IMG/VR virus record: IMGVR_UViG_3300043442_001143
Location: 1 to 30,311 of that record
From: a virus
Taxonomy: Duplodnaviria; Caudoviricetes
Reading direction: 5' to 3' (one strand)
Length of the DNA stretch: 30,311 nt
The notes beneath the pieces are model-generated. The model was not told the origin of the DNA, did not search any database, and saw only the letters and a list, made by a program, of their open reading frames with translations. Both the position numbers and the translations under genes were made by a program. Below are positions 1 through 30,311 of the stretch, piece after piece. Numbering within the stretch: position 1 is the stretch's first letter; each line of letters begins with the position of its first letter.

Positions 1-21
1 TTATCTTGAATTCGTAACTTT

Positions 22-270
22 ATGCCCGTATATCCTGTAGTCAATAAAACCACTGGCGAACAGAAAGAAGTGGAAATGAGTATCCACGACTGGGACCAGT
101 GGAAATCTGATAACCCTGAATGGATCCGTGATTGGTCCGATCCATCAACTTGCCCCTCTCCAGGTGAGACGGGGGAGTGGCGTGACAAACTGATTAATAA
201 GCACCCCTCATGGAACGAAGTACTAAACAAGGCAAGTAAAGCACCAAAGTCAACTGTAAAAAAACTCTAA
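22..270 (+). CDS. Small conserved phage protein upstream of phoH (FmdB-like N-terminus, Cys-poor)
   Basis: 82-aa ORF beginning MPVYPV, abutting phoH; this position is typical of T4-like cyanophages. Confidence 0.6.
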   Translation: MPVYPVVNKTTGEQKEVEMSIHDWDQWKSDNPEWIRDWSDPSTCPSPGETGEWRDKLINKHPSWNEVLNKASKAPKSTVKKL

Positions 271-271
271 T

Positions 272-1024
272 ATGGCAAGAAGAAAAAGAGCAGAGCAACC
301 AATCGGGGTTGGTCTTACTACTCGTCAAATGAAGCGCAAAAAACCACTGAGTTCAGAATATCTTGTAGATATTGAACCACTTACTGATAATCAAAGAAAG
401 TTATTTGATTCTTATAAAGACCAAAAGCATATTGTTGCTTATGGTTGTGCTGGCACCGGCAAAACTTTTTGTCTATTGTATAATGCTTTAAAAGAAGTCT
501 TAGATGAAAGAAGTCCTTACGAAAAAGTTTATATTGTTCGATCACTAGTCCCTACTAGAGAAATTGGATTCTTGCCAGGAAGTCATGATGATAAGGCAGA
601 TATTTACCAGATTCCTTATAAGAATATGGTGAAGTATATGTTTCAGATGCCTTCAGATGCTGACTTTGAAATGCTTTATGGAAATCTGAAGTCACAAGAA
701 ACGATTAAGTTTTGGTCTACCTCTTTTATTCGTGGTGTTACATTAGATAATTGTATTATTATTGTTGATGAATTTGCTAATCTTAATTTCCATGAATTAG
801 ATTCTATTATCACCCGTGTTGGTGAAAATTGTAAAATTATGTTTTCTGGTGACGCAACACAATCTGATTTAATTAAAACAAATGAAAGAAATGGTATTGT
901 AGACTTTATGGCAGTCTTGCGTAAAATGCCTTCGTTTGATATAATTGAATTTGGTGTAGATGATATTGTTCGTTCTGGTTTGGTTCGTCAATATCTTGTA
1001 GCAAAAATGGAGGCAGGTTTTTGA
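272..1024 (+). CDS. phoH: PhoH-family ATPase
   Basis: Walker A GCAGTGKT, REIGFLPG, SFIRGVTLDNCIIIVDE, GDATQSD and DIVRSGLV are PhoH-family motifs. Confidence 0.97.
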   Translation: MARRKRAEQPIGVGLTTRQMKRKKPLSSEYLVDIEPLTDNQRKLFDSYKDQKHIVAYGCAGTGKTFCLLYNALKEVLDERSPYEKVYIVRSLVPTREIGFLPGSHDDKADIYQIPYKNMVKYMFQMPSDADFEMLYGNLKSQETIKFWSTSFIRGVTLDNCIIIVDEFANLNFHELDSIITRVGENCKIMFSGDATQSDLIKTNERNGIVDFMAVLRKMPSFDIIEFGVDDIVRSGLVRQYLVAKMEAGF

Positions 1025-1701
1025 CATTTAATCATGTTGATTTGGATTTACCCCAACTTGAAAGAACTACAATTGACGGCACAAGGTATTACTTAGTTCC
1101 TGATAATGAAGAACTACTCAGACTTGTATCAATTACTTCTGTTATTAGTCACATCAATAGAGAAAAATTTATAGGGTGGCGTAAAAAAGTAGGTGAAGAG
1201 CAAGCAAATAAAATTACAAAAAGAGCAACAAGTAGAGGAACAGACACTCATTCGTTGATAGAAAGTTATTTGTTAAATGAAACTTTACCTTCTGTTCAAC
1301 CAATTTCAGAATATCTATTTAAAATTGCTAAGGCAACATTAAATAGAATAAACAACATACATTGTCTTGAAAGTTCATTACATAGTAAAATATTGGGAGT
1401 TGCTGGAACTGTTGATACAATAGCAGAATTTGATAAAGAATTATCTGTAATTGATTATAAAACATCAAAAGAACCAAAACCAATTGAGTGGATAGAAGGT
1501 TATTTCGTCCAAGCAATGTTTTATGCTATGGCATTTTATGAAATGACAGGTATAATGGTTAAAAAACTTGTAATTATTATGACTTGCGAAAATGGGGAAT
1601 GTGTTGTTTATGAAGAAAGAAATTTGAAAAAATATATGAAACTTGTCGTAAAATACATCAAAGAATTTGTAAATGATAAATTGGTGGAGATTGCTAAATA
1701 A
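1021..1701 (+). CDS. PD-(D/E)XK exonuclease (Cas4/lambda-exo-like phage exonuclease)
   Basis: SITSVI, RGTDTH, AGTVD, VIDYKTS and YFVQAMFY motifs. TTG start overlaps the phoH stop (TTGA). Confidence 0.85.
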   Translation: MTFNHVDLDLPQLERTTIDGTRYYLVPDNEELLRLVSITSVISHINREKFIGWRKKVGEEQANKITKRATSRGTDTHSLIESYLLNETLPSVQPISEYLFKIAKATLNRINNIHCLESSLHSKILGVAGTVDTIAEFDKELSVIDYKTSKEPKPIEWIEGYFVQAMFYAMAFYEMTGIMVKKLVIIMTCENGECVVYEERNLKKYMKLVVKYIKEFVNDKLVEIAK

Positions 1702-1783
1702 AAGTGCCTGTCTGGGTCGCACTTTTCAGGTGGGGAGTTTTATGCTCCCCTTATAAATACTAATGCGACCCTGATAGAGAAAA
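1694..1783 (+). promoter_or_regulatory. Structured leader element, copy 1: CTAAATA, TGCCTG..CACTTTTCAGGT, GC hairpin, late promoter TATAAATA, complementary arm
   Basis: TCTGGGTCGCA (1711-1721) is complementary at 10/11 positions to TGCGACCCTGA (1764-1774). Hairpin GGGGAG/CTCCCC at 1732-1750; TATAAATA at 1752-1759. Homologous to 4068-4166. Confidence 0.75.
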
Positions 1784-2599
1784 ATGAATTATCTAAAACA
1801 TTATTGTAACCTCATAAGAAAGGCAGAAAACAGAACTCCTCCTGAAGGTTATACAGAAAAACATCATACATTTCCAAAAAGTATCTTTGGAAAAAATAAT
1901 AGAGTTGTTGTGCTTACGGCAAGAGAACATTATATAGCACACGCATTATTAGAGAGAATTTATATAAAAAGATATGGATTAGAAGATTGGAAATCTATTA
2001 AAATGAATAAAGCACATATTTTGATGTCTGCTGATAAGTATAGGAATGGAAGATATTGTAATTCTAGATTATTTGAAAGTGCTATTATAAGAAGTAAAAT
2101 TTTTTATAGAGGCAAAAATCATTTTAATTATGGTAAAAAACGACCAGATGCTTCGATCAGACTAAAAAGTGGAGAAAGTCACTTAAAAAATAAAGATGTT
2201 GTAGAAAAAAGAAATAAATCATTAAAAAAACTTGGTGAAAACCATCCATCTAAAAGACAATCACACCGAAATATGATGAGAAATATGTGGATAAATAATA
2301 ATCCAATGAAAAATCCAACAACACTTGAAAAAAGAAGTGGTAAAAATCATTACTTATTTAATGTAATTGGCGATAAACATCCTCTTTATGGTAGGGTTAG
2401 ACCAGAAAGTGAAAAGGAAAAAATTTCAAATTCAAAATGTAAAAATGATTATAAAATTGTAAATCCTAGTGGAGAAATTTTTTATACTAAAAATTTAACA
2501 AAATTTTGTAAAGAACATAATTTACATCCAAGTGCGATGTCTAATGTTGTAAATAAAAAAGCAAAACACCATAAAAAGTGGAAGGTTGAAAAAATTTAA
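1784..2599 (+). CDS. Free-standing HNH homing endonuclease, MobE-like, with NUMOD3-type repeats and a C-terminal DNA-binding domain
   Basis: N-terminus MNYLKHY..YTEKHHTFPKS..LTAREHYIAHALL resembles T4 MobE/MobD. Lys-rich repeats GKNHFNYGK, GENHPSK, NNPMKNP. Very AT-rich and inserted among core genes. Confidence 0.85.
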   Translation: MNYLKHYCNLIRKAENRTPPEGYTEKHHTFPKSIFGKNNRVVVLTAREHYIAHALLERIYIKRYGLEDWKSIKMNKAHILMSADKYRNGRYCNSRLFESAIIRSKIFYRGKNHFNYGKKRPDASIRLKSGESHLKNKDVVEKRNKSLKKLGENHPSKRQSHRNMMRNMWINNNPMKNPTTLEKRSGKNHYLFNVIGDKHPLYGRVRPESEKEKISNSKCKNDYKIVNPSGEIFYTKNLTKFCKEHNLHPSAMSNVVNKKAKHHKKWKVEKI

Positions 2600-2693
2600 A
2601 ATTAATGATAAAATTGTTATAAGTTTTGGTGTAAAAATGTTATTAAATTTTTTTAATTTGGAAACAAATAGTCCAGAAGAGAACAAAAAATTA

Positions 2694-2960
2694 ATGGAAA
2701 ATAAAATAGATAAAGAATTGGAAAAAGTTATAGAAAATAAGTTTCTTACACCTTCCAAGTTTGCGTTAGAAATAGAAAATATTGTAATCTGTCAAAAATG
2801 TAATTACATTGATGCTATAGTTTTATTTTGTGAGGAAAATAATCTTGAGGTAGACTCAGTAACGAAACTTGTTTCTAAACCACTTAAAGAAAGACTAAAG
2901 TGGGACGCAATTCGTCTCAACTTTATGAAGAAAACATCTAGAGCAAAACTACCACTATGA
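2694..2960 (+). CDS. gp33: Late promoter transcription co-activator gp33
   Basis: FALEIENIV..NYIDAIVLFCEENNLEVDSVTKLVSKPLKERLKWDA..LNFMK..LPL pattern. Start placed at ATG 2694 rather than the track's TTG at 2586 (inferred). Confidence 0.88.
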   Translation: MENKIDKELEKVIENKFLTPSKFALEIENIVICQKCNYIDAIVLFCEENNLEVDSVTKLVSKPLKERLKWDAIRLNFMKKTSRAKLPL

Positions 2961-3166
2961 TTTCTCGTGATGAATTAATGCACCATCGTCTTCAAGCGTG
3001 GTTGCGTGAAAATAAATCTAATGACTTAGAGTATCTTGGATATTATCAAGATACTTTTGGTCTCAATCAACATTGGTATCGTATTGGTGAACACCAAGTC
3101 ACAGTTGATTGTATTGAAGATATTGAATTTGTTGGATTTGTAGATGCTGAAAGTGACACCATTTGA
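2957..3166 (+). CDS. Hypothetical phage protein
   Basis: 69-aa ORF coupled to gp33 by an ATGA overlap and overlapping the gp59 start. Confidence 0.6.
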   Translation: MISRDELMHHRLQAWLRENKSNDLEYLGYYQDTFGLNQHWYRIGEHQVTVDCIEDIEFVGFVDAESDTI

Positions 3167-3743
3167 AACCTATCAACATTATTTGTCTTTAAAAAATCAT
3201 TTCACAAACCCCAAATACGACTTCTTTAAATATGGTGCGAAGACCCGTGCCAGTATGACTTCGTTTAACAAACGAAAAGACAAATACTGGTTCGAAAAGA
3301 CTTCGAGAAAGTATAATGATAAAGAAGTCGTAGATTTTCTTGTATCAAACTTTGTAGCAGCAGATAACCCACAAAATCTATGGATTGGTTCCTTAATAAA
3401 TGGCGGAGAACAAGTTTATTTGGACTGGAAAAAACGACAACAGAGTTTGACCTACTTATTCAAAGAGCAAAGCAACGAATTATTCTCGGAGATCAAATTA
3501 GAGGATGCTTTGAATTGTTCCAAAGGACACCCAACAATCCTCAAAAAGTTTCTAAGCGGGCAGTTGTCGCTAGAAACCTTAACAATCTACGAAAAAATAT
3601 TCCATTTCTCAAAAGACTTTGATAAAAAACTTGTGGATCCTGTGTGGGAAACCGTAAGTTTGAAAATTTCTAAGTATTCTCCTTTTCTAAATACTGACAT
3701 ATTCCAGTTCAAACGCATTTTAAGGGAAATAATCAATGAGTAA
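3144..3743 (+). CDS. gp59: Helicase loader gp59
   Basis: YLSLKNHFT..YDFFKY, SFNKRKDKYWFEK and ending KYSPFL; lies between gp33 and gp32 as in T4-like phages. Confidence 0.9.
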   Translation: MLKVTPFETYQHYLSLKNHFTNPKYDFFKYGAKTRASMTSFNKRKDKYWFEKTSRKYNDKEVVDFLVSNFVAADNPQNLWIGSLINGGEQVYLDWKKRQQSLTYLFKEQSNELFSEIKLEDALNCSKGHPTILKKFLSGQLSLETLTIYEKIFHFSKDFDKKLVDPVWETVSLKISKYSPFLNTDIFQFKRILREIINE

Positions 3744-4068
3744 CTTTTTTGATTCTGATATTATTCAAGAAGAACTGAAAGAAATCAATCAGTTACAAGA
3801 AAGTATTTACGGAAGTATTCTTACTTTTGGTATGATGTCCCGTGAAGACAAACTGGAACATATTGAAAAACTTGAAATCTTGCTTGAAAAACAAAGAGTA
3901 ATGTATACTAGATTGTCTCTTTCTGACGACCCACAAGCAGTTGAAATGAAAGAGAATCTACGCAAATCAGTCGCACTGATGGGTTTCTCACCAGAGACTG
4001 ATATGCAAGTCTTATTCAATAGTATGACCAAGACGATCCAATCCCTCAAGCAATACATTGACGGATAA
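3736..4068 (+). CDS. Conserved cyanophage protein (DUF1825-like)
   Basis: FFDSDIIQEE..LLEKQRVMYTRLSLSDDPQA..MKE motif recalled from cyanophage/cyanobacterial DUF1825 proteins. Confidence 0.7.
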   Translation: MSNFFDSDIIQEELKEINQLQESIYGSILTFGMMSREDKLEHIEKLEILLEKQRVMYTRLSLSDDPQAVEMKENLRKSVALMGFSPETDMQVLFNSMTKTIQSLKQYIDG

Positions 4069-4166
4069 TAAATAATTATGCCTGATCGGGTGACACTTTT
4101 CAGGTAGAAGGGGGCACTTGATGCCCTTTTCTTGTATAAATACTTATGTCACCCGATTAGAGTAGT
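4068..4166 (+). promoter_or_regulatory. Structured leader element, copy 2
   Basis: ATAAATA at 4068-4074. ATCGGGTGACA (4085-4095) is perfectly complementary to TGTCACCCGAT (4147-4157). Hairpin AGAAGGGGGCA/TGCCCTTTTCT at 4106-4132; TATAAATA at 4135-4142. Confidence 0.75.
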
Positions 4167-4814
4167 ATGAAACACTTTTATGTGTATTATTCCTATGAGG
4201 AATATGGTAGAGGATATATTGGAAAAAGAGAATGTAAATGTCTTCCAGAAGAGGATATAAAATATTTTGGAAGTTTTAAGGACAAGACTTTTAGACCAAC
4301 GCAGAAGATTATTTTAGAAACTTTTAATAGTGTTGAAGAAGCACTTGAAGCAGAATGTTTCCTTCACAATTTTTATGAAGTAGATAAAAATCCCCATTTT
4401 GCGAATAGGGCAAAACAAACTTCAAGAAAGTTTTATTATATTGTCCCCAGAGAATATATGGTGGGAGAAAATAACCCAGCAAAAAGACCGGAAGTTAGAA
4501 AAAAACTATCCGATACTGCTAAAACTAGAAGAGCATCTGAAGAAACTAAAAGAAAAATGAGTGAGGCACATAAAGGAAGAGTATCTCCAAAAGGAATGCT
4601 TGGTAAAAAACTTACAGAAGAGCAAAAACAAAAGATGAGAGATATAAAAGTTGCGAGAGATAATAAAACTTGGTTAATAAAAGATCCTGAGGGTAAAATA
4701 CATACTACAAATAATTTGAAATATTTTTGCAACTTAAATAATTTAACAGATTCGGCAATTCATCATGTAATTTCTGGGAAAAGAAATCACCATAAAGGAT
4801 GGACGAGGGCTTGA
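4167..4814 (+). CDS. Free-standing GIY-YIG-like homing endonuclease with NUMOD3 motif
   Basis: FYVYYSY..GYIGKR..YFGS..EALEAE..FAN fits a Seg-like GIY-YIG domain. NUMOD3-like SEETKRKMSEAHKG. C-terminal domain resembles that of 1784..2599. Confidence 0.85.
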   Translation: MKHFYVYYSYEEYGRGYIGKRECKCLPEEDIKYFGSFKDKTFRPTQKIILETFNSVEEALEAECFLHNFYEVDKNPHFANRAKQTSRKFYYIVPREYMVGENNPAKRPEVRKKLSDTAKTRRASEETKRKMSEAHKGRVSPKGMLGKKLTEEQKQKMRDIKVARDNKTWLIKDPEGKIHTTNNLKYFCNLNNLTDSAIHHVISGKRNHHKGWTRA

Positions 4815-4839
4815 CATCCCTTTATGGGTCTCCTATAAT
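4811..4839 (+). promoter_or_regulatory. Consensus sigma70-type early promoter for gp32
   Basis: TTGACA (4811-4816), 17-nt spacer, TATAAT (4834-4839). Confidence 0.85.
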
Positions 4840-4891
4840 AAAGTTGTCGAAAAACAAAACCCGACAAATCCAATTTATCCAAAAAATCTAA

Positions 4892-5818
4892 ATGTCATTC
4901 GAAAATCTTAAAAAGCAATCTAAACTAGGCAATCTCACTGCCAAACTTGTCAAAGAGGTTGAAAAGATGAATACCTCTGGTGGAAGTGAAGATGATCGTC
5001 TATGGAAATTGAGTGTAGATAAAGCAAATAATGGTTATGCCGTGATTCGTTTTCTTCCTGCCCCTGAAGGAGAAGACCTGCCTTTTGTGAAAGTTTATAG
5101 TCACGCATTTCAAGGTCCTGGGGGGTGGATTCTGGATGGATGCCTCACCACTCTGAATCAAAAGTGCCCTGTTTGTGAGCACAACTCCACTCTGTGGAAT
5201 AATGGCACTGATGCTGGTAAAGAAGTTGCCCGTAAGCAGAAACGCAAACTGACTTATGTTTCTAACATCTATGTGGTGAAGGATCCTACCAATCCCGAAA
5301 ATGAAGGTAAAGTCTTCCTCTTCAAGTATGGTAAGAAAATCTTTGACAAACTCACTGCCGCAATGCAACCTGAGTTTGAAGATGAAGAAGCAATCGATCC
5401 GTTTGACTTCTGGCAGGGTGCCAACTTCAAACTGAAGGCAAAAAACGTTGCTGGTTATCGTAACTATGATTCCAGTGAGTTTGCTCGTCCTGATGCTCTG
5501 CTGGACGATGATGATGCTCTGGAAGCAATCTGGAAGAAGCAGTATTCTCTTGCCGAGTTTGTTTCTCCTGACCAATTCAAGACTTATGATGAGATGAAGG
5601 CACGTCTTCACTCTGTGCTTGGTTCTAAGGCATCTGTAAATCTTGATGAGGAAGTTGAGTCTGAGGAAGAGTATACTCGTGGTCCTGCTCCCTCTCTGGA
5701 CGATGATCTTCGTGAGGAATTGAATAGTCTTCAACCTACTCGTCGTGCTGCGGCACCTGTGGAGGATGATGAGGACGATGATGCGCTCAACTATTTCGCC
5801 CGCCTTGCCGAAGACTGA
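4892..5818 (+). CDS. gp32: Single-stranded DNA-binding protein gp32
   Basis: GYAVIRFLP, HAF..C..CPVC zinc site, NEGKVFLFKYGKKIFDK, NYDSSEF and an acidic C-terminal tail. Confidence 0.97.
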   Translation: MSFENLKKQSKLGNLTAKLVKEVEKMNTSGGSEDDRLWKLSVDKANNGYAVIRFLPAPEGEDLPFVKVYSHAFQGPGGWILDGCLTTLNQKCPVCEHNSTLWNNGTDAGKEVARKQKRKLTYVSNIYVVKDPTNPENEGKVFLFKYGKKIFDKLTAAMQPEFEDEEAIDPFDFWQGANFKLKAKNVAGYRNYDSSEFARPDALLDDDDALEAIWKKQYSLAEFVSPDQFKTYDEMKARLHSVLGSKASVNLDEEVESEEEYTRGPAPSLDDDLREELNSLQPTRRAAAPVEDDEDDDALNYFARLAED

Positions 5819-5832
5819 TTCTGTGCTATAAT
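5805..5832 (+). promoter_or_regulatory. Putative sigma70-type promoter with extended -10
   Basis: TTGCCG (5805-5810), 16-nt spacer, TGcTATAAT (TATAAT at 5827-5832). Confidence 0.5.
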
Positions 5833-5835
5833 ACT

Positions 5836-5861
5836 GGGGAGGCAAAGGTCTCCCCTTTTTT
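5836..5861 (+). terminator. Rho-independent terminator after gp32
   Basis: GGGGAGGC-AAAG-GTCTCCCC stem followed by TTTTTT. Confidence 0.8.
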
Positions 5862-6452
5862 ATGAAATCTGATTACTATATTGACCGAATCACAAAGAAG
5901 CAGGCAGAAGACCTTCTACTGACTTATCATTACCTTAAAGATTTTTCAAAGGGATATAAATCAGGAAAAAATTATGGTTTGTTTAAGAAGAATGAGTTTT
6001 CTCCCTTAAATATTGGAGGACCAGTAGGAGTTTGTATCTTTACTGGTTTGCCAGTGCCAGAAATCGCAAAAGGTGCCTTTGGACTCGAACGAAATGAACA
6101 ACAAGGACTCTTCGAACTATCAAGACTCTGTATTCATCCACAAACTCAACAGAGTGAGTATAATATCACTTCTTGGTTTGTTTCAAAAGCGATTAGACAG
6201 TTACGAAAGGATACTGAAGTTAAAGCAATCATCTCTTACGCTGATAGTGATTTTCATTCTGGCACAATCTATCGCGCTTGTAATTTTGCATACGCAGGTC
6301 TATCAGATGCAAAAAAAGATTTCTACTATTCAGACGGAACTAAGCACTCTCGTGGAAAAGTAAAAGGTGCCGAGGGAGAATGGAGAGAGCGATCCCGTAA
6401 GCACCGTTATGTGATGATATTTGATAAAAATCTAGAATTAAAATGGAATTGA
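5862..6452 (+). CDS. Mom-like (GNAT-fold) DNA modification protein
   Basis: HYL, ELSRLC, ISYAD and HSGTIYRACNFAYAG resemble the Mu Mom family signature. Confidence 0.75.
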   Translation: MKSDYYIDRITKKQAEDLLLTYHYLKDFSKGYKSGKNYGLFKKNEFSPLNIGGPVGVCIFTGLPVPEIAKGAFGLERNEQQGLFELSRLCIHPQTQQSEYNITSWFVSKAIRQLRKDTEVKAIISYADSDFHSGTIYRACNFAYAGLSDAKKDFYYSDGTKHSRGKVKGAEGEWRERSRKHRYVMIFDKNLELKWN

Positions 6453-7130
6453 AGCTCTAGTATTTTCAGTCTTAATTAGAGTATCGTTTACATATTGTGA
6501 TGACCTATCATAAATCATCGCTTTTCTTGTGTCATTAATAACTTGCTGTAGGTATCTTGGTTTTAATACATAGATACCTCTCTTATCATTATTCTTTCTC
6601 ACTTCATATTCATAATTACTCACACCTACAACTGGGTTTGAAATATAAGTTACATTTGATCCAAGTATCGTAGAATCATTCGTATAAACATTTCCATCAT
6701 CATAGTAAGAAACTTTAAAGTCAGCATCAACAACTTGACCTGCAGGAAGAATCAGTCTATCCTCCGAATCTCTGACTTCTTTAGTTTCATAATGATGAAT
6801 CGCATTCAAGTCGTCACCATAGATTGACTCTGCGTAATCGTATATTTGCTTATCAGAAAGTGGCCATTGGTCTCTCAGTCTTGTGATTCCTGCAGATACA
6901 ATCACAACCCAGTCATACTGAGTGCTACCATAAAGTTCTTGAGCAACTAACTCTGGTCTAGACCCATCTGGAATCTGATACTTATCAAAGACAGTGAAGA
7001 CATTCTGCAAGTCGTCACGAAGTTTAACTCTACGAAATAGATTCTTGACAATTAAATATTGGTCGGACGATTTTGAATCTGGTAAAAATGATTGATATTC
7101 TAAGTTTGGAAGTTCTCTGAAGTAAGTCAT
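6438..7130 (-). CDS. gp53: Baseplate wedge subunit gp53
   Basis: YF..LP..Y, RPELVAQELYGSTQYDWVV, QWPLS, HHYET and SNYEYE..N..KRGIYVLKP. Confidence 0.92.
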   Translation of the reverse strand: MTYFRELPNLEYQSFLPDSKSSDQYLIVKNLFRRVKLRDDLQNVFTVFDKYQIPDGSRPELVAQELYGSTQYDWVVIVSAGITRLRDQWPLSDKQIYDYAESIYGDDLNAIHHYETKEVRDSEDRLILPAGQVVDADFKVSYYDDGNVYTNDSTILGSNVTYISNPVVGVSNYEYEVRKNNDKRGIYVLKPRYLQQVINDTRKAMIYDRSSQYVNDTLIKTENTRASIPF

Positions 7131-8041
7131 TAGTATCCAACTCCTGTTTCGTTTCTTTCTGGATAATCATCAGCATAAATAGGAGTCAATTCTTGGAAAG
7201 TCATTCCAAGATTCATATGCACTGGAGTTCCGTCAGAGTATGTTGCATAAGTATTAGATCCAGTAAAGTTTAACGCTAAGTCTGTAAGAGCACAAATCTT
7301 AAATTTATTCAGATATGGGTGAGGTTTTCCTCCACTCATATATTGGACCTTAAACACATTAGGTGCTTTTAAAAATAGTCCAGCAGCTGCGCCACTTTCA
7401 GTTCCTTTTCTGGCTGCCATTGCTTTTTTTAAGAAGACTACCATATCTTTAATTTGTCTTGCTTCATCAGCATCTCTAGGTGCTAAATCAAATGCAAATT
7501 GAAAGGGAGCACGAAGATTTAGACCTCTAAACAAGAGCTCAATGTTTTCATTGAATACTGCCCCCGTGTTCCTTGCTAACACATCATTAAACAAACCATC
7601 TTGTCCCAATAAACTTTCGACTGCTTTTGAAGCAAAAAAACTTTGCGCTGTTTTTTGCCCCAAAGATGTTGTAGCCGCATCTTTTATACCTAAAGCAGCT
7701 GCTACCAGACTAGACCCAAGAGATCCAAAAAATTCTTTTCCTTGTACAGTTTCCTGTGCAATGCCAAGAGCTAAAGTTTGTGCCGGTCCCATCTTTCCTT
7801 CACCCCAGCTTGTAGATTGAGTATTTGTAGGAACACTCTGAGGAACGGGAAGAATTACAGTTCCTTGTATCTGTTTACTACCTAAACTTTTATATGTGTT
7901 ATCAGAACTATTTTGAGCAAAGGAAAATGCTCCCTCTGTGGGAAGATTAAGTCTAGGTTGTTCATACTTATAAGCATCAATCTTTACATAATCCGTATTA
8001 TTCTCTAATCTTTTTAATGGATATCTGTATATTGGTGCCAT
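7130..8041 (-). CDS. gp48: Baseplate tail tube cap gp48
   Basis: NENIELLFRG..LRAPFQFAFDLAPRDADEA..I, FLKAPNVF, CALTD and MTFQELTPIY. Confidence 0.85.
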   Translation of the reverse strand: MAPIYRYPLKRLENNTDYVKIDAYKYEQPRLNLPTEGAFSFAQNSSDNTYKSLGSKQIQGTVILPVPQSVPTNTQSTSWGEGKMGPAQTLALGIAQETVQGKEFFGSLGSSLVAAALGIKDAATTSLGQKTAQSFFASKAVESLLGQDGLFNDVLARNTGAVFNENIELLFRGLNLRAPFQFAFDLAPRDADEARQIKDMVVFLKKAMAARKGTESGAAAGLFLKAPNVFKVQYMSGGKPHPYLNKFKICALTDLALNFTGSNTYATYSDGTPVHMNLGMTFQELTPIYADDYPERNETGVGY

Positions 8042-8054
8042 TTATTTTTTTGAA

Positions 8055-8429
8055 CTATTTAGTCCTGACATTACCAAAAGATAATCTTTTTAGGTCTTCA
8101 ATTTCCGATTGATAAACCTCATACATTTTCCCAGCGATTTCATCCCAAGTATATTGTCTTTCTTTTCCCCAATGATAGTTTAATCCCACAAAACCCCAAT
8201 TATAAACTTTCTTTACATAGACAAAAGGATTCTGGTCATATTGTATATTGGGAGTCTTTGCATTATACACAAACACATAATACTTACCAGCAACTGGGGG
8301 ACCAGAAGATTCAGTCAATACACTCATAATTTCAAGCATAATATCATCAGCATCTTCTGTGCCGATAAATTTTTTAACAATACCAGCAAGACGACTTCTG
8401 TTTCTTTGTTGAAGAGTTTTTCTTGGCAT
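8055..8429 (-). CDS. Short gp2-like DNA end protector protein
   Basis: GKYYVFVYNAKT..YDQNPFV..GFVGLNYHW resembles the gp2 core; adjacent to gp4. Confidence 0.6.
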   Translation of the reverse strand: MPRKTLQQRNRSRLAGIVKKFIGTEDADDIMLEIMSVLTESSGPPVAGKYYVFVYNAKTPNIQYDQNPFVYVKKVYNWGFVGLNYHWGKERQYTWDEIAGKMYEVYQSEIEDLKRLSFGNVRTK

Positions 8430-8866
8430 TACTTAATTTGCAGTTCGTGTTCGGTGATTATCTTAAACTCATAACCTCTATCAGCACACCATTCTCTTGC
8501 TGCTTCCCACTTTGATTGATTTTTAGCATACTCATAGACCTCAGCAATATACTTCTGAGTTTGTCTTTTTGGTTTAGGGGGAGGGATAGTTTGCTTTGAT
8601 GGTTTAATTTCTATCATATATTTTTTGATACTACCATTAGACTCTTTCACTTTGATAAGAAAGTCCGGAAAATAACGGTGTATGCGATTGTCTATTGGAG
8701 ACTTATATGGAATACATTTTTCCTCTGATGACCATTCAATTATTTTTTCATTCGTATCACAGTAAACCATGAACTTGCGCTCCCACAAAGACCTGTATAT
8801 GATATTTGTTGGATTTCCATTATACTTTTCTGGATGAGATGGTTGATATTTTCCCTTATATGACAT
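8429..8866 (-). CDS. gp4: Head completion nuclease gp4
   Basis: YKGKY.P..PEKY.G, IYRSLWERKFM, WSSEE, HRYFPDF, IEIKP and NQSKWEAA. Confidence 0.95.
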   Translation of the reverse strand: MSYKGKYQPSHPEKYNGNPTNIIYRSLWERKFMVYCDTNEKIIEWSSEEKCIPYKSPIDNRIHRYFPDFLIKVKESNGSIKKYMIEIKPSKQTIPPPKPKRQTQKYIAEVYEYAKNQSKWEAAREWCADRGYEFKIITEHELQIK

Positions 8867-8907
8867 CTAAATACTTAATAATATAACACTCGTATAAGGT
8901 ATTTAGA
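8866..8907. promoter_or_regulatory. Pair of face-to-face late promoters between gp4 and the tail operon
   Basis: CTAAATA on + (8867-8873) and on - (TATTTAG, 8900-8906), forming the inverted repeat TCTAAATAC/GTATTTAGA. Confidence 0.7.
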
Positions 8908-9747
8908 GTGGCAACACCCCGCAGAATATCTGATATTAAGCCATTGATGACCAATCTGGCACAAACTTCTCACTATGAGGTGAAGTTTGGCACTCTTCCT
9001 CCACGTTTGATGTCATATCTGGCTAGAAGAGGAATTGATTCAAGATTCATTGCGGAGAGTGCAGGTCTTCTTTGTTACTCTGCCGTTCTTCCAACAACTA
9101 CATTAGGATCTTTTACGATTGATGGAAATTTTATGGGAATTCAAGAAAAGTTTGCAAATTCTAGAATCTATTCTGAAATAACACTTGATTTTTATATTGA
9201 TAGTAACTATCAAATGCTTAATTTCTTAGAATGTTGGATGGAATTTATTGCAAGTGGGTCTTTTAATAATCAAGTTCTGCCTGGAGAGAATGCTCCAATT
9301 AACCAAAATCAAGATGGATATTTTGTAAGAATGCAATATCCCTCATATTATAAAGCAAATTCAGTAAGAATTGTCAAGTTTGATAGAGACTATCGGAGAG
9401 AGATTGAATATAACTTTAGAGGACTATTTCCTTTGAATATGAGCTCCATTCCTGTTTCTTATGTTTCTTCTGATATTTTGAAAGTGTCTGCATCATTCCA
9501 ATACGATCGTTATATTGCAGGAAGAACAAACACATTTAATCAGTTTATTTCTAGAGACAGTAATAATCAGAATCCACTCAATCCACTGACACTGCAAACT
9601 TCACCACAATCTGCAGAAAGTATTTTCAGAGCATCACAAGAGACTTATACTTTTGGAGTCAGTAATAGTTCAACACTTCAATCTGCGGCAGATTCTTTAT
9701 CTTCAAATCCGTTATCTTCTCAAGCAAACCCTGAAACTCTCTTCTAA
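8908..9747 (+). CDS. Tail-tube-fold protein (gp54/gp19-like baseplate tail tube initiator)
   Basis: LLC.SA.LP, ITLDFYID..FLECWMEFI, LFPLNMSSIPVSY and KVSASFQY match the tube-protein pattern. GTG start. Confidence 0.7.
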   Translation: MATPRRISDIKPLMTNLAQTSHYEVKFGTLPPRLMSYLARRGIDSRFIAESAGLLCYSAVLPTTTLGSFTIDGNFMGIQEKFANSRIYSEITLDFYIDSNYQMLNFLECWMEFIASGSFNNQVLPGENAPINQNQDGYFVRMQYPSYYKANSVRIVKFDRDYRREIEYNFRGLFPLNMSSIPVSYVSSDILKVSASFQYDRYIAGRTNTFNQFISRDSNNQNPLNPLTLQTSPQSAESIFRASQETYTFGVSNSSTLQSAADSLSSNPLSSQANPETLF

Positions 9748-9750
9748 ATA
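9744..9750 (+). promoter_or_regulatory. Late promoter upstream of gp26
   Basis: CTAAATA about 30 nt upstream of ATG 9779. Confidence 0.55.
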
Positions 9751-9778
9751 ATTTTAACTGAAATTTTTATAGGTCATT

Positions 9779-10498
9779 ATGCCTTTACCTAAGATCTCTA
9801 CACCAACATATGAGTTGGAAATTCCTTCACTGAAAAAAACTATTAAGTATCGCCCATTTCTTGTGAAGGAAGAAAAAATTCTTATTATTGCAATGGAGAG
9901 TGAAGATCCAAAGCAAATCGCTGAAGCAGTTAAAACAGTAATCAGCAATTGTATCATCAGTCGTGGTATTAAAGTTGAGCAACTTGCAACTTTTGACATT
10001 GAATATTTGTTTCTGAATATTCGTGGAAAGTCTGTTGGTGAAGAAGTTGATGTCTTAATCACTTGCCCTGATGATGGCACAACTCAAGTTCCTATGAGCA
10101 TTAATCTTGATGATATTCAAGTTGAGTTTGATAAAAAGCATTCAAGAGATATTAAACTTGATGACAATCTTACTCTCAGAATGAGATATCCTTCTATGCA
10201 AGAGTTTGTGAAGAGTAACTTTGTTGTTGGTGCTGAAATTTCTGTAGATGATACTTTTGATATGATTATTTCTTGTATTGAGCAAATCTACAGTGAAGAA
10301 GAATCTTGGGCAGCAGCAGATTCAACCAAAAAAGAATTAAAAGAATTTCTAGAGCAGTTGACCTCGCAGCAGTTTAAGGACATTGAAAAATTCTTTGAGA
10401 CAATGCCAAAACTTTCTCATACACTTACAGTAACAAATCCAAACACGGGTGTTGAGAGTGAAGTCATTCTGGAGGGACTAACATCTTTTTTCGCCTAG
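9779..10498 (+). CDS. gp26: Baseplate hub subunit/assembly chaperone (gp26-like)
   Basis: MPLPKI..PTYEL.IPS..IKYRPFLVKEEKIL, FDIEYLFLNIRGKSVGE, FFETMPKL and ending EGLTSFF. Confidence 0.88.
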   Translation: MPLPKISTPTYELEIPSLKKTIKYRPFLVKEEKILIIAMESEDPKQIAEAVKTVISNCIISRGIKVEQLATFDIEYLFLNIRGKSVGEEVDVLITCPDDGTTQVPMSINLDDIQVEFDKKHSRDIKLDDNLTLRMRYPSMQEFVKSNFVVGAEISVDDTFDMIISCIEQIYSEEESWAAADSTKKELKEFLEQLTSQQFKDIEKFFETMPKLSHTLTVTNPNTGVESEVILEGLTSFFA

Positions 10499-10525
10499 CG
10501 ATGGTGCATGAGGATCTTGCATCAT
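10471..10525 (+). other. Candidate -1 programmed ribosomal frameshift cassette
   Basis: GGAGG (10471-10475), 10-nt spacer, heptamer T TTT TTC (10486-10492), 8-nt spacer, stem ATGGTGCA/TGCATCAT (10501-10525). The -1 frame is open into the next ORF. Confidence 0.6.
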
Positions 10526-10674
10526 ACTACAAAACAAATTTTGCATTGATTCAGCATCATAAATATTCATTAACAGAGTTGGAAAATATGATTCCATGGG
10601 AAAGGGAAGTTTACATCACTCTTCTCCAACAATATATTGAGGAAGAAAACCTGAAGAATCAATCGAATGGATAA
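10501..10674 (+). CDS. Small baseplate hub assembly protein (gp51-like); not in the ORF track
   Basis: Hand translation: MVHEDLASYYKTNFALIQHHKYSLTELENMIPWEREVYITLLQQYIEEENLKNQSNG (57 aa). It fills the gap between gp26 and the ORF at 10667. Confidence 0.85.
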   Translation: MVHEDLASYYKTNFALIQHHKYSLTELENMIPWEREVYITLLQQYIEEENLKNQSNG

Positions 10675-12292
10675 GGCAGAAGCTGGTTTAAGAGCACAAA
10701 CGGGTGAAAAACCTGGTGGTGGGTATTATACCAGCTCGGAAAGAATTACCTTACAAAAGTTTTCTCTAGGAAGAATCACCACGCTCCCAAGATCTGTTTT
10801 TGGTGGTCGTACAGTGGGAGGTGGTGGTGGAAATGCTGCGGGTGGAGGTGCTGGCGGCGGCGGAGCAGTTGCAGCAGGATCTGCGATTGTAGTAAGACCA
10901 CAAACAAGTTTAGTTGATAGAGCACAAACATTACAGATACAGACAAATGCAGGGTCAATTGGAAATCTTCAACAGAGTCTTGATGTAATTCGTGTACAAG
11001 TAACAGAATTAAATCAGGGTATTCAGAATACTGCAAAACAACTTCAAGCAGAAAGTGCTCTAGAGCAAAACCAACTTAAGCAAGAGCAAGAATCAGAAAG
11101 AAGATTAGCAGAGCGTAAAGTTAGACTTGGAAAAGAAAGTGAATTAGAGAAAAATATTCAAGCGGCATTAGCAAGACCACTTGCTAAAATTCAACAAACT
11201 GTGACAAGTTTGTTTGATAGAGTCATGGGTGCTTTGACAACATTATTCTTTGGGTGGCTTACAAATCAAGGAATTGAAACTCTAAAAGCATTTGCAGAGG
11301 GAGATACTAAAAAACTTGAAGAGATTAAGAATACTGTTATTAAGAATGTTTTATTTGCAATAGGTGGATTTGCTGCAGTTAATATTGGATTTGGTTTACT
11401 ACTGAGAACTATTGGTGGTTTAACACTCAAATTAGCAAGTCTTGCTACCAGAATTGCTTTAGCTCCTTTCAGACTAGGGGCAGCAGCATTAAGAGGAGGT
11501 ATGTCCGCCCTGAGAGGAATTGGAAGTAGAGTTACCGGTGCTGGAGGTGTTTTAGGTAAAACTGGTGGAGTGATGAGTAGATTTTTGGGTGGGGTTAAAA
11601 ATTTAGGAAAAGGTGCTCAAGGTGTATTACGAGGCACTGGAAATGTTGCTTCCAAACTTTTTGCACCCATAGCACTTGGGGTTGGAACTTATAGGATAGC
11701 ACAAGGAGATATTGTTGGTGGTTTATTATCCTATGGATCTGCAATTCCTGGTGTTGGTTTAGGTTTTGCAGGTTTAGACATTGCAAGAGAATTTGGACTT
11801 GGAAAAGGCACTTTTTTTGGCAAGCAAGAATCGCAACAACAAGCATCAACACCACCAGCAACACCACAACCACCAGCGGCAACACCACCAGCAACACCAC
11901 AACCACCAGCGTCAGTTGCACAACCACAAACTTCTGCAATGCCAACACCATCTGAAATGACATTTAGTGTTGACACTGCAAATATGTTACAGGGTCCGGC
12001 ACAAGCATTATCACAAGAAACAGCACCTTCTTATGGCACAATAAATGTTGAAGGATTACTTCAAGAAAAACCCCCTGCTGCAGATGTACAAGCACCACCA
12101 AAACCTGCTACTCCTGTAGGAACTCTTCCAGAAGCAAAACCAAACATCATAATGGCTGGTGGTGGAAGAGATAGAACTCAGACAATTGCTTCTCAACAAC
12201 AACCATTGACTGATGTGCCATTTATACCATCTGCAAATACTGATAATTTCTATGTGCTCTATTCACAACTCAACTACAATGTGGTGATGTAA
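10667..12292 (+). CDS. Tape-measure-like / baseplate hub virion protein
   Basis: Gln/Glu coiled-coil region, long Gly/Ala/Leu amphipathic and hydrophobic segments, Pro-rich C-terminus; follows the gp26/gp51-like pair. Confidence 0.55.
   Translation: MDKAEAGLRAQTGEKPGGGYYTSSERITLQKFSLGRITTLPRSVFGGRTVGGGGGNAAGGGAGGGGAVAAGSAIVVRPQTSLVDRAQTLQIQTNAGSIGNLQQSLDVIRVQVTELNQGIQNTAKQLQAESALEQNQLKQEQESERRLAERKVRLGKESELEKNIQAALARPLAKIQQTVTSLFDRVMGALTTLFFGWLTNQGIETLKAFAEGDTKKLEEIKNTVIKNVLFAIGGFAAVNIGFGLLLRTIGGLTLKLASLATRIALAPFRLGAAALRGGMSALRGIGSRVTGAGGVLGKTGGVMSRFLGGVKNLGKGAQGVLRGTGNVASKLFAPIALGVGTYRIAQGDIVGGLLSYGSAIPGVGLGFAGLDIAREFGLGKGTFFGKQESQQQASTPPATPQPPAATPPATPQPPASVAQPQTSAMPTPSEMTFSVDTANMLQGPAQALSQETAPSYGTINVEGLLQEKPPAADVQAPPKPATPVGTLPEAKPNIIMAGGGRDRTQTIASQQQPLTDVPFIPSANTDNFYVLYSQLNYNVVM
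11847..11911 (+). repeat. Coding tandem duplication (32 nt exact, period 33 nt; TPPATPQPPA x2)
   Basis: caacaccaccagcaacaccacaaccaccagcg at 11847-11878 and 11880-11911. Confidence 0.9.
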
Positions 12293-12293
12293 T

Positions 12294-14264
12294 ATGGCAG
12301 TATCAACACCAATCAGAAGAGTAATTCTTACAGCAAATGAATCTAAGAAAAAGATTTCTCAAGGTAGAGATGCAATCAAGTCCGTTGGGCAAGTTATTTT
12401 AAAAAGAACTAAAGTTAAAAGAGAAGCATTTGCACAAACAAATATCTTCAGAAAAAGAAGAGAAGAAAATGAAAAGAGACAAACTCTAGAGGATGAATTA
12501 GAAGCACCAAGAGTTGTTATGACACCGACAGGACCTCAACAGTTGATACAAGCAACTGGTGCTGGTGGATTTTTTAAGAGAATTTTAGGATTTATTGGTT
12601 ATCTTGCTGCAGGTTGGATAATGAATAATCTCCCAACCTGGATTGCAATGGGTGAAGAATTTATTGCAAGACTTCAGAGAGCAGGGGAGATTGTATCTGA
12701 ATTCTTTAATAATACGATTAAGTTATTCACTAATGTAGGTAATATTTTAGGAGCATTAGGACAAAACTTAATGCAGTTTGATTTCTTTGATACTTCAAAT
12801 CGTGTAAAAAATGCGATGGGCGAATTAAATGACACTATGGGAAATCTGACAGGGCAGATTGAAGAGGCATTTGATTTACTTACAACTCCACTTACAGAAG
12901 GTAAGTATAGTGGAGAAGAGATTCCTAAAACGGGAACACAACAAACTGATGAAGGTGCTTATACTGAACCACCTCCTTATAGTGGTAGTGGTGGGGGTAG
13001 TCCTGATTTTTGGACCTTAGCAGCAGTTACTTCTCTAGAAGATGGAGACCCTCAGGGAAGAGCTGATGTAGCACAATCAATCTATAATAGAGCAGCGTCT
13101 GGAGTTTTTGGATCATCTTCTATTAGAGCAATAATTCTATCTGGTAATGGAAAACAATATGAGCCAGTAGGTAGAGCTGTTAAAGAGTTTAATGCAATAC
13201 AAGATAGAGAAAGTGCTATAAAAGCAATTATGGTTGCAAATAAACTATCAAGAAAACAAGCAGAGAGAATGATAGATGATACGGTTTCTGCAATTACCAA
13301 TCCATCATTGCAAAAAAAAGCTGCGGAATTTGTTGAAAATCGTACAGATTTTTTAGGTGCAGGATTAACTCCTAATCGGTCAAGTTCTACAGAGTTAAGA
13401 AGGAGAAATCCAAGTGATAATATTTTTGGAAATTATGTTGGTCCCGCATCATATCAATATGGATTGAGAAGTCGGGGTAAAGCATCATCTCCCAATATTC
13501 AGTTATCTACAACTACAACGACACAAGCATTAACACCCAGAAGAGGTATAACTACAACTGTTCGCGATGAAGTTGATGTTGTTAGAAACACAAGTCCTTT
13601 AGCGGGATTAACACCAGGTCAAGGTTTTGGTGCTGCTAGAAGAGGTGGAAGACTACATAAAGGTATTGATATTGGCACTTACAATACTAGAGGATTTTAT
13701 GTATCTTTCAGACAGTCTGGAAAAGTAACCTATGCAAGAAATAATGGAGAAGGATATGGAAACTTAGTTATTATTAAATCTGGAAATACAGAATTTTATT
13801 TTGCACACCTTGCTCGCATAATGGTAAAAGAAGGGCAGAGTTATAATGGAGAAACAATAGGTGAAATAGGAAATACTGGAGGTGATTATTCTATTCACTT
13901 ACACTTTGAGGCAAGACCTAATGGCAATCCAGTCAATCCAAAACCATATTTAAATCTTCTTTCTATTGGTAGACAACTTACAGGAATCGCAGGAAAACCC
14001 ACAACAGTTGTCCCAGAATCACCTGCTCAACCATCACCAGCACAAATCGCAGCACCTGCACAACAAACAAATGCAGTACCATTTTCACTCACGCCTGAAA
14101 GATCTGGTCAAGATATTATCATTATAGACCAACCAAGACAACAACAAAACATTATTACTTCAGCATCGGGTGGTGGAGGACAAGGACCTTCTGCAATTAG
14201 TGATTTTGACTTGTTAAATAACTTTATCAAGAATAAACTTCTTCTGGATTTAGCGTACGTATAA
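12294..14264 (+). CDS. Tail-associated lysin: helical N-terminus, SleB-like cell wall hydrolase, M23 peptidase
   Basis: LAAVTSLE..QGRADVAQSIYNR..QYEP is SleB/Hydrolase_2-like. HKGIDIG, GYGNLVII, FAHL, GNTG and HLHFE are M23 zinc-peptidase motifs. Confidence 0.8.
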   Translation: MAVSTPIRRVILTANESKKKISQGRDAIKSVGQVILKRTKVKREAFAQTNIFRKRREENEKRQTLEDELEAPRVVMTPTGPQQLIQATGAGGFFKRILGFIGYLAAGWIMNNLPTWIAMGEEFIARLQRAGEIVSEFFNNTIKLFTNVGNILGALGQNLMQFDFFDTSNRVKNAMGELNDTMGNLTGQIEEAFDLLTTPLTEGKYSGEEIPKTGTQQTDEGAYTEPPPYSGSGGGSPDFWTLAAVTSLEDGDPQGRADVAQSIYNRAASGVFGSSSIRAIILSGNGKQYEPVGRAVKEFNAIQDRESAIKAIMVANKLSRKQAERMIDDTVSAITNPSLQKKAAEFVENRTDFLGAGLTPNRSSSTELRRRNPSDNIFGNYVGPASYQYGLRSRGKASSPNIQLSTTTTTQALTPRRGITTTVRDEVDVVRNTSPLAGLTPGQGFGAARRGGRLHKGIDIGTYNTRGFYVSFRQSGKVTYARNNGEGYGNLVIIKSGNTEFYFAHLARIMVKEGQSYNGETIGEIGNTGGDYSIHLHFEARPNGNPVNPKPYLNLLSIGRQLTGIAGKPTTVVPESPAQPSPAQIAAPAQQTNAVPFSLTPERSGQDIIIIDQPRQQQNIITSASGGGGQGPSAISDFDLLNNFIKNKLLLDLAYV

Positions 14265-15610
14265 TGTCAATTCAAAAGTCCATTTATGAGCAGTTAATAT
14301 TAGAGTCAAGCGATCGTAGCAGGACGATTGACATCTCAACTGGTGCTATCTCTATAGATTATTACGAAGATATTTTTTCTCCAACGATTACTGCAAAAGT
14401 TAAAATTATCAACACAGGAAACACAATTGTTGCTGAAGGTGGCACTGGAAGGCAATCAATTTATAATGGTCTTCCCCTGAGAGGTGGCGAAAGAGTTGTA
14501 ATGAAGATCGCTGGAAACTCTACTACAAATCCTGGATTAGATTTTTCAAAAAGAGTAGATGATTACTTGTATGTTTCAAGTATTACTGATGTCATCTCAG
14601 AAACAAATCAAGAAAGTTTTACACTTCATTTAACATCTAGAGAAGCAATTACAAACGAAACTGTCAGAGTTGGTAAGAAGTTTAAACCTGGTAGTAAAAT
14701 TAGCAATTCTGTAGAAGATATTCTTAAAAATTATCTCAAGACAAACAAGATAGGTAATATTGATTCCGCTAAACCATATGGTTTTATAGGAAATATGAGA
14801 AAACCATTTACGGTTTTAGTGTGGTTGGCATCAAAAGCAGTTCCAGAAAAATCTGGAAGTGCAACGGCAGGTTTCTTATTCTATCAAACACAGGATGGAT
14901 TTCAATTTAGATCGATTGATGATTTGATTGACCAACAACCTAGAGAAGATGTGAATGGAAATAGAGTTGTATATACCTACAACCAAGTCAATCAAGCATA
15001 TGATGAGAATAATAATAAGGTCAACAATGACTTCAACATTCTGAATTATTATGTGGAAAAGAATCAAAACTTGATTGAGAAATTAAAATTAGGAACTTTT
15101 GCAAGTCAGAGAATATTTTTCAATCCACAAACAGGAGCAATCACAAATCCAGAGCAAACTCTATTCAAGTTTGAAAGATATTCAGATAAAACAAGTAACT
15201 TAGGAAGTGACATTAAACTTCCACCGTTATCTGAAGGATCTGAAAAAACTCTAGGAGATGTGCCAACAAGAATTATCACGGGTATTCTTGATATTGGCAC
15301 CTTGAATTCCGATGTTTCAACAGATGTAAATGCTGACCCAACAGAATATCAATCACAGTCTTTAATGCGTTATAATATTCTGTTTACTCAAACTCTCAAT
15401 GTTATTGTTGCTTCAAATACAAACTTAAGAGCAGGTGATGTAATTCAATGTCAGTTTCCAAAAATCACTCAATCTGATGCAAAAGAATATGACACTGAAA
15501 CTAGTGGTCTATATATGATTAAGGAATTGTGCCATCATTTTGATGCAAATAATTCCTATACTTCTATGAAATTAGTCAGAGATACTTTCGGAATCAACAA
15601 AAAGGCATAG
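14264..15610 (+). CDS. Baseplate hub protein (gp27-like)
   Basis: YYEDIFSPTITA, FLFYQTQDGFQFRSID, LRAGDVI and SGLYMIKELCHHF; immediately upstream of gp5. Confidence 0.65.
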   Translation: MSIQKSIYEQLILESSDRSRTIDISTGAISIDYYEDIFSPTITAKVKIINTGNTIVAEGGTGRQSIYNGLPLRGGERVVMKIAGNSTTNPGLDFSKRVDDYLYVSSITDVISETNQESFTLHLTSREAITNETVRVGKKFKPGSKISNSVEDILKNYLKTNKIGNIDSAKPYGFIGNMRKPFTVLVWLASKAVPEKSGSATAGFLFYQTQDGFQFRSIDDLIDQQPREDVNGNRVVYTYNQVNQAYDENNNKVNNDFNILNYYVEKNQNLIEKLKLGTFASQRIFFNPQTGAITNPEQTLFKFERYSDKTSNLGSDIKLPPLSEGSEKTLGDVPTRIITGILDIGTLNSDVSTDVNADPTEYQSQSLMRYNILFTQTLNVIVASNTNLRAGDVIQCQFPKITQSDAKEYDTETSGLYMIKELCHHFDANNSYTSMKLVRDTFGINKKA

Positions 15611-15613
15611 TAA

Positions 15614-17659
15614 ATGATAGACGAATCACTTCTTAAAAGTCATTTTATAGGTAGAGATGGTTTCCGTTGGTGGTTGGGGCAAATTGCACCAGTAGAAGCG
15701 TGGGAAGAGCAAGCAAATGGTGGTGGATGGGGATATAGGTATAAAGTTAGAATCTTAGGATATCATCCTTTAGATATTGCCGAATTATCAAATGATGATC
15801 TTCCTTGGGCACAGGTTATGTTCCCAACTACTGCTGGAAGTGGTGCAGCAAAGTATGCAGTAAATCCAAAAATAAGACCTGGAGATATGGTCATTGGATT
15901 TTTCTTGGATGGTGATAACGCACAAATCCCAGTCATTATGGGAGCACTTGGACACACGAGTGATTGGTCAACTGCTGGATATAAAAATCCTTTCATTCCT
16001 TTTACTGGTCATACTTCTAGAGTAAAAAGTCCACAAGGAACTGGTAGAATAGAGACTGATGAATCAAATGAAGCAACAGAAGAGTCTCAAAAAAGTCCAA
16101 GAGCAGTTCCTCCAGAAGTAGCAGCAAGACTGAGAGAGATATCTGCTTATACTGGTATTGGAAGAGAAGTTGTATTTGCCGACACTTGTGAAGATACAAC
16201 AATTAAAACAGTAAAATCTGAGGTTAATAATTTACTTAAATATATCCAAGAAGCGCAAGGAAAAATTGCTGAGTATAAGCAAGCAATTCAAAACACCGCT
16301 GAAGTAATTAAGGGTGCCGTCAACTGGATAGTTGGTAGAATTATGGATTCGATTTATAATTTCCTAGTTGGAACTGAAGATGACCCAGGAATTATTCCAA
16401 AAGCATTAAAAGCACTGTATATTAGCGTTTATGGGTCAGTTCTTGCTGCAACAGGCAATCCAGCAGCAGCACACACGGCAGGATATAAGTCCAATGAGGT
16501 CTTCGTAATTCCAATTAAAATTTTAGAAGAAGCACTTTCTTGTGTTGCAAATGCAATTGTTGAAGGGCTTTTAGGAATCATAGTTCAATTACTTGAGTCA
16601 CTTCTTGAAAATGTAGATAGATTTGTAACTTGTGTGGCAGAGCAATTCATCGGATCTCTTGTTAATACAATTACAGATGCAATTGCTGATGGACTGTCTG
16701 CCGCTCTAGATGGTGTTTCTGCCTTGTTGGGTGGTGTTTTCAGTGTTGTTGATTTTATTCAAAGCACAGTAGATACAATTCTTGGATTGGGAGGACTCTT
16801 TGACTGTAATCAAAGCAATAACAAGTGTGATGGAACTAAAGAATGGATAGTTGGAGTTGGTCCAAAGAGTAGTATAGATCCTTTAGAATCATTCAATAGT
16901 ATCTTTGATATTGCAAATACTATCGGAGGTGTTGTTGGAGATGTAACTTCTGCAGTTGAAGGTGTTGCAGGAATTGCAGATGTATTCTCAAACGATATTT
17001 TACAGGATGCTCTGAATGGTTTAGGAGAATGTATTCCAACATTCCCAACTACTTGCGGATCTCCTACAATCAACATCTTTGGTGGAGGAGGAACAGGAGC
17101 ATCAGCGATTCCTATTCTTGGTGCTGCGACTCCAATTCTAAATGTAGTTAATAATGTAACACAGACTGCAAGTATTATTGGTGCAGTTGTTACAAATCCT
17201 GGTTCAGGATATCGTTTCCCACCATTCGTTGAGTTTAGTGATAGTTGTGGATTAGGTTATGGAGCAAAAGGTAGAGCAGTAATCAATGATGCTGGAAAGG
17301 TAACTTCAATTTATATCACATCTTCCGGTGAAGGGTATCCACTAATACAAAATCAAGATGCTTATGGTGTCACTGATGTTGTAGTACAAACTGCTGGATT
17401 GGAATACTCTAGAAATGATACTGCAACCGATAATCTTGGAAATACTTATAGTTTGATAGTTGATAATGGTAGAATACTTTCAGCAACACCTCTAAATATT
17501 TTGGAGGTTTCTGATATTCCTGTAATTACGGTTGACTCTGAAACTGGATTTGGTGCTATCTTGAAACCAATTCTTGGTCCAATATCTCAACCATCAGAAG
17601 CACAGAAAATAATTAGAGATAGAAAAGGTATTCAAACATCAATAGATTGCCCAACATAA
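15614..17659 (+). CDS. gp5: gp5-like baseplate hub/spike protein (N-terminal OB-fold; no lysozyme motif recognised)
   Basis: RYKVRILGYH..LPWAQV..P and VIGFFLDGDNAQIPVIMG match the Gp5 OB domain. Helical middle region, then PGSGY..PPFV-type C-terminal beta modules. Confidence 0.8.
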   Translation: MIDESLLKSHFIGRDGFRWWLGQIAPVEAWEEQANGGGWGYRYKVRILGYHPLDIAELSNDDLPWAQVMFPTTAGSGAAKYAVNPKIRPGDMVIGFFLDGDNAQIPVIMGALGHTSDWSTAGYKNPFIPFTGHTSRVKSPQGTGRIETDESNEATEESQKSPRAVPPEVAARLREISAYTGIGREVVFADTCEDTTIKTVKSEVNNLLKYIQEAQGKIAEYKQAIQNTAEVIKGAVNWIVGRIMDSIYNFLVGTEDDPGIIPKALKALYISVYGSVLAATGNPAAAHTAGYKSNEVFVIPIKILEEALSCVANAIVEGLLGIIVQLLESLLENVDRFVTCVAEQFIGSLVNTITDAIADGLSAALDGVSALLGGVFSVVDFIQSTVDTILGLGGLFDCNQSNNKCDGTKEWIVGVGPKSSIDPLESFNSIFDIANTIGGVVGDVTSAVEGVAGIADVFSNDILQDALNGLGECIPTFPTTCGSPTINIFGGGGTGASAIPILGAATPILNVVNNVTQTASIIGAVVTNPGSGYRFPPFVEFSDSCGLGYGAKGRAVINDAGKVTSIYITSSGEGYPLIQNQDAYGVTDVVVQTAGLEYSRNDTATDNLGNTYSLIVDNGRILSATPLNILEVSDIPVITVDSETGFGAILKPILGPISQPSEAQKIIRDRKGIQTSIDCPT

Positions 17660-17660
17660 A

Positions 17661-18218
17661 ATGAATTACGAAGCAAGAGATTATATTAGTGTAGGACCAA
17701 AGTTTAGAATTACTACAAATGATCCTTTAATGGGAGGAGATGGAACATCTGTTTATCAAATGTATGCTTATACAAATGATAATGATGTACATTTGCAGAC
17801 TTTTACTGAAACAGGGTCTTATAAGATTCTAAATGACAAAGGAATTGAAATCGTTGCAGGAAATACAGGATCTGAGGGAAGTGTTGATATTTGTCTTACT
17901 GGATTAGGTGGAGATATTTGTATCACTGCAATGAGTAATGGCACAGTGAAAATCAAAGGAAAAACTATTATGATTGAGGCGGTGGAAGATTTGGATATGA
18001 AAGCAGGTAGAAATATTAACTTAGTGTCTGGATCTGGTAGAATTATTCAGAAAGCAAATAAAATAGATCAAGTTGCATTGACTGGTAATGCTATTCTTGA
18101 TACTTTTGGAAAGAGAGCATTCTCACTCTCTCCTGTTGGAAATGAATACATTACTGATGTATTTGTTGGTGGATTAAATGTAATTGGTGCAATTAAAACG
18201 ATTGTAGGAGTAGGATAA
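17661..18218 (+). CDS. Putative beta-helical spike protein (gp5 C-terminal-like)
   Basis: Periodic short beta strands (GDICITAMSNGTVKIKGKTIMIEAVEDLDMKAGRNINLVSG); directly follows gp5. Confidence 0.5.
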   Translation: MNYEARDYISVGPKFRITTNDPLMGGDGTSVYQMYAYTNDNDVHLQTFTETGSYKILNDKGIEIVAGNTGSEGSVDICLTGLGGDICITAMSNGTVKIKGKTIMIEAVEDLDMKAGRNINLVSGSGRIIQKANKIDQVALTGNAILDTFGKRAFSLSPVGNEYITDVFVGGLNVIGAIKTIVGVG

Positions 18219-18925
18219 TGTCAGCAGTAAATACTCTATTCAGTCTAATTGGATTTCCATTATTACCTAAAAAAGGTGAGGAAAAGTTTTATCATGACAA
18301 TAGTACTTTTAATCAAAATGTAAGAATCACTGGAGACTTAATTTCACAAAGCAATTCTTTAACTCTTGGTGAAAAAGTAATTTGTGGAAATACTTATCTG
18401 GTCTTAAATCCATTAAACAGAAAAGCACAACTCCCAAATCTTTTTGTATCTGGAAGTATTTTTGGATTTAATAATTTAGTCATATCTAATATTTCGATTT
18501 TTAACAATACAGTCATTGCAAATCGCAATATGATTGTGAATGGAAGAATAATTCTAGCAAACTGTGGAGATGTTGCTTCTAGAATTAACCGAGCAGATAC
18601 ACTTCCATCATCAGATATAAGATTAAAGGAAAATATTAGTCCAATCAAAAATGCTCTGGAAAAAGTATCTAAATTAAATGGAGTTGAATATGACTTTAAA
18701 GATTCAAAAGATTATGGTTACTTAAAGAAACATCAGATTGGTTTAATTGCACAGGAAGTAGAAAAAGTTATTCCTGAGGTTGTATCTGAGCAAGAGAATG
18801 GCAATCTAGGAGTATCATATCAACATTTAACTGCTGTGTTAGTTGAAGCAATTAAAGAGCAACAGTCTCAAATTGACAGTCTTAGAAAAGAAATTGAAGA
18901 ATTAAAAAATGGAGAACGTAAATGA
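18218..18925 (+). CDS. Virion protein with C-terminal intramolecular chaperone (peptidase S74) domain
   Basis: SDIRLKENI..ALEKV..LNGVEY, IGLIAQEVEKVIPEVV and LVEAIKEQQ coiled coil. Confidence 0.85.
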   Translation: MSAVNTLFSLIGFPLLPKKGEEKFYHDNSTFNQNVRITGDLISQSNSLTLGEKVICGNTYLVLNPLNRKAQLPNLFVSGSIFGFNNLVISNISIFNNTVIANRNMIVNGRIILANCGDVASRINRADTLPSSDIRLKENISPIKNALEKVSKLNGVEYDFKDSKDYGYLKKHQIGLIAQEVEKVIPEVVSEQENGNLGVSYQHLTAVLVEAIKEQQSQIDSLRKEIEELKNGERK

Positions 18926-19602
18926 GCGAACAACTTACTAATTTATTATCTGGAAAAATTGAAGGAAATAATAGTTCGATTGAGGTATTAGCAGAGAGAA
19001 GACCTGGAATACAAACAAATATTGACTTGTTTTCTCCCGTTTGCAATACAATTGATGGTCAAATTGTTTCTATTGCTGCAAGTATTGTAACGATTCAAAC
19101 TGAAATTGTTGGTCTGTCTACAAATGCTTATGCTGTTGGATGTGGAACTACCAGTGGTGCTGTAACAATCTTTCCAGACACTGTAAGAAATTATAGTTAT
19201 AACATTTCCACAAAGTCTTATGATGGAAATTCTCCCTATGATGTTAATATTGCTTTCTTAAATTCTGGGAATGTGGGATTTGGCACACTTTTAATACATA
19301 CTCAAAATGATTCTTCACAATCAGGAATAGGCACTCTTTATGATGATATAGGAGTTTGCTACAGAATACCTTGTACTTCTGGTAATTGTGTTTCTTTTGC
19401 TTCTTCCATTACTGAAAAGCAAAATCAACTTACAATTCTTAGAAATCAATTAACAAGTTTAGTCACATCTTCTAACAATGTAAAAACAGAAAGAGTTGAT
19501 TATGAAGTAGAAAGATATGCAGGAAATTATACAATTCGTATTTTGACCGAAGAAAATACACGAATATCCACAGCAATTACAACAATCAAAAATTACTCTT
19601 AA
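18922..19602 (+). CDS. Hypothetical (probably virion-associated) protein
   Basis: 226-aa ORF coupled by an ATGA overlap; last gene of the tail operon. Confidence 0.6.
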   Translation: MSEQLTNLLSGKIEGNNSSIEVLAERRPGIQTNIDLFSPVCNTIDGQIVSIAASIVTIQTEIVGLSTNAYAVGCGTTSGAVTIFPDTVRNYSYNISTKSYDGNSPYDVNIAFLNSGNVGFGTLLIHTQNDSSQSGIGTLYDDIGVCYRIPCTSGNCVSFASSITEKQNQLTILRNQLTSLVTSSNNVKTERVDYEVERYAGNYTIRILTEENTRISTAITTIKNYS

Positions 19603-19609
19603 GCACCCC

Positions 19610-19638
19610 TTGACACCAGGACCAGGACGCCCTACAAT
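19610..19638 (+). promoter_or_regulatory. Sigma70-type early promoter
   Basis: TTGACA (19610-19615), 17-nt spacer, TACAAT (19633-19638). Confidence 0.75.
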
Positions 19639-19663
19639 ATGGGGGTAATCAACGAAACACCCC

Positions 19664-19864
19664 ATGAGCACCGCACAAGAGACTGTCCAAGGTATTGTGA
19701 TTGATGTCTGCTCCCGCACCTTCCTGCTCCTGAGCGACCAAGGAAGTGAGCGTCTGGTAGAATGTGAGACCGTTCAAGAGTTTATGAATGTGTTGGAAGT
19801 GGTAACTGCAAATCTTGATCCTGAGCAAATTGAATATGCAGACCTTGCGGTTTATGGGCAGTGA
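19664..19864 (+). CDS. Small acidic hypothetical early protein
   Basis: 66-aa ORF directly downstream of the sigma70-type promoter. Confidence 0.7.
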   Translation: MSTAQETVQGIVIDVCSRTFLLLSDQGSERLVECETVQEFMNVLEVVTANLDPEQIEYADLAVYGQ

Positions 19865-19880
19865 TGCTATAATATAAATA
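19845..19880 (+). promoter_or_regulatory. Tandem sigma70-type and late promoters
   Basis: TTGCGG (19845-19850), 17-nt spacer, TGcTATAAT (19868-19873), overlapping TATAAATA (19873-19880). Confidence 0.6.
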
Positions 19881-19895
19881 TCCTCAAAGAAAAGA

Positions 19896-20069
19896 ATGGA
19901 AATTTTCACGGTGGAAGAGTTTCAGGAAAGATTTGAAGAATTGATTGAAAGAGTGGAAAGTGGAGAGCACATAGGTATTGTGGATGAGAATGGAAAGGCA
20001 GCAGTAATGATACCTGCCAATGATGATCTCATACGAATACACACTGAGGAAAACAACGAAGCTCAGTGA
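19896..20069 (+). CDS. Phd/YefM-like small protein; not in the ORF track
   Basis: Hand translation: MEIFTVEEFQERFEELIERVESGEHIGIVDENGKAAVMIPANDDLIRIHTEENNEAQ (57 aa), matching the Phd-type N-terminal pattern. Confidence 0.65.
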   Translation: MEIFTVEEFQERFEELIERVESGEHIGIVDENGKAAVMIPANDDLIRIHTEENNEAQ

Positions 20070-20085
20070 TATTCTGAGTTTTTGT

Positions 20086-20157
20086 GGGAGCATAGCTTAA
20101 TGGTTAGAGCGGGCACCTTATAAGTGCTTAGCGCGGGTTCAACTCCCGCTGTTCCCA
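20086..20157 (+). tRNA. trnI: tRNA-Ile (anticodon UAU)
   Basis: Acceptor GGGAGCA/TGTTCCC; anticodon arm GGCAC-CTTATAA-GTGCT; T arm GCGGG-TTCAACT-CCCGC; no encoded CCA. Confidence 0.9.
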
Positions 20158-20173
20158 TTACATACTCTTATTG

Positions 20174-20181
20174 TATAAATA
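20174..20181 (+). promoter_or_regulatory. T4-type late promoter for the HNH gene
   Basis: Exact TATAAATA about 30 nt before ATG 20210. Confidence 0.65.
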
Positions 20182-20209
20182 GGTGTATGTATATTTTCAT
20201 AACACCATA

Positions 20210-20641
20210 ATGTATTCTACTATTACTAATTGTCAAGGTTGTGGATGCGACATTCTAAATCAAAGAATGACAAAGGGGCGACTAAAAAAATGGTGTAGTA
20301 ATTCTTGTAGACAAAAATGGCGTTATAAAAACGATAAAAACATTATTGATAGAAACACTTACACTGAACAAAAGGCAAGGGGGTATTCCAATAAATGGAA
20401 AGCCCTTCAATATAAGGGTGGTAAATGTCAATCTTGTGGAGAAAGTAGACCAGCAACTTTGTGTTTTCATCATAGAGATCCATCTGAAAAATCATTTAAT
20501 CTTGATGGAAGAACCTTTGCTAATAGAAAGTGGGAATTTGTTAAGGAGGAAGTTAATAAATGCGACCTTCTTTGCCATAACTGCCATCATATGCTACACT
20601 ATGGTGATAGTTGGGAAGAATTTCTAAGCGAGCAGGTTTAG
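20210..20641 (+). CDS. HNH endonuclease with N-terminal zinc finger, inside the tRNA cluster
   Basis: CQGCG..WCSNSC, then YKGGKCQSCG..LCFHHRDPSEK..EVNKCDLLCHNCH. ATG 20210 preferred to GTG 20183, which is too close to the late promoter. Confidence 0.85.
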   Translation: MYSTITNCQGCGCDILNQRMTKGRLKKWCSNSCRQKWRYKNDKNIIDRNTYTEQKARGYSNKWKALQYKGGKCQSCGESRPATLCFHHRDPSEKSFNLDGRTFANRKWEFVKEEVNKCDLLCHNCHHMLHYGDSWEEFLSEQV

Positions 20642-20706
20642 CAATCTGGTAGAATGCTCGGAACTCATAATTCCGCGAAGGATGGGTTCGATTCCCTCAA
20701 CCTGCA
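20632..20706 (+). tRNA. tRNA with CAU anticodon (elongator Met, or Ile2 if lysidinylated)
   Basis: Acceptor GCAGGTT/AACCTGC; anticodon arm CGGAA-CTCATAA-TTCCG; T loop TTCGATT with a bulged T stem (GATGGG/CCCTC). Confidence 0.82.
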
Positions 20707-20707
20707 C

Positions 20708-20741
20708 TTGACCATAAAGACTCTTTGAGTTATAATGGTCA
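20708..20741 (+). promoter_or_regulatory. Sigma70-type promoter for tRNA-Leu embedded in an inverted repeat
   Basis: TTGACC (20708-20713), 17-nt spacer, TATAAT (20731-20736); flanking TGACCAT/ATGGTCA palindrome. Confidence 0.7.
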
Positions 20742-20748
20742 CATACAC

Positions 20749-20823
20749 GGGCGTGTATTCCAACCAGGCAGAGAAAATCGACTTAAAATCGATCCAGTGT
20801 GGGTTCGAATCCCACCACGCCTA
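20749..20823 (+). tRNA. trnL: tRNA-Leu (anticodon UAA), short variable loop
   Basis: Acceptor GGGCGTG/CACGCCT; anticodon arm ATCGA-CTTAAAA-TCGAT; T arm GTGGG-TTCGAAT-CCCAC. Confidence 0.88.
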
Positions 20824-20847
20824 TAAAAATAAATATAAGATACGGGA

Positions 20848-21162
20848 GTGAATCCTATGTCTTATCGTATCGACTCCGCATACTGCTGGTATAATAATGG
20901 CAGTATGATAGTGAAGATGTATTTTATCAATCATATTCCATTTACTTTCGATGAACTTCCCGATGGTCACTTATACGATTTAGATCTTTGTAGAGCAGCA
21001 GATAAAAATCGCACATATGACCCAGACGATTTATATCGGTCTTCATTTTATCTGATAGACGAGGAAGCACATCCATTCCTGTTTCCAGTAGAATTAGAAA
21101 ACCCAGAAGACCTTCCAGAAGACGACGAAATTGATTTTGATGGTGGAGATTTGACTTCATAA
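20848..21162 (+). CDS. Hypothetical phage protein with acidic C-terminus
   Basis: 104-aa ORF after ATAAATA; start is GTG 20848 or ATG 20857. Confidence 0.7.
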   Translation: MNPMSYRIDSAYCWYNNGSMIVKMYFINHIPFTFDELPDGHLYDLDLCRAADKNRTYDPDDLYRSSFYLIDEEAHPFLFPVELENPEDLPEDDEIDFDGGDLTS

Positions 21163-21198
21163 ATAAAAGATAGCAATATCTTAATAAGTCATAATCCG

Positions 21199-24100
21199 AT
21201 GCCATTAAATAAACTTGACAATTTTATCAAGAATACTGAAGGGCGCACATTATATGTAAATCCCAATGATTTAGACGCTACAGATTCTATTACGAATACT
21301 GGCAACTCTCTTGCACAACCTTTTAAAACGATTCAGAGAGCACTTTTAGAAGCGGCAAGATTCTCTTTTGTGAATGGAAAGGGTAATGACTTAGTAGAAA
21401 AAACAACAATTCTTGTCTTCCCTGGCGAGCACCTAATTGATAACAGACCTGGGTTTGCCATTTATGATAATGGTGGCACTGCGTATGCTGTTCCTCCAAC
21501 CGGCGGTGCAGGAACTCCAGCACTCTCAACATTATCTTTAGAATTAGATTCTAATTTTGACTTAACACAAGAAGACAATATTCTTTATAAGTTTAACAGT
21601 GTTAATGGCGGTATTATTATACCTAGAGGCACATCAATCGTTGGTCTTGATTTAAGAAAAACGAAAGTCAGACCAAAATATGTTCCAAATCCAACAGATC
21701 CTTTAGTAAGAAAGTCTGCAATTTTTAGAGTTACTGGAGCGTGTTATTTCTGGCAGTTTTCATTCTTTGACGCTGATGAGTCTGGTTTAGTTTATACTCA
21801 TCCTTCATTCTTTACAAGTAATTATCAGTCAGTTCCAAGATTCTCACATCATAAACTCACTTGCTTTGAGTATGCTGATGGTGTCAATGAAGTTGGCACA
21901 TATGGTCTCACTGACCTTGATATGTATTATAGCAAACTTTCAAATGCTTTTAATTCATATCGTCCAATTCCAGCAGATGCAAAGTTTCCTGCAAGTGATG
22001 AAGACTTTGCTAAGATGGCACCTGAATGGGAAATTGTTGGTGCATTTGCTTCTGACCCGATTGATATTCAATCAGTTATTTCCGGAAACGGCACAACTGC
22101 AACTACTTTAGTTACAGTTACAACGACAGAAGGACATAATCTAACTTCAGGAACACCGATTAAGATTAAAGGAGTTAGTACTCCAGAATATAATATTTCC
22201 ACAAAAGTACAAAATGTCTTAAGTGCAACTCAGTTTACATATTTACTCGAATCATTCCCAATTACTTTAGATCCAACACCTATAGTAACTGGAGCGACAA
22301 TAACTGTTGAAACTGATACCGTATCTGGTGCATCTCCTTATATCTTTAACTGTTCTCTCAGATCCGTCTGGGGTATGAATGGAATGCACGCTGATGGTAG
22401 CAAAGCATCAGGATTCCGTTCAATGGTTGTTGCACAGTTTACCGCTGTGTCACTGCAAAAAGATGACCGCGCATTTGTAAAATATGACTCAATAACAAGA
22501 AGTTATAATGGTGTAAATTATTCCACTGTTTATGGTGGAGCACTACCAACGGGAGCATCACAAACAGATACTGCAAAAGTTTATCACTTAGATCCTGATG
22601 CAATTTATAGACAAGGATGGGAAACAAGTCACATCAAGGTTTCCAATGATTCCTTCATTCAGGTAGTATCAGTCTTTGCAATTGGATTTAATAAGCATTT
22701 TGATCTAGAGTCTGGTGGCGATGCTTCTATTACTAACTCAAACTCAAACTTCGGTCAGATATCACTTAACTCTGAGGGATTCAAGGCAGAAGCATTTGAT
22801 AAGGATAATAATGCCTTTATTACATCCATCATTGCTCCAAGAGACATTGACACTACAGTAGAAGAAGATATTGAATGGTTGTCAATTGATGTTGGTCTTA
22901 CAACTTCTGTGGGTGTTTCAACTCACTTATATCTCTACGGTTTAAATGCTGCAGATAGTTTACCAGTAAGTGTTACTCAAGGTTATCGCATTGGTGCTCG
23001 TCACGGAGATAAATTATATCTCTCAATCAATAATACTGAATATTCTGCAGACATTTATATGCAGGATGGTGTAACAAGTTCTTATAAAGTTTATGATGTT
23101 TCAAGTGTATCATCTTCAACTTTAACAGTAGGAACTCACACAATTTCAACTGGTGAAAGAATCATCATTAATAGTGAAAGTGGAGATTTACCTGAGAATG
23201 TAACTCCTCATATTGTATACTATGCGATTCGCGTTAATTCTACACAAATCAAGTTAGCAACATCATTTACAAATGCTCTTAACAATGAAGGATTGACAAT
23301 TTATGGAGGAACTCAACTGAAAGTTTACAGTAGAGTTTCTGATAAATCATCTGGTAATATTGGGTCTCCAATTCAGTTTGATTCAACATCAGGAAATTGG
23401 TATATTACTGTAAATAGTGCAAACCAAATTTATAATCAACTGAATACTCTTGGAGTTGCTGGTTTAAGTGAAACAACTGATCTTACTTATGTTAAGAGAA
23501 TTGTTGATGATCGTAGTTTGGATGAGAAGGTTTATAAGGTAAGAGTTGTAATTCCAAAAGAATTATCTGCTGCTAAAGATCCAGAAGATGGTTTTATTCT
23601 TCAGGAATCTAGCACAACAGGCGCGAGAGCAGATGACTTTACCAGAACTAGTATTGCAAGCACCGACTTTGAGTATAATAAGAATCCAAGATTTATTACA
23701 ACTTGCACTTTAGCGTCCACCACTGTCACAGTCCTAACATCGCTTCCTCACGGACTCAATGTTGGTGATTTAGTCGTTATTCGCAATGTAACTGACAGCA
23801 GCAATCCAAGTGGTCTTTATGATCGTGGATATAATGGTAAGTTTGCTGTTGCATCAATTGTTGATGATATGTCATTTACACATTCTGTAATTGATGTAAA
23901 TGGAAAAACACATACACCAGGATCGACTAGCACAAACGATATTAACTCTAGAACAACTGCAGATCAAGTTAGAGACTTGCCAAGATTTGAAAGAAATGAT
24001 TGGCAGTCAAATCTATATATTTACCGTAATGAAGTTATCTCACCTTATGTGCAGGGGTCTCAAGATGGAATCTATCATCTCTATGTCTTAAATGCAAGTA

Positions 24101-27100
24101 ATAAGATTACAGAAGAGTTTACTAATCTTGAGTATTCACAAAGTCCTGTAGATCTTTATCCTCAATTAGATAGAGATAACATTGAAGCAAACCCACAATC
24201 TGCAAAGACATTTGCTCTTCGTGCTCCAATTGGTGACACAAATACAAGTGACCTTAAGAAGAGCATCACTAGAGAAACTGTAGATAAACTTTCTGGTGTT
24301 TTAGGAATTGGACAGTCAATAACATCAGTTTCTTCTTCTGCTTCAAGTGCAACTCTTACTTTTGGAAGAAGACACGGACTTGCTGGAATTTCTATTGGTG
24401 CAATTACTGCAGGTGCCTCTTATAATAATGGCACTTATTATGATGTAAAACTCTTAAACACTGATGCTGATCCCTTAGTAGGAACTTGGAAAGGAGCAAC
24501 TGCAAAGGTAATTGTGAGTGGTGGTGCTGTTACATCAGTTGATATTATCTCCAAAGGATCTGGATACACCAACGGCGAAGCACTTTTCTTTGACAATACC
24601 AGAATTGGCGCTGGTAATGGAAATGCAAGATACACCATCGCAACTGCTGGTATTACAACAAGTATTGGTGATGTAGTTCAGGTCACCGGTGTTGGCACTG
24701 TAACTGATGGATACTATAGAATCAGTGCTGTTAATTCGCAAACTCAAATATCTGTTGCCAAGACTGTTGGAGATTCAACTCCAATTCCAGGCCAATATGC
24801 ATTTATAGTTGGACCATCATCGAAGATTACTGCAAGACCTTATGATTCAACAACGGGCATTACTACATTTACAACTCAAACTCCTCACGGATTGTTGAAG
24901 GGTAACAAGTTTAGAGTTATCAACTCTACTAATAATAATCTAGGTGATTATGTTGTTGAAGAAAGAGTTGGTGTTAATACATTCACTGCGATTACTAATA
25001 AGTCTTTAAGTGCTACAAATGGTTATATTCTCAAGCACGGATATTCTGCCAATGAAGCAATTTCTGATGCAAGAGAAGAAAACTTTGGTATTCGTCAAGT
25101 TTCATTCTATGAAAATGAGATTGTAAAACTTTCAACAGCAATCTCTGATGATGCTTCAGCAACTACGGTAGTCATTTCAACAATCAATTCTGGAATTGGC
25201 ACTGCTGCAAGATTCCCAATGGGATCTTATATTCAGGTTGATAGTGAAATTATGAGAATTACTTCTTCAAGTAATAATTCTCAATTCACGGTAATTCGCG
25301 GTGCTCTTGGAACTCGCAAAGAGTCTCACGATGCTGATTCTTTAATTCGTAAGATTAATCCAATTGCAGTTGAATTCCGTAGACCATCAATTCTCCGTGC
25401 TTCTGGACATACTTTTGAATATCTTGGATATGGTCCAGGTAACTACTCCACAGGTTTACCACAAGTTCAAGTCAAGTCACTGACAGAAAGAGAAGACTTC
25501 TTAGTTCAATCTCAAGAAAGAGCAGGTGGTATTGTTGTTTACACTGGTATGAATAACAGTGGAGATTTCTTCACTGGAAATACAAAGACTTCTTCCTCAT
25601 CGGGTGAAGTTACCTCTTATGATATTCCAACACCAACTGTAACGGGTGAAGATCCTTCCAAGTCAAGTGTTGTTTATGATGAAGTAACTGTTAAGGAAAG
25701 ACTTCTTGTTGAAGGTGGAGATTCTGGCACGGTTCTTTCACAGTTTGATGGACCTGTTACATTTAACAAGCAAATCAGAAGCAAAGATACTTCTACTTTC
25801 AGTGGTCAGGTTAGAGTTACAAACACTACAACATCAGACTCAACTGGCAAAGGTGCTCTGACTGTTAAAGGTGGTGTTGGAGTTGGTGAAAACTTAAATG
25901 TTGGAGGTAATTCTACTTTCACTGGAAGTGTTTTACTTTCAAATCTTACAGATTCAACCTCAACCTCAACAGGTGCATTAAGAGTCTTAGGTGGTGTTGG
26001 AGTTGCTAAGACAGTTACTTCTCTAGGATTGACTGTAACTGGCAATGCAAGTATTGGAAGCACTCTTACAGTTTCTGGTGCAGAAGGAATTACATCTCCA
26101 AAATTCAAAGCAACTGTCCCACAATCTTCAACTTTGAATGGCACTCCAACATTCAAAATGCTTCGTGCAGACGGAAACCAAGACTTTATCACTTTCCGCG
26201 AAGTGCAGAATGCTCTTGGATATATTCCTGCAGACTCTGCAACAATTACTGGAGACTTCCCACTCGGAAATTCCTTAGTTTGTGATGATATTTCTGGATC
26301 ATTTGATGAATCTACTACAGATTTTACTCTTCGTATTGCAGGCACAGCGTTCATTCCTGCTGGAAGTTCTGCAAACTTAATTGTATCTGTTGGTGGTGTT
26401 ATTCAAAGACCAGGTGCAGACTTTATAATTGTAACTTCTGGTGGTGCAAATACAAGCACAATTAGATTTACAACTGCACCTGCATCTGGAGTTTCTTGCT
26501 TCATTGTTGCTCTTGGCGGTCAAGGATCTCTGATTTCTAATATTGATTGGGACACTAAAGGACAGATTCTTGTTGCTACTGGAGATAATACTGCTGCAAG
26601 ACTTGCAGTTGGTGCAAACGGAACAGTCTTAACTGCAGATGACACTCAAGCAACAGGTGTTAAATGGGCACCTGGCACTCCTGTTGGATCATTCTTCTAT
26701 ATGGCAGCATCTTCTGCCGATACTGCAACTGGTGGTAGTGCAACAATTGGAGCAACTGAATATCATGCACCAGAAGGTTATCTGATTTGTAATGGTGGAG
26801 ACATTCCTACCAGTGGCACATTCCAAGGAGTTAATGCCTCTCTTCTCCAAAATCTTCGTAGTTTCTTAGGATCCACTTATGGTGCTACAGGAAGACTTCC
26901 AAATTTAATTAATAACTTCGCAGGTTATTCTGCGGTGCCTGGTCAAACAGGTGGCGCTGCTACAGTTACATTAACAACTGCACAAATGCCTTCTCATAAT
27001 CATAGTGCTAGTACTTCTGAAAATGGATCACACACGCATGGCACATCAACAGGACAGGAATGGGCAATGCGAAATACTCCAGGTCTTGACAGAGCTTATG

Positions 27101-27240
27101 GTGGAAATGGTATCGGTCAAGGTGATATGTTAGCAGCAGGAAGTCACCAACATACCATAACTGTTGAAAGTGCTGGTTCTGGTCAAGCACATGAAAACCT
27201 TCCACCATATGTTGGAATGCTTCCAGTGATTAAATACTAA
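21199..27240 (+). CDS. Large virion structural/tail fibre protein with C-terminal tail-collar and HxH tip
   Basis: 2013 aa. LYVNP..D..N.GNS..PFKTIQRAL N-terminus, repeated TT..PHGL..G beta modules, GAL.V.GGVGV repeats, and PVG..APEGYLICNG collar with HNH/HTH/HQH motifs. Confidence 0.85.
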   Translation: MPLNKLDNFIKNTEGRTLYVNPNDLDATDSITNTGNSLAQPFKTIQRALLEAARFSFVNGKGNDLVEKTTILVFPGEHLIDNRPGFAIYDNGGTAYAVPPTGGAGTPALSTLSLELDSNFDLTQEDNILYKFNSVNGGIIIPRGTSIVGLDLRKTKVRPKYVPNPTDPLVRKSAIFRVTGACYFWQFSFFDADESGLVYTHPSFFTSNYQSVPRFSHHKLTCFEYADGVNEVGTYGLTDLDMYYSKLSNAFNSYRPIPADAKFPASDEDFAKMAPEWEIVGAFASDPIDIQSVISGNGTTATTLVTVTTTEGHNLTSGTPIKIKGVSTPEYNISTKVQNVLSATQFTYLLESFPITLDPTPIVTGATITVETDTVSGASPYIFNCSLRSVWGMNGMHADGSKASGFRSMVVAQFTAVSLQKDDRAFVKYDSITRSYNGVNYSTVYGGALPTGASQTDTAKVYHLDPDAIYRQGWETSHIKVSNDSFIQVVSVFAIGFNKHFDLESGGDASITNSNSNFGQISLNSEGFKAEAFDKDNNAFITSIIAPRDIDTTVEEDIEWLSIDVGLTTSVGVSTHLYLYGLNAADSLPVSVTQGYRIGARHGDKLYLSINNTEYSADIYMQDGVTSSYKVYDVSSVSSSTLTVGTHTISTGERIIINSESGDLPENVTPHIVYYAIRVNSTQIKLATSFTNALNNEGLTIYGGTQLKVYSRVSDKSSGNIGSPIQFDSTSGNWYITVNSANQIYNQLNTLGVAGLSETTDLTYVKRIVDDRSLDEKVYKVRVVIPKELSAAKDPEDGFILQESSTTGARADDFTRTSIASTDFEYNKNPRFITTCTLASTTVTVLTSLPHGLNVGDLVVIRNVTDSSNPSGLYDRGYNGKFAVASIVDDMSFTHSVIDVNGKTHTPGSTSTNDINSRTTADQVRDLPRFERNDWQSNLYIYRNEVISPYVQGSQDGIYHLYVLNASNKITEEFTNLEYSQSPVDLYPQLDRDNIEANPQSAKTFALRAPIGDTNTSDLKKSITRETVDKLSGVLGIGQSITSVSSSASSATLTFGRRHGLAGISIGAITAGASYNNGTYYDVKLLNTDADPLVGTWKGATAKVIVSGGAVTSVDIISKGSGYTNGEALFFDNTRIGAGNGNARYTIATAGITTSIGDVVQVTGVGTVTDGYYRISAVNSQTQISVAKTVGDSTPIPGQYAFIVGPSSKITARPYDSTTGITTFTTQTPHGLLKGNKFRVINSTNNNLGDYVVEERVGVNTFTAITNKSLSATNGYILKHGYSANEAISDAREENFGIRQVSFYENEIVKLSTAISDDASATTVVISTINSGIGTAARFPMGSYIQVDSEIMRITSSSNNSQFTVIRGALGTRKESHDADSLIRKINPIAVEFRRPSILRASGHTFEYLGYGPGNYSTGLPQVQVKSLTEREDFLVQSQERAGGIVVYTGMNNSGDFFTGNTKTSSSSGEVTSYDIPTPTVTGEDPSKSSVVYDEVTVKERLLVEGGDSGTVLSQFDGPVTFNKQIRSKDTSTFSGQVRVTNTTTSDSTGKGALTVKGGVGVGENLNVGGNSTFTGSVLLSNLTDSTSTSTGALRVLGGVGVAKTVTSLGLTVTGNASIGSTLTVSGAEGITSPKFKATVPQSSTLNGTPTFKMLRADGNQDFITFREVQNALGYIPADSATITGDFPLGNSLVCDDISGSFDESTTDFTLRIAGTAFIPAGSSANLIVSVGGVIQRPGADFIIVTSGGANTSTIRFTTAPASGVSCFIVALGGQGSLISNIDWDTKGQILVATGDNTAARLAVGANGTVLTADDTQATGVKWAPGTPVGSFFYMAASSADTATGGSATIGATEYHAPEGYLICNGGDIPTSGTFQGVNASLLQNLRSFLGSTYGATGRLPNLINNFAGYSAVPGQTGGAATVTLTTAQMPSHNHSASTSENGSHTHGTSTGQEWAMRNTPGLDRAYGGNGIGQGDMLAAGSHQHTITVESAGSGQAHENLPPYVGMLPVIKY

Positions 27241-27257
27241 TATAAGGAGATAAAGAA

Positions 27258-27749
27258 ATGTCAGTTACACGAGTACAAACATCTGGAATTACTGATGATG
27301 CAGTAACAACCGCTAAGATTGCTAATGATGCAGTAACAACCGCTAAAATAAACTTTGAAACTGCATTAGTTCCAGTTGGTGGAATTATTATGTGGTCTGG
27401 AAGCACAGCATCCATTCCCACTGGTTGGGCATTATGTAATGGTGCCAATGGCACTCCAAATCTACAAGATAGATTTATTGTAGGTGCTGGAAGTGGTTAT
27501 GGGGTAGGTGCTACTGGTGGTGCTAATAGTGTAACTCTTACTATAAATGAAATGCCCACTCACAGTCACACTTTATTAGCAAGTAGTGCTACTGATGGTG
27601 GGTCTGGAACTGGATGGAGATGGGAATCTAATAGTGCTTACCGACCTGCTACCGTGAATGGAACAAATATAGGTAATGCAGGTGGAGATCAAGCACATGA
27701 AAACAGACCACCATACTATGCTCTTGCTTTCATTATGAGAGTTTCATAA
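27258..27749 (+). CDS. Short tail fibre/tail-collar domain protein
   Basis: AVTTAKI repeats, VPVGGIIMWSG..IPTGWALCNG..TPNLQDRFIVGAG and HENRPPYYALAFIMR. SD AAGGAG upstream. Confidence 0.85.
   Translation: MSVTRVQTSGITDDAVTTAKIANDAVTTAKINFETALVPVGGIIMWSGSTASIPTGWALCNGANGTPNLQDRFIVGAGSGYGVGATGGANSVTLTINEMPTHSHTLLASSATDGGSGTGWRWESNSAYRPATVNGTNIGNAGGDQAHENRPPYYALAFIMRVS
27295..27346 (+). repeat. Coding tandem repeat (22 nt exact, period 30 nt; DAVTTAKI x2)
   Basis: atgatgcagtaacaaccgctaa at 27295-27316 and 27325-27346. Confidence 0.9.
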
Positions 27750-27769
27750 ATACTTAAAAAGTCTCCGAG

Positions 27770-29668
27770 ATGGCAAATTATAACAAGTCATTTAATTTTA
27801 GGAATGGAGTTCAGGTTGATAATGATAACTTCATTGTTAATGCAAATGGTCTAGTTGGTATTGGAACAACAATACCTAAAGATTATTTGTTGAATGTTTA
27901 TGGAGACGCAAGAGTTACTGGATTAGTTACCGCAACAAACGCTAATATCACCAATTTAAGTGTTGGTCTAGCAACTCTCACAACTCTTAATGTTGGAATC
28001 ACATCACTGACTTCAGGGATTATAACTGCTACTTCTGGGGTTGTAACTTATTATGGGGACGGATCTAAATTATCAAATCTACCAACATCTCAATGGATTG
28101 ATGTAAATCCAGGAGCAGGAGTTTCTAGTATTTACGCTGCAGGAAATGTTGGAATTGCAACTACACTCCCAACATTTAACCTGCAAATTGGAGCAAATCC
28201 TCTTGTTTATACTGCAGGTATTGGTATTAATTCCAATGGAAATGTTTACAGTGCTGGTATAATTACAGCAACATCTTTCTCTGGATTTGGGTCTGATATA
28301 TCTCTACTTAATGCTTCCAATATAACATCTGGCACTTTAAGCACTTCATTTTTCCCATCTAGCATTCAATTATCGGGCATTATAACAGCATCATCCTTTG
28401 TAGGATCTGGTGCTGGTATTACTGCCATTAATGCTGACAACATTACAACAGGCACATTAAGCACCTCTAGACTTCCTTCTAACATTGTTGTTTCTGGTAT
28501 TATAACTGCCAACACTTTTGTAGGAAACTTAACTGGGACTGCAACAACTGCAACGACTTTAGCACCTTCAGGAACAGTTTCTGTTACTTCTGTAAATAGT
28601 GGATTTACTTCAACTGGAATTGCAACAGTCACTGAAGCACTTTATGTTGTTGGTTATCCTGCAAAAGTTGGAGTAGGCACCACTACACTTCCAGAAGCAG
28701 ATATTGAAGTTAATAAGACAGGCATTTCTTCAATTCGTGTAATCAGCACTAATAATGTCGCTACGATTGGTATTGGTAGAAGTGCAGAAGTAAGAACTGG
28801 AAATACAAATACATTCTATTTGTATAGCACCCCAACATCTTTAGATATTATAAACTCAAATACTGGAAATGTCAACTATTATCTTGATTATGGCACTGCA
28901 GGATTAGGAACTGGTGCTTTCCATTGGATTTATGGTCAAGACCCATCAAATCCAATTATGTCATTGACATATGATGGAAAACTTGGTATTGGTGTTACCA
29001 ACCCAACAAGTGACTTATATGTTGTAGGAACTTCTTATATTACAGGTATCACAACAGTTGATAGTAATCTGAGTGTCTCAAGCAATTTAACAGTTTCTAA
29101 CAATGCTACGGTTACAAATGACTTAACTGTAGGTGGAGATATAACATTTAGTGGTTCTCTTACTGGAAATCTTGGAATTACAACAGTATCCAGACTTGGA
29201 ATTGCTACAGATACACTTGCAGGAAATTCTTACGAACTATTTGTTGGAGGAGATCCTGTATTTGGTCCTGGTGTTGCTGTTACTACAACTGGAATAAGAG
29301 CATCTGGAATTATTCAAGCATCTAATCTTACTGCTACAAACGCCAACATTAATGATATCAATAGTGTTGGTGTTATAACTGCAGTCACCTTTGTTGGAAA
29401 CTTAACGGGAACTGCTACTACTTCAACAAATGTAGTGGGTGGTATTGCAACAGTAGGCACTCTTGATGTAGGAGGAACCTCAACTCTTGGTATTACAACT
29501 ACAACTGTATTAAACGCACAAAGTCTTAATGTTTCTGGAGTTACAACCTCACAAGGTGGATTTACAAGTGGTATCGGAGTTACTAATCCAGTGAAGATTA
29601 CAGTATCAGGTAATGTATTAACCTTCACTGTTACTGGTGTTGGATCTACAAGCTTGACACTCTTCTAA
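27770..29668 (+). CDS. Tail fibre-like virion protein
   Basis: Thr/Gly/Ser-rich with repeated VGIGTT.P, GIITA.SF.G and NASNITSGTL motifs; ATAAATA upstream. Confidence 0.8.
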   Translation: MANYNKSFNFRNGVQVDNDNFIVNANGLVGIGTTIPKDYLLNVYGDARVTGLVTATNANITNLSVGLATLTTLNVGITSLTSGIITATSGVVTYYGDGSKLSNLPTSQWIDVNPGAGVSSIYAAGNVGIATTLPTFNLQIGANPLVYTAGIGINSNGNVYSAGIITATSFSGFGSDISLLNASNITSGTLSTSFFPSSIQLSGIITASSFVGSGAGITAINADNITTGTLSTSRLPSNIVVSGIITANTFVGNLTGTATTATTLAPSGTVSVTSVNSGFTSTGIATVTEALYVVGYPAKVGVGTTTLPEADIEVNKTGISSIRVISTNNVATIGIGRSAEVRTGNTNTFYLYSTPTSLDIINSNTGNVNYYLDYGTAGLGTGAFHWIYGQDPSNPIMSLTYDGKLGIGVTNPTSDLYVVGTSYITGITTVDSNLSVSSNLTVSNNATVTNDLTVGGDITFSGSLTGNLGITTVSRLGIATDTLAGNSYELFVGGDPVFGPGVAVTTTGIRASGIIQASNLTATNANINDINSVGVITAVTFVGNLTGTATTSTNVVGGIATVGTLDVGGTSTLGITTTTVLNAQSLNVSGVTTSQGGFTSGIGVTNPVKITVSGNVLTFTVTGVGSTSLTLF

Positions 29669-29790
29669 AAACCCTGTAGACTACCTTTGTCCCGGTTGAA
29701 GATGAGAGACTAATCTTCTTTAAGACACTTTGAGAACTGTCCACTGAGTCGTATCAGGGGCAGTTTTCTGCTATAATAGTCCTATACGCA

Positions 29791-30311
29791 ATGAGATCTG
29801 TGATTCAACTTCGTCCTCATCAACAACGTGGTCTTGATGCTATGGAGTCCTTCAACAAAGGGATTCTCACGATGCCTACTGGTGCTGGGAAAACTCTGAC
29901 AATGATTTTTGATGTTATTCGTCAGTTTTCTCAGCAACAATCGCAAACTGTGGTTGTTGTTTGTCCTCGTATTCTTCTGGCAGAGCAGTTGTCTAGTGAA
30001 TTTCTTGAGTTTATCACCAATGCCCGTGTGCTTCACGTCCACTCTGGTGAGACTCATCACTTCAGCAGCACTCGTCCAAATGTGATTCGCACTTGGGTAG
30101 AAGCAACTCAAGGTCACAAACTTATCTTCACTACCTACAATTCTCTTCAGCAGATTGAGAAGGCAGGTATTGATGTGAATACGATTTACTTTGACGAAGC
30201 ACATAATTCTGTCCGTCGTGATTTCTTCCCTTCGGTAGAGTATTTCTCTCAGGAAGCAAATCGTTGTTTCTTTTTCACTGCCACTCCAAAGTATTCGGCA
30301 ACGATTTCTAA
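29791..30311 (+). CDS. Superfamily II (DEAH) helicase, 5' part; runs off the window and is not in the ORF track
   Basis: Hand translation: (MRS)VIQLRPHQ..MPTGAGKT..VVVVCPRILLAEQL..FTTYNSL..YFDEAHN..FFTATPK, giving Q motif and motifs I, Ia, II, III. TGcTATAAT upstream. Confidence 0.92.
   Translation, partial: MRSVIQLRPHQQRGLDAMESFNKGILTMPTGAGKTLTMIFDVIRQFSQQQSQTVVVVCPRILLAEQLSSEFLEFITNARVLHVHSGETHHFSSTRPNVIRTWVEATQGHKLIFTTYNSLQQIEKAGIDVNTIYFDEAHNSVRRDFFPSVEYFSQEANRCFFFTATPKYSATIS

What the first reader, a model, noticed from the sequence alone, without database searches (positions are those of the whole stretch)
10471..10674. Candidate -1 ribosomal frameshift fusing gp26 to a downstream 57-aa ORF, like a G/GT tail-chaperone switch in a T4-like phage
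Seen: gp26 ends ACA TCT TTT TTC GCC TAG, containing the X XXY YYZ heptamer T TTT TTC (10486-10492) in the correct phase. The -1 frame reads TTT TTT CGC CTA GCG ATG straight into ORF 10501-10674. GGAGG lies 10 nt 5' of the heptamer, too far (about 25 nt) from ATG 10501 to be its RBS. An 8-bp stem (ATGGTGCA/TGCATCAT, one G-U) starts 8 nt 3' of the heptamer and buries that ATG. Established: an internal SD about 10 nt upstream plus a 3' hairpin stimulate -1 shifts in E. coli dnaX and IS3-family elements, and lambda-type G/GT tail assembly chaperones are made by a frameshift just upstream of the tape measure gene. Inference: the 'gp26' and 'gp51-like' ORFs are one frameshifting locus giving 239-aa and ~298-aa (..TSFFRLAMVHED..) products ahead of tape-measure-like genes. 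I do not recall this being described for T4-like cyanophages, but cannot confirm novelty.
Basis: partly seen in the sequence, partly recalled or inferred. Interest (0 to 1): 0.88.

Follow-up and report, generated by a model that had tools for sequence, protein, structure and literature searches.

The report
Frameshift joins cyanophage gp26 and gp51
One tail-assembly gene of this T4-like phage likely makes both a 239-residue and a 298-residue chaperone, because some ribosomes would slip back one base on a strongly conserved TTTTTTC run; this is the usual two-form tail-chaperone trick of long-tailed phages and appears to have been reported for T4-like phages in 2022, so it is a good example rather than a discovery.

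Summary
Observation confirmed: in-phase T TTT TTC (10486-10492), open -1 frame into 10501-10674, GGAGG 10 nt upstream, 8-bp stem 8 nt downstream. Of 351 gp26 loci, 336 carry the gp51-like domain in the -1 frame, 1 in frame, and 14 are truncated or lack a detected domain. All 336 keep T TTT TTY (207 of 207 after de-replication, 95 expected), whereas 103 of 207 have no start codon. A T4-type phage encodes short and long forms as two genes. The N-domain's three best fold matches are tail assembly chaperones (Z 7.2-7.7). The stem covaries, but only in the 72 ATG-bearing lineages; the SD-like element is enriched, not universal. Frameshifting itself was not measured, and the downstream genes were not confirmed as tape measures. 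Not new: Vladimirov, Gautam and Davidson (Virology 2022; seen only through citing papers) are cited for -1 polyT sites in T4-like chaperone genes, and this scan reported the same feature on at least seven other windows. Verdict: real, probably functional, known kind, an annotation gap.

The parts
9779..10498 (+). gp26-type gene, short form (G / TAC-N), 239 aa
   Evidence: PF12322 E 1e-75; phrog_150 positions 5-232 of 282; residues about 1-95 of a homologue's model match tail assembly chaperone folds 3FGX, 2OB9, 3KLU
10471..10475 (+). GGAGG, SD-like element 10 nt 5' of the heptamer; candidate frameshift stimulator
   Evidence: Glu codon here is GAG in 116 of 148 versus 29% background; full GGAGG in 60 of 207, weaker core in 85, none in 62
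10486..10492 (+). slippery heptamer T TTT TTC (tandem Phe codons)
   Evidence: 336 of 336 -1-frame loci keep T TTT TTY; internal Phe-Phe pairs of the same gene take this form in 7 of 233
10496..10498 (+). TAG stop of the short form
   Evidence: its distance from the heptamer varies among homologues (0, 1, 2, 3 or 8 codons) while heptamer-to-C-domain spacing does not
10501..10525 (+). 8-bp stem-loop (10501-10508 with 10518-10525), 8 nt 3' of the heptamer, holding ATG 10501; candidate stimulator
   Evidence: 88.4% of cells paired, 42 two-sided changes, 0 of 500 shuffles as high in 72 ATG-type loci; synonymous-shuffle median z -4.5 in these 72, -1.25 in the other 135
10486..10674 (+). -1 frame extension (T / TAC-C), annotated elsewhere as 'gp51'; gives the predicted 298-aa long form
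   Evidence: phrog_634 E 7e-29 and phrog_150 positions 231-278; three to four helices in the model of a natural in-frame fusion
10667..12292 (+). 541-aa gene directly downstream; tape-measure candidate by position only
   Evidence: only PHROGs of unknown function; unnamed Atlas clusters
12294..14264 (+). 656-aa gene with cell-wall hydrolase and M23 peptidase domains; tape-measure candidate by position only
   Evidence: PF01551, PF07486; tape-measure PHROG hits cover only the peptidase part

Best explanation
gp26 and the 'gp51' ORF are likely one tail assembly chaperone gene that would give a major 239-aa protein and, by a predicted programmed -1 ribosomal frameshift on U UUU UUC, a minor 298-aa protein with an added helical C-domain. 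Shown: heptamer, phase, open frame and their conservation; homology of both parts to a single full-length protein of T4-type phages; chaperone-like fold of the N-domain in a predicted model. Inferred: two tRNA-Phe re-pair on UUU UUU, helped in this lineage by the upstream GGAGG pairing with 16S rRNA and by the 3' stem-loop; by analogy with lambda gpG/gpGT the short form would coat the tape-measure protein and the long form would link it to the tail tube protein. The shift rate and the binding partners are untested.
For: 336 of 351 loci have the C-domain in the -1 frame, none in +1. T TTT TTY in 336 of 336; 207 of 207 at <90% identity (95.1 expected from codon usage) and 78 of 78 at <70% (35.0 expected), down to 25% identity; internal Phe-Phe pairs are slippery in 7 of 233. 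No ATG/GTG/TTG ahead of the C-domain in 103 of 207; the ATG position is a Leu codon in 133 of 207; no SD-like core 4-14 nt before the ATG in 72 of 72. Heptamer-to-domain spacing identical in 336 of 336 while the stop moves. A Tequatrovirus record has a 208-aa gene covering phrog_150 14-235 and a 250-aa gene covering 13-281, and its short gene ends on non-slippery codons. Top three of 48,161 folds are chaperones. H_HH.U_UU.Y motifs are among the most efficient in E. coli (PMC4066793).
Against: No direct measurement of shifting. Homologues are related, so the codon-usage probabilities overstate significance. In this phage ATG 10501 lies 2 nt after the stop, and in YB07, PVA23, D494 and S-CRM01 stop and ATG overlap or nearly so, which would allow coupled initiation. 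Vibrio phage D494 keeps only a T TTC tetramer. SD-like core absent in 62 of 207, and one other Glu column is also GAG-rich (69%). The hairpin is weak or absent in 135 of 207 and the RNAalifold consensus keeps only 3 pairs even in the ATG group. Fold Z-scores are under 8 and Foldseek found nothing in the PDB. A T4 review notes genetic evidence that gp26 is in the hub (PMC3004832), unlike lambda gpG.
Confidence: 0.9

Rival explanations
1. The small ORF is a separate 57-aa protein made by translational coupling or re-initiation at ATG 10501, with no fusion.
For: ATG sits 2 nt after the stop; 90 of 207 de-replicated homologues have an ATG near the start of the domain; stop-start overlaps in several distant phages; GenBank records annotate two genes.
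Against: 103 of 207 have no start codon; no SD-like core before the ATG in 72 of 72; the ATG lies inside a covarying stem; does not explain 336 of 336 heptamers. Some free T product besides the fusion is not excluded in this phage.
Confidence: 0.05
2. The fusion is made by RNA-polymerase slippage on the T run (an extra U in some transcripts), not by the ribosome.
For: The site is a homopolymer run; T7 runs are discussed as transcription slippage sites (PMC4066793).
Against: The run is only 6 T in 182 of 207, 7 in 10 and 8 in 15, short for polymerase slippage (recalled threshold about 8-9); it is always in tandem-Phe phase; the SD-like and stem elements sit at ribosomal spacings.
Confidence: 0.04
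3. The codons are conserved only through the protein motif or chance, and the small ORF is a split remnant.
For: Phe-Phe is invariant in the protein; TTT is the commoner Phe codon (73%).
Against: The second Phe is TTC in 182 of 207 against 27% background, the codon before ends in T in 207 of 207 across seven amino-acid codons, and other conserved Phe columns reach 42-92% TTT; the C-domain is conserved and open in 336 loci.
Confidence: 0.01

Closest known systems
[quoted passage not shown]
   Same: Same gene family and position; cited for polyT -1 slippery sites in TAC-N genes of T4-like phages and for some T4-like phages carrying separate short and fused long genes. My recollection of the abstract, from no call, is that it names genes 26 and 51.
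   Different: I could not see whether cyanophages, the internal SD-like element or the 3' hairpin are treated there.
Lambda gpG/gpGT and the conserved G-T frameshift of long-tailed phages (PMC5009743, passages)
   Same: Short and long product from one gene by a -1 shift near its 3' end; N-domain fold like HK97 gp13.
   Different: gp26 is 239 aa and only residues about 1-95 match the chaperone fold; tandem-Phe heptamer instead of lambda's tRNA-Lys site; the 2016 review still lists T4 as the exception.
T4 gp26 and gp51 hub assembly chaperones (PMC3004832, passages)
   Same: Same PHROG; the T4-type long gene aligns over the whole natural fusion (21% over 269 columns, E 1e-4 for the single comparison).
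   Different: T4-type phages use two divergent genes on opposite strands with no slippery site.
-1 frameshift at GTTTTT in TAC genes of Vandenendeviridae and Andersonviridae (PMC12846349, passages)
   Same: PolyT slippery site at the end of TAC-N, routinely mis-annotated as a separate hypothetical gene.
   Different: Other phage families, other motif.

Membership tests
G/GT-type tail assembly chaperone locus | Two overlapping ORFs, second in the -1 frame, joined by a conserved slippery site near the end of the first | tested here: met
G/GT-type tail assembly chaperone locus | N-terminal part has the TAC fold (HK97 gp13 type) | tested here: met
   Top three of 48,161 chains are 3FGX (Z 7.7, rmsd 3.7, 86 aligned), 2OB9 (7.7, 3.7, 81), 3KLU (7.2, 4.0, 86); next 5.3; all three called TACs in PMC9603447. 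Moderate Z; model is of homologue L007.
G/GT-type tail assembly chaperone locus | Lies between tail tube gene and tape measure gene | tested here: inconclusive
   Upstream gene 8908-9747 is tail-tube family. Downstream window genes are not identified as tape measures; downstream genes of PVA23, phiN3 and S-PM2 give partial tape-measure PHROG hits, 3 of 8 tested.
G/GT-type tail assembly chaperone locus | Both products made, long form a few percent of the short | not testable with these tools
   needs reporter, MS or ribosome profiling
G/GT-type tail assembly chaperone locus | Short form oligomerises and binds tape measure; long form binds tube protein; neither stays in the virion | not tested
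   no complex prediction obtained
Bacterial -1 PRF signal (dnaX / IS3 type) | X XXZ ZZN heptamer of an efficient class | tested here: met
   U_UU.U_UU.C falls in H_HH.U_UU.Y, listed among the most efficient in E. coli (PMC4066793)
Bacterial -1 PRF signal (dnaX / IS3 type) | Internal SD-like element about 10 nt upstream | tested here: inconclusive
   Present here; GAG enriched 116 of 148 versus 29%, but absent in 62 of 207 and overlapping the conserved L-E-G motif
Bacterial -1 PRF signal (dnaX / IS3 type) | Stem-loop 5-9 nt downstream | tested here: met
   For the 72 ATG-type lineages that include this phage; not supported in the other 135. Stimulation itself untested.
T4-like gp26/gp51 family (PF12322, phrog_150) | Profile match over the family length | tested here: met

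The most novel reading that the evidence does not exclude
The frameshift is published in outline, but its control elements are not: in this cyanophage clade a synonymously selected internal SD and a covarying stem-loop that also hides the ATG set the short-to-long chaperone ratio, and other lineages replaced the stem by a different conserved CTC-rich tract, giving a natural series for how chaperone stoichiometry is tuned on the way to T4's two-gene solution.
Probability: 0.35. Interest if true: 0.45.

Novelty: new member of a known kind. Interest (0 to 1): 0.27.

Why it matters
It corrects an annotation: none of the 13 GenBank records fetched joins the two frames, three leave the C-domain unannotated and two start it at a later ATG. 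It ties T4's poorly understood gp26/gp51 pair to the general tail-chaperone mechanism, and gives a very abundant, strictly conserved natural -1 site with candidate stimulators that a simple reporter can test. The concept appears to be published, so the gain is confirmation, breadth and detail of the signal.

Tried and rejected
Single-sequence folding against dinucleotide shuffles: not significant. RNAalifold over all 207, or over the 135 non-ATG loci: no consensus structure. Pairing of the upstream GAGGG with the downstream pyrimidine tract in non-ATG lineages: native -7.29 versus permuted -7.06 +/- 0.15 kcal/mol, no clear covariation. Sequence searches of the PDB with gp26 and with a 74-sequence profile: nothing under E 0.5. 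Foldseek PDB: none at E <= 0.001; BFVD returns gp26/gp51-type proteins. Expression: no RNA holder listed. L007 as proof of a natural fusion: kept only as a lead, since a 2-nt loss at a T run could be a sequencing error; its 236-kb record has one phrog_150 match. Homo-oligomer prediction was not obtained, so oligomerisation is open. The 2022 paper could not be read; searches returned no paper that, by title, abstract start or the passages read, reports an experimental test of this frameshift in a T4-like phage; subscription journals and supplements were not seen.

Full report
Context. The window is a 30.3-kb viral fragment with T4-like replication and tail genes. The best GenBank match to gp26 is Synechococcus phage S-SRM01 at 80%, so a cyanophage of the Kyanoviridae type is inferred; the best-matching runs are freshwater metagenomes.

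Observation. The products would be 239 and 298 aa. Alone this is weak: 32 of 8719 codon boundaries in 23 ORFs of the window carry such heptamers and the local fold has z -0.52. Contigs of other runs cross the site without indels.

Protein families. gp26 matches phrog_150 positions 5-232 of 282; the small ORF matches phrog_634 and positions 239-278 of the same phrog_150. In a Tequatrovirus record a 208-aa gene covers 14-235 and a 250-aa gene covers 13-281; they lie on opposite strands and the short one ends GAG TTC TTT, not slippery. The labels gp26 and gp51 for these two are mine, from position and recall. So T4-type phages encode short and long forms separately.

Conservation. I gathered 350 loci (337 IMG/VR; 13 GenBank) plus the window. 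Of 351, 336 have the C-domain in the -1 frame, 1 in frame (L007), none in +1; 5 are cut within gp26, 4 are cut downstream and 5 gave no domain hit. Of these 5, YB07, SH-Ab 15599 and L348 still have T TTT TTY, D494 has only T TTC, and one is the T4-type gp26. The counts below use the 336. All 336 have T TTT TTY (301 C, 35 T). After de-replication it is 207 of 207 at <90% identity (95.1 expected from the gene's codon usage given the amino acids) and 78 of 78 at <70% (35.0 expected), with identity to the window down to 25%. Internal Phe-Phe pairs of the same gene are in slippery form in 7 of 233. The loci are related, so the formal probabilities are not to be taken at face value. The ATG is dispensable: 103 of 207 have no ATG, GTG or TTG ahead of the domain, 90 have ATG and 14 GTG or TTG; at the window's ATG position 133 have Leu and 72 Met. 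The heptamer-to-domain distance, extrapolated from the HMM match, is the same in 336 of 336 while the stop lies 0, 1, 2, 3 or 8 codons after the heptamer (38, 271, 2, 3, 22). The +1 frame is closed in 207 of 207 and the T run is 6 long in 182 of 207.

Stimulators. The Glu codon of L-E-G is GAG in 116 of 148 against 29% background, which favours selection for an SD-like core; but one other Glu column reaches 69%, and 62 of 207 have no core. One pair switches among U-A (30), G-C (24), G-U (6) and A-U (2), interleaved on a quick tree, with at least 4-5 changes forced by well-supported branches. Against synonymous resampling of the -1 frame the median z is -4.5 (control region -0.17) and 20 of 1000 resamples fold as well as the window. 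In run X10 the variants 10505 T>C and 10521 A>G, partners of one pair, each occur in 5 contigs (not shown to be the same contigs). Against: RNAalifold keeps only 3 pairs in this group, and the 135 other lineages give median z -1.25 and no consensus.

Fold. An AlphaFold2 model of the natural in-frame ORF of L007 (297 aa; not the window's own product) has pLDDT 90.8, a less certain junction and a helical C-domain. The three best of 48,161 chains are 3FGX, 2OB9 (HK97 tail assembly chaperone) and 3KLU, Z 7.7, 7.7 and 7.2 over residues about 1-95, next hit 5.3; PMC9603447 calls all three tail assembly chaperones (passages). Z under 8 is moderate; sequence and Foldseek searches of the PDB found nothing. 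L007 itself may be a real fusion or an error.

Tape measure. The upstream gene is tail-tube family. The two downstream genes were not identified as tape measures; 3 of 8 downstream genes of relatives give partial tape-measure hits.

Mechanism. Shown: the sequence anatomy, its conservation and the family relations. Inferred: tandem slippage of two tRNA-Phe on U UUU UUC, a class listed among the most efficient in E. coli (PMC4066793, passages), aided by SD pairing and the stem; short form on the tape measure and long form bridging to the tube, as described for lambda at about 30:1 (PMC5009743, passages). Confidence 0.9. Coupled initiation at the ATG may add some free small protein here but cannot explain the lineages without a start codon.

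Prior knowledge. PMC5009743 (2016) says G-T frameshifting is conserved except in T4. PMC3004832 lists gp26 and gp51 as hub assembly chaperones and notes evidence that gp26 is in the hub (passages). Vladimirov, Gautam and Davidson 2022 is not held; I saw its title in reference lists, a passage of PMC12846349 citing it for polyT -1 signals in TAC-N genes of T4-like phages, and one of PMC10885494 citing it for separate short and fused long genes in some T4-like phages. That it names genes 26 and 51 and finds the shift in several T4-like groups is my recollection. Its text and supplements may already cover cyanophages and the stimulators. Seven earlier notes of this scan describe the same feature in other genomes; they agree with, and are not evidence for, the tests above.

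Verdict. Real and probably functional, a member of a known kind, still missing from annotations. Interest 0.27.

Noticed in passing
non-ATG lineages, e.g. L094, L176, L181, heptamer +13 to +20: The Leu codon at the ATG position is CTC in 86 of 135 against 4.5% background; the pyrimidine tract is complementary to the upstream GAGGG but shows no clear covariation. A second, unexplained 3' element.
   Followed up: partly
L007:3001-3894: In-frame gp26-gp51 fusion (2 nt shorter at the T run) in a 236-kb record with no second copy; real loss of the short form or an error. A downstream gene also looks split (5130-6296 and 6275-6712).
   Followed up: partly
L086:3711-3896 (Vibrio phage D494): Only a T TTC tetramer and a stop-start overlap; the record annotates a small ORF in another frame. 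Possible shift to coupled initiation.
   Followed up: no
L175, L178, L185, L186, L195 and others: 22 of 336 loci read 8 codons past the heptamer before stopping, so both frames overlap for 24 nt.
   Followed up: partly
window 20085-20823: tRNA-Ile(TAT), tRNA-Met(CAT) and tRNA-Leu(TAA) genes with an HNH endonuclease ORF (20183-20641) between the first two.
   Followed up: no
window 1784-2599, 4167-4814, 5862-6452: Two further homing-endonuclease-type ORFs and a Mom-like ORF among the replication genes.
   Followed up: no
window 10667-14264: Two long genes at the tape-measure position, the second with cell-wall hydrolase and M23 domains; the genes at this position differ widely among relatives.
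   Followed up: partly
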